From an uncultured Caulobacterales bacterium (GTDB lineage Bacteria > Pseudomonadota > Alphaproteobacteria > Caulobacterales > Maricaulaceae), in the NCBI GenBank assembly GCA_964534845.1, contig CAZHPV010000006.1:11140-75139 (forward strand): a stretch of DNA of 64,000 nt. The letters run 5' to 3'. The notes under the pieces are model-generated. The model saw only the letters and a program-made list of their open reading frames with translations. It did not search any database and had not been told where the DNA came from. The position numbers were made by a program, and so were the translations under genes. This document shows, piece after piece, positions 1 through 64,000 of this stretch (its first letter is position 1; each line of letters opens with the position of its first letter).

Positions 1-85
1 GCCGAAGATACGGCAACAGTTGCAGGTCTTGCGTGATGCAGGGGTTTTGGAATTTGTGGCGCGGGGGAAGTATCGGGTGAGGTAG
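1..85 (+). CDS. 3' end of an upstream gene (tail ...LQVLRDAGVLEFVARGKYRVR*), possibly a winged-helix-like C-terminus
   Basis: Frame 2 is open from the window edge to TAG at 83-85. The fragment is too short to assign a family. Confidence 0.3.
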   Translation, partial: PKIRQQLQVLRDAGVLEFVARGKYRVR

Positions 86-103
86 GGCTACTTTGCCCAT
101 TAC

Positions 104-130
104 AAAAAAAACCGCCCCGAGAGGCGGCTT
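104..130 (-). terminator. Intrinsic terminator downstream of groEL
   Basis: GC stem CCGCC/GGCGG (112-116/123-127) preceded on the plus strand by an A8 run, which is a U-tract on the minus strand. A second 8-bp hairpin GGCGAAGG-TAAA-CCTTCGCC lies at 161-180. Confidence 0.6.
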
Positions 131-297
131 AAATAATACGGTGAGTTTGGTAGCCGCTGCGGCGAAGGTAAACCTTCGCCTTCGCGGTAGATGGAATTTT
201 CTTGGAACTGGCTAAAATCGATTCACAGGATCGATTTTTCAGCTTTGCTGACCACTCCAAGTCTCAAAAATACTTCAAGGCATGCTGTAGCCGCAGG

Positions 298-1956
<1,659 letters not shown>

Positions 1957-1993
1957 TTAGAGAGCTAATTCAAATTAAATGAGAGGGTTTGGC

Positions 1994-2281
1994 TTAGCCA
2001 ATAATCCCCATAATGTCGGACTCTTTCATGATTAACAGGTCTTTGCCGTCAATCTTGACTTCAGTGCCGCCCCATTTTCCAAATAGGACTCGGTCGCCTT
2101 TTTTAACGTCCAGCTTATTATATGTCCCGTCATCATTGCGGGTACCGGGCCCTACGGCCACGATCTTGCCTTCTGAAGGCTTTTCTGTTGCTGTATCAGG
2201 AATGATAATCCCGCCAGCTGATTTGGTATCTTCTTTGACGCGTTGCACGACAACACGGTCATGTAGAGGACGAAATTTCAT
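1994..2281 (-). CDS. groES: Co-chaperonin GroES (Cpn10)
   Basis: 95-aa [17 protein letters not shown]...GKIVAVGPG..., 49 nt upstream of groEL. Confidence 0.97.
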
Positions 2282-2316
2282 AGTCGTAACTCTTCTATTT
2301 TAAAGGTTAAAGTCAT

Positions 2317-2343
2317 TTAGCACTCAATAGTATGGAGTGCTAA
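2317..2343. promoter_or_regulatory. CIRCE operator (HrcA binding site) of groESL
   Basis: Perfect TTAGCACTC-N9-GAGTGCTAA inverted repeat, 36 nt upstream of the groES start codon. Confidence 0.9.
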
Positions 2344-2351
2344 TAGGAGCC

Positions 2352-2379
2352 ATTTAGTGATGGGGTAGGGGATGGTCAA
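2352..2379 (-). promoter_or_regulatory. Candidate groESL promoter
   Basis: The minus strand reads CTCATCCCTTGACC-N16-CTAAAT. TTGACC and CTAAAT are spaced 16 nt apart. The CCCTTGA context resembles a heat-shock sigma -35 element. CIRCE lies just downstream. Confidence 0.5.
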
Positions 2380-2561
2380 GGGATGAGATTAAATAATTAT
2401 TCATTTTTTTAAATGTGTCGGCTGTTGGGGACCCTTTTTAGGAAAATACCCCTTTAGGCTGTTTAACCCCGCATATTCTCTCCTAATATGCGTATGGCCT
2501 GACATTTGCGATGTCTGTTTCAAATGTATCAACTCGGTACATAAATTAGCAGGAGTCTTGA

Positions 2562-4571
2562 ATGTTAGGTTTAACAAATAATGTAAATGGCGCCATTGTT
2601 GGCTCTAATGATACCGATGATACTTTGATTGGCGGCGGGGAAGATAATGCCTTCTTCGTAGGCCGTGGAACCGATTTTGTCGATGGTGGCGGGGGAAATG
2701 ACGTCTTAAATGTAGACGGTGAAGTTATTGAATGGACGTTTACCCAGCTTGCCAATGGCAATGTACTTATGACCCATCCGACATGGGGTGCCAATACGCT
2801 CGCAAATATCGAATCTATCTTCTTTGCGCGCTCTGGTACAACAATGAGCGTTCAAGATGCTATTGATGCGACAGCGGGTCTGCCTGATCAAAGATTGGAC
2901 AGCGATAATGTGATTAACGGCACAGACGGGGATGATTTTCTGTTTGCGAGTGTTGGTATTCAAGGCCTTTACGGTGGTGTCGGGAATGATACTTTTGACG
3001 GTGATGCCGGTAATTTTAATCAAGTGAATTATGACGGTATCAGATCAGAGTTTTCAATAGTCGATAATGGCGACGGGTCTATCACTGTGTTTCACCCGAT
3101 CTGGGGAACAGATACATTGTCTAATATTGATGCCCTTGTCTTTACGGGTCGCGAGCCTGGTGTAGACGGAGCTGAACAAGGGGCATTTGAGTTCTTGTCG
3201 GTAGACGATATCGATTTTGATGACTTTATTCCAGAGCCGGCACCGGAACCCACACCGGAGCCTACTCCAGAACCGACGCCAGAGCCTACTCCAGAGCCGA
3301 CACCGGAACCCACTCCAGAGCCGGCACCGGAACCCACTCCAGAGCCGACACCAGAACCCACTCCAGAGCCGACTCCTGAACCCACTCCAGAGCCGACTCC
3401 TGAACCTACTCCAGAGCCGAATGATGAGGGTGTCACCTCATTTTTCGGGACTGATCAAGATGACTTTATTCTTGGTACGAACGGGGACGACAACTTCTTT
3501 GGCGGAAACGGCAATGATGACATATCTGGCTTTGCGGGAGAAGATGTGCTGTTTGGCGGAACGGGTAATGACATCCTCTTTGGTGACGATGGCGCAGACT
3601 CGCTCTTTGGTGAAGACGGCGACGATGCCTTGTTCGGGGGAAGAACTGGTGATTTCTTAACTGGCGGTGCCGGCGATGACATTCTCTCAGGTGGTAATGG
3701 TTTTGATGATCTCTTTGGTGATAGCGGTAATGACTTCATTGAAGGCGGCAATGGCCAGGACTTCCTAAACGGCGGAACGGGTAATGATTTACTACTCGGC
3801 GATAGCGGAGCAGATACTCTCTTCGGTGAAGATGGTAATGACACGTTCAACGGCGGTGCAGGTAATGACTATTTCGTCGGCGGTAACGGCGCAGACACCT
3901 TTGTCTTTGACACGGGCTCTGGGTTTAACCGTATCGAGGACTTCCATACGGAACAAGGTGATAGACTTGACCTCACCGATTTCGGAATAACCAATTTTGA
4001 TGACTTAAACCTTGTTGAACAAGACGGTACAGTGTTTGTCTTCTTAGACGAGAACACGTCTGTTGAGCTAACAGGTGTAACAAGCATTTCAGAACTTGAC
4101 CAAAGTATTTTGTTCACGGATGGAGCGCCAGTAGAGCCGCCAGCGCCAAGTGACCCAGGACCGACAGGTCCGCCGCAATCCGTTCCAGGCACTGAGGCGG
4201 CTGACAACTTGATTGGTAGCAACTTAAATGACTTCCTAAACGGCGGTGCTGGTGATGATACACTTGATGGCGGTGCTGGAAATGACATTCTGCTTGGCGG
4301 TCAAGGGAATGATCTGTTGATCGGAAATGAAGGTGCGGATGTTTTCGCCTTTGACTCTGACTCCGGGTTTAGCCGAATTGCGGATTTTAATCCTGAAGAG
4401 GGTGATATCATTGATCTCTTTGGTACTGAACTCGTAGATTTTGCTGATATAAACCTTGTCGAGGACAATGGGGTTGTCTTTGTCTATATTGATGAGGATA
4501 CGAGTATCGAGATAACGGGTTTTTCGAGTATAGATCAGCTCAATATTGAAAGTGATTTCTTTGTCGGGTAA
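2562..4571 (+). CDS. Secreted RTX-type calcium-binding repeat protein with a (PEPT)n linker and two T1SS-type C-terminal modules
   Basis: 669 aa. It has GGxGxD nonapeptide runs (GGNGNDDISGFAGEDVLFGGTGNDILFGDDGADSLFG...), about 16 PEPT/PEPA units and two copies of the module GADxFxFDxxSGFxRIxDF...GDxxDL. It is acidic, contains no Cys and has no N-terminal signal peptide. Confidence 0.85.
   Translation: MLGLTNNVNGAIVGSNDTDDTLIGGGEDNAFFVGRGTDFVDGGGGNDVLNVDGEVIEWTFTQLANGNVLMTHPTWGANTLANIESIFFARSGTTMSVQDAIDATAGLPDQRLDSDNVINGTDGDDFLFASVGIQGLYGGVGNDTFDGDAGNFNQVNYDGIRSEFSIVDNGDGSITVFHPIWGTDTLSNIDALVFTGREPGVDGAEQGAFEFLSVDDIDFDDFIPEPAPEPTPEPTPEPTPEPTPEPTPEPTPEPAPEPTPEPTPEPTPEPTPEPTPEPTPEPTPEPNDEGVTSFFGTDQDDFILGTNGDDNFFGGNGNDDISGFAGEDVLFGGTGNDILFGDDGADSLFGEDGDDALFGGRTGDFLTGGAGDDILSGGNGFDDLFGDSGNDFIEGGNGQDFLNGGTGNDLLLGDSGADTLFGEDGNDTFNGGAGNDYFVGGNGADTFVFDTGSGFNRIEDFHTEQGDRLDLTDFGITNFDDLNLVEQDGTVFVFLDENTSVELTGVTSISELDQSILFTDGAPVEPPAPSDPGPTGPPQSVPGTEAADNLIGSNLNDFLNGGAGDDTLDGGAGNDILLGGQGNDLLIGNEGADVFAFDSDSGFSRIADFNPEEGDIIDLFGTELVDFADINLVEDNGVVFVYIDEDTSIEITGFSSIDQLNIESDFFVG
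3231..3419 (+). repeat. In-frame 12-nt tandem repeat encoding (P-E-P-T/A)n
   Basis: Residues 224-286 of the RTX protein consist of about 16 consecutive ccagagccgaca-like units. Confidence 0.95.
3447..3899 (+). repeat. RTX nonapeptide (GGxGxDxLx) repeat block 1; a shorter block 2 lies at about 4191-4349
   Basis: Glycine and aspartate recur with a 9-residue period across residues 296-446 of the translated ORF. Confidence 0.8.
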
Positions 4572-4594
4572 TAAACGTCAATTATAAAATTTGT

Positions 4595-4624
4595 AAGACA
4601 CTGCTTAGGCAGTGTCTTTTTTTT
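4595..4624 (+). terminator. Intrinsic terminator of the RTX gene
   Basis: 10-bp stem AAGACACTGC/GCAGTGTCTT with a 4-nt loop, followed by a T8 run. Confidence 0.85.
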
Positions 4625-4771
4625 GTCTGCGTTTAGTAGTTAAGGGGCGATGGGCTCCTCAACGAACCCTCTAGTTTTGTATAGGCCGTTTTTAAATATG
4701 TCGCTTGCCATAAGGTCAGGATAAGATAGCCTTAGAGATGCGACCCGTAAGGTCTATGAGGAAACGCCCAA

Positions 4772-6151
4772 GTGCCACAGAAAGATAAACTGGATTTGAC
4801 ACAGGGAAAGGTGTCTTCTCACATATTACGCATGCTCGGCCCGTCCAGTCTGGCAATTGTGGCACTGCTGTCTGCGGGCATAATTGATACGATTTATCTG
4901 GGCCATCTTACCAATCCCGATATACCCAATATGGGAGTCTTAGCCTTAGCCGCTGTCGGCTTTGCCTATCCGCTAACATTTATCGGTAATAGCGCCAATA
5001 TTGGGTTGGGCGCGGGAACCTTATCAGCGGTCTCTCGCGCGATTGGGCGCAAAGATATAGAACAAGCCAAAAGACGCGGAACAGCGGCCATGATGCTAGC
5101 CGTTAGTTTTATGCTGATCATTATCAATGTCATGCTTTTGATTTTGCCAAACTTACTCGACCTTTTGGGTGCGAAGGGGCAGATAAAAGAATTGGCACAG
5201 AGCTATTTACGTATCACCTTGCCGGGGCTGGTTATTATGTCAATGACAAGCCTGTGCGCCAATATATTACGGGCGCGCGGAGAAGCCGCTTTGCCGAGTT
5301 CATTTATGATCGTCAATGCGCTGGTGAATATTATCCTCGACCCGCTTCTTATTTTTGGAATTGGGCCTTTTCCGCGCTTAGAGGTAGAGGGAGCCGCTTT
5401 GGCGACCTTTATCGGATATTGTGCAAGCTCCATTTTCGCTCTTTATGTTGTCTGTTGGCGCAGGCGGGCCATTGCCTTTTCAGGCATGACATTCGGGTCT
5501 ATCAAACGGGCGTGGGGCGTTGTTGCCCGTGTGGGATTACCCGCTGCCGGAACGAATATAATTGTACCTATCGGCGCAACCATTGCTGTGGCGATCATCG
5601 CCCGCTTTTTAACCATAGAAGATGTCGCCGCCTTTACCGTTGCGGGACGCGCCGAAATGCTTTCCGTTGCCTTGCTTTACGCGCTTTCGGCCTGCATCGG
5701 CGCTGTGACAGGACAAAACGGGGGCGCGGGTCTGTCTGGGCGCGTGCGCGATACCTTCAAATTCTGCTATTTTATTTGCATAATGTGGGGCACATTTTCC
5801 GCGATTGTACTGGCCTTGTTTGCCGGCCCTATCGTTTCGGTGTTTACGGTCGATACATTGGTTATTTCCAAAGCCAAAGCCTATTTTTATATCGTACCCA
5901 TAACTGTATTTGCGTATGGGTTTGTCTTTGTCAGCGCTGCAGGCCTGAATGCTCTGGGGCGTCCGTTATACGGCCTTTGCTACACAATCATAAGGTCGAT
6001 CATTCTTTATGTCTTATGCATTTATATAGGTGTGCAGCTACACGGTCTGACTGGGGCGTTTATCGGGATAGCTTTTGCTAATCTTGTCTCGGGTCTTACG
6101 GCCTATCTGTGGACGATGCGCCGCGCGCCCATGAGTGCAAATATTCGTTAG
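4772..6151 (+). CDS. MATE-family efflux transporter
   Basis: 459-aa polytopic membrane protein whose length and repeat architecture fit the MATE family. GTG start preceded by a GAGGAA Shine-Dalgarno sequence. Confidence 0.8.
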   Translation: MPQKDKLDLTQGKVSSHILRMLGPSSLAIVALLSAGIIDTIYLGHLTNPDIPNMGVLALAAVGFAYPLTFIGNSANIGLGAGTLSAVSRAIGRKDIEQAKRRGTAAMMLAVSFMLIIINVMLLILPNLLDLLGAKGQIKELAQSYLRITLPGLVIMSMTSLCANILRARGEAALPSSFMIVNALVNIILDPLLIFGIGPFPRLEVEGAALATFIGYCASSIFALYVVCWRRRAIAFSGMTFGSIKRAWGVVARVGLPAAGTNIIVPIGATIAVAIIARFLTIEDVAAFTVAGRAEMLSVALLYALSACIGAVTGQNGGAGLSGRVRDTFKFCYFICIMWGTFSAIVLALFAGPIVSVFTVDTLVISKAKAYFYIVPITVFAYGFVFVSAAGLNALGRPLYGLCYTIIRSIILYVLCIYIGVQLHGLTGAFIGIAFANLVSGLTAYLWTMRRAPMSANIR

Positions 6152-6238
6152 TCCTTGATTGTTATTGATGGGTGCCGAGTTTACGCCGTTTCAAGCTATG
6201 TCTTGAGCTATCATCTCATACTCGGTAAGTCTTAGGCT

Positions 6239-7153
6239 ATGAAACGTGTTTTTACAGTGACGTGTAGCGCTCTCATTATAATGGGGTGTCAGGGTTCAGA
6301 TGCCGACACGGATAAAGCAAAACGGGTCGGGGTAAATTCAGAATGTTTAACGTCGCCCTCGCCTCCGCCGGTTAAACTGGCGGCGCAAACGGATTTCCAA
6401 TTGGGAAGTCCAGAAGGAGGGTATCCGGAAGAGGCTCCGCGTCTGGCAAGTTTTCCGGCTTTTGATATTGACGCAACGGAAGTTACCAATGCGCAATTTG
6501 CCAAATTCGTCCAAGAGACGGGTTATATCACTACAGCCGAGAAACCCCACATAGCGAGCGGACAGCCGGCAGGCGGGGCTGTTTTTAAGCCGCCGCGGGC
6601 CGGTCAAGCGGGGTGGTGGCAATTTATCGCGGGTGCGCATTGGCGCGCTCCGGAAGGTCCGAACTCGTATATAAAAGGGCGTGAGCAAGATCCTGTTGTG
6701 CAAGTCTCATTAGCGGACGCAAAGGCCTATGCGCAGTGGGCTGGGCGCGCTATTCCAAATGAAGCCCAATGGGAATATGCCGCGCGGGCAGGGGTGCGGA
6801 CACCTTATATGTGGGGCAGTGAAGACAAACAAGATGTGAGCACAAAGGCGGCTAATATTTGGCAGGGGGCCTTTCCCCTTGAAAACACAGGGGAAGACGG
6901 TTTTGTCGGCCGCGCTCCTATTGGCTGTTATCCTTCAAATGCATATGGGCTTTATGATATGATCGGCAATGTTTGGGAATGGACGCTAACGCCATTTGAG
7001 CTCAGCCCGTCTAAAATTGATTATGCGATTAAAGGGGGATCGTTTTTATGTGCACCGAATTATTGTGTGCGCTACCGCGCACCGGCCCGTCAGCCGCATG
7101 AGCAGGATTTTTCGACCAATCATATTGGATTTCGCACAGTGTCAAAACCCTGA
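6239..7153 (+). CDS. Formylglycine-generating-enzyme (SUMF1/FGE-sulfatase) family lipoprotein
   Basis: Lipobox IIMGC, plus the motifs EVTNAQFAKFV, GNVWEWT and KGGSFLC that are typical of the FGE-sulfatase domain. Confidence 0.8.
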   Translation: MKRVFTVTCSALIIMGCQGSDADTDKAKRVGVNSECLTSPSPPPVKLAAQTDFQLGSPEGGYPEEAPRLASFPAFDIDATEVTNAQFAKFVQETGYITTAEKPHIASGQPAGGAVFKPPRAGQAGWWQFIAGAHWRAPEGPNSYIKGREQDPVVQVSLADAKAYAQWAGRAIPNEAQWEYAARAGVRTPYMWGSEDKQDVSTKAANIWQGAFPLENTGEDGFVGRAPIGCYPSNAYGLYDMIGNVWEWTLTPFELSPSKIDYAIKGGSFLCAPNYCVRYRAPARQPHEQDFSTNHIGFRTVSKP

Positions 7154-7181
7154 GACGGCTCGTTTGGATAGACCTGTTAAA

Positions 7182-7937
7182 TCAGGCCGGAAACTCTTTA
7201 TAAAAATATGTTTTGCCCCTCTGATAAGAGTGGAAAATACGGGGCGGGGCGGAGGGCAGGGCTAAATATTGTTCGAGTACTTGTAACATCATTTTCGTGG
7301 CGCGTTGCAAATCCAGTTTTCCAATCTCGTCAAATGAGAACCAATCTACATTTGACAATTCTGCGCTATCGGAAATTGGCGGCGGCGTGCCAGTTAAATG
7401 TTTTACAAAAAACCATGTGTCGTAACGCCTATGGCGGTGAGGCGGGGTAACGGCGCGTCCAAAAACTTCTATCCCGCTTAGATCAGCGATCTGTCCCTGG
7501 TCATGTAAAGCCTGCCAGCCCGCATTTTTCATATTGCGTATTGTGTCTTGAGGTTGTCCCAGAATAAGACTTGTTTCTTCAAAGGTCTCCCTTATGGATG
7601 CCAGCACAATAGCGCGGGCCTTGCGCGGATTATAAGCGGCCTCCAAAATGGTCTCTGTTCGCGGGGATAAATCCCCTATATAGGGAGCATAACTGTCAGC
7701 GCGCTCAACCCGCCCGCCCGGAAAAACGAAAACGCTGGGCATAAAATCATTTTTCGAGCTGCGTTGGCCCATTAAAATTTTAGGCTTGTCTTTTGGCCCT
7801 TTTAACAAAACAATAGTCGAGGCAATGCGCGGACGTGGAGCCCGTTTAAGCGCTAGGCGGCGCGCCTTTTCTTCCGCATTCATAATAATTTTGCCGGGAA
7901 TGACTATTTCAGTTTTCGAGGGCGTTTTCATGCTCAT
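7182..7937 (-). CDS. NUDIX-family hydrolase
   Basis: 251 aa with a Nudix-box-like segment, PGGRVE...IRETFEETSL. It lies 18 nt downstream of rnr on the same strand. Confidence 0.7.
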   Translation of the reverse strand: MSMKTPSKTEIVIPGKIIMNAEEKARRLALKRAPRPRIASTIVLLKGPKDKPKILMGQRSSKNDFMPSVFVFPGGRVERADSYAPYIGDLSPRTETILEAAYNPRKARAIVLASIRETFEETSLILGQPQDTIRNMKNAGWQALHDQGQIADLSGIEVFGRAVTPPHRHRRYDTWFFVKHLTGTPPPISDSAELSNVDWFSFDEIGKLDLQRATKMMLQVLEQYLALPSAPPRIFHSYQRGKTYFYKEFPA

Positions 7938-7955
7938 AAATCTCGTTTATTTTAG

Positions 7956-10226
7956 TTATCGTCGTCTCGACCGGCTACCTTTTTTTGCCCCGAAAGGACG
8001 GTTATTGCGCGAATGGCCGCCCCTGCGAGCGGTTCCGCGTTTCGGTTTGGGGCCTTTTTCAGGTTTTGTCAGCATTTCAAAAATCAGACTGCCGGTTATA
8101 CCATCTGCTTCTTTTAGCCGAACCTCTACCTGACGCCCAAAGCGGTATCTATTACCCGTATCCGCCCCGATCAGGGAGCGGGATTTTTCTTCAAAGACAT
8201 AATATTCATTGCCCAGATCACGCGCAATAATCAATCCGTCTGCCCCCGTTTCATCCAGTGTGATAAAGAGTCCGAATTTTGTGACCCCGGTTATGCGTGC
8301 GCTAAACACCGCGCCAATCCGCTTTTCCAAATAGCGGGCAATATAGCGATCTTTAGCGTCCCGTTCCGCGCTGGCAGCGCGGCGTTCCATATCGGAAATA
8401 TGTTCCGAAATTTCTTTAAGGCGGGATTGTTCGCGTTTTGTTGTTCCGTCATCTCCCAGATCAAATGTCGCAATAAGGGCGCGGTGCACAACAAGGTCTG
8501 CATAACGGCGAATTGGGGATGTAAAATGGGCGTAATGGGTCAGGTTAAGTCCGAAATGCCCTTTTGGCTCAGGCCCGTAATAGGCTTGGCTCTGAGAGCG
8601 TAGAACCGACATGGAGATAATGTCCGTCATATCCATTTTGCGGGCTTTTTCCATAAGCAGGTTAAAGCGGCGCGGGCTTACTTTCTCTCCGAGTGAAAAT
8701 TTCAGACCAAGGGGCGGTAAAAATTCGGACAGGCTTTGGAGTTTTTCGCGGGCAGGAGGTTCATGCACCCTTACAATGGTTATTGCGTTTTTTTCAAAGA
8801 GGGCTTCAGCGGCTGCAACATTGGCTTGAACCATAAATTCCTCGATGAGTTTATGGGCATCGAAACGCTCACGCAGGCTAACTTTGGTGACCTCGCCTTT
8901 ATCATTCACATGCACGCGGCGTTCTGGAAGCTCTATATCAAGGGGTGCGCGCGCCTCTCTAGCGCCTCGCAAGGTTTTATAAGCCGCAAAAATATCGCCA
9001 AGTATAGGCATAACAGGCTGGGCCGCGTCTCCGGGCTGACCGTCAAAGCCTTCTTGGGCTTGTGCATATGTCAGTCGGGCATGGGAGCGCATAATCCCGC
9101 GGGTAAATCTATGGGTGCGTTTTTTCCCGCTTCTATCAAATATCATTTTTACCGCCATACAGGCCCGGTCTTCATGCGGGCGTAGGGAGCATAAATCCGA
9201 AGACAGTTCATGGGGTAACATCGGCTCCACCCGGTCTGGCAGATAGACCGAATTTCCGCGCATTTCCGCGGCTTTATCAAGCGGGCTATCCGGTGTTACA
9301 AAGGCGGCGACATCGGCAATAGCGACCCAGATAATCCAGCCGTCTTTGTTTTTTGGGTCTGTGTCGGCACAGGCATAGACCGCATCGTCAAAGTCCTTGG
9401 CATCTGCCGGGTCTATTGTAATCAGGGGTAAGTCTCGCAAATCTTCGCGTGCGCCTGAGAGGGTTGGTAGCTTTAAATTTTTGGCCTGTTCAATGACAGC
9501 GTCTGGAAATCCAATCGGAATATTATGGCTTTTAAGTGAAATCAGGCTTGCAGCTTTCGGCCCGTCTGCGGGTCCTAAAACATCCGTAATTTCAGCGATA
9601 CGGTCATAGCGGTTTTTATTACGATTTTTGGCGCGAAACATGACCAATGTTTGCGCGCCGCCCCTGTCGGTTGTGTCGGTTATCTCATCGGGTAGGCGTG
9701 AGGGCCGGTATTCTTGGCGCGCTTTTTTATCAACGGGCTTTATAGCCCATCCGCGCCCGTCCTTATATAATATGCCCATATGCTGACTGGGGCCGTCACC
9801 CAGTTTCTTCATGACAGAGGCGATAATAAAGCCGTCTTTTTCTTTGATACGGCAAAGGACGCGTGCGCCGACGCCAATTGTCGCCGGTTTTTTGTGCTTC
9901 GAGCTTTTAACAGGGGGGCCTTCGCGCACGATCAACTTTGGCGGTTCGCCGTCTCCTTTATAGGGTTCAGGCTCACCAATCATATCACCTTGGTCGTCCA
10001 GACCTGTTACGCGAATAACCATAACGGAGGGTAAGGCGCCGGCCTCCCTATAGGTTTTTTTTGACGATAAAATCAGGATGCCATCATCCACCATTTCACG
10101 CAAAAGCTGGCGTAATTCGCGCCTGTCTTCACCTTTTATATCCAATCGACGGGCGAGGGATTTTCGGTCAAGACGGTCAGGAAATTCGCGTATTGTGTTT
10201 AGTAATATGTCGCGTGAAAGACCCAT
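7956..10226 (-). CDS. rnr: Ribonuclease R
   Basis: 756 aa with the RNB catalytic region (ITIDPADAKDFDDAV...), a C-terminal S1-like domain and a basic Lys/Arg tail. Confidence 0.93.
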   Translation of the reverse strand: MGLSRDILLNTIREFPDRLDRKSLARRLDIKGEDRRELRQLLREMVDDGILILSSKKTYREAGALPSVMVIRVTGLDDQGDMIGEPEPYKGDGEPPKLIVREGPPVKSSKHKKPATIGVGARVLCRIKEKDGFIIASVMKKLGDGPSQHMGILYKDGRGWAIKPVDKKARQEYRPSRLPDEITDTTDRGGAQTLVMFRAKNRNKNRYDRIAEITDVLGPADGPKAASLISLKSHNIPIGFPDAVIEQAKNLKLPTLSGAREDLRDLPLITIDPADAKDFDDAVYACADTDPKNKDGWIIWVAIADVAAFVTPDSPLDKAAEMRGNSVYLPDRVEPMLPHELSSDLCSLRPHEDRACMAVKMIFDRSGKKRTHRFTRGIMRSHARLTYAQAQEGFDGQPGDAAQPVMPILGDIFAAYKTLRGAREARAPLDIELPERRVHVNDKGEVTKVSLRERFDAHKLIEEFMVQANVAAAEALFEKNAITIVRVHEPPAREKLQSLSEFLPPLGLKFSLGEKVSPRRFNLLMEKARKMDMTDIISMSVLRSQSQAYYGPEPKGHFGLNLTHYAHFTSPIRRYADLVVHRALIATFDLGDDGTTKREQSRLKEISEHISDMERRAASAERDAKDRYIARYLEKRIGAVFSARITGVTKFGLFITLDETGADGLIIARDLGNEYYVFEEKSRSLIGADTGNRYRFGRQVEVRLKEADGITGSLIFEMLTKPEKGPKPKRGTARRGGHSRNNRPFGAKKGSRSRRR

Positions 10227-10286
10227 AGCGTTCTATGGTGGCGTTTGCGGATTTTAGCAAGGGTCAGACCTGTGCAAGCTTTAGGT

Positions 10287-12848
10287 CTATTTAGCCTTAG
10301 CTGTTTTCTTTTTGGCGGCTTTCTTTTTAGCGGGTTTTTTCTTCTTGCCACCCTTGGCTTCTTTCTCGGCAATATATTCTAGTGCCATATCCATATTCAC
10401 ATCTTCAGGCTTGGTGCCTTTGGGGATGGTGGCATTTATTTTTTCATATTTGACATAAGCCCCGTAACGTCCGTCCATGATCCGCACGGGGTGTTCGGTC
10501 GAGGGATGTTTGCCTAGATCCTTTAGCACTTTACCCGCGCTACGACCGCGTCCCGGATTAGCGCGTTTCTCCGCGAGCATCACCACGGCGCGGTTTAGCC
10601 CGATTTCAAACATTTCATCTGCCGTTGGCAAGTTCACATAGGTTCCGTCATGTAGGATGTAAGGCCCAAAGCGCCCAATCGCGCCGGAAATCTTCTTGCC
10701 GTCATCCGGATGATCGCCAACATGACGCGGTAATGAGAGCAAGCGTAAGGCTTTCTCAAGGTCAATAGAATCATATGGCCAGTTCTTAGGCAGTGATGTC
10801 CGCTTGGGCTTTTTATCAGTCGCCATTTCCACATAAGGCCCAAACCGTCCATTTTTGAGCATAATGTCAACACCCGTATCAGGATGGACGCCGAGCATTT
10901 TATCCTCGCCGACATCCGGCGCGTTATCAGCTTGTCCAAAGGGGCGGGTAAATTTACAATCCGGGTAATTTGAGCACCCGACAAAGGCGCCGAATTTACC
11001 CAGTTTGAGAGAGAGCTGCCCGTCACTACAACTTGTGCATTTTCGCGGGTCCGAGCCGTCTTCCTTATCGGGGAAGACAAGCGGACGCAATGCGTCATTA
11101 AGGGCATCAAGGACATGGGTGACACGCAAATCCTTGGTCTCGGCTACGTGGGAGGAGAATTGATCCCAAAAGTCATGTAAGAGTTTTTTCCATGATAAAT
11201 TACCAGCAGAAACCAAATCCAGACGCTCTTCCAGATCAGCCGTGTAGTCATATTGGACATATTTATTGAAGAAATTTTCAAGAAAGGCGGTAACCAAACG
11301 GCCTTTATCATCTGGGGTAAAGCGCCGCTTGTCCAAATTCACATAACCACGGTCCTGTAACACTTTCAGAATCGAGGCATAGGTTGAAGGTCGCCCAATA
11401 CCGAGCTCTTCCATGCGTTTAACCAGAGAGGCCTCTGAAAAACGCGGCGGTGGTTGAGTGAAATGTTGCTCCGCATTTACGTTTTTGGCAGGTGCTTTAT
11501 CTCCCGTCGCGACGGCTGGCAGTAAGGCATTATCGTCTTCGTCTTTATCCTCAATCGATTTTGCAGCCTCATAGAGTTTTAGAAACCCGTCAAATTTCAC
11601 GACCTGACCCGAGGCGCGCAAGGTCACACTATTGGCTTTGTCTGTGATCTCAATCGTTGTGCGTTCAAGCTGAGCTGCTGACATCTGGCTCGCCATGGCG
11701 CGTTTCCATATCAGATCATATAGCTTTGCCATATCGCCTGTCAGTTTTAAATTGTCTGGATGGCGGTTGAAACTTGTCGGACGGATTGCCTCATGCGCTT
11801 CCTGCGCATTTTTGGCCTTGGATTTGAACATGCGCGGCGATTTTGGCAAATAGTTTGCGCCGTAATTTTCTTCTATCGTGTTACGACACTCCGTTATGGC
11901 TTCGCCCACCATGGAAATACCGTCTGTTCGCATATAGGTGATTAACCCAACGGTTTCTCCGCCAATATTGACACCTTCATATAGCTTTTGCGCTGTTTGC
12001 ATGGTGCGTGTGGCCGAAAAGCCGAGCTTGCGGGACGCATCTTGCTGTAAGGTCGAGGTTTGAAACGGGGCGTATGGGTTCCGTTTAAGCGGTTTGGCGA
12101 CGACTGAACTAATGGTCGTGTCTGCCGCTTGGACAGCAGCTTTGGCTGCCATGGCTTTTTCTTCATTATTTAGTGAGAACTTATCAAGCTTTTCGCCGTT
12201 AAGCGCTACGAGCTTAGCCGGAAAATCTTTGCCTGATTTACTGGTGATTTTTGTATCGACTGTCCAATATTCGCGGGGGTCGAACTTTTCGATTTCTGTT
12301 TCGCGTTCGCAAATTAATCGCAGGGCAACAGATTGTACGCGTCCTGCAGAACGCGCGCCCGGTAGTTTGCGCCATAAAACAGGGGATAAGGTAAAGCCGA
12401 CGAGATAATCCAATGCCCGTCTTGCCAGATAGGCTTCCACCAATTCCATATCCAGCTCTCGGGGGCTGGCAATGGCATCGGTTACGGATTTTTTGGTGAT
12501 GGCGTTAAAGACAACACGCTCAATGGGTTTATCTTTCAAGGCCTTTTTCTTGTGAAGCACTTCGAGTAAGTGCCAAGAAATGGCCTCGCCTTCGCGGTCC
12601 GGGTCGGTCGCCAGAATAAGTTTATCAGCGGCTTTGAGCGCGGTCTCTATATCTTTTATGCGGCTTTTGGATTTTATATCGACAGACCATGTCATGGCAA
12701 AATCTTCGTCTGGATTGACGGAACCATTTTTAGACGGCAAGTCCCGTACATGGCCAAAGCTCGCTAAAACCTTATAGCCGGTGCCGAGATATTTTTCGAT
12801 GGTTTTGGCTTTTGCAGGGGATTCTACAATAACAAGGTTCTGGCTCAT
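10287..12848 (-). CDS. topA: DNA topoisomerase I
   Basis: Canonical N-terminus MSQNLVIVESPAKAKTIEKYLG, a Toprim plus Topo IA core, C-terminal zinc-ribbon-type repeats and a Lys-rich tail. The ORF track extends to the GTG at 12878, but I prefer the ATG at 12848. Confidence 0.95.
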   Translation of the reverse strand: MSQNLVIVESPAKAKTIEKYLGTGYKVLASFGHVRDLPSKNGSVNPDEDFAMTWSVDIKSKSRIKDIETALKAADKLILATDPDREGEAISWHLLEVLHKKKALKDKPIERVVFNAITKKSVTDAIASPRELDMELVEAYLARRALDYLVGFTLSPVLWRKLPGARSAGRVQSVALRLICERETEIEKFDPREYWTVDTKITSKSGKDFPAKLVALNGEKLDKFSLNNEEKAMAAKAAVQAADTTISSVVAKPLKRNPYAPFQTSTLQQDASRKLGFSATRTMQTAQKLYEGVNIGGETVGLITYMRTDGISMVGEAITECRNTIEENYGANYLPKSPRMFKSKAKNAQEAHEAIRPTSFNRHPDNLKLTGDMAKLYDLIWKRAMASQMSAAQLERTTIEITDKANSVTLRASGQVVKFDGFLKLYEAAKSIEDKDEDDNALLPAVATGDKAPAKNVNAEQHFTQPPPRFSEASLVKRMEELGIGRPSTYASILKVLQDRGYVNLDKRRFTPDDKGRLVTAFLENFFNKYVQYDYTADLEERLDLVSAGNLSWKKLLHDFWDQFSSHVAETKDLRVTHVLDALNDALRPLVFPDKEDGSDPRKCTSCSDGQLSLKLGKFGAFVGCSNYPDCKFTRPFGQADNAPDVGEDKMLGVHPDTGVDIMLKNGRFGPYVEMATDKKPKRTSLPKNWPYDSIDLEKALRLLSLPRHVGDHPDDGKKISGAIGRFGPYILHDGTYVNLPTADEMFEIGLNRAVVMLAEKRANPGRGRSAGKVLKDLGKHPSTEHPVRIMDGRYGAYVKYEKINATIPKGTKPEDVNMDMALEYIAEKEAKGGKKKKPAKKKAAKKKTAKAK

Positions 12849-13013
12849 ACATATCCAATAATAACGAATCTTGCCCACACCAATTTATGGGTCTGCAAAT
12901 TTTGCGCAGACATGGGGCAAGCCTTCCATATTGTCAACACTTGGTATGCTTTTCAGAAATTTGCAGAACAAAATGCCTGAATTTTGGTCACAATGTTTAT
13001 TTGGCATTACCTA

Positions 13014-13042
13014 TTGACATGCACGTTAAGAGTGTATTATAT
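13014..13042 (+). promoter_or_regulatory. Near-consensus sigma-70 promoter inside an AT-rich spacer
   Basis: TTGACA (13014-13019), then 17 nt, then TTATAT (13037-13042), facing the small ORF at 13126. Confidence 0.5.
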
Positions 13043-13125
13043 ATAAATTGCATTTTAGAGTTTAAATCTTAATGTATATGTGGGATTTTAATTTTCGTTG
13101 CCTAATAAGAGGAAAGGGCGAGGTT

Positions 13126-13338
13126 ATGAACCACAACTTACAGAAAATGAATCAGGTACCAGACTATGAGCCGTTTGCGCGCTCACAGTCAACCCGAAAT
13201 TATATTGAGGATATGCTCAAAGAATTAAGGGATTTGGCGAGCAGTGCGGAAATCGACGATTTAACGGAATTGCTTAAAATGACTTCCATTGCGATCGAAA
13301 CCAAAGGGCGTTTAGGTTTGATATTTCCGGAAGCGTAG
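13126..13338 (+). CDS. Orphan small acidic protein (70 aa; alternative start at 13072)
   Basis: ORF MNHNLQKMNQVPDYEPF...ELRDLASSAEIDDLTELLK... I recognise no family. It lies downstream of the promoter above and on the opposite strand to the flanking dprA and topA. Confidence 0.45.
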   Translation: MNHNLQKMNQVPDYEPFARSQSTRNYIEDMLKELRDLASSAEIDDLTELLKMTSIAIETKGRLGLIFPEA

Positions 13339-13385
13339 TCTTACGCCAGTCTAGTCCGTGTTATTTAGCGATATAGGGTAGCTAT

Positions 13386-14498
13386 TTACACGGTCAGATT
13401 AATGCTCATGCGGCCATCAGGCTCAACAATTATATCGCCGTTAAGTTCAAGTTCCAAAAGGGCGGCCGTACAAACCGGAACCGGAATATTACTCAAACGG
13501 ATGATTTCATCTCTTGGTGTCGCTGTAGGGGAGAGCAAAGAGGTGAGGTCGGACTTGGCCTGATCGATGTCCTTTTGAGCCGATTGCCAATCAAATTCAA
13601 CCGCGCGGAAGTCCGTATCGGGTTCTTGGATAAAAGAACGCGGCAGGTTTTCAACAATATCTATGACGTCTGAGGCGCTTTCTATCAATGCGGCACCTTG
13701 TTGTATGAGACGGTTGCAGCCTTTGGTGCGTGGATCAAGCGGAGAACCGGGAGCGGCCATTACTTCCCGGTTTTGTTCCAGGGCGTAGCGTGCGGTAATT
13801 AACGTACCAGAACGCTCAGCCGCCTCGATTACGACTGTGCCCAGACAAAGCCCGGAAATAATCCGGTTACGACGCGGGAAATCGCGTGCTGTCGCTTTAT
13901 GTCCAAGCGGGCTTTCTGAGATAAGCGCGCCTGTGTCCCGAATGGCATGGTAAAGTTCGGTATTCTGTCGGGGGTAAATATGGTCAATGCCTCCGCCCAA
14001 TACGGCGATAGTGCCGGTTTCGAGTGCGCCTGTATGGGCATTTGCATCAATGCCGCGCGCAAGACCGGAGACGACGACATAGCCGGCTTGGCCAAGTTCG
14101 AGACTAATTTGGCGGGCAAATCGTTGGCCTATGGCCGAGGCATTGCGAGAGCCGACAATGGCAATACTGGGCTTAGCAAGAATATCGAGGCGGCCCCAAA
14201 GAGCGATAAAGGGCGGCGGGGGATTGAGCGCGCGTAAATAGTGTGGATAGTCTGGCTCGCATGCAAAAATATATCTAACCCCCATATTTTCAGCAGCGTC
14301 CATTTCGGCCTCAATTACTTCTACCGATGGAATGGAGATTGATTTTCGCCGGATAATTTGAGGGAGAGCCTGAAGGGCGGCACTGGCCGTTTTATATCGG
14401 GCTAAAAGATCGCGAAAGGAAACGGGACCAACGCTGGGTGTACGGATGAGGCGCAGCCAGTCCCGACGTTCAGAAAAGGAAAGCTCGCGCGGGGTCAA
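13386..14498 (-). CDS. dprA: DNA-processing protein DprA (Smf)
   Basis: 370 aa with the motif SGLARGIDANAH and a DprA Rossmann-like core. It overlaps plsY by 4 nt. Confidence 0.9.
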   Translation of the reverse strand: MTPRELSFSERRDWLRLIRTPSVGPVSFRDLLARYKTASAALQALPQIIRRKSISIPSVEVIEAEMDAAENMGVRYIFACEPDYPHYLRALNPPPPFIALWGRLDILAKPSIAIVGSRNASAIGQRFARQISLELGQAGYVVVSGLARGIDANAHTGALETGTIAVLGGGIDHIYPRQNTELYHAIRDTGALISESPLGHKATARDFPRRNRIISGLCLGTVVIEAAERSGTLITARYALEQNREVMAAPGSPLDPRTKGCNRLIQQGAALIESASDVIDIVENLPRSFIQEPDTDFRAVEFDWQSAQKDIDQAKSDLTSLLSPTATPRDEIIRLSNIPVPVCTAALLELELNGDIIVEPDGRMSINLTV

Positions 14499-15103
14499 AT
14501 CTTTTCCGTTTTTTTGTTTCCGTCCGATCTGGGTTCTGTACCGTTGAGCAGTCGTTTAATATTTTCCCGATGCCGAACGAATATGATTATGGTGAGCGAG
14601 AGTGCCATAAGGGCGATATCTTCGCGTCCCATAAAATAGGCTATTATCGGAGCCGAGGTGGCCGAGACCAGTGCTGATAAGGAAGAAATTTTCGTGAGGA
14701 AAAACATCGCCAGCCAGACCAGACAGGCGCTTAAGCCTATCGGAAAGCCAACGGCCAGCAGCGCGCCTAAAAATGTTGCAACGCCTTTGCCGCCTTTAAA
14801 TTTCAACCAAACCGGATAGCAATGTCCCAAAAGAGCCGCAGAACCGGCTATAAGACCAAAGGGAGCGCCGAAAATTTTATGGAAAATAATGGCAGCCAGA
14901 CCTGCCTTACCGGCATCTAATATCAAGGTCATCAGGGCCAGATCCTTACGGCCTGTTCGCAGCACATTCGTCGCTCCTATATTTCCAGAGCCAATATTTC
15001 TAATATCACCCTGACCAAATAATTTGGCGATAAGTAAGCCAAAAGGGATGGCTCCAAACAAATATCCACCCAGAACAGACATGAAGAGAGTTGAGGAAAA
15101 CAT
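14495..15103 (-). CDS. plsY: Glycerol-3-phosphate acyltransferase PlsY
   Basis: 202-aa membrane protein with the GSGNIGATN motif. Confidence 0.92.
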   Translation of the reverse strand: MFSSTLFMSVLGGYLFGAIPFGLLIAKLFGQGDIRNIGSGNIGATNVLRTGRKDLALMTLILDAGKAGLAAIIFHKIFGAPFGLIAGSAALLGHCYPVWLKFKGGKGVATFLGALLAVGFPIGLSACLVWLAMFFLTKISSLSALVSATSAPIIAYFMGREDIALMALSLTIIIFVRHRENIKRLLNGTEPRSDGNKKTEKI

Positions 15104-15301
15104 AACAAGAACATGTATGAGAATGGTCGTTTTGTCAAAGTTTTTTAAAAGTTTGGCGTGGGGTGAGCGTAATAATAACTTGCACGCTAAAAGCCGGACT
15201 GGCTAGTAAAGTATGATATGATTTCTGATAATTGGGCATGGGAGAGCATAATTATATGCGCGATCATGTAGGCGAGAGATCATTTTGAAGGGGATAATCA
15301 T

Positions 15302-16339
15302 ATGTCCGGCAATTTGAGTGAAGACTTTTTCGAAGACATTTCAACGGCTGGTCTATTGGCCCAAACGCCGCTTTCCATTGTTATAACAAATCCCAATCTT
15401 AAAGATAATCCGATTGTGTTTTCCAATAGAGCCTTCGAAACGACGACGGGATATGCCAATAGCGCAGTTATCGGACGGAATTGTCGGTTTTTGCAAGGCG
15501 ATGACACGGACCGTAAAAGTGTGGACGCCATTCGTGACGCGGTTAAGAGTGAAAAAGAGCTGCTGATAACGCTGTTAAATTACAGGGTTGATGGGCGCAC
15601 ATTTTGGAATGAGCTTAATCTCTCGCCTTTGTATAATACGGATAAGGAACTCGCCTATTTTTTAGGTATTCAGAGGGTTGTTCCCGGGCCGGAGGGAAAG
15701 ACCCCTGAGCATATTACAGGCGATTTGCGACTTCAGGAAATTCAACATCGCGTCAAAAATCATCTCTCTATGATCGTCAGTCTTATTCGCACCCAAGCCC
15801 GCTCTAAAGATTTTACAATCGAGGAAGGTTATACAACATTGGCTCGACGGATTGAGGCCCTGCAGATCCTTTATGAGCAATTAAATGTTGTATCCAATAA
15901 ATATAATGTTGTGGATGTTGGTGCCTATGTTGGCCAGTTAGTCGCCTCGATAACACACCTTAATCCGATGGCAGGTATCCGCGTCGATCTGAAAACGATT
16001 TCGGCGGATATTTCTGTAGATCTTGCGGTTCAGATTGGTCTGATATTATCAGAAGTGCTTACGAATGCATTCCAGCACGCCTTTACGGGACGGAGCCGAG
16101 GCCTTGTTACCATCGATGTTGCGCATGATATCGCAAGTGGCAGGTTATCGGTTACGGTTACGGATGATGGTGTGGGTATGGAAAATCCACAAGACTGGCC
16201 GGCATTAGGTGGGTCCGGTAGTCATATTGTCAATGGTATGATTGATTTCGCAAATGCTGAGGTCGGCGTGCAGTCAAGCAAATCAGGCACGCAGATTGAA
16301 ATTAAATTTCCTTTTGAAATATCAAAAAACGGAGTGTGA
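15302..16339 (+). CDS. LOV-domain (blue-light) sensor histidine kinase, HisKA_2/HWE type
   Basis: Canonical LOV flavin-adduct motif GRNCRFLQG, the H-box HRVKNHLSMIVSLIR and a C-terminal HATPase region (DDGVGM). Confidence 0.9.
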   Translation: MSGNLSEDFFEDISTAGLLAQTPLSIVITNPNLKDNPIVFSNRAFETTTGYANSAVIGRNCRFLQGDDTDRKSVDAIRDAVKSEKELLITLLNYRVDGRTFWNELNLSPLYNTDKELAYFLGIQRVVPGPEGKTPEHITGDLRLQEIQHRVKNHLSMIVSLIRTQARSKDFTIEEGYTTLARRIEALQILYEQLNVVSNKYNVVDVGAYVGQLVASITHLNPMAGIRVDLKTISADISVDLAVQIGLILSEVLTNAFQHAFTGRSRGLVTIDVAHDIASGRLSVTVTDDGVGMENPQDWPALGGSGSHIVNGMIDFANAEVGVQSSKSGTQIEIKFPFEISKNGV

Positions 16340-16385
16340 CATATTATAATGCCCTATTATAAATTACCACACATAAGGATTTAAA

Positions 16386-16739
16386 GTGCCAAACATGCTT
16401 ATCGTGGAAGATGATTTTTTCATTGCCACAATGTTATCTGAAATTATGCAAGATAATGGGTATGATATCGCCGCGGTGATAAATAATTTTGACGATGCGA
16501 CCCGTTTTGTTGCTGACAATACCGTAGATTTTGCTTTGCTCGATTATAATATTGTCGGCGGAACAACAATAGACATTGCCAAAGAGCTCATGCGTAAATC
16601 GGTGCCATTGATTATATTGACAGGTAATACAAACGATGAGGCGCTTAAAGAGGAATTGCCCGACGTGGTTGTTTTAGACAAGCCGTTCCGGGAGGCTCTG
16701 CTTTTGGAGACAATCCAGTCTGCAATCGGGGCGCGGTAG
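16386..16739 (+). CDS. Single-domain response regulator (receiver only)
   Basis: 117 aa with LIVEDD...DFALLDYNI...LDKPF receiver motifs, 46 nt downstream of the LOV kinase. Confidence 0.85.
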
Positions 16740-16835
16740 CGCTTATTGCCTCAAAGTGCCAAGTAAGATGTAACCAAGCCTGTTTTTCAATTGGCAGGCT
16801 ATATTCACGGATTTTGCGGCCCTATTCACAGTCTT

Positions 16836-16863
16836 TTGAACGTACTGTCAAAAATGCTAGAAT
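16836..16863 (+). promoter_or_regulatory. Candidate sigma-70 promoter of clpS-clpA
   Basis: TTGAAC, then 16 nt, then TAGAAT. It lies inside the long ORF-track version of clpS, which argues for the shorter clpS start. Confidence 0.5.
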
Positions 16864-16906
16864 ACAGCTCTTTTCATGGCATGAATTACACCCTACATTC
16901 CGGGTA

Positions 16907-17293
16907 ATGATTGAATCGCTTAAACGATATCGGCTCAGCCTGTTTTTATCTTGCCCTTTGGCAGGCCCTGATCAGGACGACGGGGAGGGCGCCGACGGGC
17001 CTGAGCGCGGCGTGGCCACGAAAGTCCGCCCGAAAACCAAAAAACCGTCAATGTACCGCGTTCTACTGATGAATGATGATTATACACCGATGGAATTTGT
17101 CGTCTCAATTCTGATGTCTATCTTTAACAAGACGCAGGAAGAAGCCACACAAATCATGCTTAATGTGCATCAAAACGGGGTGGGCGTGTGCGGTGTATAT
17201 ACTTTCGAAATTGCTGAAACAAAAGTCTCACAAGTGATGGATGCGGCCAAACGTCGACAACATCCACTTCAATGCACGCTTGAAAAGGCGTGA
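16907..17293 (+). CDS. clpS: ATP-dependent Clp protease adaptor ClpS
   Basis: Core sequence [29 protein letters not shown]...[19 protein letters not shown]. The start is uncertain: the track begins at 16814, the ATG at 16907 lies downstream of the predicted promoter, and a later TTG is also possible. Confidence 0.9.
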
Positions 17294-17329
17294 GAGCTTA
17301 CCTATCTTTAGGGTAAGAAAGGAAATATT

Positions 17330-19663
17330 ATGGCCTCATTCTCTCCGGTTCTAGAAGAGACGATACACCGTGCTTTGACCTATGCTTCTGATCGCAAGCA
17401 TGAGCTTGCAACGCTTGAGCATTTGCTATTGGCGCTCATTGAGGATCGTGACGCGGGCGCTGTAATGTCAGCCTGCGATATTGACCTAGAGGCTTTAAAA
17501 GCCGACGTAACGGCCTATCTGGATGATGACCTCGCCTCCCTTGTGGTGGATGAGTTTGAAGAAGCCCGCCCGACGGCCGGGTTTCACCGCGTTATCCAGC
17601 GTGCCGTAATCCATGTTCAAAGCTCGGGCCGCGAAGAAGTCACAGGGGCCAATGCGCTTGTAGCCTTATTTGCGGAACGTGAGAGCCATGCCGTATATTT
17701 CCTTCAAGAGCGTGACATGACCCGTTATGATGCGGTGAATTATATTTCGCACGGAATTTCCAAATCCGGCGATCAAACTGTTTCAAAATCCCCGCAGGGT
17801 ACGAATGCAGAGGGGCAGGCTGGCGAAGAGGCTAAGCAAAAAGACCCCCTTGAAGAATATACAGTTAATCTCAACCAGAAAGCGCGTGACGGCGATATAG
17901 ATCCCCTCATCGGGCGTGATGACGAGGTCGAACGGTGTATTATGGTGCTTTCGCGGCGGCGCAAGAATAATCCTTTACTGGTCGGCGACCCGGGCGTCGG
18001 GAAAACGGCTATTGCTGAAGGCATTGCCAGACGTATCGTTAATGATGACGTTCCTGAAGTTTTACAGGACAATATAATTTACTCTCTGGATATGGGTGCG
18101 CTTCTGGCCGGAACACGTTACCGCGGCGATTTTGAGGAACGCCTCAAAGCCGTTATGACGAAATTGCAGGAAACCGAAGGCTCTATTCTGTTTATTGATG
18201 AAATCCACACGATAATCGGAGCCGGTGCAACAAGCGGTGGTGCGATGGATGCCTCGAACCTGCTTAAGCCTGCATTGCAAAGCGGTAAGCTGCGCTGCAT
18301 GGGGTCAACAACCTATAAGGAATATCGCCAGCATTTCGAGAAAGACCGCGCCTTATCACGGCGGTTCCTCAAAATAGATGTGTCCGAACCCTCTGCCGAG
18401 GACAGCGTTAAAATCCTTATGGGCCTTAAGCCTTATTTCGAGGAATTTCATAAAATTAAATATACGGCGGAAGCTATTCAGGGCGCTGTCGATTTATCGG
18501 TACGTCACATCACAGACCGTAAATTGCCCGATAAGGCGATTGATGTGATTGACGAAGCGGGCGCCCGTCAAAAACTCGTGACTGAAAAGAAACGCAAAAA
18601 GACGATCGGGATAAAAGAAATTGAATTTGTTATTTCGAAAATTGCCCGCATCCCGCCGAAATCTATTTCGCGCGATGATGAAAAAGCGCTTAAGTCCTTA
18701 CCGCTTGATCTCAAGCGTATGGTATTTGGCCAAGACAAGGCCATTGAACAAGTAGCCTCTGCGGTTAAACTCGCGCGGGCAGGATTGCGCGAGGCCGATA
18801 AGCCTATCGGGTCCTATCTTTTTGCTGGCCCGACAGGGGTTGGTAAAACCGAAGTCGCCAAGCAGCTTGCCTCTACACAAGGGCTTGAGCTTTTGCGGTT
18901 TGACATGTCCGAATATATGGAGCGTCATACCGTTTCGCGCCTTATCGGCGCGCCTCCGGGTTATGTCGGCTATGATCAGGGCGGCTTGTTGACAGATGCG
19001 GTCAATCAGAACCCGCATAGTGTGCTTTTGCTTGACGAGATCGAAAAAGCCCATCCTGATATTTACAATATCCTCTTGCAAGTGATGGATAATGGCTTCC
19101 TTACCGACGCCAATGGACGCAAGGTTGATTTCCGTAATGTGATTATCATTATGACAACAAATGCCGGCGCCTCTGATGCGGCCAAAGCCGAAATCGGATT
19201 TGGTCGGGGTCTTAAAGATGATGAGCAAGACGCTGCGATTAAACGCCGCTTTACCCCTGAATTTCGTAACAGGTTGGATGCGATTGTGTCCTTTGCGGCG
19301 CTCTCGCCAGAGGATATTGCCAAGGTTGTCGACAAGTTTGTTATCCAGCTTGAAGCCCAGCTCGCAGATCGCAAGATCGAGTTTGAGGTCTCTAAGGCGG
19401 CTAATCTGTGGTTGGCGACCAAGGGTTATGATAAACGCTACGGCGCGCGTCCCTTGGGCCGGACTATTCAGGAATATATCAAAAAGCCGCTGGCCGATGA
19501 GATATTATTTGGCAAGCTGAAATCTGGCGGACTCGTGCGGGTCGGGGTGGACCGTAAGAAGGAGAACCTCACCTTCAAGATCGTCCCGCCTGCTAAGCTC
19601 AAAATTGAAGGCCGCAAGGGCGGTAAGGGCTTACCGGCCCCCAAGCCCAAACAGGATGCTTAG
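17330..19663 (+). CDS. clpA: ATP-dependent Clp protease ATP-binding subunit ClpA
   Basis: 777 aa with two AAA+ modules ([10 protein letters not shown] and [12 protein letters not shown]) and a Clp N-domain. Confidence 0.97.
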
Positions 19664-19702
19664 ACGCGTAGTTTATTTCCGTAAGTCTTGAGGGGGACGT
19701 AA

Positions 19703-20440
19703 ATGAGCGAAGAAAACGAAGCTCCCTCAGCCAAGCCTAACCTGATTGAGCGCGGTAAAAAACTCGGAGAGATTACCGAGCGAGCCTCAAGCGTTGCCGA
19801 GAGTGCAAGTACGGCTTTTAACGCGATAAAATGGGTTGCGATTGCGGTTGTTACGCTTGTCTTGGGCAGCGGTGTGTTCGGTGTCTACAAAATTATATCT
19901 GCGCCTGCGAAAGCTGTCGGGAGCGCTGCTGAGTCAGTAACCCAAACCGTCAAAAGCGGCACAGATAAAATCAAGCAAGGTGGCAGCGATATTTTAAATC
20001 ACCTTGATATTCCCTCTACAAATAGCACTGGGCTAAACAGATTGGCAGATAAGGTGTTTGAGCGCCTGTCTTCCATGCCCGTTAACCCGCCAGCCGATGT
20101 GAAGGAACGCCTCTATTGGCGGACGCAATTTCCTGGACACGAAAATAAGGTGTGTCGATTATCCATGAACTTTGGAAATGGTGATATCCCTGTTTTGATT
20201 GCAGCTGATAATGCGGCCTATGCGACGGCAAAAGCGTTAGGGGCTAAGGAAGGCCGCCTTATCCGTATCGTCATTACTGCAGGGGAAGATAATATTGCTT
20301 TTCGCCTTGCTTGGGAGGATGAAACATCCGCTTGGAGTATGAAATGGCGAGCTACGACACTTCAAAAGCCAGTGTCTGACAAGGTCGCTGAGGCGCGTAT
20401 TCTGGACGTGTTAAAACAAGCCGAAAATGATTGTAGGTGA
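19703..20440 (+). CDS. Hypothetical membrane-anchored protein
   Basis: 245 aa with one hydrophobic helix (WVAIAVVTLVLGSGVFGVY). I recognise no family. Confidence 0.6.
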   Translation: MSEENEAPSAKPNLIERGKKLGEITERASSVAESASTAFNAIKWVAIAVVTLVLGSGVFGVYKIISAPAKAVGSAAESVTQTVKSGTDKIKQGGSDILNHLDIPSTNSTGLNRLADKVFERLSSMPVNPPADVKERLYWRTQFPGHENKVCRLSMNFGNGDIPVLIAADNAAYATAKALGAKEGRLIRIVITAGEDNIAFRLAWEDETSAWSMKWRATTLQKPVSDKVAEARILDVLKQAENDCR

Positions 20441-20534
20441 GGGCCCCCTCAACCCAGTAAGTAATGCACAAACTCTTAGCCTCTCTTCATTTTTATTGTT
20501 ACACTGTGCTAGTCTCGTGACAAAGGAGTCGTTT

Positions 20535-21290
20535 ATGTCAGATAAAAACCATCTTATGCGCCGCAATATTCTTATAGGGATGGGGGCTGCGCTTACCTTA
20601 CCGGCTTGCGAAACGCTTGATCCGGCTGTAATTGACGGCATTTTAGGCGGCCCATCGGGGGCCGGATTTGGCTTGAGCCAAGCTGATGCGGATTTGGGTA
20701 TACGCACCGCCCTTAATAACGGGGTAAGCTCGGCTATTGGCACGATCGGGGTTCTTGACGGGTTTTGGCGCAATGATCTGATTAAAATAGCGCTGCCCAA
20801 CCAGATGCAAGGCTTGCAAAATACGTTCACACGATTTGGGGCCGGGGGATTGTTTGATGAGTTACACCAATCGCTAAACCGCGGGGCTGAAAAGGCGGTG
20901 CCCGTAGCAAAGGACATATTTGTCGGTGCGATCAGCCAGATGAGTATTCAGGACGCTATCGCGATTGTGCGGGGGCCTAATACGGCCGCAACTGATTTCC
21001 TAAAATCTGCGACCCAGTCAAAACTTGTGCAATCTTTCACGCCGATTATGGAAGACGCCCTTGGCCAAACGGGAGCAATCAGACTTGTCGGACAGCTCGA
21101 GCAAGCTATGGCGACTTTTCCTGTGCAAACAGGATTGTCTAATATCAAAGGGGATTTGATTACGCACGGCGTGAGTAAAGGCCTGGACGGTATGTTCTAT
21201 TATATTGGCGAGGAAGAAAAAGCGATCCGCGCCAATCCTGCCCAGCGTACAAGTGAAATACTCCGCCGTGTTTTCGGCGCGACTATATAA
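20535..21290 (+). CDS. DUF4197-family exported lipoprotein
   Basis: The ATG at 20535 has an AAGGAG Shine-Dalgarno sequence. Signal and lipobox MRRNILIGMGAALTLPAC, and the C-terminal motif LDGMFYYIGEEEKAIRANP typical of DUF4197 (from memory). Confidence 0.7.
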   Translation: MSDKNHLMRRNILIGMGAALTLPACETLDPAVIDGILGGPSGAGFGLSQADADLGIRTALNNGVSSAIGTIGVLDGFWRNDLIKIALPNQMQGLQNTFTRFGAGGLFDELHQSLNRGAEKAVPVAKDIFVGAISQMSIQDAIAIVRGPNTAATDFLKSATQSKLVQSFTPIMEDALGQTGAIRLVGQLEQAMATFPVQTGLSNIKGDLITHGVSKGLDGMFYYIGEEEKAIRANPAQRTSEILRRVFGATI

Positions 21291-21371
21291 GTCCGAGCGG
21301 CTCTGTTTATATAGCTGACTTCCGTTACCTTGACTTGGCGTTACAGCATTACCTGAACCCCGTTTAGAACA

Positions 21372-21944
21372 TTAGACGCGTTCCAGTTTATTATATGGTT
21401 TATCAGGCAATTGAATTTTTATTAAATCACTTGTTTTAATAATCCCGCCCGATATCACGATGCCCATGACACCTGATTTTCTGATTAACTCTCCTTTAGG
21501 CGTTTTATCTAACACAGCACTAAGAAGACCTTTTTGATAGTCATCGAGTTGTTTACATGGGTTTCTTAATCCCGTGATTTGGATGACGGCTTTATCACCA
21601 ATATAGAGCAAGCTATCGCGAGGCAATCCGAGTATATCTATGCCTTTTGTTGTGATGTTTTCGCCCATAACTCCCGGGCCAACTCGAAAGCCTTGTTCAA
21701 TAAGGGCATCGTGGAGTTCGCTGTGTATGAGGTGGACTTGTCGAAGGTTGGGTTGTGAGGGGTCTACAGCCACTCTAGACCTGTGCTTTACCGTTTTTCC
21801 TGAATGTGCGTCACCCTCAACGCCTTGACCTTCTATCAGATGAATTGAAGCACAAGGCGCTTTTGAGAAAGAATGTGTACTACTCTTACTCACAGCAATC
21901 ACATGCGCTTTTTGCAAAATTTGAACCATGCTAAACCTGCCCAA
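21372..21944 (-). CDS. MOSC domain-containing protein
   Basis: 190 aa with GENITTKGIDILGL...ITGLRNPCKQLD. The conserved Cys-containing MOSC motif is present. Confidence 0.8.
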   Translation of the reverse strand: MGRFSMVQILQKAHVIAVSKSSTHSFSKAPCASIHLIEGQGVEGDAHSGKTVKHRSRVAVDPSQPNLRQVHLIHSELHDALIEQGFRVGPGVMGENITTKGIDILGLPRDSLLYIGDKAVIQITGLRNPCKQLDDYQKGLLSAVLDKTPKGELIRKSGVMGIVISGGIIKTSDLIKIQLPDKPYNKLERV

Positions 21945-22137
21945 GCCTAGTTCTAATTGCTTATTTCATTTTTGTCTAATCACGCGCTCATATAGTCAGC
22001 GAATGGTAGAACGCGCTGTTGCGCAAGAAAGTCTGTCGGGCCAGTTTGAATGGCACCAGTAATATGCCGTAATTTCTCTATAGTAGGCATTTAGGAATTT
22101 TACTTGATAGGCGGGGGTTTTAAGGCTTAGCTGGGCC

Positions 22138-23319
22138 ATGGCCAAGATTATTCCATTAAAAGGCTTTAAGGTCGTCGAGATGTCCAATATGGTGACGGCC
22201 TCGCTATCCTCAATGATGTTGGCCCAGCAGGGCGCGGATGTGGTAAAAGTCGAACCTCTGGGTATTGGGGATAAATTACGTCATTTCGGGTCGCAGAAAA
22301 AAGGGATTTCTGGCGCCTTTAATAATTGCAACCGCGGAAAGAAGGGTCTTGCAATTAATCTGAAAGACCCGCGCGGTGTGGACGCCGTCCGAAAGCTGAT
22401 TTTGGATGCCGATATTCTTATTCATAATTACCGTCCCGGCGTAATGTCCAAATTAGGGCTCGGCTCTAAGGCGGTGCGGTCTGCCAAACCTGAGCTTATC
22501 GTCTGCTCCCTTACTGGTTTTGGCCGCATGGGCCCGTTAAAAGACGCGCCTGCTTTGGACCATGTCATTCAGGCCATGTCCGGATTTACGGATGTTCAGG
22601 GACATGAAAGCCATAAAGACTATGTGCGCATGTTGATCTGCGATAAAGTGACCGCCTATACCGCTGCGCAAGCGGTTACCAGTGCCATTGTTCACCGCCT
22701 GCGCACAGGCGAAGGGCAGCATATTGATATTTCCATGCTGGCGGCAAGCTTGGCCTTTTTATGGCCTGACGGTATGATGCATGAGACATTGCAGGCCGAT
22801 GATGTTGTAAATCTCGCACCGGCCTCGGCCTATTACCAAACCTTTAAAACCGAAGACGGCATGATTGCCGCCGCGCCCTTTGGTGATCCGGAGTGGAACG
22901 CGGTTTTTAAAATTTTAAACCGGCCAGACCTCGCCGCTAACCCGAAATATAACACGCTATTGGGTCGGGCGCAGAATATCACCGACCTGTTTGCTGAGCT
23001 TGATAAGATAAAGTTCGAGATGAGCTGTGAAGAAGCCTTAACGGTCTTACGAGAGGCAGATGTTGCTTGCGCGCCCTGTTTGTCGCTCGATCAATTACCC
23101 CGTCATGAACAGATCAAGGCCATTGGCGCTATTGAAACACAGATACATCCGCATTTGGGTCCGTTGCAAATGGCTGCAGCGCCCGTCTGGTTCGGGGGTG
23201 AGCCGCAAAACCCTTTGGGGCCTTCGCCTTTGCTTGGGGAGCACACGGAGTCCGTTTTGCGTGCGCTGGGCTATAAGCCCGGGGTCTTAAAAGATATGCG
23301 CGAGGCTGGTATAATTTAA
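22138..23319 (+). CDS. Family III CoA-transferase (CaiB/BaiF type)
   Basis: 393 aa with N-terminus PLKGFKVVEMSNMVTASL...GADVVKVEP and IHNYRPGVMSKLGLG. Confidence 0.85.
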   Translation: MAKIIPLKGFKVVEMSNMVTASLSSMMLAQQGADVVKVEPLGIGDKLRHFGSQKKGISGAFNNCNRGKKGLAINLKDPRGVDAVRKLILDADILIHNYRPGVMSKLGLGSKAVRSAKPELIVCSLTGFGRMGPLKDAPALDHVIQAMSGFTDVQGHESHKDYVRMLICDKVTAYTAAQAVTSAIVHRLRTGEGQHIDISMLAASLAFLWPDGMMHETLQADDVVNLAPASAYYQTFKTEDGMIAAAPFGDPEWNAVFKILNRPDLAANPKYNTLLGRAQNITDLFAELDKIKFEMSCEEALTVLREADVACAPCLSLDQLPRHEQIKAIGAIETQIHPHLGPLQMAAAPVWFGGEPQNPLGPSPLLGEHTESVLRALGYKPGVLKDMREAGII

Positions 23320-23355
23320 GGCACACATCTTTAATAATGTAGGGAGAGTGAGATT

Positions 23356-24063
23356 ATGTTTGCGGGACATTACGGACCGGCGGTTTGGGACACACAGCGC
23401 GGGACAAGCGAGCCGCTTATCAAAGTTTGGCAAGGCTTTCTAGCCGTGCAAGCTATGGATATTTTATGCGGCATACTGATAATTTTAGGGATCGAAGGCA
23501 ATGCCGATATGGTCAATGGTGTGCCGTTATTTCATATTCCGTGGTCACATTCTCTTCTGACCTCGCTCTTGCTTGCCGTCTGTGTGGGGGCACTATTTCG
23601 GATGTTAAGACCACAGGCAGGTGCCCGTGGTTTCTGGGTGATTGCGGGTCTTGTCTTTTCGCACTGGGTACTGGATTTAATCGTTCACCGTCCTGATTTG
23701 GCTCTCTTTCCGGGAAGTGACATTATGATGGGATTTGGTCTTTGGGATTTGCCCGTACTGGCTTTTGTCTTGGAAATGGCCTTATTGGCTGCAGGTCTGG
23801 CCTTTTGGCAGAAAGTCACAATCGCTAAGTCGAAAGCCTATAATATAGCGATTTGGGCGGCATTTGTTTTTATTGGTATCATTCATGCGGTTTTTGTTTT
23901 CTTACCTGGACTACAGGTCAAGCAGGGTACATTTAATCCCGCAGACACACCGCAAGGCCCAATTGCAGGCGTCTTGTTTCTGGTGACGTTTTTATCCGTG
24001 GCGGGGATTATCGCGCTGATTGAGCGCGGCCGGCCTTCGAAATATCAAGCGGAGAATAAATGA
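23356..24063 (+). CDS. Polytopic membrane protein of unknown function
   Basis: 235 aa with about 6 hydrophobic segments and conserved-looking His residues (WSHSLL, SHWVLDLIVH). It overlaps the next gene by 4 nt. Confidence 0.6.
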   Translation: MFAGHYGPAVWDTQRGTSEPLIKVWQGFLAVQAMDILCGILIILGIEGNADMVNGVPLFHIPWSHSLLTSLLLAVCVGALFRMLRPQAGARGFWVIAGLVFSHWVLDLIVHRPDLALFPGSDIMMGFGLWDLPVLAFVLEMALLAAGLAFWQKVTIAKSKAYNIAIWAAFVFIGIIHAVFVFLPGLQVKQGTFNPADTPQGPIAGVLFLVTFLSVAGIIALIERGRPSKYQAENK

Positions 24064-24860
24064 GACCTTTGCGCTTTTGGGGCCTCTATGTTTTATGGTT
24101 TAGCCTCTTGTCACTCTTGGGGGCTAACGGACAGGCGCAAAGCCTAAATGGAGAGCGCGCACAACCGCCCGCTTTGCAGTCAAACCCTTTGCAGACAGGT
24201 GCTTTCACAAAAGAGGTGCGATTAGCAGATATAGTCGCCGCTCAAGACCTTGCCGGAATGGCCCATATTTACGCGGCTGAGCAGAGTCTGCTTTGGCACA
24301 TATATGTGCCGCCGGACTATACACCGACAAAACCCGCAGGCTTATTTGTTTATATCAGCCCGTCAACAAAAGCGGATCCACCCCGCCCGTGGCGAAGCGT
24401 TTTAGCCAAGAAAAATTATATATATGTCAGTGCGGGCAGGGCTGGCAATAAAGTGCCAGCCAATCAACGTATCTTAAATGCGCTTCTGGCGGTGCAATAT
24501 ATGAATGCAAACTACGCGCTCGATGAGAGCCGTACGCTTATATCGGGTTTTTCGGGCGGGGCGCGGATTGCCTCGATTATTGTCGAGAGCGCGCCGGGTA
24601 TTTTTGAAGAGGCGGTTTTGATGGGCGGAGCGATTAAATCACAAACCTCGCTTGAAGCCTTAGGGCAAAAACTGGAGGGCGGAGCCTATGTCTTTATTAC
24701 GGGCCGAAAAGATCAGGCGCGGGATGAAATGAAAGCAAGTTACGCACAGTATAAAAAAGCGGGCCTTACGCGACTTAAATTTATTGATGAGCGCAATATA
24801 GGCCATGAGCTGCCCAAATCCAGAATCCTCAGGCGGGCCTTGGACTTTTTATCGTTTTAA
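24060..24860 (+). CDS. Secreted alpha/beta-hydrolase-like protein (putative esterase)
   Basis: Signal peptide, then a GFSGGA nucleophile-elbow-like motif. Confidence 0.55.
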   Translation: MRPLRFWGLYVLWFSLLSLLGANGQAQSLNGERAQPPALQSNPLQTGAFTKEVRLADIVAAQDLAGMAHIYAAEQSLLWHIYVPPDYTPTKPAGLFVYISPSTKADPPRPWRSVLAKKNYIYVSAGRAGNKVPANQRILNALLAVQYMNANYALDESRTLISGFSGGARIASIIVESAPGIFEEAVLMGGAIKSQTSLEALGQKLEGGAYVFITGRKDQARDEMKASYAQYKKAGLTRLKFIDERNIGHELPKSRILRRALDFLSF

Positions 24861-24878
24861 GCTGTGCCCGTGCGAGAC

Positions 24879-26213
24879 TTAATCATCCTTTTTATCACGG
24901 CGTGATGTTTTCTGGCGGTAGCTGCGGCCTGTCATAACCGCATCCTTGCCAAATTTTTCGCGGGCCTTGTCGGTGGCGCGCTCTGCCACACCACGTTTAA
25001 AGGCGGATGGGTCGAGCAGATCGCCGCTATCGCCTACCGGCACGGATAGATCGGATATACCCACACCGATGAGCCTAAAGCGCCTCCCATTGGCCTCTTT
25101 TTCCAGCAAGGGTTCGCAAGCCTTAAAGATGACATCAGCGAGCTGGACGGGTTGGGCCAATGTACGCCTGCGTGTCACGGTCTCGAAATAATTGGTCTTT
25201 AGTTTTAAGGTAACCACGCGTCCAGCGAGATTTTTAGCCTTAGAGCGATCAGCTGTTTTCACACAAATCATCCAAAGCCGGTCTTTAAGCGTTTCAAGAT
25301 CGGAAATATCTTTATTAAAGGTCGTTTCCGCCGATACGCTTTTGCGCTCACTTGATGGATTTACCGCTCGGCTATCCTCGGCTCTTGCCAGTCGGGCAAG
25401 ATGCAAGCCCATATCGCCAAACTGTTTGGCCATTTCTTTGTCTGTGCGTTTACGAACGTCTGCTATAGTTTGAATACCGGCTTTGTTGAGCGAGCGAGTA
25501 AAGGCCGGACCCACCCCGTAAATAAAACTAACAGGTTTCGGGGCAAGGAAATCAAGCGCCTCGTTACGCCCTATGACAGCGAAGCCTTGGGGCTTATCCA
25601 GATCAGAGGCGGTTTTGGCCAGAAATTTATTATAGCTCAAGCCGATAGACACGGTTACACCCACCTCGGACAGAATTTTGTTTTGCAAATCTATAAGTTG
25701 TTGGGCAGGGGTTTTCCCGGTCAGGCGTTCTGTGCCGGAGAGGTCCAAAAAGGCCTCATCTATCGAGAGGGGTTCGACGAGCGGGGTGAGGGTTTTCATC
25801 ATCGCCTTTATACGCGCGCCTTCATGGGCATATTTTGCCATATCACCGCTTATTACAACCGCTTGCGGGCAGGCTTTCAAGGCTTTGAACATGGGCATAG
25901 CTGAGCGCACACCGTAAATGCGGGCATGGTAACACGCAGCGGAGACGACACCGCGCGTACCGCCGCCGACAATAACAGGCTTGTCAGATAGTTCCGGGTT
26001 ATCCCGTTTTTCAACCGAGCAGTAAAAGGCATCGCAATCGACATGAGCGATGCTGAGCGTCGCGAGTTCTCTATGGGTAATAAATTGCCGTCCCCCGCAT
26101 GTTTGGCAAAGGGTAGGCTCCACTTCCTCTGAGCCGCAGCTTCGGCAGTAAGTCGTGAGCCGTGTTTTGCCTGACTGGGGGGCGTTATTATCTATGTCGT
26201 CAACCTGTCCCAA
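24879..26213 (-). CDS. dinB: DNA polymerase IV (Y-family) with an N-terminal CxxC-x9-CxxC extension
   Basis: HVDCDAFYCSVEKRDNPEL...VIVGG, plus a palm/fingers/little-finger layout. TTG start. An SOS box lies 22 nt upstream. Confidence 0.9.
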   Translation of the reverse strand: MGQVDDIDNNAPQSGKTRLTTYCRSCGSEEVEPTLCQTCGGRQFITHRELATLSIAHVDCDAFYCSVEKRDNPELSDKPVIVGGGTRGVVSAACYHARIYGVRSAMPMFKALKACPQAVVISGDMAKYAHEGARIKAMMKTLTPLVEPLSIDEAFLDLSGTERLTGKTPAQQLIDLQNKILSEVGVTVSIGLSYNKFLAKTASDLDKPQGFAVIGRNEALDFLAPKPVSFIYGVGPAFTRSLNKAGIQTIADVRKRTDKEMAKQFGDMGLHLARLARAEDSRAVNPSSERKSVSAETTFNKDISDLETLKDRLWMICVKTADRSKAKNLAGRVVTLKLKTNYFETVTRRRTLAQPVQLADVIFKACEPLLEKEANGRRFRLIGVGISDLSVPVGDSGDLLDPSAFKRGVAERATDKAREKFGKDAVMTGRSYRQKTSRRDKKDD

Positions 26214-26234
26214 GCTTTTACATCTTTTTAAATC

Positions 26235-26249
26235 GTTCCTGATATGTTC
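26235..26249. promoter_or_regulatory. Alphaproteobacterial SOS box (LexA site)
   Basis: Exact GTTC-N7-GTTC (GTTCctgatatGTTC) immediately upstream of dinB. Confidence 0.7.
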
Positions 26250-26383
26250 TGGATGATACCCTATGGATCATGGTTAATCTACTCCTAACGCTCAGGATAC
26301 GGTTGATTAAGGATATTCGTGTTATGTTAGGGGCATAAATAAAGTGACGCAGTCAATGAACTGCAAAAAGGTGAAATGGGAAT

Positions 26384-26767
26384 ATGTTACAGATCATGCC
26401 GAAAAAAGTCCTGATAGTTGAAGATAACGAATTGAACATGAGATTGTTCTCCGATCTTCTTGAGGCGCATGGATATGAGACCTTTCAGACCCGTGAAGGG
26501 CTTAAAGCCATTGAGATGGCCCGTAAATACGAGCCCGACCTTATCATTATGGATATTCAATTACCTGAAGTGTCTGGTCTGGAAGTCACAAAATGGCTCA
26601 AGGACGATATAAAACTAGCCAAAATTCCGGTCGTAGCCGTGACGGCCTTTGCCATGAAGGGCGATGAAAAACGTATTCGCGACGGCGGGTGTGAAGCTTA
26701 TATTGCAAAGCCGATAACAGTGTCCTCTTTTCTCTCAACTGTGAGAAAATTTGTAGAGGTTGACTAG
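26384..26767 (+). CDS. divK: Cell-cycle single-domain response regulator DivK
   Basis: [33 protein letters not shown]...[17 protein letters not shown]...[13 protein letters not shown] is nearly collinear with Caulobacter DivK as I recall it. The start may be the ATG at 26396. Confidence 0.9.
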
Positions 26768-26769
26768 CT

Positions 26770-28131
26770 ATGAGCGCGCGTATTTTAGTCGTCGATGATC
26801 TTGCGCCTAATCGAAACCTATTAGAAGTTAAGTTATCCGCCGAATATTATGATGTTTTAACGGCGTCTAATGGTTATGATGCCTTAAAAATTACGGAAAC
26901 CGAAAAGCTCGACCTGATCTTAATGGATGCGATGATGCCGGGTTTGAACGGGTTCGAGACGTGTAAATTACTCAAGTCAAATCCCAATACCTGGCATATC
27001 CCTGTTGTTATGGTAACAGCATTGGAAGAAACCAAGGACAGAATTCGAGGCCTAGAGGCGGGAGCTGATGATTTTGCGACTAAGCCGATTGATGATTTTA
27101 ATCTTATGGCGCGTGTCAGATCACTATTGCGCTTAAAAATGGTCACAGACCAGCTTTTGATACATTCCCAGCAATCCGTTGCTGAGGCGCGTCCGCTCTT
27201 TGATAATATTAAGTGTGAAAACGCCCATATCGTGCTGGTTGAAGATGAGGAAACGCGCGCTCGTAAAATTACTGGCCCGCTGGAAATGCGCCATAAGGTA
27301 ACGATCGAAGCGGATCCCGCAAAAGTTCTTAAAAAACTGGCAAGCGGTGCAGATCTGATAATTGTGAGTTTGGTGTCCAAAAACTTCGATGGTTTGAAAT
27401 TGTGCGCAGCGCTACGCTCACGCGAGCAAACACGGGATATCCCCTTACTTGTTATCGGTGACCAAGAGGACGAAACCCGCATGGTGCGGGCTTATGATTT
27501 GGGTGTTAATGACACATTGATGCGCCCCATAGAATCTCAGGAATTACTGGCGCGTACCTCAACACAAATCCGGCGCAAATTTTACGCGGATAATTTACGC
27601 GAAAACTTTAATCAAAATTTGGAAATGGTAGTGACCGACCCTTTAACGGGTTTGGGCAATCGCCGTTATTTTGACCGGTCTATCGAGCCTATGTTTAAAG
27701 CCTTGGAAGATCACAATGAGCCGTTTTCGATAATGGTTTTCGATATTGACCACTTCAAAAGGGTCAATGATATTCTCGGGCATGATATGGGCGACCAGAT
27801 TTTGCGTGAAGTTGCCGCAAGATTGGCGACAAATATGCGCGCACAAGATATCGTGAGCCGTTATGGCGGCGAAGAATTTATGGTCGCCATGCCGGGTACA
27901 AAACAATCTGAGGCGCTTAAGGCGGCGGATAGGATGCGGGCCTTGATTGGGGGCACGCCGATTTATCTGGACGGACAAGCCTTGCATGTCACGACAAGTG
28001 TAGGTGTTGCCGAAATCTTGAAGGACGAGAAATTACGTGATGTATTCAAACGGGCCGATGCCGCGCTTTATAAAGCCAAGCTTGAAGGGCGCAATAAGGC
28101 CATGATGGCAAGCCCAAAAAAAGCCGCATAA
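26770..28131 (+). CDS. pleD: Response-regulator diguanylate cyclase PleD (REC-REC-GGDEF)
   Basis: MSARILVVDD..., two receiver domains and a GGEEF active site. It lies 2 nt after divK. Confidence 0.92.
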   Translation: MSARILVVDDLAPNRNLLEVKLSAEYYDVLTASNGYDALKITETEKLDLILMDAMMPGLNGFETCKLLKSNPNTWHIPVVMVTALEETKDRIRGLEAGADDFATKPIDDFNLMARVRSLLRLKMVTDQLLIHSQQSVAEARPLFDNIKCENAHIVLVEDEETRARKITGPLEMRHKVTIEADPAKVLKKLASGADLIIVSLVSKNFDGLKLCAALRSREQTRDIPLLVIGDQEDETRMVRAYDLGVNDTLMRPIESQELLARTSTQIRRKFYADNLRENFNQNLEMVVTDPLTGLGNRRYFDRSIEPMFKALEDHNEPFSIMVFDIDHFKRVNDILGHDMGDQILREVAARLATNMRAQDIVSRYGGEEFMVAMPGTKQSEALKAADRMRALIGGTPIYLDGQALHVTTSVGVAEILKDEKLRDVFKRADAALYKAKLEGRNKAMMASPKKAA

Positions 28132-28172
28132 GCGGCTTGGTTTCGGTAACGTCTATCTAGAAAGCCCGCGCT

Positions 28173-28340
28173 TTATTTTATTTTACCTTCTTTGAACTCA
28201 ACATGCTTGCGAGCAATCGGGTCATATTTACGCTTGACCATTTTCTCGGTCATTGTGCGTGAATTTTTTTTCGTGACGTAGAAATATCCAGTCCCTGCGG
28301 TCGAGTTGAGACGGATTTTAGTAGTTGTTGGCTTCGCCAT
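28173..28340 (-). CDS. rpmG: 50S ribosomal protein L33
   Basis: Hand translation of the minus strand gives [55 protein letters not shown]. It is 55 aa and absent from the ORF track. Confidence 0.93.
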
Positions 28341-28574
28341 AACGGAACGCCTTTCATAGTCAAAATTTAAGCGCGGAACATAGCCATAAGCTTGCCGATG
28401 TCAATAGCGATATTTTTACGAAAAAGGGTGTGCGGCGCTTATCTTAAAGCGTGAAGATTTAATTCTCACTAGATAAATTTTTAATGCTGGTAAAAAAAGG
28501 TTTGAGTTTATGGGCAAATGGGTAAAATAATGCCGATAGAAAGATTATGCCATAATGGTGAATAGGGAAAAGAT

Positions 28575-29684
28575 ATGAAAACGCGCGCAGCAGTCGCTTT
28601 TGAAGCCAAGAAACCTTTGGAAATTGTCGAACTAGACCTTGACGGGCCAAAAGACGGGGAAGTTCTGGTGGAAATAATGGCCACAGGTATTTGTCACACA
28701 GATGCTTATACATTGGACGGGTTTGACAGTGAGGGGCTCTTTCCCAGTATTTTAGGCCATGAGGGTGCGGGAATAGTGCGCGAGGTTGGCAAGGGTGTAA
28801 GCAGTGTTACGCCCGGAGATCATGTTATCCCGCTTTACACACCGGAATGTCGCCAGTGTAAATCCTGTCTGTCGGGGAAAACCAATTTATGTACAGCCAT
28901 TCGGGCCACGCAAGGCAAAGGCTTAATGCCTGACGGGACATCGCGCTTTAGCTATAAAGGTCAGACTATCTATCATTATATGGGCTGCTCAACCTTTTCC
29001 AACTTTACAGTTCTGCCGGAAATTGCGGTCGCGAAAATTCGTGATGATGCGCCCTTTAATACAAGCTGTTATATTGGTTGCGGCGTAACAACGGGAATAG
29101 GCGCTGTGACGAACACGGCCAAAGTTCAGGCGGGTGATAATGTGATTGTTTTTGGTCTTGGCGGTATTGGGCTCAATGTGCTTCAGGCTGCGAAAATGGT
29201 GGGCGCCAGTAAAATAATCGGTGTTGATATAAACAATTCCAAAAAATCCTGGGGAGAAAAATTCGGCATGACAGATTTCGTCAATCCCAATGAGATTGAC
29301 GGCGATATTGTCGAACATCTTGTCGGTCTGACAGATGGCGGGGCGGATTTCACATTTGATTGTACCGGCAATACGATTGTTATGCGACAGGCCCTAGAAG
29401 CATGTCATCGCGGCTGGGGCGTGTCTGTGGTGATTGGCGTCGCGGAAGCGGGTAAAGAGATAGCAACACGTCCTTTTCAGCTTGTTACCGGACGTGTGTG
29501 GAAAGGCACGGCTTTTGGCGGCGCGAAAGGCCGCACAGATGTGCCTAAAATTGTAGATTGGTACATGAACGGTAAAATTCAGATCGACCCGATGATAACC
29601 CATACGTTAAGTTTAGACGAGATCAATAAGGGTTTTGACCTCATGCATGAGGGGAAATCTATTCGGAGTGTCGTCGTCTATTAG
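28575..29684 (+). CDS. adhC: S-(hydroxymethyl)glutathione dehydrogenase / class III alcohol dehydrogenase
   Basis: 369 aa with [22 protein letters not shown]..., the zinc ligands GICHTD and GHEGAGIV, and the ending KSIRSVVVY. Confidence 0.93.
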
Positions 29685-29824
29685 GTCACATTTAGGCTCG
29701 ACATTTTTACGAAATTAATTGGCTGACAAAAAGCTAAGCGCCAATTTCTTAAACCTTCTTAAAGATTTAAACCCGTAATTAGATGTTGGGGAAATGGGGC
29801 GTGCGCTTTAACGGAGGGGTCAAA

Positions 29825-30217
29825 ATGCACTCTGCGCATTGGCAAGACGTCCTAACATTATTTTGTATGACCATTCTCGCAGATGAGAAAGTCTATCAAG
29901 AAGAGGTTGAGGCCTTTATCGAGGCCGGTTTGGCCCTTAAGGCTCGGCTCAGTCCGAAAATCATGCTCACACGACACATGATGGTGGATTGGTTCAAGCT
30001 TTACCGCGAAGATCTCGGTGAGATAATGAAAGGCCCTGAGCGGTCGGTTGTCATTCAAAACTGTCTGGATAATTTGCAAGATGTCCCTGAACGTTCGGAA
30101 ATTGCCACCTCTCTTATAGAGATCGCGAGGTCGGACGGTTATAAACACCGTAATGAAATCAATATTATCCACTTGGCGCATAATGCATGGGGACTTACCC
30201 TGCCACTCGCCTCTTAA
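29825..30217 (+). CDS. TerB-fold (tellurite-resistance TerB-like) small protein
   Basis: The ATG at 29825 has a GGAGG Shine-Dalgarno sequence. Motifs ILADEKVYQEEVEAF and IARSDGYKHRNEINII are TerB-like. Confidence 0.5.
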   Translation: MHSAHWQDVLTLFCMTILADEKVYQEEVEAFIEAGLALKARLSPKIMLTRHMMVDWFKLYREDLGEIMKGPERSVVIQNCLDNLQDVPERSEIATSLIEIARSDGYKHRNEINIIHLAHNAWGLTLPLAS

Positions 30218-30598
30218 AACCCACGTTTAAAGCAGACCATTTGCACGTCAGAATAGGCGCAAGACCTTTTATTTTTGAAAAAATGTAGGCCAAGGAGATA
30301 TGAATCCCCACATCAAGACTCATCTTGGCCTACATCAATGCCTGTATTTGAAGAAAGATGAACGTAAGCTAAACGGTTTTTCAGAAAGGCATAACAAGCC
30401 TTAACTTATGTTTTGTATAGCCTTTTTTAGAGCCCTGTATTGGTTTTTTTGATTTTTACTATCAAATTTCATGGAAATTCCATGAGGCACTTCAATCGCG
30501 TATAAACCCTATTTGAGCCTATCGCTTGCGGGATTTCACTGCATCTACTATGATTTAGACATAAATGTGAGGCTGTTCTCATAACCGAGAGCGAGATA

Positions 30599-31426
30599 AT
30601 GTTGGAAAGCGTAGAAAAAGTTATGGAAATCGCGACGCCAGACCAAAGCGGTATTGAAATGCCAGAGAGTCCAGCACGGTCAAGACGCTATCGCCGCCGC
30701 CCGTTAAAAGCGTGGCGTCATTTTCGGAAACTTATTGCCAATAAGGAGGATACGGAACAGGTCTTCCATATTATACAGGCCCTAAACGGCAAAGCCGTGA
30801 TCAAGAAATTTACAGCTTTTAAGGCGTCCGAAGACGGACGCGAGCGCCTAAAGCAGAAACGTGACTTGCCTGCAATTCTGGATGATCATGCACGATGGGA
30901 AGCTCTCGAGCAGGGAACATTGGGGCGGGCTTATGTTGACTTTATGAAGCGCGAGGGTCTGACGGCTCAAGGCCTTGTTGATGAATATGAGGGCTTTGCC
31001 AGACAGAAGAATGAAGAGCTGGATCCGGACATTTTATGGTATGGTTGGCGGCTTCGCGACACACATGATCTGTGTCATGTTTTAACCGATTACGGGCGGG
31101 ATGCGATGGGCGAGGCCTGTGTGCTGAGTTTTAGCTATGGCCAAAATCGTGGTTTGGGCGTTATTTTTATTGCAATATTGGCGAGTTTTGAAATTCGCAA
31201 ACGCGCACCCAAGGGCGCACCGATTTTTCGGGCAATCTGGCAGGGCTTTAGTGTGGGCAATAAAGCGCGTAAAGTCGCGCGGCAGGATATTATTGCTTTG
31301 ATGGAAGAGCCGCTGGATGTGGTCCGCCAAAGACTCGGGATTAAGCCACCGAGCTATTACCCCCAAATACATGCGATGTTTCGGGCGCAGGGTGTTGATC
31401 CTTACGGCGTTAATGCGACCTCCTAA
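30599..31426 (+). CDS. Coq4-family (ubiquinone biosynthesis COQ4-like) protein
   Basis: 275 aa containing THDLCHVLTDYGRDAMGEAC, which is an exact HDxxH-x11-E match to the Coq4 zinc-motif pattern. Confidence 0.7.
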   Translation: MLESVEKVMEIATPDQSGIEMPESPARSRRYRRRPLKAWRHFRKLIANKEDTEQVFHIIQALNGKAVIKKFTAFKASEDGRERLKQKRDLPAILDDHARWEALEQGTLGRAYVDFMKREGLTAQGLVDEYEGFARQKNEELDPDILWYGWRLRDTHDLCHVLTDYGRDAMGEACVLSFSYGQNRGLGVIFIAILASFEIRKRAPKGAPIFRAIWQGFSVGNKARKVARQDIIALMEEPLDVVRQRLGIKPPSYYPQIHAMFRAQGVDPYGVNATS

Positions 31427-31452
31427 ATTAAGCCCCTAATGCGTGCCACCGT

Positions 31453-32787
31453 TTAAAGGCCGAGATCAACCATGAGATTGCCGATGGAATGGGTAAACCC
31501 ATTGGGCAAAATAGTTTGTTCCCCTGTCCAACATATATCGGGGAAACGTGATAAAATCTGGCTATAGGCGGCTTCGATCTGCATATTGGCAACACGTTGA
31601 CCCAGACAAACATGCGAACCTGTGCCAAAGGCAATATGGTCTTTTGCATTCGGGCGGTGAATATCAAAACTATCGGGATCTTTGAATATTTCGGGGTCCC
31701 GATTAGCCGCCCCGTAATAGAGTAGGACTTTTTCTCCCTTTGCGATTTTTTGCCCTCTGATTTCGCATGTTTGTGTCGCTGTTCGGCGCATATACATAAC
31801 AGGGGATACCATGCGCACGGCTTCATGCACCATATTGGGGATAAGGCCCGGATTGGCCAGTAATTGCTTTTTCTGGTCGGGAAAATCGTGCAATAGGCGC
31901 ATTGTACCGGATAGAGAATTGCGCGTTGTATCATTGCCCGCAATTATAATTAGCAGCCATGAACCGTCCAAATAGGCATCAGGCAGTTTAGCGCCGTTGA
32001 TTTCGACATTGGCAATAGCCGATAGGAGATCCTGTTTCGGGTTTTTGCGTTTTTCTTTTAAAATATGTTGGCCATATTCGAACATGTCCTGAACGCTGGT
32101 CATAAATTGCATAACCATTGCAGGATCAACCGTATTGATATTTATATCCTCTAACACATATTGTGCGAGTTCCAGCATATCCATCCATTCACGGATTTTT
32201 CCGCGGTCGCTCTCAGGCACGCCTAACATTTCACACAAGGTAAAAAGCGGGAGTTGCGAGGCAAAATTCTCGACAAAATCAATGACGGGGCCTTTTGTTT
32301 GCGCCTTATCCAGAAGATCAGAAACTTTCCGGTCAACCTTGATTTTCAGCTCTTTTACATAGCCCGGTGTGAAATAGGCCATATGTTCTCGGCGGAGCTG
32401 CATATGGTGCGGAGGGTCCAGACAAATCATTGTATCAAGTGACGCACTATGGATTTTGGGGTGATGGCGAATATCCCCGCTTTTGTAATAGCTCATTAAT
32501 ATGCCGCCCATTTGGGAGGAAAATTTGGTGTTATCGAGGCTCACCGAGCGCACATCATCATAGCGTGTGAGTGCCCAAAACCCTTCCATATTGGCCTTAT
32601 CCATAGGGTGCCACATAATGGGAGCCTCTTCGCGCATCGTTTTTAGGGCGTCAAAGGGTTGGCCGGCGGTAAAGCTCTTACTTATTGAGAGGTCTATGGG
32701 GGGTGTTAATTTATAGACTGGATCAAACTCGGGCTTTCTGGCCCCGCGGTCCTCTGCGTAATTTTCGCTTACCAGTTCAAGGGTCAC
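31453..32787 (-). CDS. Cytochrome P450, CYP153-like
   Basis: I-helix AGNDTTRNS, ExxR (EAVR) and the heme loop FGTGSHVCLG. I prefer the GTG at 32787, preceded by GGAG with a 6-nt spacing, over the track start at 32868. Confidence 0.88.
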   Translation of the reverse strand: MTLELVSENYAEDRGARKPEFDPVYKLTPPIDLSISKSFTAGQPFDALKTMREEAPIMWHPMDKANMEGFWALTRYDDVRSVSLDNTKFSSQMGGILMSYYKSGDIRHHPKIHSASLDTMICLDPPHHMQLRREHMAYFTPGYVKELKIKVDRKVSDLLDKAQTKGPVIDFVENFASQLPLFTLCEMLGVPESDRGKIREWMDMLELAQYVLEDININTVDPAMVMQFMTSVQDMFEYGQHILKEKRKNPKQDLLSAIANVEINGAKLPDAYLDGSWLLIIIAGNDTTRNSLSGTMRLLHDFPDQKKQLLANPGLIPNMVHEAVRMVSPVMYMRRTATQTCEIRGQKIAKGEKVLLYYGAANRDPEIFKDPDSFDIHRPNAKDHIAFGTGSHVCLGQRVANMQIEAAYSQILSRFPDICWTGEQTILPNGFTHSIGNLMVDLGL

Positions 32788-32942
32788 ATATGTCTCCGTT
32801 TTACGTGGGGTTTCGGGTGTTTTATGATGATGCCATCTTGTCTTATTTATATTTAAACACAAGCACACAAAATTGTAGAACCTGCAAATATAGATGCATA
32901 GCGACTATCCTTGTTTAGGTATAAAATCATTGCATTTTAGCA

Positions 32943-33803
32943 TTGGGGACATTAGGGCAGCCTATGACTGATTTTCAACGTCTATCCGGTTTGGGGCAGG
33001 TCGCCGATAATTATAACGCGCTCTTTTGCGATATTTGGGGTGTTGTCCATAATGGGCGCATTCCTTTTGCCGAAGCTATAGATGCGTTAGAGCGTTTTCG
33101 TTCGGAGCGCGGGCCTGTCATTTTGATTTCCAACTCGCCGCGCCCGTCCATTGCCATACCCTTACAATTTCGCCAAATTGGGATATTGGCTGAACCGTGG
33201 GATGCTATTGTGACCTCTGGTGACGCTATAATTGATGAACTCGCTCGCCGCGCGCCAGGTCCTGCTTTTAAACTCGGGCCGGAACGTGACGACGTATTAT
33301 ATGAAAATCTGGACCTGAATTTCAGCGATCTTGCAGACGCGCATTTTATTTCCTGTACCGGTCTTTTTAATGATGATGAGGAAACACCGGATGACTATAA
33401 GGCGCTTTTGCTTCAAGCGCGCGATCTGGGTTTGCCTCTTATATGTGCCAACCCAGATATTAAGGTGAAACGGGGCGATAAAATAATTTTTTGCGGAGGC
33501 GCTATTGCTCAACTTTACGAAAAGCTGGGCGGAGAGGTGATCCATGCCGGTAAGCCACATCCGCCTATTTACCGGCTTTGCCGCGCATGGCTTGCAGAAA
33601 TTTTAGGATATAATCTGGCATCTGACAGGATATTGGCGATTGGCGATAATATCTTCACAGACCTGTTAGGCGCGCAACAAGAAGACCTAGACTGCCTGTT
33701 TATCGCTGACGGTGTACACTCTGATAAAGCCGAACAATTAAAGGCATTATTAGTTGAGCATAAAATACAGGCACGCTATATGTCTTCCATGCTGTCATGG
33801 TAA
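32943..33803 (+). CDS. HAD-superfamily subfamily IIA hydrolase
   Basis: Motif I FCDIWGVVHNG, plus ISNSPR and a C-terminal IGDNIFTDLLGA. The start may be the ATG at 32964. Confidence 0.8.
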   Translation: MGTLGQPMTDFQRLSGLGQVADNYNALFCDIWGVVHNGRIPFAEAIDALERFRSERGPVILISNSPRPSIAIPLQFRQIGILAEPWDAIVTSGDAIIDELARRAPGPAFKLGPERDDVLYENLDLNFSDLADAHFISCTGLFNDDEETPDDYKALLLQARDLGLPLICANPDIKVKRGDKIIFCGGAIAQLYEKLGGEVIHAGKPHPPIYRLCRAWLAEILGYNLASDRILAIGDNIFTDLLGAQQEDLDCLFIADGVHSDKAEQLKALLVEHKIQARYMSSMLSW

Positions 33804-33834
33804 TGTGTGATCGATTGGGATACGGAAAAGGGTA

Positions 33835-34272
33835 ATGGCTGAAACAGTTAAATATTATCTGGAAGATCTTGAAGTGGGTATGGAAGCCACCACTGAAATG
33901 ATCATTACCGGCGAAAAAATAGATGCTTTTGCGGATATTATTGGCGATCACAATCCTATCCATGTCGACGCGGAATTTGCCAAGACAACCCAGTTTGGAC
34001 AACGTATCGCGCATGGTGCGCTTTCGGCTTCTCTGATTTCGGCGGTATTGGGCAATGATCTGCCTGGGCCTGGGGCTGTTTTTGTCGAGCTGAATTTACG
34101 GTTTCGTCGTCCGGCCTTTATTGGCGATAGAGTGATAGCCGTGGCAAAAGTAGCCGAGATTAATCCGCGAAACGGACGCGTAAAGATGAAATGCTATTGT
34201 GAGGTCAATGGTAAGCAGATTTGTCGCGGTGATGCGGGTGTTGTGGTGAAGAAACGCCCTGCGAGTGAATAA
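33835..34272 (+). CDS. MaoC-like (R)-specific enoyl-CoA hydratase/dehydratase
   Basis: Hot-dog fold motif GDHNPIHVDAEFAKTTQFGQRIAHGAL. Confidence 0.85.
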   Translation: MAETVKYYLEDLEVGMEATTEMIITGEKIDAFADIIGDHNPIHVDAEFAKTTQFGQRIAHGALSASLISAVLGNDLPGPGAVFVELNLRFRRPAFIGDRVIAVAKVAEINPRNGRVKMKCYCEVNGKQICRGDAGVVVKKRPASE

Positions 34273-34286
34273 GCGGCCCCCGTCTT

Positions 34287-35219
34287 GTGAAGACCCTCCA
34301 GACCTATAAGGACCTTAAGCCATCAGAAAAGGGCGCGGTGATAGCGCTTGGTAATTTTGACGGTTTGCACAGGGGACATCAGGCAGTTATTTCGCAAGCG
34401 CGGAGTTTAGCTGATGATTTGGGTGCGCCTTTGGGCATCGGGCTTTTCAGGCCGCATCCCTATAGATTTTTTAAACCCGATGCGCCCCCGTTCCGTCTCA
34501 TGAGTGCAGAAATAAGAGAGCGGATAATGCCAAGCCTCGGTGTGGATTTTCTCTATGAAATTCCCTTTAACGATGATCTGCGCGAAATGGATGATACGCA
34601 ATTTGTCGAAACGGTTTTGCATCAGGGTCTGGGGATAGTGCATGTCGTTGTAGGTAAGGATTACGGATTTGGAAAAAATCGCTGCGGGACTGTCGAGAGC
34701 CTGACGCGGCTCTGCGCAGAACGCGGCATAGGCATTAATACCCTTGAGCTGGTCGGATTGCACCGTTTTTACGGTAAATATGGCAGCACAGATATTCGCA
34801 AGGCGTTAGAGCAGGGTGATGTCTTTCACGCCGCCCATATGCTTTCGCGCCCGTGGTGCGTAGGGGGTCTGGTACAAAAAGGGGAGCAGCGCGGACGTAC
34901 AATTAACTTCCCGACAGCCAATCTCGATTTTGCTGACCTCATCCGGCCAAAATTCGGTGTGTATGCTGTGGAAGTCCGTCTTGCTGACGGCACGCATAAA
35001 TACGGCGTGGCCAATACGGGTAATAGGCCAACAGTCGGCGGAGAACAGGCGCGGCTCGAAGTCCATATTTTTGATTTTGACGCGGACATTTATGGACAAT
35101 ATTTAGAGGTTGATTTCCGGTGCTTTATTCGAGCCGAACAAAAATTTGAGAACTTCGAGGCCCTTAAAGAGCAGATTGCCAAGGACGCCCTTAGCGCACG
35201 TGCCATATTTTCTTTGTAG
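34287..35219 (+). CDS. ribF: Bifunctional riboflavin kinase / FAD synthetase
   Basis: 310 aa with GNFDGLHRGHQ and the kinase motif GRTINFPTANL. GTG start. Confidence 0.93.
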   Translation: MKTLQTYKDLKPSEKGAVIALGNFDGLHRGHQAVISQARSLADDLGAPLGIGLFRPHPYRFFKPDAPPFRLMSAEIRERIMPSLGVDFLYEIPFNDDLREMDDTQFVETVLHQGLGIVHVVVGKDYGFGKNRCGTVESLTRLCAERGIGINTLELVGLHRFYGKYGSTDIRKALEQGDVFHAAHMLSRPWCVGGLVQKGEQRGRTINFPTANLDFADLIRPKFGVYAVEVRLADGTHKYGVANTGNRPTVGGEQARLEVHIFDFDADIYGQYLEVDFRCFIRAEQKFENFEALKEQIAKDALSARAIFSL

Positions 35220-35307
35220 CGTTAAGGGCGCGGGAATTAGGCTATATTATGAAGGCTCGACTTTGCTGATCATGAAATCTACGATTTTACCGGAATGATA
35301 ACCCGGA

Positions 35308-36582
35308 TTATTTCAAGGCGTGATGGGCAATATCGCGCCGGCAAAACCCTTCCGGCCAGTCAATATCTTCATCAATCGCCGTGTAAGCGATATTTACAGC
35401 CTTTTTAAGGCTTCCCGCTTTGGCGGTAATATTTAGAACCCGACCACCTGAGGCACATAGGGCTCCAGCCTCATTGCGGCGCGTACCAGCGTGAAAAATG
35501 ACGACATCCTCGCGCGTATTCGCCTTTTCAATTCCGCTAATTTCAGACCCTTTTTTATAAGTCCCCGGATAGCCTTTAGTGGCCATGACGACATTGATAA
35601 CCGGCTTTTTATCCCAGACAGGCGCTTCGAGCTTATCCAGTTTTTGCTCTATAGCGGCTTGGAAAATTTCGACGATATCTGTCTCGAGGCGGCGCATCAG
35701 GACCTGACATTCCGGATCGCCAAACCGGCAATTATATTCGATAAGCTTGGGGCCGTCCTGCGTCATCATCAAGCCGGCAAATAGGACACCTATAAAGGGG
35801 GTGCCATCTTTTGCCATGCCGTCAATTGTCGGTTGGATGATAGTTTTAAGCACTTTGTTCGTCTCTCTTTTCCCAAATATCGGCGCAGGTGAATAGGCAC
35901 CCATACCCCCTGTATTGGGCCCCTTATCACCATCATAAGCCCGTTTGTGATCTTGGGCTCCAATCAAGGGGAGGGCGGTTTTACCGTCTGAAATTGCGAA
36001 AAAACTAACCTCTTGGCCTTGCATAAATTCTTCAATGACGACCTGCTCGCTGGCCTTGCCAAATTTGCCGGAGAAAAAGGCTTTTAGCTCCGCATTCGCC
36101 GTTTTTAAGTCCTCGGCGATCACCACACCTTTTCCGGCGGCCAGACCGTCAGCCTTTATGACATAAGGCGGGGTCATTGTTTTGAGGAAGGCCTTGGCGG
36201 GTTTGATGTCGCTAAAGACACCGTAATCTGCCGTTGGAATATTATAGCGTTTGCAAAAATCCTTGGTAAAGGCTTTGGAGCTTTCAAGCTGGGCGGCGGC
36301 CTGGGTCGGGCCGAAAGCTTTTACTCCTATTTTCGTGAGCTCATCAACCAGCCCTAAAGCCAAGGGCTGTTCCGGGCCGACAATTACAAGGTCAAATCCG
36401 TCGCGGCGCACTAAGGCGATAAGCCCGGTAATGTCATCGGCGGCGATATCAACACAGCCTGCGATTTCGGCCATTCCGGCATTGCCGGGCGCGCATATCA
36501 GCGTCTCGACATTTTTATTTTGCAGGATTTTCCAAGCGAGGGCATGTTCGCGCCCGCCAGAGCCTATCAACAAGACTTTCAT
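35308..36582 (-). CDS. purD: Phosphoribosylamine-glycine ligase
   Basis: 424 aa with MKVLLIGSGGREHALAWK... and an ATP-grasp core. Confidence 0.96.
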   Translation of the reverse strand: MKVLLIGSGGREHALAWKILQNKNVETLICAPGNAGMAEIAGCVDIAADDITGLIALVRRDGFDLVIVGPEQPLALGLVDELTKIGVKAFGPTQAAAQLESSKAFTKDFCKRYNIPTADYGVFSDIKPAKAFLKTMTPPYVIKADGLAAGKGVVIAEDLKTANAELKAFFSGKFGKASEQVVIEEFMQGQEVSFFAISDGKTALPLIGAQDHKRAYDGDKGPNTGGMGAYSPAPIFGKRETNKVLKTIIQPTIDGMAKDGTPFIGVLFAGLMMTQDGPKLIEYNCRFGDPECQVLMRRLETDIVEIFQAAIEQKLDKLEAPVWDKKPVINVVMATKGYPGTYKKGSEISGIEKANTREDVVIFHAGTRRNEAGALCASGGRVLNITAKAGSLKKAVNIAYTAIDEDIDWPEGFCRRDIAHHALK

Positions 36583-36702
36583 AATTTGTCCTAATCTGTG
36601 ATTCCTTGCGGCGAGTTTTAGTCTATAACCGAAGACGAATCCAATATGAAAGCGGAAATAAAGCTCCGTTTCACGATCAGATAAGAGGAAAAGGCCATAT
36701 AT

Positions 36703-38217
36703 GTGTCAGGTGACAGGGTGATAGAAAATTCCAAGCCGGAAAACGCAGCATCTTTGACGAATGTGCATGAGTTTACCGTTTCTGAATTGGCCAATGATTT
36801 AAAGCGCACTATCGAGCGGACTTACGGCCATGTCCGCGTGCGCGGGGAGTTGGGACGTGTGACCATTGCAAAGTCCGGCCATTGCTATTTGGACGTTAAG
36901 GACGACAAGGCCGTGATTAATTCCATCATTTGGAAAGGGGTTATGGGCCGCCTGAGCATGCGTCCGGAAGAGGGTATGGAGGTCATTTGCGAAGGCAAGC
37001 TGTCAAGCTATCCTGGACGATCAAATTACCAGCTTATTATTGATAAAATGGAGCTGGCGGGTGCGGGTGCACTCATGGCGCTATTTGAGAAGCGCAAGAA
37101 AATGCTGGCAGCTGAGGGTCTGTTTGATCAAGACCGTAAGCGTGAGCTGCCCTTTTTGCCAAAAACGATTGGCGTTGTCACATCTCCGACAGGGTCGGTT
37201 ATTCGCGATATTCTCCACCGCATTTCGGACCGTTTTCCTTCTCATGTCGTTGTGTGGCCGGTTTTGGTACAGGGCGAGAAAGCTGCCGATCAGATTGCTG
37301 CGGCGATTACCGGATTTAATCATGCGCATAAAGACGGCGGGTTTCCTAAACCCGATGTTCTTATTGTGGCTCGCGGGGGTGGGTCGATGGAAGATTTGTG
37401 GTGTTTTAACGAGGAGCGTGTCGCGCGGGCGGCGGCGGCCTCGGATATCCCGATAATTTCCGCGATCGGGCATGAGACGGACTGGACACTTATCGACTTT
37501 GTGGTCGATTACCGCGCTCCCACACCGACAGGTGCAGCCGAAGTGGCAGTGCCTGTTCTTGCTGATTATTTAGTGACTGTACAGGATTACGGTGTGCGCC
37601 TGTCTCGGGGTTTAACTCGAAATTTGGGTGAAAAACGAGCCGGGCTAACAGCGGCAAAAATGCCCAAGCTTGAAGCGGTCTTAGCGCCTCCAAGACAGAG
37701 GCTTGATCTGGCTCGCCTGCCAAACCCGGAGCTATTATTAGCTCCGAAAATTCAAAAATTGGCACTGATGAGCGCCCGGATTCCGGCTTTGGGTCAATTG
37801 TTAAACCAGCCGCAAAACCGTCTAAACCTGCTGTCGGCACGCTTGCGTCCTGATACTCTCAAGACAAGAACCCGGCACCATTCTGAAAAGCTTAGCGCAG
37901 TGTCTGGCCGGGCCCGCCAAGCGATTGAACGTAAATTGAGTGCGCAAACAGACAGGCTGGTGCGAGCATCGGCTTTGCTGGAGGCTTATAGCTATCAAGG
38001 CGTTCTGGCGCGAGGCTATGCTCTTGTGACGACGGGTGAGGGTGAGCTTGTTCGCACGTCAAAATCTCTTAAATCCGGCCAAGAGGTCACGCTGAGCTTT
38101 CATGACGGTACGCAACAGGCGGTTATTAATGACGGCGCAAAGTCGCCGCGGCCCGTGCGTTCAAAAAAGGCCAAGCCATCTGGTAGCGGTAAGAAAATAC
38201 AGCCTGACCTCTTTTGA
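36703..38217 (+). CDS. xseA: Exodeoxyribonuclease VII large subunit
   Basis: 504 aa with FTVSELANDLKRTIE...VRVRGELG and GVVTSPTGSVIRDI. The exact start codon is uncertain. Confidence 0.92.
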   Translation: MSGDRVIENSKPENAASLTNVHEFTVSELANDLKRTIERTYGHVRVRGELGRVTIAKSGHCYLDVKDDKAVINSIIWKGVMGRLSMRPEEGMEVICEGKLSSYPGRSNYQLIIDKMELAGAGALMALFEKRKKMLAAEGLFDQDRKRELPFLPKTIGVVTSPTGSVIRDILHRISDRFPSHVVVWPVLVQGEKAADQIAAAITGFNHAHKDGGFPKPDVLIVARGGGSMEDLWCFNEERVARAAAASDIPIISAIGHETDWTLIDFVVDYRAPTPTGAAEVAVPVLADYLVTVQDYGVRLSRGLTRNLGEKRAGLTAAKMPKLEAVLAPPRQRLDLARLPNPELLLAPKIQKLALMSARIPALGQLLNQPQNRLNLLSARLRPDTLKTRTRHHSEKLSAVSGRARQAIERKLSAQTDRLVRASALLEAYSYQGVLARGYALVTTGEGELVRTSKSLKSGQEVTLSFHDGTQQAVINDGAKSPRPVRSKKAKPSGSGKKIQPDLF

Positions 38218-38266
38218 TTTGGCGCGGGGCGCGCTATGTATGATTTAAGATATTGATAGGTATGCT

Positions 38267-38473
38267 ATGACGAATTTTTTAAAAGGTGAGGCCAAAATCC
38301 ATTTTGGGGATAGTGACTTTACCATCATGGAAATGGGCGATTTTATAAAATGTGCCAGTACGGGTGAGGCTATTCCGCTTGACCGTCTGCGCTATTGGAG
38401 TGCGGAGCGCCAAGAAGCCTATAAAGATGCGGCGGCCTCGCTCGCGGCGTGGAAAAAGGCTAACCCATCTTGA
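38267..38473 (+). CDS. Small conserved protein, DUF2093-like
   Basis: 68 aa with FIKCASTGEAIPLDRLRYWSAERQEAY. The family assignment is from memory only. Confidence 0.55.
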   Translation: MTNFLKGEAKIHFGDSDFTIMEMGDFIKCASTGEAIPLDRLRYWSAERQEAYKDAAASLAAWKKANPS

Positions 38474-39411
38474 GAGGGCTTGCGCTGATATTGGGCTTTT
38501 TGTTATCTGCCTGCTCGGTTCAGTCAGAGGTCGAGGCTCAAATTGATCGTCAGGTCAATCGCTCAAATAGCGCTGAGCCTGAAGCGTTAGAAAATACGCC
38601 TGCAGCCGCCCCCGTTTTTCAGGAAAAGCGCTCTATAATAACATGCCAAGGCATAATCCAACAGGGCGGTGCGGTACTGTGCCAAACCCTGCCTAATGCC
38701 AAGGTCAAAATCGCGCGCTCCGAGACTGATTTCTATTTTGAAAATGCGGATGCAGAGGGACGGCTTATTGTCGGTTTTGACCGTGATGAAAAATCTAATT
38801 TTATCGAGACGCAGGGCGAACGTATCAGTTTTGATCTCGAGGCGAGAGACTATGATATTTCGCGTATTGACGGCCTGCCGCCTTCGCAAGTTTCCACTTT
38901 TACTGAGGCTCAACTAAAGAAAATTCGGTCTGCGTCGGCGCGAAAGAAAGTCGGCTTTGCGTCGCGTTCTGATGTTCTGGGATTTAAAAACGGCTTTATC
39001 TATCCGGTAAAAGACTACACCAAAACAACCAATTTTGGCGCCCAACGTATTTTAAACGGTGAAGAAAAACGGCCACATTACGGTGTAGATTTGGCTGCCG
39101 CGAAGGGGACCCCGATTTACGCGCCAGCGGACGGGATTGTGAGTCTGGCCGATGATGATTTGTATTTCGAAGGCGCGATGGTTTTGCTTGATCACGGGCA
39201 GGGTTTAATTTCCATGTATCTGCACACGGACGAAATATTGGTCAAGCCGGGCCAAAGCGTAAAGCAGGGCGAGCAAATCGCCACGGTCGGGACCCGGGGC
39301 CGTTCGACAGGCCCGCATTTATGCTGGCGTCTTAAATGGCGCAACCGTAATCTTGACCCAGAGCTTTTAACACATTGGCCACGTGATGAGGGGCCACGTG
39401 ATGCGCATTAA
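38470..39411 (+). CDS. M23-family metallopeptidase lipoprotein
   Basis: Lipobox LLSAC, plus HYGVDLAA...GTPIYAPADG...HLCWRL (LytM-type motifs). The TTG start overlaps the upstream stop codon. Confidence 0.85.
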   Translation: MRGLALILGFLLSACSVQSEVEAQIDRQVNRSNSAEPEALENTPAAAPVFQEKRSIITCQGIIQQGGAVLCQTLPNAKVKIARSETDFYFENADAEGRLIVGFDRDEKSNFIETQGERISFDLEARDYDISRIDGLPPSQVSTFTEAQLKKIRSASARKKVGFASRSDVLGFKNGFIYPVKDYTKTTNFGAQRILNGEEKRPHYGVDLAAAKGTPIYAPADGIVSLADDDLYFEGAMVLLDHGQGLISMYLHTDEILVKPGQSVKQGEQIATVGTRGRSTGPHLCWRLKWRNRNLDPELLTHWPRDEGPRDAH

Positions 39412-39412
39412 G

Positions 39413-40372
39413 CTATTTCGGTGATTTATAGTGATGTTTCGGCCAACGCCTATGTGTCCAGAACCACTGGCCGGGATTAGCGCGAATATAACGTTCGGTG
39501 AAATCCAGAATTTTAAGCACGCCGGCTTCGACATCTCGTTCACGGTTGCCCGTATTTTCAAGCTTAAAGGGCGGATTAATCGTTACGTGAAATGTCGGGC
39601 CTTTGCGTGTAACGCTCATTGATAGAAGTGGGCGTCCGGTCTTTAGCGCCAGCCTGACGGCGCCTGTTGCAGTCATGGCCTGCGTACCAAAAAAGGGCAA
39701 AGATAAGCCTTGATTGAATTTCTGATCATTGAGAATGGCAATGCTCTCATTATTTTTTAAGGCCAAAAACAATTCACGCCCGCCCTTATGTGTTGATTTT
39801 TGTACGAGGAATTTCGTGCCATATTTTTGGCGCTGGCTTATAATGCGTTGGTCCATATAGGGGTTGTTGAGCTGACGATAGGTAATTCTAACGGTGTGAT
39901 CGGACTGGGTTAGAACTGTTGCCATAACCTCCCAATTTGCAAAATGGCCGGATATAAAAATTGCAGGGTGGTATAGGTCAAGGTTCTCAACTCCGGAAAT
40001 CGTCACGCGCGAATGAGGGGCGAAAGCCTTGATGCGGTGCATGAGAGGAAACTCCGCAAATGTACGCCCCAGATTATCCCACTGATCGGATAATATGCGC
40101 GTACGCTCCGTATCAGTCAGTTTAGGAAACGCTATCTCGATCCCTGTTTTAGCGATTTTCTGTTTTGAGCTTAGCGGTCCGATCAGGCGCAAAAGCCAGC
40201 CGCCAAACACCGAGGCCGTCCCAAAGGGTAAGAGCCTTAAGACGACACTCACTCCGTCATAGGCCAATGTCTCGAGACGCCAGATCAGTTTTCGGAAAAT
40301 TGAAGGCTCGGAGCGCGGCTTTGACGGACTATTTGGCAAGTCCGGCTCTTTATTTAGCGGTCTGAAGCGCAC
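39413..40372 (-). CDS. Lipid A late acyltransferase (HtrB/MsbB/LpxL family)
   Basis: 319 aa with the acyltransferase motif ISGHFANWE. It overlaps lpxK by 23 nt. Confidence 0.8.
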   Translation of the reverse strand: MRFRPLNKEPDLPNSPSKPRSEPSIFRKLIWRLETLAYDGVSVVLRLLPFGTASVFGGWLLRLIGPLSSKQKIAKTGIEIAFPKLTDTERTRILSDQWDNLGRTFAEFPLMHRIKAFAPHSRVTISGVENLDLYHPAIFISGHFANWEVMATVLTQSDHTVRITYRQLNNPYMDQRIISQRQKYGTKFLVQKSTHKGGRELFLALKNNESIAILNDQKFNQGLSLPFFGTQAMTATGAVRLALKTGRPLLSMSVTRKGPTFHVTINPPFKLENTGNRERDVEAGVLKILDFTERYIRANPGQWFWTHRRWPKHHYKSPK

Positions 40373-41363
40373 GCGCGCGCTCGATGAGGCTATGCAGTAA
40401 GCGGCGTAAGGTCAGCTCGTCTTCAAAGACAACAGAAACCGGCCACGCATGAATTCCGCGTTTGTAACCTCGCGGCAGGCGGACATGGTCTTTTTCTGTT
40501 GTAATCAGGGCTGCGCCGTATTCTGTGGCGAGCATAAAAAGATTTTCCACATCGCTTTCTTTATATTTATAGTGATCGGCATAGGGAATTTCCTCGACCA
40601 GATCCGCCCCGTTGCGGCGCAAGGCGTCGAAGAATTTATTGGGACGGCCTATGCCGGCAAAGGCATATAATTTGCCCTTAGGTGGCGGAGCTTGCGGGGC
40701 TAGGTAGGCGGAAATGGATATCTGTCCTTTAAGCTGGATTTTTAAATCTTCATCAATCGTGAAATCCTTATAGGGCTTCATCAAAATGACGGCATCTGCA
40801 CGCTCAAGTGCGGCCTTTACCGGCTCGCGTAGTGGACCTGCCGGAAAAACGCGGCCATTGCCAAATCCCGTCTCCGCATCCACGACGAGCAGCGATAATG
40901 TTTTTTCAACCAAAGGGTTTTGGTGCCCGTCATCCATAATAATTAAGGAGGCGCCGTATGAACGGGCGGCACGTGCTCCGTCATCCCGTCCCGCGGCCAC
41001 CCAGACCGGGCCGTGTTTGGCGAGTAATAAAGGCTCATCTCCCACATCCAGCGCCTTGTGCTTTTCGCTGACAATTATTGGGCCTTTTTCCTGCCCGCCA
41101 TACCCGCGCGTTAAGGTTACAGCGTTAATGCCCAAACGCCGCAGGCTTTTGAGCAAATATATCGCTACGGGTGTTTTGCCCGTTCCACCCAATGTCGCAT
41201 TGCCTACACATATAACGGGTATACCCGGATCATAGCTTTGTGTGGTTTGTATACGCCTTGCACTAAACCAGCTGTAAATCCACGAAAAGGGCGTAAGCAA
41301 AAGCCGGATCATGGGGGCACTATCGCGCCCGTCCTTATTAAGCCAGAACTCTGGCGGTCTCAT
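40350..41363 (-). CDS. lpxK: Tetraacyldisaccharide 4'-kinase
   Basis: 337 aa with the P-loop GNATLGGTGKTP. Confidence 0.9.
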   Translation of the reverse strand: MRPPEFWLNKDGRDSAPMIRLLLTPFSWIYSWFSARRIQTTQSYDPGIPVICVGNATLGGTGKTPVAIYLLKSLRRLGINAVTLTRGYGGQEKGPIIVSEKHKALDVGDEPLLLAKHGPVWVAAGRDDGARAARSYGASLIIMDDGHQNPLVEKTLSLLVVDAETGFGNGRVFPAGPLREPVKAALERADAVILMKPYKDFTIDEDLKIQLKGQISISAYLAPQAPPPKGKLYAFAGIGRPNKFFDALRRNGADLVEEIPYADHYKYKESDVENLFMLATEYGAALITTEKDHVRLPRGYKRGIHAWPVSVVFEDELTLRRLLHSLIERARALQTAK

Positions 41364-42670
41364 TATATCCGGCCTTTAAACAAGGGTGAGATTTCGTCCC
41401 ACACATAGTCCAAAATTTCATCCCGGCTTTGCGAAAACTTCAAAGCTGCCTGTGCGCGCATAAGACGCTCATCGGGATTGTTAAACAGATGTGATAGGGC
41501 TGGGGCGATCATGTCAGGATTAAATATACGTTCTGCAGCATTAAATGCAAACATCGACATGTAGTTATCGGCGAAACTGGAAATATGCGACCCTGTTAAG
41601 ACGGCATTGCCCAACCGGGCGGGTTCGAGGGGATTATGACCCTTAAGCCCTTTTATCAATGAGCCGCACACAAAGCTGATCTGGGAAAGACTATAGGCTA
41701 ACCCCAATTCACCCACACTATCAAAAAAGTAGACAGCGTTAGAGCTTAGTGGGCGTTCAGCTTGCGACCTCACCCTGTAGGATAGGGGCATTTTATCCAT
41801 TAACGCCGTTATGTCGTCGCGCCGTTCTGGATGTCTGGGCGCGAGAATAAGCAGGGCGTTTTTATGCTCCTCTAAAAGCGATTCATGAGCGGCAAGGATG
41901 AGTTCATCCTCGCCGGCATGCGTGCTGGCCGCACACCAAACGGGTCGGTTGCCAAGATTTTTCTTAAGCCGTTTAAGTTCTTTTTCGTCATAGGATAATG
42001 GGGGCGCGGCATCTTTAAGATTGCCACTGGGCTCAATGTTTTTGCCTAGTAAAACCGAGAGACTATTGGCGGTTTGTTCGTCTGCTGCCAAAATTTTGTC
42101 AAAACACCCAAAGAGGGCAATCGCGGATTTGCGTCGTTTGCGCCACCCATTAAGCGAGGCTTCGCTGAGGCGGGCATTTATCAGAGCCATGCTTATATTC
42201 CGCTCTGATGTAAGTCGTATCAGATTTGGCCAAATCTCTGATTCTGCCCATATCGCCATATCCGGCTTCCAATGATCTAGGAAATTACTGACAGATTTAG
42301 GCGCATCCAGCGGAACATATTGATGAAAGGCCCGCTTGGGTAAGCGTTTTGCCAATAAAGTGGCGGAACTCAGCGTGCCGCTTGTCACCAAAACATTGAG
42401 TTTGGGATTATAGGATAAAAACCGATCGATCAGGGGCAGAAGCATAGTACATTCGCCTACACTGGCACCGTGCATCCATATAAGCGGGCCTTCAGGTCGC
42501 GGCTTTTGCGATTTACCAAAGCGCTCAGAACTGCGGCTGGGATCTTCCTTTCCTTGCAACGCTCGACGCTTTACCCACAAGGGTAGGAAAGGGGATAGCA
42601 TGCGCGTCAATCCCGAATAGCTACGGATGAGGGCCGTGTCTGATACGGGCATATCTGGTCTTTCCCTCAT
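41363..42670 (-). CDS. waaA: 3-deoxy-D-manno-octulosonic acid (Kdo) transferase
   Basis: 435 aa with WMHGASVGE and a glycosyltransferase N/C layout. Confidence 0.92.
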   Translation of the reverse strand: MRERPDMPVSDTALIRSYSGLTRMLSPFLPLWVKRRALQGKEDPSRSSERFGKSQKPRPEGPLIWMHGASVGECTMLLPLIDRFLSYNPKLNVLVTSGTLSSATLLAKRLPKRAFHQYVPLDAPKSVSNFLDHWKPDMAIWAESEIWPNLIRLTSERNISMALINARLSEASLNGWRKRRKSAIALFGCFDKILAADEQTANSLSVLLGKNIEPSGNLKDAAPPLSYDEKELKRLKKNLGNRPVWCAASTHAGEDELILAAHESLLEEHKNALLILAPRHPERRDDITALMDKMPLSYRVRSQAERPLSSNAVYFFDSVGELGLAYSLSQISFVCGSLIKGLKGHNPLEPARLGNAVLTGSHISSFADNYMSMFAFNAAERIFNPDMIAPALSHLFNNPDERLMRAQAALKFSQSRDEILDYVWDEISPLFKGRI

Positions 42671-42672
42671 GG

Positions 42673-43389
42673 CTATAGCGGTTCCGGTTCTGTTGGCGTA
42701 AGGCCGAGCGCACTGTCTGCTTTTGCCAGATAAAGGTTCATTTCCGTCTCGATTTTTAGACGAATGGTCTCAAGCGTCGTTTCATCTGTCTGGGGAGGGA
42801 TAAAGACGGGTGTCCCCCAAATGATTTTCCCGCGTCCAAATGGCAAGGGCCAAATAAAACGATCCCATGTGGTAAATTGTTTCCGGTTTCTTACGGCAAA
42901 GCTACAGGGGAGCAAGGGGGCGCCTGTTAAGCGCGCCAATCTAAGCGGGCCGTGGCTAAGTCGTTGCCTTGGGCCGCGCGGGCCGTCAGGGGTAATGACG
43001 ATGCAGGCGCCGTCTGCAATAGCTGTGACGATTTCCTGAGAGGCTCTTGCTCCGCCTTTAGCTTTTGTGGTTTTTGCTTTGCGCGCGGAACCCCGAATGG
43101 TTTTAAGGCCGAGAAAGTGGGAACAATGGGCGACAATATTACCGTCTCTCGAACGTGAGATTAGGACGTGCGGAGGTTGCCAAGTCTTTTTCCATGCTGA
43201 ATTTAGCATTAAAAACCGCGAATGCCAGGTTAGGGCAATAAGGCCTTCGCCGTTTCCAATAATCGGAGCTGCTATGTCGCTGCGTTCAAAATCCCAACGG
43301 GTGGTGTATTTTACAATGACCATATAGGCCGCGACTAACAGGCCTAATGCTTTTTGTAAGGCGCTTGAGCGCATGAAGCGTTTGAACAC
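42673..43389 (-). CDS. DUF374-family (LPLAT-like) protein commonly found upstream of waaA
   Basis: 238 aa with SRSRDGNIVA...ITPDGPRGP. Confidence 0.75.
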   Translation of the reverse strand: MFKRFMRSSALQKALGLLVAAYMVIVKYTTRWDFERSDIAAPIIGNGEGLIALTWHSRFLMLNSAWKKTWQPPHVLISRSRDGNIVAHCSHFLGLKTIRGSARKAKTTKAKGGARASQEIVTAIADGACIVITPDGPRGPRQRLSHGPLRLARLTGAPLLPCSFAVRNRKQFTTWDRFIWPLPFGRGKIIWGTPVFIPPQTDETTLETIRLKIETEMNLYLAKADSALGLTPTEPEPL

Positions 43390-43440
43390 GCGCGGCCTCC
43401 CTGTTATGCCTGTGTTTTAATCTTTAAAGGCATATGACAG

Positions 43441-44100
43441 ATGAGCCTAGACCTCAATATCCCAGCTCATAGAAAACAGGCCTTGCGCGAGCTTTATTGG
43501 GGCGATCACGGGTTTTTGCGTCTGTGGTTTCACAATCATCATCATTTGGGTGAGGGGATGTATCGTGAAAATCAACCCTCACCAAAGCGGATTGCTATAT
43601 GGGCAGATATGGGGATTAAAACGGTTATCAATTTGCGCGGAGAAAGTCCGAAAGGCTATTATCTTCTAGAGAAGGAGGCCTGCAAGGCGCACGGCTTAAC
43701 ATTAATTGATTACCGTATGTATTCGCGCGATGTACATGACGCTAAGACAATAAAGGGCGCGCGTGACTTATTTGAGACGATAGAATACCCTGCCGTAATG
43801 CATTGTAAATCCGGCGCAGATAGAACCGGTATTATGGGCGTTTTGTATAGACATTTTAAACTCGGCGAGCCCATCGCAAAGGCTGTTGAGCAGTTGGATT
43901 TTAAATATTTACATGTCCGTCAGGGGAAAACTGGCATGTTGGATTTCTTCTTTAAGGATTACCTCGCCTATGCCGAGATACACGGGACGGACTTTATGGA
44001 GTGGGTTGAGACGGTTTATGAGCCCCAAGATGTCAAAGCCCGTTTTATGAGCCATTGGTCAGGAAATGCCTTAACGGAGTTTATTTTACGGCGCGAATGA
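43441..44100 (+). CDS. Cys-based (CX5R) tyrosine-phosphatase-family protein
   Basis: Active-site loop HCKSGADRTG. It is divergent from the lipid A operon, with a 51-nt spacer. Confidence 0.75.
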   Translation: MSLDLNIPAHRKQALRELYWGDHGFLRLWFHNHHHLGEGMYRENQPSPKRIAIWADMGIKTVINLRGESPKGYYLLEKEACKAHGLTLIDYRMYSRDVHDAKTIKGARDLFETIEYPAVMHCKSGADRTGIMGVLYRHFKLGEPIAKAVEQLDFKYLHVRQGKTGMLDFFFKDYLAYAEIHGTDFMEWVETVYEPQDVKARFMSHWSGNALTEFILRRE

Positions 44101-44344
44101 TTTCGATTTGTAGTGTTTCAGGCGAATTGGGCCTCAAGGTCGCGGCGATATTGTATCTCTCACGCGCGATGTTAGGACGACATTTTTTAAGAAAAATCCA
44201 TTAGTCAAGCGTCTTATTGCGGAGTTCTCTTCACATATATGTGTCTATTCTGTTAAGTAAATTTGAGAAAATATGCCTTGAGATGGACATATTTAAGCTT
44301 TTAGTATGGTCCGGATTTTCACAAGAGATATTCAGGAGATACTC

Positions 44345-44911
44345 ATGACTAAATTTAAATCCGCGCTTATCATTTCAACGACTTTAGCCCTTTTTGCAGC
44401 CACGCCGGTTATCGCACAATCTTACGGCAGCGGTGCCGCTAAGGATAAGGTGGTGGATACCGTTAAGGACGAAGCTGTCAAAAGAGCAAAAGATAAGGCC
44501 TATGGTTCTGCTGACAAAGCCACTGACGGCGCTGTGGAAAAAGCCAAAGACGCTTACGGGTCTGGCGAAAAAGCCAAAGACGCTTACGGGTCTGGCGAAA
44601 AAGCCAAAGAATCCTATGGCTCTGGTGATAAAGCTAAAGAAGCTTATGGATCCGGTGATAAGCCATCGCATGGTTCAGGTACCACTGACACGACATCACA
44701 TGGTTCAGGTACAACCGGTACCACATCACATGGTTCAGGAACAACGACGACGACATCACATGGTTCAGGTACAACCCAAACAACAACGACAAGCACATCT
44801 TCGGGGTCTAGCTACTCAAGTGGTTCGACTGTACTCAATTGCCCAACAGGTACGCGCGCCCAGCCTGATGGTACATGTCTGATAGTCGGGAATTATTTTC
44901 CAGGCTCTTAA
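44345..44911 (+). CDS. Secreted low-complexity tandem-repeat protein with a C-terminal Cys loop
   Basis: The ATG at 44345 has a CAGGAGA Shine-Dalgarno sequence. Signal peptide ...ATPVIAQ, four KAK[DE][AS]YGSG[ED] units, four SHGSGTTxTT units, and the ending NCPTGTRAQPDGTC... Confidence 0.75.
   Translation: MTKFKSALIISTTLALFAATPVIAQSYGSGAAKDKVVDTVKDEAVKRAKDKAYGSADKATDGAVEKAKDAYGSGEKAKDAYGSGEKAKESYGSGDKAKEAYGSGDKPSHGSGTTDTTSHGSGTTGTTSHGSGTTTTTSHGSGTTQTTTTSTSSGSSYSSGSTVLNCPTGTRAQPDGTCLIVGNYFPGS
44540..44779 (+). repeat. In-frame 30-nt tandem repeats (two families)
   Basis: aaagccaaagacgcttacgggtctggcgaa occurs twice exactly, plus diverged copies, followed by four tcacatggttcaggtaca... units. 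Confidence 0.85.
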
Positions 44912-44940
44912 AGCCACATAGATTAAAGTTAAAACACGAT

Positions 44941-44970
44941 AAACCGCCCAGTTTTTGGGCGGTTTTTTTT
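44941..44970 (+). terminator. Intrinsic terminator between convergent genes
   Basis: Stem AAACCGCCCA/TGGGCGGTTT with a 5-nt loop and a T-run up to 44970. Confidence 0.85.
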
Positions 44971-44979
44971 ATTTAAATT

Positions 44980-46716
44980 TTAGCCGCAGATTCTGGGCTC
45001 AGTTAGCCTGACCGGCCTGAAATGAAACCATTTACGAAACCATTTTGGATGTAGAATTGTTTCAATATCTTCTGATAAGGTGTCGGCGGTCATATTTTTA
45101 TAGGCTTTGCCATTACGTGTATAGCTTACGACAGCGCCGGGCGTATCAGATACAAAAGCGAGGAGGTCGTAATAAACTTCAGCGCGTTCATTCACGTCAT
45201 ATGTGGCTATAATATTGCGCGGCGTAACCTCGGTGACTTTCGCGACATCTTCCAAATATTTAAACGGTTTAGGGACGTTTTTCATCACCAAGTGATTACT
45301 AACGCCGGCCTCCAATCTCAAATTTGAGAACATGTTTACCGCCTGTGCTGTTTTCAAACCAAAATAGGGCATAGCGCAATTTGCAAAAAATAGAGCTGTT
45401 GCCATTCCACCAATAACATTGGCACTCGCGCGGTTTTCGGTGGGGGTTAGGCGTTGTTGAGAGCTCCCATGGCGCATTATCACAAAGCAGAAGGGCAGTA
45501 ATATGGGGAGCATAAGGATTGTGACTATTGAATATTGACGTGTGAGAGCCATTAAGATCACCAGAAAAACCAAGATCAAAGCCGCGCCGATATAAACTGG
45601 GTGCCGTTTTCTATCAGTTATGAATTTCATGAGAGTTGAATTTTGTATATTGAGAGCGGCCTCTTCGTTTAGGAATAGGCAGTGCAGTGCGATCGCGAGC
45701 GTCGTAAATGTAATATACATGGCGTAACCGCTAAGGGCGAGTAAGATATGAAAACAAATGCCGCAGATAATGCCGATATGGCGCCAACGTTTTGATAACA
45801 ACATCAAGACAAGTATGGTCTCAATGATAAATGTGCCATAAATGGCAAGGTAATACATGGCATCAAAACGTATGAGATTAAGCGGTGTTGGCATTTTATG
45901 CCATAATGACACGGCGCAACTTGTGTCGGGATTTAGAAAATCGGAATTGATTTTGTGAAACACACCCCAAAAATACATTACAAATAATGTGCCTTGCCCG
46001 GCGACGGTGAAATTAGTGAAAATTTGCGTCCAGCTTCTGCCCCGTAAAGCCGTATAAATAAAGGCGAACCAATAGCCTAAAATTGCAAAGTTTCTGACGA
46101 TAGTGTGGTTTGAATTAATAGGTGCTTGTGCGATAGCGCTTATGGTACTTGTCAACATAAGTAGAAAAAGCAGGCGCGAAGATTGGGGCTTAAAAAATAA
46201 GAAAATTGCAGATATCAAGAGAAGCACCAGGTCCCAATCCGGTGGTAAACGTCCATATTTCAGCGTGTAATTAAAAAAATGGAAGATCGAGAAAAGCGAA
46301 AATAAAAGCCCGAAAATTGTTGCGCGGGCTTGTGCGCCTTGCTCTTCAGGCATGATTTGAGTGCGTCCCATTGCAAATAGAACCAACCATCGACCTGCAC
46401 GCAAAATGGGATAGAGGAACGCGGCTAAAAACCCAATCGACATAATCCATTTATTTATTTTATTGAACAGGGTTGAAGGCGTTGAAAGCAGGGCTAAATG
46501 ATTAACGGCTTCATGGCCACCTATAAGACGGCCGTCTAAATCTATGACCATGCCCTTATCCAGATTAAATCCCTTTTTGATAAGGTCATTCTTTTTGTCG
46601 GGATGTTCACGCAGGTCAATGAGTGTGATGGGTCCAGCCGTCTCTTTTATACGTATTAGAGACATATATTTTTGGCAAAAGGGGCAATCCCCGTCGTAAA
46701 AAACACTTAAGGCCAT
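44980..46716 (-). CDS. Fusion protein: N-terminal DCC-family (DUF393) CxxC thiol-disulfide oxidoreductase domain, an HTTM / vitamin-K-dependent gamma-carboxylase-like polytopic membrane domain, and a C-terminal soluble domain
   Basis: 578 aa starting VFYDGDCPFCQ (DCC signature), followed by many hydrophobic helices. WGVFHKINSDFLNP resembles the GLKKLDADW region of animal carboxylase, and ICFH... and AVNMFSN also resemble HTTM motifs. These comparisons are from memory. Strong GAGGGGGAG Shine-Dalgarno sequence. Confidence 0.6.
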   Translation of the reverse strand: MALSVFYDGDCPFCQKYMSLIRIKETAGPITLIDLREHPDKKNDLIKKGFNLDKGMVIDLDGRLIGGHEAVNHLALLSTPSTLFNKINKWIMSIGFLAAFLYPILRAGRWLVLFAMGRTQIMPEEQGAQARATIFGLLFSLFSIFHFFNYTLKYGRLPPDWDLVLLLISAIFLFFKPQSSRLLFLLMLTSTISAIAQAPINSNHTIVRNFAILGYWFAFIYTALRGRSWTQIFTNFTVAGQGTLFVMYFWGVFHKINSDFLNPDTSCAVSLWHKMPTPLNLIRFDAMYYLAIYGTFIIETILVLMLLSKRWRHIGIICGICFHILLALSGYAMYITFTTLAIALHCLFLNEEAALNIQNSTLMKFITDRKRHPVYIGAALILVFLVILMALTRQYSIVTILMLPILLPFCFVIMRHGSSQQRLTPTENRASANVIGGMATALFFANCAMPYFGLKTAQAVNMFSNLRLEAGVSNHLVMKNVPKPFKYLEDVAKVTEVTPRNIIATYDVNERAEVYYDLLAFVSDTPGAVVSYTRNGKAYKNMTADTLSEDIETILHPKWFRKWFHFRPVRLTEPRICG

Positions 46717-46775
46717 AAACTCCCCCTCACGCTCTATAATATGCGATAAGTGTTTAACTTTCCGTGAAACAACAA

Positions 46776-46802
46776 AGCCCGCCTCACAGTATGAGGCGGG
46801 CT
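46776..46802 (-). terminator. Strong hairpin terminator in the msrB-downstream spacer
   Basis: 11-bp stem AGCCCGCCTCA/TGAGGCGGGCT with a 5-nt loop. T-rich tracts lie on both sides: TTGTTGTTT on the minus strand and CGTTTTG on the plus strand. Confidence 0.7.
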
Positions 46803-47126
46803 CGTTTTGAAGTTTGGGTCTTACCGGACATCATGCCGGTTTCAAGATAGATAGCTCTTTACCCAATTTCGTTTTTACGAAAGGGCTGATCTAACAGCTT
46901 TGGGCAGACCCCTCAAAATAGATAGACAAATCAGACCTCCTTTCATAAATGCGGCCCCACTATGGGACGGCTCATGACGAAAGTCTGCGATAAATTCCGG
47001 TAAAAATCAATCCTGAAATTTCATGAAATTTTTTACAGCGTTTACGCTGGCTTAAGGAAATCAACCCAGTCTAACGCGGCTCAATAAAAGCCGCGACATA
47101 GTTGGGGGCTAGACCCCTAAATTCGC

Positions 47127-47624
47127 TTAGGCGTCAGCGATAAAATCCAGAGCGACACCATTATTGCAATAGCGCAGGCCTGTAGGGCGCGGTCCGTCTT
47201 TAAAGACATGTCCCTGATGTCCGCCGCAGCGCGAGCAATGATATTCCGTACGCGGTAGGACGAGTTTGTAATCTTTCTTGGTTTCGACAGAGCCTTCAAT
47301 AGCCTGAAAAAAGCTCGGCCAACCTGTGCCGGAATCGAATTTATATTCGGCCTTGAATAGAGGTAGTTTACAGCCGGCACAGGCAAATGTGCCGTCCCGT
47401 TTTTCGTCATTTAGCGGGCTTGTAAAGGGGCGTTCCGTGCCTTCTTGACGAAGGATGTAAAACTCCTGATCCGTTAGAATCTGTTTCCACTCGGTTTCGG
47501 AAAGGCTTGCCCAGTCTTGGTTGGTCAATTTAGTCTCCACGGCTTGCGCTTCATTGCTTGTCTTTGTGCAGGACGCCAATGCTATTGCAGCGGCACCTAA
47601 ACCTAATTTGCGCCTTGTTAACAT
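47127..47624 (-). CDS. msrB: Peptide-methionine (R)-S-oxide reductase MsrB, exported form
   Basis: Zinc CxxC pairs (CAGCKLPLF and CSRCGGHQGHVF), the catalytic RYCNNG motif, and an N-terminal TRRKLGLGAAAIALASC that looks like a Tat signal plus lipobox. Confidence 0.9.
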   Translation of the reverse strand: MLTRRKLGLGAAAIALASCTKTSNEAQAVETKLTNQDWASLSETEWKQILTDQEFYILRQEGTERPFTSPLNDEKRDGTFACAGCKLPLFKAEYKFDSGTGWPSFFQAIEGSVETKKDYKLVLPRTEYHCSRCGGHQGHVFKDGPRPTGLRYCNNGVALDFIADA

Positions 47625-47705
47625 GATATAAGCTCCTTGTTCGGCCCATTCTATAGGCTAAAAAACGTTAAAAGACCAATTACGTTTGTATCACGATGGA
47701 GTGAA

Positions 47706-48701
47706 CTAATTGAAGCCCCACAAGAAATTTAAACAGATCAATAGTGAGACTATATAAAAGCCAATCCAACGGTTTAATTTGAACAGACCCAAGGCATTTT
47801 TGCCTTCTTTATCCAGACTATACGCTATTGATAATAACAGGGCACATAAAAGAGCTATTAGGCCAAAGGCTGGTTTTAAGAGCTGTGTTCTCGCAAATTT
47901 CGACCAGAATCCCCCCTCGATACCCGGATTGGCCATCTGGATAATCTCAAGGCCTATTGCGCGGAAAAGTAGTGCTGTCATGACTATAAAACATATAGCG
48001 ACGGCTGGTCTGACATAAGCTCCGAACCTGCGGGCTGTGCTTTTAATGCCTATAAGGGCATCGTCCTCCTTGTCTTGACAGGCATAGACCGTATCATATC
48101 CCACAGTCCAGAAAATCAGTCCGGCATATAATATCAACACGGATTGGCTAATCGATGACGTCTTGATGGCATAGGCAACAAGCACGGCCCAGTTAAAGGT
48201 CAGGCCCAGCCAGATTTGTGGCCACCACGTTATGCGCTTCATAAAGGGATAGGCGGCGACGAGTGGGATGGCGCAAAGCGCTATAATTTGGGCTAATCGG
48301 GGTAAGCACAGCAGGACAGCGAGGCCGATAAAACACTGCGCAAACAGCCATATCCACGCTTGTTTTGTAGTGATTGTCCCAGCGGGTAAGGGTCGTAATG
48401 CCGTACGTGTGACTTGCCGGTCAAGGTCTTGGTCGACAATATCATTATAGGTGCAGCCCGCCCCGCGCATAGCAACCGCGCCGATAAATAAGAGCACAGC
48501 CCATTTTAAATCCGCACTTTCCAAACCCCGCGAAAGGCCAGCAAAAGCCAAGCCTATCCACCCCGGCAGAGCAAGCAGCCAATAGCCTATCGGTCGGTCT
48601 AGTCTTGAAAGTTGTAGGTAAGGCCGCCAGCTTTGAGGGGCGCGGTAAACCCAATGGCTTTTTTGGGCATCCTTTATAATATCAGAAGGTGAGGGCGACA
48701 T
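47706..48701 (-). CDS. ubiA: 4-hydroxybenzoate polyprenyltransferase
   Basis: 331-aa membrane protein with the NDIVDQDLD motif (NDxxDxxxD). Confidence 0.88.
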   Translation of the reverse strand: MSPSPSDIIKDAQKSHWVYRAPQSWRPYLQLSRLDRPIGYWLLALPGWIGLAFAGLSRGLESADLKWAVLLFIGAVAMRGAGCTYNDIVDQDLDRQVTRTALRPLPAGTITTKQAWIWLFAQCFIGLAVLLCLPRLAQIIALCAIPLVAAYPFMKRITWWPQIWLGLTFNWAVLVAYAIKTSSISQSVLILYAGLIFWTVGYDTVYACQDKEDDALIGIKSTARRFGAYVRPAVAICFIVMTALLFRAIGLEIIQMANPGIEGGFWSKFARTQLLKPAFGLIALLCALLLSIAYSLDKEGKNALGLFKLNRWIGFYIVSLLICLNFLWGFN

Positions 48702-48741
48702 AAGGGGTGATTAGCGCGAAAATAGACGCTATGAAAGCGAT

Positions 48742-49503
48742 ATGCGAGAAAATTATACCTTAACCCGCCTTTATGTGAACACCGATTTATCTCACCGTGT
48801 CGAGATCGCGCTGTCGAAAGCGCAGCAGCATTATTTATCCTCCGTTTTGCGTAAAAATGCGGGCGATAGGCTAAGAGTATTTAATGGCCGGGACGGGGAG
48901 TGGGAGGCAGAGCTTTCCAAGCTGACGCGTAAAGAGGCGGTTCTTACCTGTCTGGATAATTTGCGGCCGCAAATGACAGCGCCCGAAATAGCCCTTATCT
49001 TCGCGCCTGTGCGCAAACACAGAACCGCCTTTATCATTGAAAAAGCCACTGAGCTGGGTGTGACGACCCTCCAGCCTCTGATTACCGATCATACCCAGTT
49101 TTCACGCTTTAATCTTGAGAAAGCCCGCTTGCAATCCATTGAGGCGGCCGAGCAGACAGAGCGTATGGATGTGCCTCTTATTCGGCCCATTATAAAAAAT
49201 TTGGATGATCTTATGCAGATGTGGCCCAAGATCTATGCGGGACATAGTCTTGTTTTTGCCGATGAGGCTTTAGCGGGCGAACCCGCAGCCCAAAGCGCGA
49301 AAAACGTTTTGGAAACGCTTTCTGGGCCTTGCGCTTTATTGGTCGGGCCGGAAGGCGGGTTTTCAGTGCGTGAGCGCGACATTTTACAAGCTTGCGACTT
49401 TGTACAGACGGTCTCGCTCGGGCCGCGCATTTTGCGCGCTGATACAGCGGCACTCTCTTTATTGACGCTATGGCAAGCCCTAAAGGGTGACTGGACTGCC
49501 TGA
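48742..49503 (+). CDS. rsmE: 16S rRNA (uracil1498-N3)-methyltransferase
   Basis: 253 aa with LVGPEGGFSVRE and LGPRILRADTAAL. Confidence 0.88.
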   Translation: MRENYTLTRLYVNTDLSHRVEIALSKAQQHYLSSVLRKNAGDRLRVFNGRDGEWEAELSKLTRKEAVLTCLDNLRPQMTAPEIALIFAPVRKHRTAFIIEKATELGVTTLQPLITDHTQFSRFNLEKARLQSIEAAEQTERMDVPLIRPIIKNLDDLMQMWPKIYAGHSLVFADEALAGEPAAQSAKNVLETLSGPCALLVGPEGGFSVRERDILQACDFVQTVSLGPRILRADTAALSLLTLWQALKGDWTA

Positions 49504-49525
49504 TGGGCACTGACGCCCACTAATC

Positions 49526-50095
49526 CTATTTGGCTGACGAAATGGAGAGATCATAACGCTCTAAGGCCTCCAGCCAGTTCTGCTCAAAATACTCTCGGGC
49601 TTTTAGCCATTTCGGGCTGTCCCCAAATCCGGTTTGAAAAAGCCTGATACGTGTATGATCGCCTACAGGTACAAACCACATTTGCACCGATGTCATATGG
49701 TTGTTTATCCCCGTAATATGAGGCGGGACGGGCCAGGTAAACTGGATCATATGGCTTCCGGCTTTGCCCTTTTGTGTGGGCGTTTGCAGGCCTAAAATAT
49801 GGCCGGCTTCGCGCGGGGGTTTATCTTCCGTAGTCTTATTCGGTAGATACCCAATGTTAAAGTCACCGCCCGGCCGCAGGTCAATTTCAATATTATCTTC
49901 TATCCCGGAGTCCGAAAAATGACGGCCTATCCCGTCCGGCGTGGTCCAATCTGACCAGACTTCACTTACAGGGCGTTCCACAGTGGTTTCGGTGTAAATC
50001 ATGGGGCGAAGTTGAGCGTGAGCGGCCATATTATAGCTGGCGGCAAAGCATAGTCCTGCCAGATATAAAAAGATGATATAAAAGCGATCTTTCAA
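49526..50095 (-). CDS. Exported SRPBCC/AHSA1-like domain protein
   Basis: 189 aa with a signal peptide and the segment VERPVSEVWSDWTTPDGIGRHF. The assignment is weak. Confidence 0.55.
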   Translation of the reverse strand: MKDRFYIIFLYLAGLCFAASYNMAAHAQLRPMIYTETTVERPVSEVWSDWTTPDGIGRHFSDSGIEDNIEIDLRPGGDFNIGYLPNKTTEDKPPREAGHILGLQTPTQKGKAGSHMIQFTWPVPPHITGINNHMTSVQMWFVPVGDHTRIRLFQTGFGDSPKWLKAREYFEQNWLEALERYDLSISSAK

Positions 50096-50395
50096 ACCAG
50101 ACCTATTTCTTAGACAATCAATAATGTTGCGCCCTTTTGTGGTTCCTCGAGATTAGAGAGAATCTATCAAAGCCTCTATCACAGTTCGGGTTGAAGACAA
50201 AATGCGGCCCCCACGGGCAAGTTTTATCGCTAAATGCTGGACGGGTGAATCGGGCTGTGTTACCCCGCCGCTATGTTTGATTTGAATATATCCATATCAG
50301 GGCTGCGAATTATAGGCCCGACGCGCACCAGCTAAGATGATTGGACAGCGTGTCGGGAGTTTTAAGCCTTATTTTCAAACATATTCGAGACAGTT

Positions 50396-53386
50396 ATGAC
50401 CGAAACTAAACGCGATTACCGCGAAACTTTATTTTTACCCAAGACAGATTTTCCAATGCGGGCGGGCTTGCCCAAAAAGGAACCTGAATGGTTAGAGCGC
50501 TGGGCGCGTATTGGCCTTTATGAGCGCCAACGCGAACAGTCTAAGGGGCGCAAACCCTATATTCTGCATGACGGCCCACCTTACGCCAATGGTCACATCC
50601 ATATGGGCACGGCGCTTAATAAAATCCTCAAGGATATGATTAACCGCTCTCACCAAATGGCGGGATTTGACGCCAATTATGTCCCCGGTTGGGATTGCCA
50701 CGGCCTGCCGATTGAATGGAAGGTCGAGGAAGAATTTCGGTCCAAGGGCCGCACGAAAGACGATGTGCCGGGGTCTGAATTTCGTAAGCGGTGCCGCGAA
50801 TATGCGGGGGAGTGGCTGGATACACAACGCGAAGAATTTAAGCGCCTTGGCGTGGTCGGTGATTGGGATAATCCGTACAAGACGATGAACTTTCAAAGCG
50901 AAGCTGATATTTGCGGCGAGCTGTTGAAAATCGCCTCAACGGGTCAGCTTTACCGCGGCTCCAAACCCATTATGTGGTCCCCCGTCGAGCAGACGGCGTT
51001 GGCCGAAGCCGAGGTGGAATATAAGGATAGGAAGGCGACACAGATTTATGTGAAGTTTCCTGTGTCAGGCTTTTATAAAGGATTTTCTATACATGATTGG
51101 TCTGAAAGTGGCGAAAAAGAAGCTACCGATGCCATTCGAAATTCTAGCATACTTATTTGGACGACTACTCCATGGACAATACCGGCTAATCGTGCGGTGT
51201 CCTATTCAGAGGGTATTCGTTATTCCGTTTATAAGGTGAATGAACTTGAAGAGTCAGAGTTCGCTCCTTGGGCTAAGGTGGGTGAAAACTTCATAGCGGC
51301 CGAAGGATTATGGGAACAGATTGCGAAAGCAGGGCTCATTAAGTCATGGAGTCGCTTGGCGAGACTTTCACCTAGAAACTTGATTTTATCCCACCCCCTC
51401 AAAAACATGGAAGGGGCCGAAGGCAAATATGATTTCCCTGTGCCGCTTCTCGAAGGCTCTCACGTCACGGCTGATGCGGGTACGGGTTTTGTCCATACGG
51501 CGCCCAGCCATGGTGAGGATGATTATGTTGTCTGGATTTCTAATCAGAAAAAGCTAGAAGACTTAGGCCTTGACCCTGTTGTACCTATGACCCTCGATGA
51601 TGCGGGGTGTTACACCGATATTATGCCGAGTCGTTTTGAGGGCCTCGATGTTATCCGCACTTCTGGTAAGAAACGTGGCCAAGACGGCAAGGCGAACGGC
51701 GAAGTTTTGAAAGCGCTTGTTGAGTGCGGCAATCTTTTAGCGCGCGGTATGCTCACCTTGCGCGATGCCCATAGCTGGCGGTCTAAGGCCCCCGTTATTC
51801 GCCGCGCCACGCCGCAATGGTTTATCTCCATGTCAAAAGACGATCTTCGCGGAAAGGCGCTCACCGCCATTGAGAAGACTAAATTCTGGCCCGAGCGCGG
51901 GCGTAACCGTATTAACGCCATGGTGTCTGAGCGGCCTGACTGGCTGATCTCGCGCCAGCGGAATTGGGGCGTACCGATCACCTTAATTGTCGGTCCGAAC
52001 GGAGAGCTACATACTGAGCGCGGTGACGCAGATGCGATTAATGGACGTATCCTTGCCGCGGTCAAAGAGACGGGCGTGGACGGCTGGTTCGACACACCGC
52101 TTGAGGATTTCATGCCCGAGGATAATGCGGGCTGGGAGAAGGTCACAGATATTCTGGATGTCTGGTTTGATAGTGGTTCGACCCATGCCTTTTGCTTAAC
52201 CCGCCGTGAACTTGGCCATAAAGGCAAGGCGGAAAACTACCGGGCTGATCTCTATCTTGAAGGCTCGGACCAGCACCGCGGCTGGTTTCAATCCTCCTTG
52301 CTAGAGAGCTGCGCGGTTTACGGTGAAGCCCCGTTTGACGGAATTTTAACCCACGGATTTGTCGTTGATGAGAAGGGCTATAAAATGTCCAAATCCATGG
52401 GCAATACAATGAGCCCTGAGGATATTTCCAAACAATTTGGGGCCGAGATTATGCGTATCTGGACGGCGAGTTCGGACTGGGCGGATGATCTTAAAATCGG
52501 CCGCGAGATTATCCAGACTAATGTCGATGCCTATAGAAAGCTGCGCAATACACTGCGTTATATGATAGGCGCGCTGGACGGCTTTGATGAGAGCGAGCGC
52601 GTTGCGCGTGAGGATATGCCGGCTTTAGAACGCTGGGTGCTGCACCGCCTATCGGAACTTACCGACATGCATGGTAAAGCTGTACTGGATCACGACCATA
52701 AGGGTATTTTTAGCGCCCTGTTTAATTTTTGCACAGTCGATTTGTCAGCCTTTTATTTCGATATTCGCAAGGACGCGCTGTATTGTGACCCGGTAGATAG
52801 TCAGCGCAGACGGGCTTGCCGCACCGTCATGGACGAGATTTTCATTCGTTTGACCACATGGCTGGCCCCGATATTGTGCTTCACGTCTGAGGAAGTCTGG
52901 CAAGCTCGCTTTCCCAGCGCGGATGGTTCTGTGCATTTGGAGCTTTATCCTGACTGTCCTGAAAATTGGCGGGATGATAAGATCGCCGCGCATATAAAAG
53001 CCTTAAGAATTTTTCGTAACCGTGTCTCTGAAGCCATTGAACCCTTGCGCAAAGAGGGTCTTATTCGCTCCTCATTAGAAGCGCGTGTCACGGCCCCCGC
53101 CGAGGACGTTTTGCTCGCCGCGCTTTCATCCCTGTCCGTTTCGCGACAAGAAATTTATAAGGACCCGAAAAACCCGCTGGATAATCTCGCGGATTATTTG
53201 ATCGTAAGTGATGTGACCCTAAGTCAAAAGGCAAAGGATATTTCTATTTCTGATCTTAAAGCCGAGACGGGATTTGCCAAATGTGAACGCTCTTGGAAAT
53301 ATTTCAAGGCTCCAAAAGGATATGAAAGCGATATCACCCCGCGCGACGCCGCCGCCGTAGCTCTATGGGAGGCTAAAAATGGCTAA
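50396..53386 (+). CDS. ileS: Isoleucine-tRNA ligase
   Basis: 996 aa with the HIGH-type motif PPYANGHIHMGTA, the KMSKS motif and a CP1 editing domain. Confidence 0.97.
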   Translation: MTETKRDYRETLFLPKTDFPMRAGLPKKEPEWLERWARIGLYERQREQSKGRKPYILHDGPPYANGHIHMGTALNKILKDMINRSHQMAGFDANYVPGWDCHGLPIEWKVEEEFRSKGRTKDDVPGSEFRKRCREYAGEWLDTQREEFKRLGVVGDWDNPYKTMNFQSEADICGELLKIASTGQLYRGSKPIMWSPVEQTALAEAEVEYKDRKATQIYVKFPVSGFYKGFSIHDWSESGEKEATDAIRNSSILIWTTTPWTIPANRAVSYSEGIRYSVYKVNELEESEFAPWAKVGENFIAAEGLWEQIAKAGLIKSWSRLARLSPRNLILSHPLKNMEGAEGKYDFPVPLLEGSHVTADAGTGFVHTAPSHGEDDYVVWISNQKKLEDLGLDPVVPMTLDDAGCYTDIMPSRFEGLDVIRTSGKKRGQDGKANGEVLKALVECGNLLARGMLTLRDAHSWRSKAPVIRRATPQWFISMSKDDLRGKALTAIEKTKFWPERGRNRINAMVSERPDWLISRQRNWGVPITLIVGPNGELHTERGDADAINGRILAAVKETGVDGWFDTPLEDFMPEDNAGWEKVTDILDVWFDSGSTHAFCLTRRELGHKGKAENYRADLYLEGSDQHRGWFQSSLLESCAVYGEAPFDGILTHGFVVDEKGYKMSKSMGNTMSPEDISKQFGAEIMRIWTASSDWADDLKIGREIIQTNVDAYRKLRNTLRYMIGALDGFDESERVAREDMPALERWVLHRLSELTDMHGKAVLDHDHKGIFSALFNFCTVDLSAFYFDIRKDALYCDPVDSQRRRACRTVMDEIFIRLTTWLAPILCFTSEEVWQARFPSADGSVHLELYPDCPENWRDDKIAAHIKALRIFRNRVSEAIEPLRKEGLIRSSLEARVTAPAEDVLLAALSSLSVSRQEIYKDPKNPLDNLADYLIVSDVTLSQKAKDISISDLKAETGFAKCERSWKYFKAPKGYESDITPRDAAAVALWEAKNG

Positions 53387-53915
53387 GGCCGAACAGGGTT
53401 TGTTTAAAGGGTTTTGGGTTTTTGCCCTTATCATACCCGGCATTATTATTGCCGTTGATCAGCTCACCAAATATTGGGCAATCAATTTTTTTAAAGCGCC
53501 GCTCAATATTTGTGAAATAAATCCCCACCCCGGTCTGTTTTATGATTTTAGCCCTATAGTCGATTTATCCCTTGTCTGTAATCAGGGGATAAGTTGGGGG
53601 CTACTGCAAGGCGATAGCTCCCTTAAGCGCTGGGCGCTTACGCTTTTTGCCGCGATTATGTGCTGCGTGTTAATTTACGTTCTAACCAAGTCAAAGGATT
53701 GGCTAAACCGAACCTCTATCGCGCTTATCATTGGAGGGGCTATTGGCAATGGGATTGACCGTGCGTTATTTGGCGCAGTGACGGATTTTATCAATTTTTC
53801 AGATATTGGCTTCCGGTGGGTTTTCAACGTCGCCGATAGCGCGATTAGTGTCGGCGTCGTTGGCCTTATTCTCGCGAGTTTTATTTATAAGGATGAGGCA
53901 CAAATAGGCTCGTGA
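53379..53915 (+). CDS. lspA: Lipoprotein signal peptidase II
   Basis: 178 aa with GNGIDR and FNVADSAI. It overlaps ileS by 8 nt. Confidence 0.92.
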   Translation: MAKAEQGLFKGFWVFALIIPGIIIAVDQLTKYWAINFFKAPLNICEINPHPGLFYDFSPIVDLSLVCNQGISWGLLQGDSSLKRWALTLFAAIMCCVLIYVLTKSKDWLNRTSIALIIGGAIGNGIDRALFGAVTDFINFSDIGFRWVFNVADSAISVGVVGLILASFIYKDEAQIGS

Positions 53916-53950
53916 CTTCAAAAGTCTCTCTTGACGTAGACGCCTAGAGC

Positions 53951-54775
53951 CTAGCAGCTATGGCTTGGTAGTTTTAGAATTTGCCCGACATCCAGCTTGG
54001 TAGGGTCGGTTATACGATTGAGATGGCTTAAGATTGGCACAGTCGTACAATTGTTTTTGGCGATACGATAGAGGTTATCTCCGGGACGAACCTCGTAAAA
54101 ATCACCCAAAGAGCCTGAACCCGAAAAGCTGACAGCGTTGGAAAAGCCATCAGCGCCCGAAACATCAACAGAACGGATAACATCATCACGGCTCACGACG
54201 GAACGTGCAGCGGTCGGGATGGCGCTTGGCTGCGTTAAAATCGGCGTTGTAGCGGGCTCATGGGATAAGCTACTAAAACTGGCGGGCTGGCTCGACGGTC
54301 TTTCAAAGTGGGTAACGGTTTGCGATTGTGGCTGAGTGGTTACAAAAGCCGGAAGGCTACGTTGTTGGGGGAGGGTTGTATAAGAGGTTGCCGATGTATG
54401 ACTAGCAAATCTTAAGCCCCTTGCTGCGAAATATTCTTTGCAATCAATCATGCGGTCTTCAATGACTTTCCGGCTCACGCCGTCATCTTCGGTAACGAGT
54501 AGGCGCGCTTTGTCATTGCGCGGATTATCATCGGCTACGCGTGCGCGCATTTCGGCATTGTCACACAGAAGGGGAGCTTGGGCATCATAGGCTTTGGTAA
54601 TATGCGAGGCCTGGATAGCTGAGGCGGGTTTGGGGGCCTCCCGCACGATTTGCACTGTCGGGACATCTTTATTGACAGAAGCACATCCTGAAAGACCCAA
54701 TAAAATTGTTCCGCTAACCAGCATTAGACAAACATTTTTTTGGCCAGATAAGATCCGTGACGTAATTTTAGGCAT
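53951..54775 (-). CDS. LysM-domain lipoprotein
   Basis: Lipobox LGLSGC and a C-terminal LysM domain (YEVRPGDNLYRIAKNN...LDVGQILKLP). Confidence 0.75.
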   Translation of the reverse strand: MPKITSRILSGQKNVCLMLVSGTILLGLSGCASVNKDVPTVQIVREAPKPASAIQASHITKAYDAQAPLLCDNAEMRARVADDNPRNDKARLLVTEDDGVSRKVIEDRMIDCKEYFAARGLRFASHTSATSYTTLPQQRSLPAFVTTQPQSQTVTHFERPSSQPASFSSLSHEPATTPILTQPSAIPTAARSVVSRDDVIRSVDVSGADGFSNAVSFSGSGSLGDFYEVRPGDNLYRIAKNNCTTVPILSHLNRITDPTKLDVGQILKLPSHSC

Positions 54776-54897
54776 GCTTCTTCTCCCGAGTCAGCTAAAG
54801 GTCTAATATTATGGCTAATAAAGTGTTAAATCCGTGATGTCTGATGTCGACATTTTCATAGACATTGAAATTGCCTCCACTATCGGCATATTAGGCC

Positions 54898-55317
54898 ATG
54901 CTTGAGATTACACCTCATATTTCCATCGACTTATCAGAGATCGATATACGGGCCGTTCGGGCGCAAGGCCCGGGTGGACAAAATGTCAATAAGGTCTCTA
55001 CGGCCGTGCATTTGCGCTTTGATGTCAATGCCTCCAGCTTATCACAAGCTCATAAGGCCCGCATTCTGGCCTTAAAGGATAAACGTCTTACGCGTTCAGG
55101 CGTTATTATTATAAAAGCGCAAAATCACCGCACCCAGATCCGTAATCGCGAAGAGGCGCTAAAGCGCTTGCAAGATGTATTGGCGGTTGCTTTAAAACGA
55201 CGAAAGTTCCGTGTTCCGACACAACCGACTTATAGTGCGAAACAGGAGAGGCTTAAAACGAAAACCAAGCGCGGGGCTTTAAAATCCACACGCGGGAAAG
55301 TACGGGACTTCGAGTAA
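54898..55317 (+). CDS. arfB: Alternative ribosome-rescue factor ArfB (peptidyl-tRNA hydrolase, GGQ)
   Basis: 139 aa with GPGGQNVNKVSTAV and a basic C-terminal tail. Confidence 0.9.
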   Translation: MLEITPHISIDLSEIDIRAVRAQGPGGQNVNKVSTAVHLRFDVNASSLSQAHKARILALKDKRLTRSGVIIIKAQNHRTQIRNREEALKRLQDVLAVALKRRKFRVPTQPTYSAKQERLKTKTKRGALKSTRGKVRDFE

Positions 55318-55343
55318 AGCTGGAACGCCTGATAATAAGCCAT

Positions 55344-55370
55344 AAAAAAAGCCCGCTATGAAAGCGGGCT
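55344..55370 (-). terminator. Intrinsic terminator of the RGF-repeat gene
   Basis: Stem AGCCCGC/GCGGGCT with a 7-nt loop. The A7 run on the plus strand is a U-tract on the minus strand. Confidence 0.8.
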
Positions 55371-55404
55371 GAGGTTGGGGGGAAGGAATGTAATGAGGTC
55401 GGGG

Positions 55405-55821
55405 TTAGAAACCTTTTATGAATATGCCTTTTTTGTGGAAGGTTTTACCAAATCCGCCGCCAAATCCAGAGTGAATTCCGCGGTTAAATCCGCGGTTGAA
55501 GCCACGACTGCCAAATCCGCGGTTAAATCCACGACTTCTAAAACCACGGTTAAAGCTCCGGCTTTTAAACCCGCGGTTAAAACCTCTAGACCGAAATCCT
55601 CTACGATGGGAGAGACTTGCCAATGAAACCACTTCTGCGCTTTCATCAATTTCTACCGTGCTTAACGCTGCCAAATTGGCAGGGCTTGAAACGGATGCTA
55701 TGCTAAAGCTTTGTGACGGCGCTGTGGGTGTTACGGCGGCATTAGCTGTGGTGCCAAGAGCGGCACTGAGAGTAATAGCGGCTAAAGTTGTTAGCAGTGT
55801 TGATTTTACAGTCTTAAACAT
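55405..55821 (-). CDS. Exported protein with a C-terminal Arg-Gly-Phe (RGF) repeat tail
   Basis: 138 aa with an AGGAG Shine-Dalgarno sequence and the signal peptide ...TTANA. The tail is RRGFRSRGFNRGFKSRSFNRGFRSRGFNRGFGSRGFNRGFNRG...KGF*. Confidence 0.7.
   Translation of the reverse strand: MFKTVKSTLLTTLAAITLSAALGTTANAAVTPTAPSQSFSIASVSSPANLAALSTVEIDESAEVVSLASLSHRRGFRSRGFNRGFKSRSFNRGFRSRGFNRGFGSRGFNRGFNRGIHSGFGGGFGKTFHKKGIFIKGF
55408..55605 (-). repeat. Coding low-complexity repeat (RGFN/RGFRS units)
   Basis: Reiterated ggttaaatccgcg-like units on the plus strand. These generate the spurious antisense ORFs in the track. Confidence 0.8.
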
Positions 55822-56000
55822 TTTGAACTCCTATGGGTTCGTTGGTGATGACTCCTATATAGGTCATTGCGGACTGTTTGACTAAACACGCTCGTTCAGT
55901 GATACGTGATGAAATGGTCGAACTTTCTCTCCTTTTTGTGATGTGGCAGAGAGCGGCGCCCCCGCTGAACTTATGCCGCATTTATAAGACCGGGTGAGTC

Positions 56001-56029
56001 AAAAAAAACCCGCTTAAAGCGGGCCTTTT
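56001..56029 (-). terminator. Intrinsic terminator (bidirectional-looking) after the glycine-zipper gene
   Basis: A8 run, then CCCGC-TTAAA-GCGGG, then CC and a T4 run. Confidence 0.6.
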
Positions 56030-56067
56030 GAACTCTGATTTATGATTTTCTGGTGGTGTTTAAGAGC

Positions 56068-56592
56068 CTAAAATCTGCGGCTGATAAAACCCGGTGTGTT
56101 AAATCCGCGACTTCTAAACCCGCGACCTCTAAATCCGCCAAGGCCGTGCAATGTGCTGAAGCCGTGGCCACTATTTCCAAATCTGCTATCGTAATACGGG
56201 TCATAGTCGATGGATGTCTGGCCGAATTGACGGGAGCTAAATCGTTTGGATTGAAAGCTGTCTACTCTTGATTTGCTGGCATTATCTGCGATTGAAAATC
56301 CTGTTATGCCGCCTATGAGGGCACCAATAATAGCGCCTTCGCCGCGTGCATTGCGTCCGGCAATTTGCGAGCCAATCAAGCCGCCGGCCGTTGCACCGAC
56401 CACGCCGCCAACAAGTCCGTCATTATTACGCTGTGTTGCGATTTGTCTATTATTTAGGCTTTGCGCGGAAATAATAGTGTTCGAGGCGGTGTTAAGCTGA
56501 ACGGGGCTTTGGGCATAGGCTTGCGGAGCGATACCGGAGATAAGGACTAGGCCTGCTAAGCTCATAAGGGCGGGGGTTAATTTCTTAAACAT
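56068..56592 (-). CDS. Exported glycine-zipper (Rick_17kDa/SlyB-like) protein with an RGF tail
   Basis: 174 aa from the ATG at 56592. Signal peptide ...PQAYAQ, glycine zipper GGVVGATAGGLIGSQIAG...GAIIGALIGGITG, and the tail GGFRGRGFRSRGFNTPGFISRRF*. Confidence 0.75.
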   Translation of the reverse strand: MFKKLTPALMSLAGLVLISGIAPQAYAQSPVQLNTASNTIISAQSLNNRQIATQRNNDGLVGGVVGATAGGLIGSQIAGRNARGEGAIIGALIGGITGFSIADNASKSRVDSFQSKRFSSRQFGQTSIDYDPYYDSRFGNSGHGFSTLHGLGGFRGRGFRSRGFNTPGFISRRF

Positions 56593-56820
56593 GATAAACT
56601 CTCTTCTTCGTCGTTGTGTTGATTTAACATTAGGACCCAAGCTCCGTTTAGTCGAAACACGTCGGTTCAGAGAATTGTGAGAAAATCATCCGCTTTGTGC
56701 ACGGTTTTGTGAGCTTGGTGTTAGCTCTATTTTGGAAATTTTCAGGCTTAGGGCTTGCTTTTCTGTGCGCCGCGCCGCATATCCCGACCCGAAATCAACC
56801 CCTTTTTTCGGAGTGCGGAA

Positions 56821-58479
56821 ATGGCCCGCCAATTTTGTTATCATATGCAAGGTCTGACCAAAAAATTTGGCAATAAGACCATATTGGATAATGTGCATTT
56901 ATCATTTTACCCAGATGCCAAGATCGGCCTTATCGGGGTGAACGGCGCTGGTAAATCGACCTTGATGAAGGTCATGGCCGGTCTGGATACGGAAGTGACA
57001 GGCGAACATTGGGCGGCCGAGGGGGTAAAGGTTGGTTATCTTCCCCAAGAACCACAACTCGATAATGCCAAGGATGTCTGGGGCAATGTCATTGAAGGTT
57101 GTGAAGATAAACAAATCTTCGATCAATATAATACTGTAGCTATGAAAATGGCCGAAGACTATAGTGATGAAATCATGGAAGAAATGACGGCCTTGCAAGA
57201 ACAGGTCGATGGCCGTGATGCTTGGGATATCGATAGTAAGATAGAAATGGCTATGCAGGCTTTGCGGTGTCCGCCCAAGGATAGTCCGGTTAATAACCTG
57301 TCGGGCGGTGAAGCCAGACGCGTTGCCCTTTGCCGGCTTTTGCTTTCCAAGCCAGATCTTTTATTGCTGGATGAGCCAACCAACCATCTGGACGCTGAAA
57401 CGGTGGCGTGGCTGGAAAACTATTTGGTAAAATATAACGGCGCGATCATATTGATTACGCATGATAGATATTTTCTAGACAATATTACCTCATGGACTCT
57501 GGAGATTGACCGAGGGCGGGCCTATCCGCATGAGGGGAATTATTCTTCATGGCTTGAAGCTAAAGATAAACGAAACATGCAGGAAGGCCGCGAGGCCGAT
57601 AGTAAGTCCAAAGCTTTAAAGCGTGAGCTGGAATGGATACGGTCAAACCCCAAAGCCCGTCAGAGCAAATCTAAAGCCCGTATATCGGCCTATGAATCCT
57701 TGCGAGACTCGGCAGAGGCCGAAGTTGTCACCCATGCCGAAATTCGTATCCCGATGGGAGAGCGTTTGGGTAATATTGTTGTGGAAGCTGAAAATATCTC
57801 GAAAGCCTTTGGGGACAAGCTTTTGATAAAAGACCTGTCTTTTAAATTGCCGCGCGGCGGTATTGTGGGTGTTATCGGACCAAATGGTGCGGGTAAAACC
57901 ACGCTGTTTAAAATGATTACCGGCGCGGAGACACCGGATGAAGGTGCTTTTAAAATCGGGGAAACAGTGGAGCTAGGCTATGTAGACCAGACCCGTGACG
58001 CGCTTGATAATTCTAAAAATGTTTGGGAAGCTGTTTCAGACGGTTTGGATATATTGCGACTGGGCAAGCGCGAGGTCCCGAGCCGCGCCTATTTGGGTGC
58101 CTTTAATTTCAAAGGGACCGATCAGCAAAAAAATGTAGGCCAATTATCGGGAGGGGAACGTAACCGGGTCAATCTGGCTAAAATGCTAACCCGTCCGGCT
58201 AATCTGCTGTTACTGGACGAACCGACCAATGATCTTGACCGCGAGACTCTGGCTTCACTCGAAGTGGCGCTTGAAAAATTCCCGGGCTGTGCCGTGGTTA
58301 TTTCTCATGACCGGTTCTTCCTTGACCGTGTAGCGACACACATACTGGCTTATGAGGGGGATAGCCATGTCGAATGGTTTGAAGGTAATTTTGCCGATTA
58401 TATCGAGGATAAAAAGCGTCGTCTTGGCCCTGATGCCGACATGCCTAAAAAGCTTAAATTCGTAAAATTCGATCGATAA
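56821..58479 (+). CDS. ettA: Energy-dependent translational throttle ABC-F protein EttA
   Basis: 552 aa from the ATG at 56821. It has two ABC cassettes (GVNGAGKST and GPNGAGKTT) with LSGGE signatures, and the N-terminus aligns with E. coli EttA. Confidence 0.93.
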   Translation: MARQFCYHMQGLTKKFGNKTILDNVHLSFYPDAKIGLIGVNGAGKSTLMKVMAGLDTEVTGEHWAAEGVKVGYLPQEPQLDNAKDVWGNVIEGCEDKQIFDQYNTVAMKMAEDYSDEIMEEMTALQEQVDGRDAWDIDSKIEMAMQALRCPPKDSPVNNLSGGEARRVALCRLLLSKPDLLLLDEPTNHLDAETVAWLENYLVKYNGAIILITHDRYFLDNITSWTLEIDRGRAYPHEGNYSSWLEAKDKRNMQEGREADSKSKALKRELEWIRSNPKARQSKSKARISAYESLRDSAEAEVVTHAEIRIPMGERLGNIVVEAENISKAFGDKLLIKDLSFKLPRGGIVGVIGPNGAGKTTLFKMITGAETPDEGAFKIGETVELGYVDQTRDALDNSKNVWEAVSDGLDILRLGKREVPSRAYLGAFNFKGTDQQKNVGQLSGGERNRVNLAKMLTRPANLLLLDEPTNDLDRETLASLEVALEKFPGCAVVISHDRFFLDRVATHILAYEGDSHVEWFEGNFADYIEDKKRRLGPDADMPKKLKFVKFDR

Positions 58480-58509
58480 AAAAATGGCGACAAGGTTTCC
58501 CTTGCCGCC
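58478..58509 (-). terminator. Intrinsic terminator of the DM13 gene, overlapping the ettA stop codon
   Basis: Stem GGCGACAAGG/CCTTGCCGCC pairs at 9 of 10 positions. The A7 run on the plus strand is a U-tract on the minus strand. Confidence 0.7.
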
Positions 58510-58560
58510 GGCACTCTTAATGCGCATGTTTAGAGGACTAACGCACTAAATGAGTGAGCC

Positions 58561-59028
58561 TTATTGAGTAAGCGTTGCAACGCCTAGCGGGACATCGAAT
58601 TTCTCACACCAGACATATACTTGCGAAAATTGGCCGGGTGTAAAACTTGCGGGTAGAGCATAATTCTGGCTACCAGTGATCTTTTGCAGAGCGCCCAGCT
58701 TATTGGCTTTTGAATAGGTCTCACCATTGCCAATCGCCACGATGGGGTCAGGGGCGCCGTCCAGACTAAAGTCTTCAGCAAACTCAAGACCGTAACCCGT
58801 CTGTGTTTTTACGAGGCGCACGGCTCCCGTTGTAATATGATCTGAGCGACCTGAAAATGTCCCAGAGGCGAGTGCGGCAGAACTCTGGGCCTGAGCAGAA
58901 CTTTGAGCGGGCGTTGCCGCGGGTGCTGATGATTGAGCCGTTGAAGACGTCTCAGATTGCGAACACGCACTAAATGATAAACTTAATAATGAAGCGCCGA
59001 TAACAGCGATAGTTTTTACGTTAAACAT
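58561..59028 (-). CDS. DM13-domain lipoprotein
   Basis: The ATG at 59028 has an AAGGAAA Shine-Dalgarno sequence. Lipobox SFSAC, and the segment GTFSGRSDHITTGAVRLVKT...DGAPDPIVAIG is DM13-like (from memory). Confidence 0.65.
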   Translation of the reverse strand: MFNVKTIAVIGASLLSLSFSACSQSETSSTAQSSAPAATPAQSSAQAQSSAALASGTFSGRSDHITTGAVRLVKTQTGYGLEFAEDFSLDGAPDPIVAIGNGETYSKANKLGALQKITGSQNYALPASFTPGQFSQVYVWCEKFDVPLGVATLTQ

Positions 59029-59136
59029 TGGATTTCCTTTTTTCTTGACCGTTTGGTCTATAAATAATATCAAGGGCCATAGTCTATTCGGAACCATTTG
59101 GTCAAGAATAATGTGGTAACGATGTTGTGAGGTCTA

Positions 59137-59769
59137 ATGACTGTTAATTCTGAGCGTCAAAAAGGTCGGCCTAGAGAGTTTGATGAAGCTGATATATTAT
59201 CAAAAATCATGTCAGTGTTCTGGAGCTTGGGTTATGAAGCGACTAAGCTAAGCGATATTGTGAGCGCGACGGGTTTGCAAAAAGGCTCACTTTATAAGGT
59301 GTTTTCAGGCAAGCAGGACATGTATCTCAAAGCCTTGGCCCATTATGATGAGACTATTGTGCAAGAGGCGATAGCCTATCTAACGTTAGAAACCTCAACG
59401 CCGGCCAAAGAGCGCTTAGAGAACTTTTTATCGGCGCCGTTAAATGCGGTATGGGAGCGCGGTGAGAGGCGGGGCTGTTTTTTGTGTAATGCATCCGCTG
59501 ATTTTGCGGCCCATGATAAGGATACGCTTAATCTCATCACCCGGGCTTACGGGGGGTTGGAACAGGCTTTGGCTGTTACGATTGCGCAAGTCAAACCGCA
59601 ATGGGACAAAATGCGGGTGCAGAAAACGGCACAATTATTTTTGACGGTTTACTCCGGCTTACGGATTATGGCCAAAACCGCAACGTCCCGGACTGTTTTG
59701 GAAGGGGCCAAAGATATGTGCTTGGCTCAGCTTGACCAAAGCCTGAATATTAGAGATATAAAGACATAA
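59137..59769 (+). CDS. TetR-family transcriptional regulator
   Basis: 210 aa with an N-terminal helix-turn-helix, GYEATKLSDIVSATGLQKGSLYKVF. Confidence 0.85.
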   Translation: MTVNSERQKGRPREFDEADILSKIMSVFWSLGYEATKLSDIVSATGLQKGSLYKVFSGKQDMYLKALAHYDETIVQEAIAYLTLETSTPAKERLENFLSAPLNAVWERGERRGCFLCNASADFAAHDKDTLNLITRAYGGLEQALAVTIAQVKPQWDKMRVQKTAQLFLTVYSGLRIMAKTATSRTVLEGAKDMCLAQLDQSLNIRDIKT

Positions 59770-59815
59770 AGATTTTTTTATATACATTTGAAATAAGCTG
59801 TGCTAACACCCCATT

Positions 59816-60784
59816 ATGGATAGAATTGCAACAGCTTTAAAAGTATTAGGTCACTCAGAGAGATTGCGTATATTAGCGCTTTTATCTCGCGGGGAGTTGA
59901 CAGTTTCCGAACTTGTTCAGATTTTGAAACTATCTCAACCCCGGATTACCCAATATATTAATGCCCTTGAGGGCGCCGGTATCATTGAACGCCTTAAAGA
60001 GGGGAGTTGGGTGTTTTCGCGAATTAAACGCTCAAATCAGGAAATTACAGCGCTTGTGGCGACGACCTTGGCTATCTTACCTGAACATGACGCCATATTG
60101 GCGGCAGACGCCAAGCGTCTGGAGCAGGTGCGTGTTGAGAGAGCAAAAGCCGCGGAAGCGTTTTTTGCCAATGTCGCTAATGATCGGGGACAGTTGGGGG
60201 ATGAATATTTACCCCAGTCCGATATTGAAAAGCGCATGCGGGCGATGATCGGGGATAAAACCTATGATTACATGGTCGATCTGGGAACAGGTACAGGTCG
60301 GGTATTGGAGGTGTTCTCGGATTGTATAAAGCGCGGTTCGGGCATTGATAATAATACGGACATGCTCAAAGTGGCACGCTCGAATTTAGCGCGTAACCAG
60401 CATAGTCATATTTCCGTAAGGCAGGGCGATCTTCATGCCACGCCCTTGGAAGTGTCCGTTGCCGATCTCGTGACCCTCCATCAGGTCTTGCATTATTTGG
60501 AAGACCCGGAAGAGGCGATTACAGAAGCGGCCCGCATCATGATGCCCGGCGGACTTTTATTGGTCGTTGATTTTGAACCCCATTTGTTTGACGAGTTTAG
60601 GGAACGCTACGCTCACCGGAGATTGGGTTTTAGCGATATTGATATTACGCAATGGTTTGCCCAAGCTGGTATTGAAACCGTAAAATCCGAGCATGTTGAA
60701 ACGCCAGAAGGTAAGCCTAATGTGAAAATATGGCTGGGTCAAAAACCACAACAAATAGGTGAGAAATATGGCACTGGCGCATAG
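59816..60784 (+). CDS. ArsR-type wHTH fused to a SAM-methyltransferase-like domain (SahR-like regulator)
   Basis: LKVLGHSERLRILALL...ELVQILKLSQPRITQYINAL, followed by DLGTGTGR (methyltransferase motif I). It overlaps metF by 17 nt. Confidence 0.72.
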   Translation: MDRIATALKVLGHSERLRILALLSRGELTVSELVQILKLSQPRITQYINALEGAGIIERLKEGSWVFSRIKRSNQEITALVATTLAILPEHDAILAADAKRLEQVRVERAKAAEAFFANVANDRGQLGDEYLPQSDIEKRMRAMIGDKTYDYMVDLGTGTGRVLEVFSDCIKRGSGIDNNTDMLKVARSNLARNQHSHISVRQGDLHATPLEVSVADLVTLHQVLHYLEDPEEAITEAARIMMPGGLLLVVDFEPHLFDEFRERYAHRRLGFSDIDITQWFAQAGIETVKSEHVETPEGKPNVKIWLGQKPQQIGEKYGTGA

Positions 60785-61742
60785 TCACGCTCCAACAGAG
60801 ACCGCATCGTGGCATGATATACCTGAAAAGGGTCCGATTGCCCGGACTGCCGCCAGAACGGCAGCGCGCGGGCGTGATGATATAGGTGTGAGTTTCGAGT
60901 TTTTTCCGCCAAAGAACCCTGCAATGGAGCAGGCCTTATGGTCATGTGTAGAGAAATTACAGTGTCTACAGCCTGATTTTGTGTCCGTGACCTACGGCGC
61001 TGGCGGCTCGACACAGGAGAATACATTAAAAACTGTTGCAAGACTTGCCAGTGAAACCAGTTTGAACCCGGCGGCGCATCTAACGTGCGTGGGTGCAACG
61101 CGTGATGAAATTGACGCGGTTGCGAGAAAGTTTTGGCAAGCGGGCGTGCGCCATATCGTGGCTCTGCGGGGTGACCCTCAGGATGGTATAGGCACACGCT
61201 ATGTCCCTCACGGTTCCGGCTATGCTTACGGGTCTGATCTGGTCGCAGGTTTAAAATCTGTAGCAGATTTTGAAATTTCCGTGAGCGCCTATGCTGAGCG
61301 CCATCCCGAGAGCGCGAGCTGGGAAGCCGAGCTGGATAATTTAAAGCGCAAACAGGATGCAGGGGCCACGCGCGCGATTACGCAATTTTTCTTTACGCCC
61401 GATGTCTTTTTGCGGTTTCAAGACCGCGTTCTGGATGCGGGCATTGATATGCCAATCGTACCCGGATTAATGCTTCAGCCGAACTTTAAGGGTTTAAAGC
61501 GTATGTCTGATATGTGCGGGGTGAGCGTACCGGATTGGTATCAAGGCTTGTTTGAGGGGTTGGAAAATGACCCGGCAACGCGCCAATTACTCACAGCGTC
61601 GCTTACGGCCGAGCTGACATCGGCTCTTTCAGAAGAGGGCGTCAGTAATTTTCACCTTTATACGCTCAATCGCCCTGAACTGGCTTATTCCGTAGGACGG
61701 GTTCTCGGCCTGCATAAAACAAGTGCGCTAAACACCCAATAA
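60768..61742 (+). CDS. metF: 5,10-methylenetetrahydrofolate reductase
   Basis: SFEFFPPKN...VTYGAGGST...ALRGD. I prefer the ATG at 60768, which has an AGGTGAG Shine-Dalgarno sequence. Confidence 0.92.
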   Translation: MALAHSHAPTETASWHDIPEKGPIARTAARTAARGRDDIGVSFEFFPPKNPAMEQALWSCVEKLQCLQPDFVSVTYGAGGSTQENTLKTVARLASETSLNPAAHLTCVGATRDEIDAVARKFWQAGVRHIVALRGDPQDGIGTRYVPHGSGYAYGSDLVAGLKSVADFEISVSAYAERHPESASWEAELDNLKRKQDAGATRAITQFFFTPDVFLRFQDRVLDAGIDMPIVPGLMLQPNFKGLKRMSDMCGVSVPDWYQGLFEGLENDPATRQLLTASLTAELTSALSEEGVSNFHLYTLNRPELAYSVGRVLGLHKTSALNTQ

Positions 61743-61791
61743 TTAGGTCTACTGAAAACCTAAGATTGAATTCGCAGCCCGTTTAGGGCAC

Positions 61792-62475
61792 ATGCTTTAT
61801 ATGAGTCTCTGGCAGTCAATTTTATCGGCAGGCGCGCGCCTATTTGGGCCGCCGTCCCGTTTTGATAAAAATGGACGCCCTGGTCTTCTGGATCAAGGGG
61901 GTGTCGCTGCGGCCCTGATTGCCTTGGGGGCTAAAATGGCTAAAGCTGATGGGAGCGTCTCGCGTCAGGAAGTGGAGGCTTTCAAAACTGTTTTTCAAGC
62001 CAGCCCTGAAGACGAGGCCGGGATTGCCCGTTTTTTCGATCTGGCCCGTCAAACCACTTTGGGATATGAGCGTTATGCCCGTATCATTACCCGAAAATTC
62101 AGAGCCCAACCTGCCGCATTGGAAGATGTTCTGGACGGCCTCTTCCATATCGCCCTCGCAGACGGTGTTATTACTCAAGACGAGCTTGGCTTTCTACAAA
62201 GGGTCGGAGACATTTTTGGTTTTTCAGACCGTGAGTTTAACCGGATTAAAATTGCACATATCGGGCGGGCGGCTGATGATCCTTATTTAATTTTGGGTGT
62301 GGACGAAGATATAAGTGATGCGGACTTAAAACGGGCCTATCGGCGTATGGCGGCCGCTAATCATCCGGACCGTTTGGTTGCCCGAGGCTTACCCCGAGAA
62401 TTAATCGGATTGTCAAACCACAAAATGGCCATGATCAATAAGGCTTATGCGGAAATAAAAAAGGCCCGTGATTAA
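61792..62475 (+). CDS. DjlA-like co-chaperone (TerB-fold N-domain plus C-terminal J domain)
   Basis: AKADGSVSRQEVEAF and ALADGVITQDEL (TerB-like), then DPYLILGV...AYRRMAAANHPD (J domain with the HPD motif). Confidence 0.8.
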   Translation: MLYMSLWQSILSAGARLFGPPSRFDKNGRPGLLDQGGVAAALIALGAKMAKADGSVSRQEVEAFKTVFQASPEDEAGIARFFDLARQTTLGYERYARIITRKFRAQPAALEDVLDGLFHIALADGVITQDELGFLQRVGDIFGFSDREFNRIKIAHIGRAADDPYLILGVDEDISDADLKRAYRRMAAANHPDRLVARGLPRELIGLSNHKMAMINKAYAEIKKARD

Positions 62476-62500
62476 TACGGGCCTTCTCAAATTTTGTTTA
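62461..62500. terminator. Bidirectional intrinsic terminator between convergent genes
   Basis: 9-bp stem AAGGCCCGT/ACGGGCCTT spanning the stop codon, with an A-run upstream and ATTTTGTTT downstream. Confidence 0.6.
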
Positions 62501-62536
62501 GATCTATCTGCTTGCGCAAAACGTCCTATTGGGCGC

Positions 62537-63190
62537 TTATTGCGCTGCGCGTGCGGCTTCGCCTTCAGCGTTAAGTTTTGCTAGCAAAGCGGCGGCCTCA
62601 GTGGTGCTGAGTGTATTAACCCAAGCCGGTTCAGCACATCCCAGTCGCTGTGCCGCTGTGTTAATCTCGGCGACTTTTTCAGCACTGGTTACTGACACAC
62701 CAATATCGGGAACAACCTTGTCCACTAAGGGGCCTGATGAATTAAAAACGATTTGATTGGCGGTTCCGGCCACAGCTGTTTCAACAAAGGCGCTACCGAT
62801 ACCCAAACTGGCGACCCCGCCACTGGCGGCACCTGCAAGTGTACCCAATAAGATGGTTTTCATGAGGCCTGTTCCAAAACTGGCCCCGCCCTCAGGGAGT
62901 TCGGGAGTGGATGCAAACGCTAATGCATTCATGCTAAATTGTCCGCAGGTAGGGTCTGTGAAAGTGGAGCGGATCTGGCTTTCTGCCAAAACAACGTCTG
63001 GCGAGACAGCTGATAGCAAATCCGTACTGCCCGCTTGGGCGGTTGCGGCATCTTCGGCTGTTGGAATGGGTTTGATGTTTTCTTCAGCAATACCGGCCAA
63101 AAGCACGTTTTGCGGATTAGGCGAAAATGTTGCACATGCCGATAATGACAGTGCAGCAAGGGAAATCAATGTAATAGGAAGGGTTTTCAT
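62537..63190 (-). CDS. Hypothetical Ala/Gly-rich lipoprotein
   Basis: The ATG at 63190 has an AGAGG Shine-Dalgarno sequence. Lipobox LSLSAC. I recognise no family. Confidence 0.6.
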   Translation of the reverse strand: MKTLPITLISLAALSLSACATFSPNPQNVLLAGIAEENIKPIPTAEDAATAQAGSTDLLSAVSPDVVLAESQIRSTFTDPTCGQFSMNALAFASTPELPEGGASFGTGLMKTILLGTLAGAASGGVASLGIGSAFVETAVAGTANQIVFNSSGPLVDKVVPDIGVSVTSAEKVAEINTAAQRLGCAEPAWVNTLSTTEAAALLAKLNAEGEAARAAQ

Positions 63191-63404
63191 GAGTACCTCT
63201 AAGTGAATCAATAGGCCTGTCTATTGAGAAAATGCGCGTTAACAGAGGCTGAATGAAAGCCGGATTTGCTGTGTTTATACATGTGATTGCTTTGGGTCGG
63301 TCGGCTGAAAAAATTGCTATTTTGGATTAATTATTATCAATTAAGTGGATTTTTAAACCAAGGGGCTTGACGAAAGCAATCTGACACCCGAAATTAGGCG
63401 GGCT

Positions 63405-63755
63405 ATGAGCAATACTTACAATATTTCCGGCAGAGGTGGTGTCGTACAAAACCTGATAAGAGGTCTTGTGCTGGTAGCTGCCGCTATTGGTGGTTTTTTT
63501 ATGCTGGCTTTTTCAGCGGCTTTTGCGTTTTTCGTTATTTCCGGACTTATTATTTTAGGTTTGGCTGTTTTTGCCGTTTTATGGACACGAGCAAAGCTAT
63601 TGGGCAAGCCTTTTGGCCCTCGCGCGCAATTTGAAACCATGAAATCGGAAATGGACAGCCAGTTCGAGTCTATGCACAAAACCCAGAAGAGCGATGAGGT
63701 CGACGGACCTATTATTGACGCGCATAAAACGCCTGAAGGCTGGACTGTAGACTAA
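63405..63755 (+). CDS. Small two-helix membrane protein, unknown function
   Basis: 116 aa with two long hydrophobic segments and an acidic C-terminus. Confidence 0.5.
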   Translation: MSNTYNISGRGGVVQNLIRGLVLVAAAIGGFFMLAFSAAFAFFVISGLIILGLAVFAVLWTRAKLLGKPFGPRAQFETMKSEMDSQFESMHKTQKSDEVDGPIIDAHKTPEGWTVD

Positions 63756-63848
63756 GCGTATCGACGCCGTGGTGTTAAGCCAAAATTAGCTTTATTTCCT
63801 AGCAAAAATGTAAGCTCGGCCCCCTATAGCTATCTTTCGGGGGAGACT

Positions 63849-64000
63849 ATGCTTAATCTAGAAGACATTGGAGCGGGGCAAGTCCGGCGTGTGTTTCGGA
63901 CCTTGAAAAATCTACGCAATTTTCGCAGCCTCAACACAAAACAAAAGGCGCAGACTATCATTGTGCCAGTTTTGTTATTTTCAGGTTTTGGGTTTACGGC
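63849..64000 (+). CDS. 5' end of an unidentified gene (runs off the window)
   Basis: The ATG at 63849 follows GGGGGAG, and the frame stays open to the window edge (MLNLEDIGAGQVRRVF...). Confidence 0.35.
   Translation, partial: MLNLEDIGAGQVRRVFRTLKNLRNFRSLNTKQKAQTIIVPVLLFSGFGFT

Follow-up and report, generated by a model that had tools for sequence, protein, structure and literature searches.

A thioredoxin-like DCC domain fused to a distant bacterial relative of vitamin K-dependent carboxylase in an uncultured Caulobacterales bacterium

The 64,000-nucleotide stretch of DNA analyzed here (the window), from an uncultured Caulobacterales bacterium, encodes a 578-aa protein that unites a DCC domain, predicted to be cytoplasmic, an 11-helix membrane domain of the HTTM/gamma-glutamyl carboxylase (GGCX) superfamily and a tail of ~125 aa, predicted to be periplasmic. 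This fusion protein is a member of a large uncharacterized family. The explanation that we favor, with evenly balanced confidence, is that of a three-module inner-membrane enzyme that would use GGCX-like quinol activation to act on an extracytoplasmic substrate while its DCC domain recycles the quinone, a chemistry that we extrapolate from GGCX at 10–20% identity.

Architecture of the fusion protein and coupling of its modules

The fusion gene and the modules of its product were delimited as follows.

44980–46716, minus strand: complete fusion gene, 578 aa, encoding the DCC domain, the HTTM-like membrane domain and the C-terminal periplasmic domain (open reading frame list, homologs, AlphaFold model)
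44980–44982, minus strand: stop codon of the fusion gene (open reading frame list)
46369–46716, minus strand: DCC thioredoxin-like domain with its terminal amphipathic helix, residues 1–116, predicted cytoplasmic (PF04134, model, stand-alone DCC partners)
46675–46695, minus strand: DxxCxxC redox motif DGDCPFC, residues 8–14 (alignment)
45361–46341, minus strand: membrane domain of 11 helices, residues 126–452 (AlphaFold, hhalign, Pfam on orthologs, Foldseek)
44983–45360, minus strand: conserved segment (GLKxAQxxNMFxNLRLE...SNH) and small alpha/beta domain, residues 453–578, predicted periplasmic (model, positive-inside count, conservation)

The gene is genuine rather than a chance open reading frame, since the protein has 262 homologs at E ≤ 1e-3, the best 120 of which are 47–100% identical to it and nearly all full length. 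A genome survey for the fusion gene returned 80 loci. The AlphaFold model (pLDDT 85, pTM 0.86) displays a polytopic helical domain, after which comes a small alpha/beta tail.

The translated open reading frame begins with MALSVFYDGDCPFC, in which an earlier reading made from the DNA letters (the sequence-only reading) had recognized FYDGDCPFC as the DCC/DUF393 signature. This assignment was borne out by a Pfam match of residues 5–109 to DCC1-like PF04134 (E 6.8e-10; 40.6 bits, gathering score 27.8), and D8, G9, C11, P12 and C14 are invariant in a 32-sequence alignment. In the model, the domain follows the order beta-alpha-beta-alpha-beta-beta-alpha and terminates in an amphipathic helix (residues 95–116) that carries a conserved LYPxLRxGRW motif. 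At the other end of the protein, the alpha/beta domain ends at C577, which is kept in 140/140 sequences, and the tail also contains H475 (146/146) and N474 (144/145). The tail and the membrane domain occur together in 99 of the 115 long family representatives (at least 430 aa).

Loops assigned to the inside contain ~14 Lys and Arg residues in total versus ~3.4 for loops assigned to the outside (sums of per-loop positive-inside counts). The resulting prediction places the DCC domain in the cytoplasm and the GGCX-like site and C-terminal domain in the periplasm, a topology resembling that of GGCX, whose N-terminus is cytoplasmic and whose active site and C-terminal domain are lumenal.

DCC and membrane modules are genetically coupled. 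Most of the ~75 surveyed loci encode them as one fused protein, and among 12 loci whose membrane protein has no fused DCC domain, seven have a stand-alone DCC gene adjoining the membrane gene, its side and orientation varying. The products of these stand-alone genes lack a signal peptide, their sequences beginning directly with the DCC fold and finishing with the amphipathic helix and a basic tail. Because split versions are usually accompanied by an adjoining DCC gene, the pairing looks functional. No DCC gene was seen nearby in the other five of the 12 loci, and 69 of the 115 long representatives comprise the membrane domain and C-terminal tail with no fused DCC domain (another 15 match the membrane domain only), which together indicate that DCC is not universally required in cis. 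The sequence-only reading had gone further and proposed that the fused CxxC module makes quinone cycling self-contained. A functional partnership agrees with the DCC neighbors of the split genes, but the CxxC domain and the GGCX-like site are predicted to lie on opposite membrane faces, so that recycling could proceed only through a diffusible quinone and not within a shared active site. To our knowledge, DCC has no known quinone site, nor has a substrate been demonstrated for any DCC protein.

Kinship with GGCX and the predicted active site

The bacterial membrane domain is distantly related to the animal vitamin K-dependent carboxylase, in agreement with the HTTM/GGCX relationship put forward in the sequence-only reading. 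Whereas PF04134 is found by hmmscan in the fusion protein itself, Pfam HTTM (PF05090) gives no match there even at E ≤ 1 and is detected only in orthologs, 13 of 32 (best E 4.8e-8), of which four exceed the gathering score of 27.7 (33.3, 32.5, 31.0 and 28.1 bits). Alignment by hhalign of a profile of 146 fusion-family members with one of 17 GGCX-family sequences paired fusion residues 199–362 with GGCX residues 155–324 (88.7% probability, E 2.5e-6). When the AlphaFold model was compared with the PDB using Foldseek, the top 14 matches were all human GGCX with a probability of 1.0, at low TM-scores (0.30–0.36), and the following matches were noise; sequence profiles of the fusion family found no GGCX chains in the PDB. 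The sole strong match in a viral library was an HTTM protein of Harvfovirus (E 1e-11, target-normalized TM-score 0.75, rmsd 4.4 Å over 375 columns).

Three segments, WGVFHKINSDFLNP (residues 250–263), ICFHILLAL (320–328) and AVNMFSN (459–465), had been likened to motifs of GGCX and the HTTM domain. The first two correspondences hold, hhalign pairing FHK255IN with VKK218LD and FH323 with FH287CMN, but the alignments give no support for that of AVNMFSN with WDMM. The predicted active-site features are listed below.

46105–46113, minus strand: conserved S-N-H motif, residues 202–204, where a helix ends on the predicted periplasmic side, a tentative counterpart of GGCX N158-N159-H160 (MAC hhalign alignment)
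45913–45960, minus strand: predicted active-site loop FHKINSDFLNPDTSCA, residues 253–268, with K255 (GGCX K218) and the near-invariant C267 (hhalign, conservation)
45820–45822, minus strand: E299, equivalent to GGCX D263 (hhalign, GTFIIE aligned with GGLLLD)
45703–45750, minus strand: residues 323–338, with H323 (GGCX H287), L326 (N290 position) and T338 (GGCX S300) (hhalign)

Conservation at these positions was counted over 146 family members. K255, which aligns with K218, the residue acting as base in quinol deprotonation by GGCX (PMC13187478), is invariant, as are N257 and H323 (146/146 each), and C267 is kept in 142/146. Variation at the Lys or His position would have counted against the sequence-only reading, and none is seen. 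The E299 position is Glu in all 146 members; D263 is the partner of K218, and Glu replaces it (D263E) in GGCX-like epoxidases of giant viruses (viral E165/E225; PMC13486548). Roles have been described for GGCX H287, N290 and S300, N290 binding the quinone (PMC13187478). Position 338 is Ser or Thr in 144/146 members, and the quinone-binding Asn is not conserved in the fusion family, position 326 being Leu or Ile in 142/146. N203 (142/146) and H204 (128/146) probably correspond to N159 and H160, which bind the substrate carboxylate in GGCX (PMC13187478), as judged from an alignment that is present in the probabilistic (MAC) hhalign output only and absent from the Viterbi core. Neither the GGCX 384–415 region (Y395, WDMM) nor the lumenal domain PF22777 was detected in the fusion protein by hmmscan or hhalign. 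Since neither N290 nor these two regions are found, it is the "epoxidase" half of GGCX, which activates the quinol, that the protein resembles, and not a proven carboxylase.

According to our preferred interpretation, the DCC domain would be held at the cytoplasmic membrane surface by its amphipathic helix, and the membrane domain would take up a reduced respiratory quinone, ubiquinol in the host organism. Lys255, helped by Glu299, would deprotonate the quinol at the periplasmic face, and the deprotonated quinol would react with O2 in the manner of the GGCX epoxidase half-reaction. The resulting strong base or oxidant may then modify a substrate outside the cytoplasm that is bound by the periplasmic domain, whose invariant last cysteine, C577, probably forms a disulfide with C267 of the active-site loop. 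DCC would spend cytoplasmic thiol reducing power to return the oxidized quinone to quinol, a VKOR-like role exerted from the other side of the membrane. The scheme builds on observed domain identities, conserved catalytic residues and the genetic coupling of DCC with the membrane module, whereas topology, quinone chemistry, direction of electron flow and substrate are inferred.

Gene neighborhoods and alternative functions

Features flanking the fusion gene in the window are the following.

44345–44911, plus strand: secreted 188-aa repeat protein with a C-terminal Cys loop (open reading frame, repeats)
44941–44965, both strands: bidirectional terminator hairpin with an 11-bp stem and a T run on each strand, in the interval where the fusion and repeat-protein genes converge (terminator scan)
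46775–46803, minus strand: terminator-like hairpin of 13 pairs (8 G-C), past the end of msrB and ahead of the fusion gene (terminator scan)

Open reading frame, repeat and terminator scans confirmed the earlier description of the repeat-protein gene (ATG at 44345, end at 44911, 68 nt from the fusion gene stop codon) and of the shared terminator. The gene contains two arrays of 30-nt repeats (3.7 and 3.8 copies), and its product has four KAK[DE][AS]YGSG[ED] units, four SHGSGTTxTT units and a CPTGTRAQPDGTC loop. Upstream of the fusion gene and on the same strand, as previously noticed, are msrB (SelR, E 5e-46), whose product bears a lipoprotein-type signal, MLTRRKLGLGAAAIALASC, and ubiA (TIGR01474, 285 bits; cut-off 275). 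As judged from this bona fide ubiA, the host organism makes ubiquinone. Because this hairpin and 410 nt lie between msrB and the fusion gene, the two probably do not form one operon, which suggests that the fusion gene forms a transcription unit by itself.

The survey revealed that msrB, ubiA and the repeat-protein gene accompany the fusion gene in its closest (76% identical) relatives only. An ortholog of the repeat protein adjoins it only at loci L001, L002, L003/L008 and L042 and is absent within 6 kb in ~75 other surveyed loci, sister genera included; its homologs elsewhere have GST, GIY-YIG and cysS genes as neighbors and are unaccompanied by the fusion gene. The repeat protein, formerly deemed an obvious candidate substrate, thus lacks the co-occurrence that the sequence-only reading required and is probably a chance neighbor. 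The proposal of horizontal acquisition also finds no support. The fusion gene has the lowest GC content among 35 long open reading frames (42.9% versus 48.6% for the window), and its GC3 of 45.3% is an unremarkable 1.3 sd below their mean; synteny around it is conserved with the nearest relative, the nearest proteins belong to related genera, and no tRNA genes or close plasmid copies were found. Low GC reflects amino-acid composition and not recent transfer.

Neighborhoods differ among more remote relatives. A fatty-acid-hydroxylase-family gene (PF04116, E ~1e-23) is immediately 5′ of the fusion gene in five loci of at least two orders (one Erythrobacter, one Sulfitobacter and three Rhodobacteraceae), overlapping its start by 4 to 58 nt according to the open reading frame calls, and is convergent at L067; FA_desaturase genes are convergent within 30 nt in three Yoonia/Loktanella loci. 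Ten loci within one monophyletic clade (Pseudomonas, Variovorax, Lysobacteraceae, Cellvibrionales, Salinisphaeraceae and Wenzhouxiangella) contain a pilin gene, and in eight of these the fusion gene is codirectional with pilA and immediately 3′ of it, a position that pilin-modification genes occupy.

The hydroxylase and desaturase neighbors raise the unlikely alternative that the substrate is a lipid, the HTTM-like domain oxidizing quinol for a membrane di-iron lipid hydroxylase or desaturase. Such a role has been proposed for the "vitamin K redox module" of giant viruses, which consists of VKOR, a GGCX-like epoxidase (VKE) and, in some cases, a sterol desaturase (PMC13486548). The family exhibits the signature of the viral epoxidases, truncated GGCX-like enzymes in which K218 is kept, D263 is replaced by Glu and N290 by an aliphatic residue, and the 384–415 carboxylation segment is absent; Harvfovirus, source of the best viral fold match, is one of the viruses in that study, and the viral module and the fusion protein both possess a quinone-linked CxxC redox partner. 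However, the function of the viral module is itself a hypothesis, its thiol partner is a membrane VKOR with outward-facing cysteines instead of a predicted cytoplasmic DCC domain in cis, and the extra conserved periplasmic domain of the fusion protein, together with its Asn-His dyad, better fits a soluble or protein substrate. Moreover, no hydroxylase or desaturase gene adjoins the fusion gene in the window or in Hellea, Algimonas and Litorimonas relatives, and the hydroxylase neighbors are only remotely related to characterized enzymes (54–66 bits against OlsE, with a cut-off of 475).

It is improbable that the protein is instead a thiol-disulfide machine, passing electrons between the DCC cysteines, a membrane quinone and periplasmic C267/C577 for DsbB/VKOR-like disulfide formation or DsbD-like export of reductant. 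The fused CxxC domain and the two conserved periplasmic cysteines are compatible with this idea, and clients could be the exported MsrB, whose lipoprotein-type form would need a periplasmic reductant, or the disulfide loop found at the end of the pilins, as of the repeat protein. Yet the membrane interior offers no conserved cysteine pair as an electron relay (C410 33/146, C447 66/146), msrB adjoins only in the nearest relatives, reduction of disulfides by ubiquinol is thermodynamically uphill from established redox potentials, and the invariant residues are those of GGCX quinol activation, needless for DsbB/VKOR-type chemistry. The single pair C267-C577 is more simply structural, like C99-C450, a structural disulfide of GGCX.

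Little likelihood attaches, too, to a non-oxygenase maturation factor acting as a scaffold or chaperone for exported proteins with no quinone chemistry, as might SdpB (with SdpA), an HTTM protein of B. subtilis, or LMF1, the eukaryotic maturation factor for lipases. The pilin-gene link is compatible with this role and one family member has a weak LMF1 match (E 0.003), but hmmscan detected no protease-like or chaperone-like domain, and the absolute conservation of GGCX quinol residues down to 25–30% identity is hard to explain without catalysis at the GGCX-like site. Finally, it is highly improbable that the protein is truly a gamma-glutamyl carboxylase, equipped with its own quinone recycler, whose targets are Glu residues in the neighboring Glu/Lys-rich repeat protein: the GGCX-like Lys/acid/His set is conserved, the repeat protein is exported, Glu-rich and retained in the 76%-identical orthologs, and a carboxylating bacterial HTTM enzyme, MloH, exists (as cited in bioRxiv 10.64898/2026.08.19.745780), but the two genes are convergent with a terminator between them and do not co-occur at the other surveyed loci, N290 is not conserved, the 384–415 region and PF22777 were not detected as described above, and no propeptide-like recognition element is evident.

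Comparison with known systems and candidate substrates

The fusion protein shares with GGCX the membrane fold, the HTTM core, K218, D263 (as Glu), H287, S300 (as Ser/Thr) and probably N159/H160. It differs by three extra C-terminal helices, an unrelated small periplasmic domain and the fused DCC domain, and by a host that makes ubiquinone and has no evident Gla-type substrate. Bacterial VKOR homologs fused to a thioredoxin-like domain are four-helix bundles whose periplasm-facing cysteines and Trx domain oxidize exported proteins. In both cases a quinone-handling membrane enzyme would be covalently joined to a CxxC thioredoxin-fold domain; however, the folds are unrelated, and the fusion protein has its CxxC domain on the predicted cytoplasmic side whereas VKOR-Trx has it in the periplasm.

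A Firmicute protein of 447 aa with a DUF5819 partner combines the same two Pfam families in one membrane protein (HTTM 52–289, DCC1-like 323–431; bioRxiv 10.64898/2026.08.19.745780) and carries no annotation beyond "DCC family thiol-disulfide oxidoreductase". Its domain order is reversed, the DCC domain coming first in the window protein, and its extracytoplasmic part is the separate DUF5819 protein instead of a C-terminally fused domain; hmmscan found no DUF5819 match in the fusion protein. Other bacterial HTTM-family membrane proteins have, by their described roles, genetic or biochemical support for modification of an exported peptide or metabolite: SdpB, with SdpA, is needed for maturation of the SdpC cannibalism toxin in B. 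subtilis (PMC6818787), and Streptomyces MloH is cited as the vitamin K-dependent carboxylase of malonomycin biosynthesis (bioRxiv 10.64898/2026.08.19.745780). These descriptions report no fused DCC domain and place the substrates in the same operon or cluster, whereas no substrate gene is conserved beside the fusion gene.

The heterogeneous neighborhoods of the family thus indicate no single substrate class. Within our preferred interpretation of a quinol-activating enzyme, the position of the fusion gene beside a pilin gene in one clade makes a protein substrate plausible, and the major type IV pilin is likely the substrate in this gamma/beta-proteobacterial sister clade.

Fusion gene, DCC domain and coupling of the modules

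44980..46716, minus strand: fusion gene, 578 aa, N-terminus MALSVFYDGDCPFC (ORF list)

Judged by sequence comparison, the fusion ORF is a real gene. A search of a collection of 5.8 billion proteins returned 262 homologues of its product (the window protein) at E<=1e-3, the best 120 of which are 47-100% identical and nearly all full-length. Litorimonas, Yoonia, Cognatiyoonia and Erythrobacter are among the sources named, and the annotations, where given, read solely 'DCC1-like thiol-disulfide oxidoreductase family protein' or 'DUF393 domain-containing protein'; a search of NCBIfam returned no model for the window protein. The assignment of the N-terminal domain to the DCC/DUF393 family, proposed earlier in a sequence-only reading of the window by a model, is borne out by Pfam PF04134 (DCC1-like / DUF393), which matches residues 5-109 well above its gathering score (40.6 against 27.8 bits, E 6.8e-10) and also matches 32 of 32 aligned homologues. 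The DxxCxxC motif is N-terminal (D8-G-D-C11-P-F-C14), and D8, C11 and C14 are invariant in the alignment of these 32 sequences (A1). In an AlphaFold model of the whole protein, the order of secondary-structure elements in the DCC domain fits beta-alpha-beta-alpha-beta-beta-alpha, with weak matches to glutaredoxin and CLIC.

We surveyed 80 loci of alpha-, gamma- and beta-proteobacteria, with a few from other groups; ORFs within 6 kb were called and clustered, and 131 immediate neighbours were scanned against Pfam. Coupling of the modules was tested by running HMMs of all three (DCC domain, membrane domain and C-terminal tail) on every ORF of these loci. The membrane domain and the C-terminal tail are nearly always found in one protein, and the DCC domain is fused N-terminally in most surveyed loci. 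A stand-alone DCC gene immediately adjoins the membrane gene in 7 of the 12 loci without a fused DCC, where it is placed downstream (L070, L077 and L078), upstream (L081) or in divergent or convergent orientation (L080, L084 and L085). The best-supported reading is that DCC and membrane module belong together, the CxxC domain, predicted to be cytoplasmic, being a dedicated partner. At one Rhodobacteraceae locus (L065 4024-7743), the fusion is part of an ORF that at its longest has 1,239 aa, DCC starting only at residue 660; this is either an N-terminal extension or an ORF-calling artefact in a GC-rich genome.

The family comprises 1,832 cluster representatives at E<=1e-3 (1,304 at E<=1e-10), and most of it is not covered by Pfam. 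Of the 115 long representatives (at least 430 aa) that the exhaustive search gave, DCC is fused in 30; 69 carry membrane domain and tail without DCC, and 15 match the membrane domain only. An HTTM and DCC1-like fusion with a DUF5819 partner has been reported in a firmicute (bioRxiv 10.64898/2026.08.19.745780); it joins the same two Pfam families in the order opposite to the DCC-first arrangement of the window protein. In Arabidopsis, a DCC protein is a core plastoglobule component (PMC12587418), a soft point in support of DCC action in prenylquinone-rich lipid environments.

The suggestion that AT-richness reflects horizontal acquisition was not retained, as GC3 is unremarkable, synteny is kept with the nearest relative and no sign of recent transfer was seen. 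The GC content of the fusion gene (0.429) is the lowest of the 35 long window ORFs (mean 0.497, sd 0.022), but its GC3 (0.453) is just 1.3 sd under the mean of these ORFs; because GC3 is near the mean, the deficit resides in the first two codon positions and thus in hydrophobic amino-acid composition. The proteins nearest to the window protein come from related Caulobacterales/Maricaulales genera. ARAGORN found no tRNA gene in the whole window and Rfam gave no match in 43000-49000, so that neither provides a riboswitch or integration-site clue. A plasmid collection contained no close copy of the fusion gene, only ~30%-identical unfused relatives and stand-alone DCC genes. The former, consisting of membrane domain and tail, lie on Sinorhizobium megaplasmids and chromids (NZ_CP023068.1, NZ_CP029452.1 and others; H1-H7), with a second matching place in each record; the latter were seen on several plasmids of other genera.

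Membrane domain, topology and active-site residues

The three motifs on which the sequence-only reading had based a relation to the gamma-glutamyl carboxylase of animals that depends on vitamin K (GGCX) and its Pfam superfamily domain HTTM (PF05090) are all present in the window protein, WGVFHKINSDFLNP spanning residues 250-263, ICFHILLAL 320-328 and AVNMFSN 459-465. The relation itself received a mixed outcome: Pfam HTTM misses the window protein, with no match even at E<=1, whereas matches in orthologues, profile-profile alignment and fold searches of PDB and viral structures all argue for it. PF05090 matches 13 of the 32 orthologues (best E 4.8e-8), four of them above the gathering threshold of 27.7 bits (33.3, 32.5, 31.0 and 28.1 bits), and always through residues ~244-350 against model positions 148-259 only.

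For profile-profile comparison, the family alignment was enlarged to 146 sequences by means of the exhaustive representative search, and a GGCX profile of 17 sequences was built from human GGCX, whose query sequence is 100% identical to PDB chain 13ib_A over residues 1-758, and 16 relatives, three of them of bacterial type. hhalign aligned the two with 88.7% probability (E 2.5e-6) over window residues 199-362 and GGCX residues 155-324, with a Viterbi core of 241-360 against 204-322. The link emerged only with these two profiles: no GGCX chain was retrieved from all PDB sequences by phmmer with the window protein or by hmmsearch with profiles of 32 and 11 homologues, and hhalign gave nothing when the 32-sequence profile was compared with human GGCX as a lone sequence. 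Searched with Foldseek against the PDB, the AlphaFold model (pLDDT 85, pTM 0.86) has human GGCX as all 14 of its best matches (probability 1.0), with TM-scores of merely 0.30-0.36 and only noise thereafter. In a viral structure library, the sole significant match, with 23% identity, is an HTTM protein from Harvfovirus (E 1e-11, target-normalised TM 0.75, 375 columns superposed at rmsd 4.4 A). Even though Pfam HTTM misses the window protein, four independent results, drawn from sequence profiles and modelled structure, assign its membrane domain to the HTTM/GGCX superfamily.

Topology was deduced from helices in the AlphaFold model and from Lys+Arg counts per loop over the 32-sequence alignment. 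Loops 117-125, 176-179, 226-229, 308-311, 349-372 and 417-425 with their flanks sum to ~14 positive charges, and loops 154-160, 198-202 (SNH), 254-284 (HK...C267), 328-334 and 392-394 to ~3.4. From these data we infer that the protein crosses the membrane with 11 helices (126-452), its N-terminus inside and its C-terminus outside; the GGCX-like site and the C-terminal domain would be periplasmic, matching their ER-lumen-facing counterparts in GGCX. The DCC domain is predicted to be cytoplasmic and membrane-associated because helix 95-116 contains conserved arginines and lies inside the DCC model, and because the stand-alone DCC proteins of the split versions have the fold at their very start, lack a signal peptide and end in a helix of the 95-116 type followed by a basic tail. 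A periplasmic DCC domain, with helix 95-116 as the first transmembrane segment, was considered and rejected on these same features.

In the structure of GGCX with FIX, K218 forms a hydrogen bond with the C4 oxygen of vitamin K and serves as the base deprotonating the hydroquinone, N290 binds the C1 oxygen along with a water held by H287 and S300, and N159, H160 and Y395 hold the substrate glutamate by its carboxylate (PMC13187478). D263 assists K218, and a D263E variant is still active (PMC13486548).

Counterparts of GGCX active-site residues in the window protein and their conservation in the 146-sequence family (hhalign mapping unless indicated)
K218: window K255, kept in 146/146
D263: window E299, a conservative change, kept in 146/146
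H287: window H323, kept in 146/146
S300: window T338, S or T in 144/146
N290: window L326, L or I in 142/146, differing from GGCX
N159 and H160: window N203 and H204, 142/146 and 128/146, in the MAC alignment only

Two of the three resemblances noticed from sequence alone were confirmed, since K255 falls on K218 and H323 on H287 of the FHCMN region, and the expectation that both residues would be conserved in homologues was also correct. The third, between AVNMFSN and the WDMM region, did not survive, as alternative hhalign runs (-alt 6, low mact) never pair window 440-480 with GGCX 380-415. N257, H475 and N474 are also (near-)invariant among the family sequences, as are C267 (142/146) and the penultimate C577 (140/140). 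Of the remaining GGCX residues in the glutamate-holding set, Y395 and E82 lie outside any region alignable with the window protein. For the carboxylation segment of GGCX (374-418 / 384-415, YGYSWDMM) no counterpart was found, the hhalign alignment stopping at GGCX 324, and the GGCX lumenal domain PF22777 has no match in the window protein or 32 homologues. As far as alignment can tell, the quinol-binding and -activating half of the GGCX site is conserved in the family; the parts that the literature defines as specific to carboxylation were not found there by alignment and Pfam searches.

A similar combination is known from giant-virus 'vitamin K epoxidases' (VKE), in which K218 is kept, D263 is replaced by Glu and N290 by Ile, and segment 384-415 is missing (PMC13486548). 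The window protein resembles them in K255, E299, the aliphatic L326 and the absence of the carboxylation segment. In contrast to the viral systems, the window locus contains neither VKOR nor a sterol desaturase or fatty-acid hydroxylase, and DCC replaces VKOR as the thiol partner. Our literature search found no paper on a Leptospira vitamin K-dependent carboxylase and epoxidase.

Gene neighbourhoods in the window and across the family

43441-44100, plus strand: 219-aa phosphatase-like protein with weak matches (Y_phosphatase3 E 7e-6, PTP-SAK, Tc-R-P)
44345-44911, plus strand: repeat protein, 188 aa from ATG 44345 (ORF list)
44941-44965: bidirectional terminator hairpin between the convergent fusion and repeat genes (terminator scan)
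46803-46775, minus strand: strong terminator-like hairpin, 13 pairs, 8 G-C, 3' of msrB (terminator scan)
47127-47624, minus strand: MsrB (SelR), N-terminus MLTRRKLGLGAAAIALASC with a lipoprotein-type, possibly Tat-type, signal (by eye)

The make-up attributed to the repeat protein from sequence alone was accurate, with four KAK[DE][AS]YGSG[ED] units, four SHGSGTTxTT units and the terminal CPTGTRAQPDGTC loop all found, as was the spacing of 68 nt between the stop codons of the repeat and fusion genes, which does contain the shared terminator hairpin. Tandem Repeats Finder reports two 30-nt arrays in the gene (3.7 and 3.8 copies), and the N-terminus MTKFKSALIISTTLALFAATPVIAQS looks by eye like a plausible Sec signal. 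The protein is, on sequence criteria, a member of a small, uncharacterised secreted family with a variable number of KAYGSG-type repeats. Its 18 homologue clusters (P0390-P0407) share such repeats, a C-terminal CP[AT]G[TS]xAQP[ND]GTC loop and a short tail. Repeat numbers vary between close relatives (4 + 4 units in the window, 2 + 5 at L001 5812-6324, minus strand), and the SHGSGTT units occur, among the sequences inspected, only in the window's clade.

A six-frame motif scan located a YGSG/HGSGT repeat protein only beside the 76%-identical orthologues of the fusion gene (L001, L002, L003 = L008, and L042) and in none of the other surveyed loci. The order ubiA-msrB-fusion-repeat-PTP-DUF374 is kept in these orthologues, and in the closest relative the 219-aa phosphatase-like gene also adjoins the repeat-protein gene (L001 6517-7176); in Litorimonas, Algimonas and Hellea (57-61% identity), TraB/GumN, FKBP, GNAT and GFA genes are found instead. 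In the two contexts examined, repeat-protein homologues are flanked by GST/GIY-YIG genes and by cysS, and a fusion gene is absent. The most striking part of the sequence-only reading, an obvious substrate encoded next door, is not upheld, as the repeat protein accompanies the fusion gene only in the closest orthologues and its homologues elsewhere do without it. The supposed link with msrB and ubiA fares no better, the UbiA and MsrB clusters holding only members from the window, L001 and L042. Because these neighbours are limited to the closest relatives, neither proposal is supported under the yardstick of that reading itself, co-occurrence in related genomes, and we consider it highly improbable that the fusion enzyme gamma-carboxylates the adjacent repeat protein.

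Both MsrB (SelR, E 5e-46) and UbiA (TIGR01474, 285 bits, above cut-off) are encoded upstream of the fusion gene on the same strand. An untranslated gap of 410 nt (46717-47126), which contains the 46803-46775 hairpin, separates msrB from the fusion gene, and within it we found no Rfam family and no sigma-70-like promoter on the minus strand. MsrB is probably an exported, membrane-anchored methionine-sulfoxide reductase, to go by its N-terminus; its export means that a periplasmic source of reductant would be needed.

Elsewhere in the family other neighbours recur. A pilin gene (PF00114 + N_methyl) is present in ten loci of one monophyletic gamma/beta-proteobacterial clade, which includes Marinimicrobium, Gilvimarinus, Porticoccaceae, Pseudomonas yangonensis, Lysobacteraceae, Wenzhouxiangella, Salinisphaeraceae and Variovorax. 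In eight of these ten loci (L044, L050, L053, L058, L063, L070, L073 and L076) the fusion gene, at ~5900-7750 in each, lies downstream of pilA on the same strand, 4-136 nt from the end of the pilin gene in seven and beyond an intervening beta-lactamase-family ORF in L044; in L074 and L075 the pilin gene is downstream on the opposite strand. An eleventh locus, L048 (Luteimonas), has pilin and pilC genes, with the fusion ORF missing from the ORF calls, and in L069 (Magnetococcales), outside the pilin clade, the fusion gene is located between pilB and pilC with no pilin called. The order in L053 and L058 is pilC-pilB, divergent pilA-fusion, then nadC, and in Pseudomonas yangonensis and a Porticoccaceae genome the fusion gene sits between pilA and nadC, which in Pseudomonas is the place of pilin accessory and modification genes. 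At the C-terminus, the clade pilins have the usual disulfide loop and, after it, a short tail of Ala/Thr/Ser/Gly/Pro. No paper linking HTTM with pilin was found in our literature search.

Hydroxylase and desaturase genes adjoin fusion-gene relatives in 9 loci.

Hydroxylase and desaturase genes next to fusion-gene relatives (locus, coordinates)
L020 5003-6001: fatty-acid hydroxylase (PF04116), upstream of fusion
L023 1405-2370: fatty-acid hydroxylase (PF04116), upstream of fusion
L028 4970-5953: fatty-acid hydroxylase (PF04116), upstream of fusion
L029 4997-5959: fatty-acid hydroxylase (PF04116), upstream of fusion
L031 4910-5953: fatty-acid hydroxylase (PF04116), upstream of fusion
L067 7783-8781: fatty-acid hydroxylase (PF04116), convergent
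L032 7765-8967: FA_desaturase, convergent within 30 nt (Yoonia/Loktanella)
L037 7744-8865: FA_desaturase, convergent within 30 nt (Yoonia/Loktanella)
L041 1599-2642: FA_desaturase, convergent within 30 nt (Yoonia/Loktanella)

According to the ORF calls, the five upstream PF04116 genes, from alphaproteobacteria, overlap the fusion start by 4 to 58 nt; the PF04116 neighbours are merely remote relatives of OlsE. These associations parallel the giant-virus module of VKOR, GGCX-like epoxidase and sterol desaturase (PMC13486548), and together with the virus-like active-site signature they speak for a lipid-directed role of the fusion enzyme. We regard such a role as rather unlikely; within the mechanism proposed below, the Asn-His dyad, the periplasmic domain and the existence of a pilin-linked clade favour a protein substrate.

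Proposed mechanism and significance

In the mechanism that we propose, the periplasm-facing HTTM site would bind and deprotonate a quinol, which would probably react with O2 as in GGCX, and the conserved periplasmic domain would present the substrate. The cytoplasmic DCC CxxC domain would most simply be the reductant regenerating the quinol. Since the window organism encodes ubiA for ubiquinone, the quinol would there be ubiquinol. That the fusion is a three-module enzyme operating by this general quinol/O2/DCC mechanism, of which we infer the chemistry, the electron path and the substrate, seems to us an evenly balanced proposition.

A more specific version, which we put forward as a long shot, likens the family to the vitamin K cycle of animals, of which it may be a bacterial equivalent, complete in itself and running on ubiquinone. 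DCC would restore the quinol, and the GGCX-like site facing the periplasm would use O2 to make a strong base. With this base, exported proteins would be covalently modified, either through carboxylation or through another carbanion reaction, epimerisation for example. For the gamma/beta-proteobacterial clade, the predicted target would be the tail at the C-terminus of the major type IV pilin, and the enzyme would represent a new class of pilin accessory enzyme.

Both domains are already in the databases and their fusion has been noted in one preprint. Undescribed until now is a large divergent subfamily in which DCC leads, the HTTM core scores under the Pfam threshold, and three additional helices and a conserved tail in the periplasm are present. 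The same holds for the invariance of the GGCX quinol-activation residues in this subfamily, for the split-gene evidence that DCC is a partner, and for the associations with pilin and hydroxylase genes.

Bacterial HTTM proteins are numerous and, to our knowledge, almost none has a known reaction; likewise, we know of no DCC/DUF393 protein with a known substrate. The fusions and adjacent split genes tie HTTM and DCC together genetically, and the residues with which GGCX binds and deprotonates vitamin K hydroquinone appear, from the alignments, to be invariant in aerobic, ubiquinone-making Proteobacteria. That invariance leads to the testable hypothesis of a thiol-recharged, quinol- and O2-dependent, periplasm-facing modifying enzyme. 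Two experimental entry points are available: culturable species with the gene in the pilin slot (Pseudomonas yangonensis, Variovorax paradoxus, Luteimonas and Gilvimarinus), and species in which a fatty-acid hydroxylase gene overlaps the fusion start, an arrangement suggestive of translational coupling. A result in either system would assign a function to bacterial HTTM and DCC and bear on the proposed giant-virus vitamin K module, and the family thus offers a testable lead on the long-open role of bacterial HTTM and DCC proteins.
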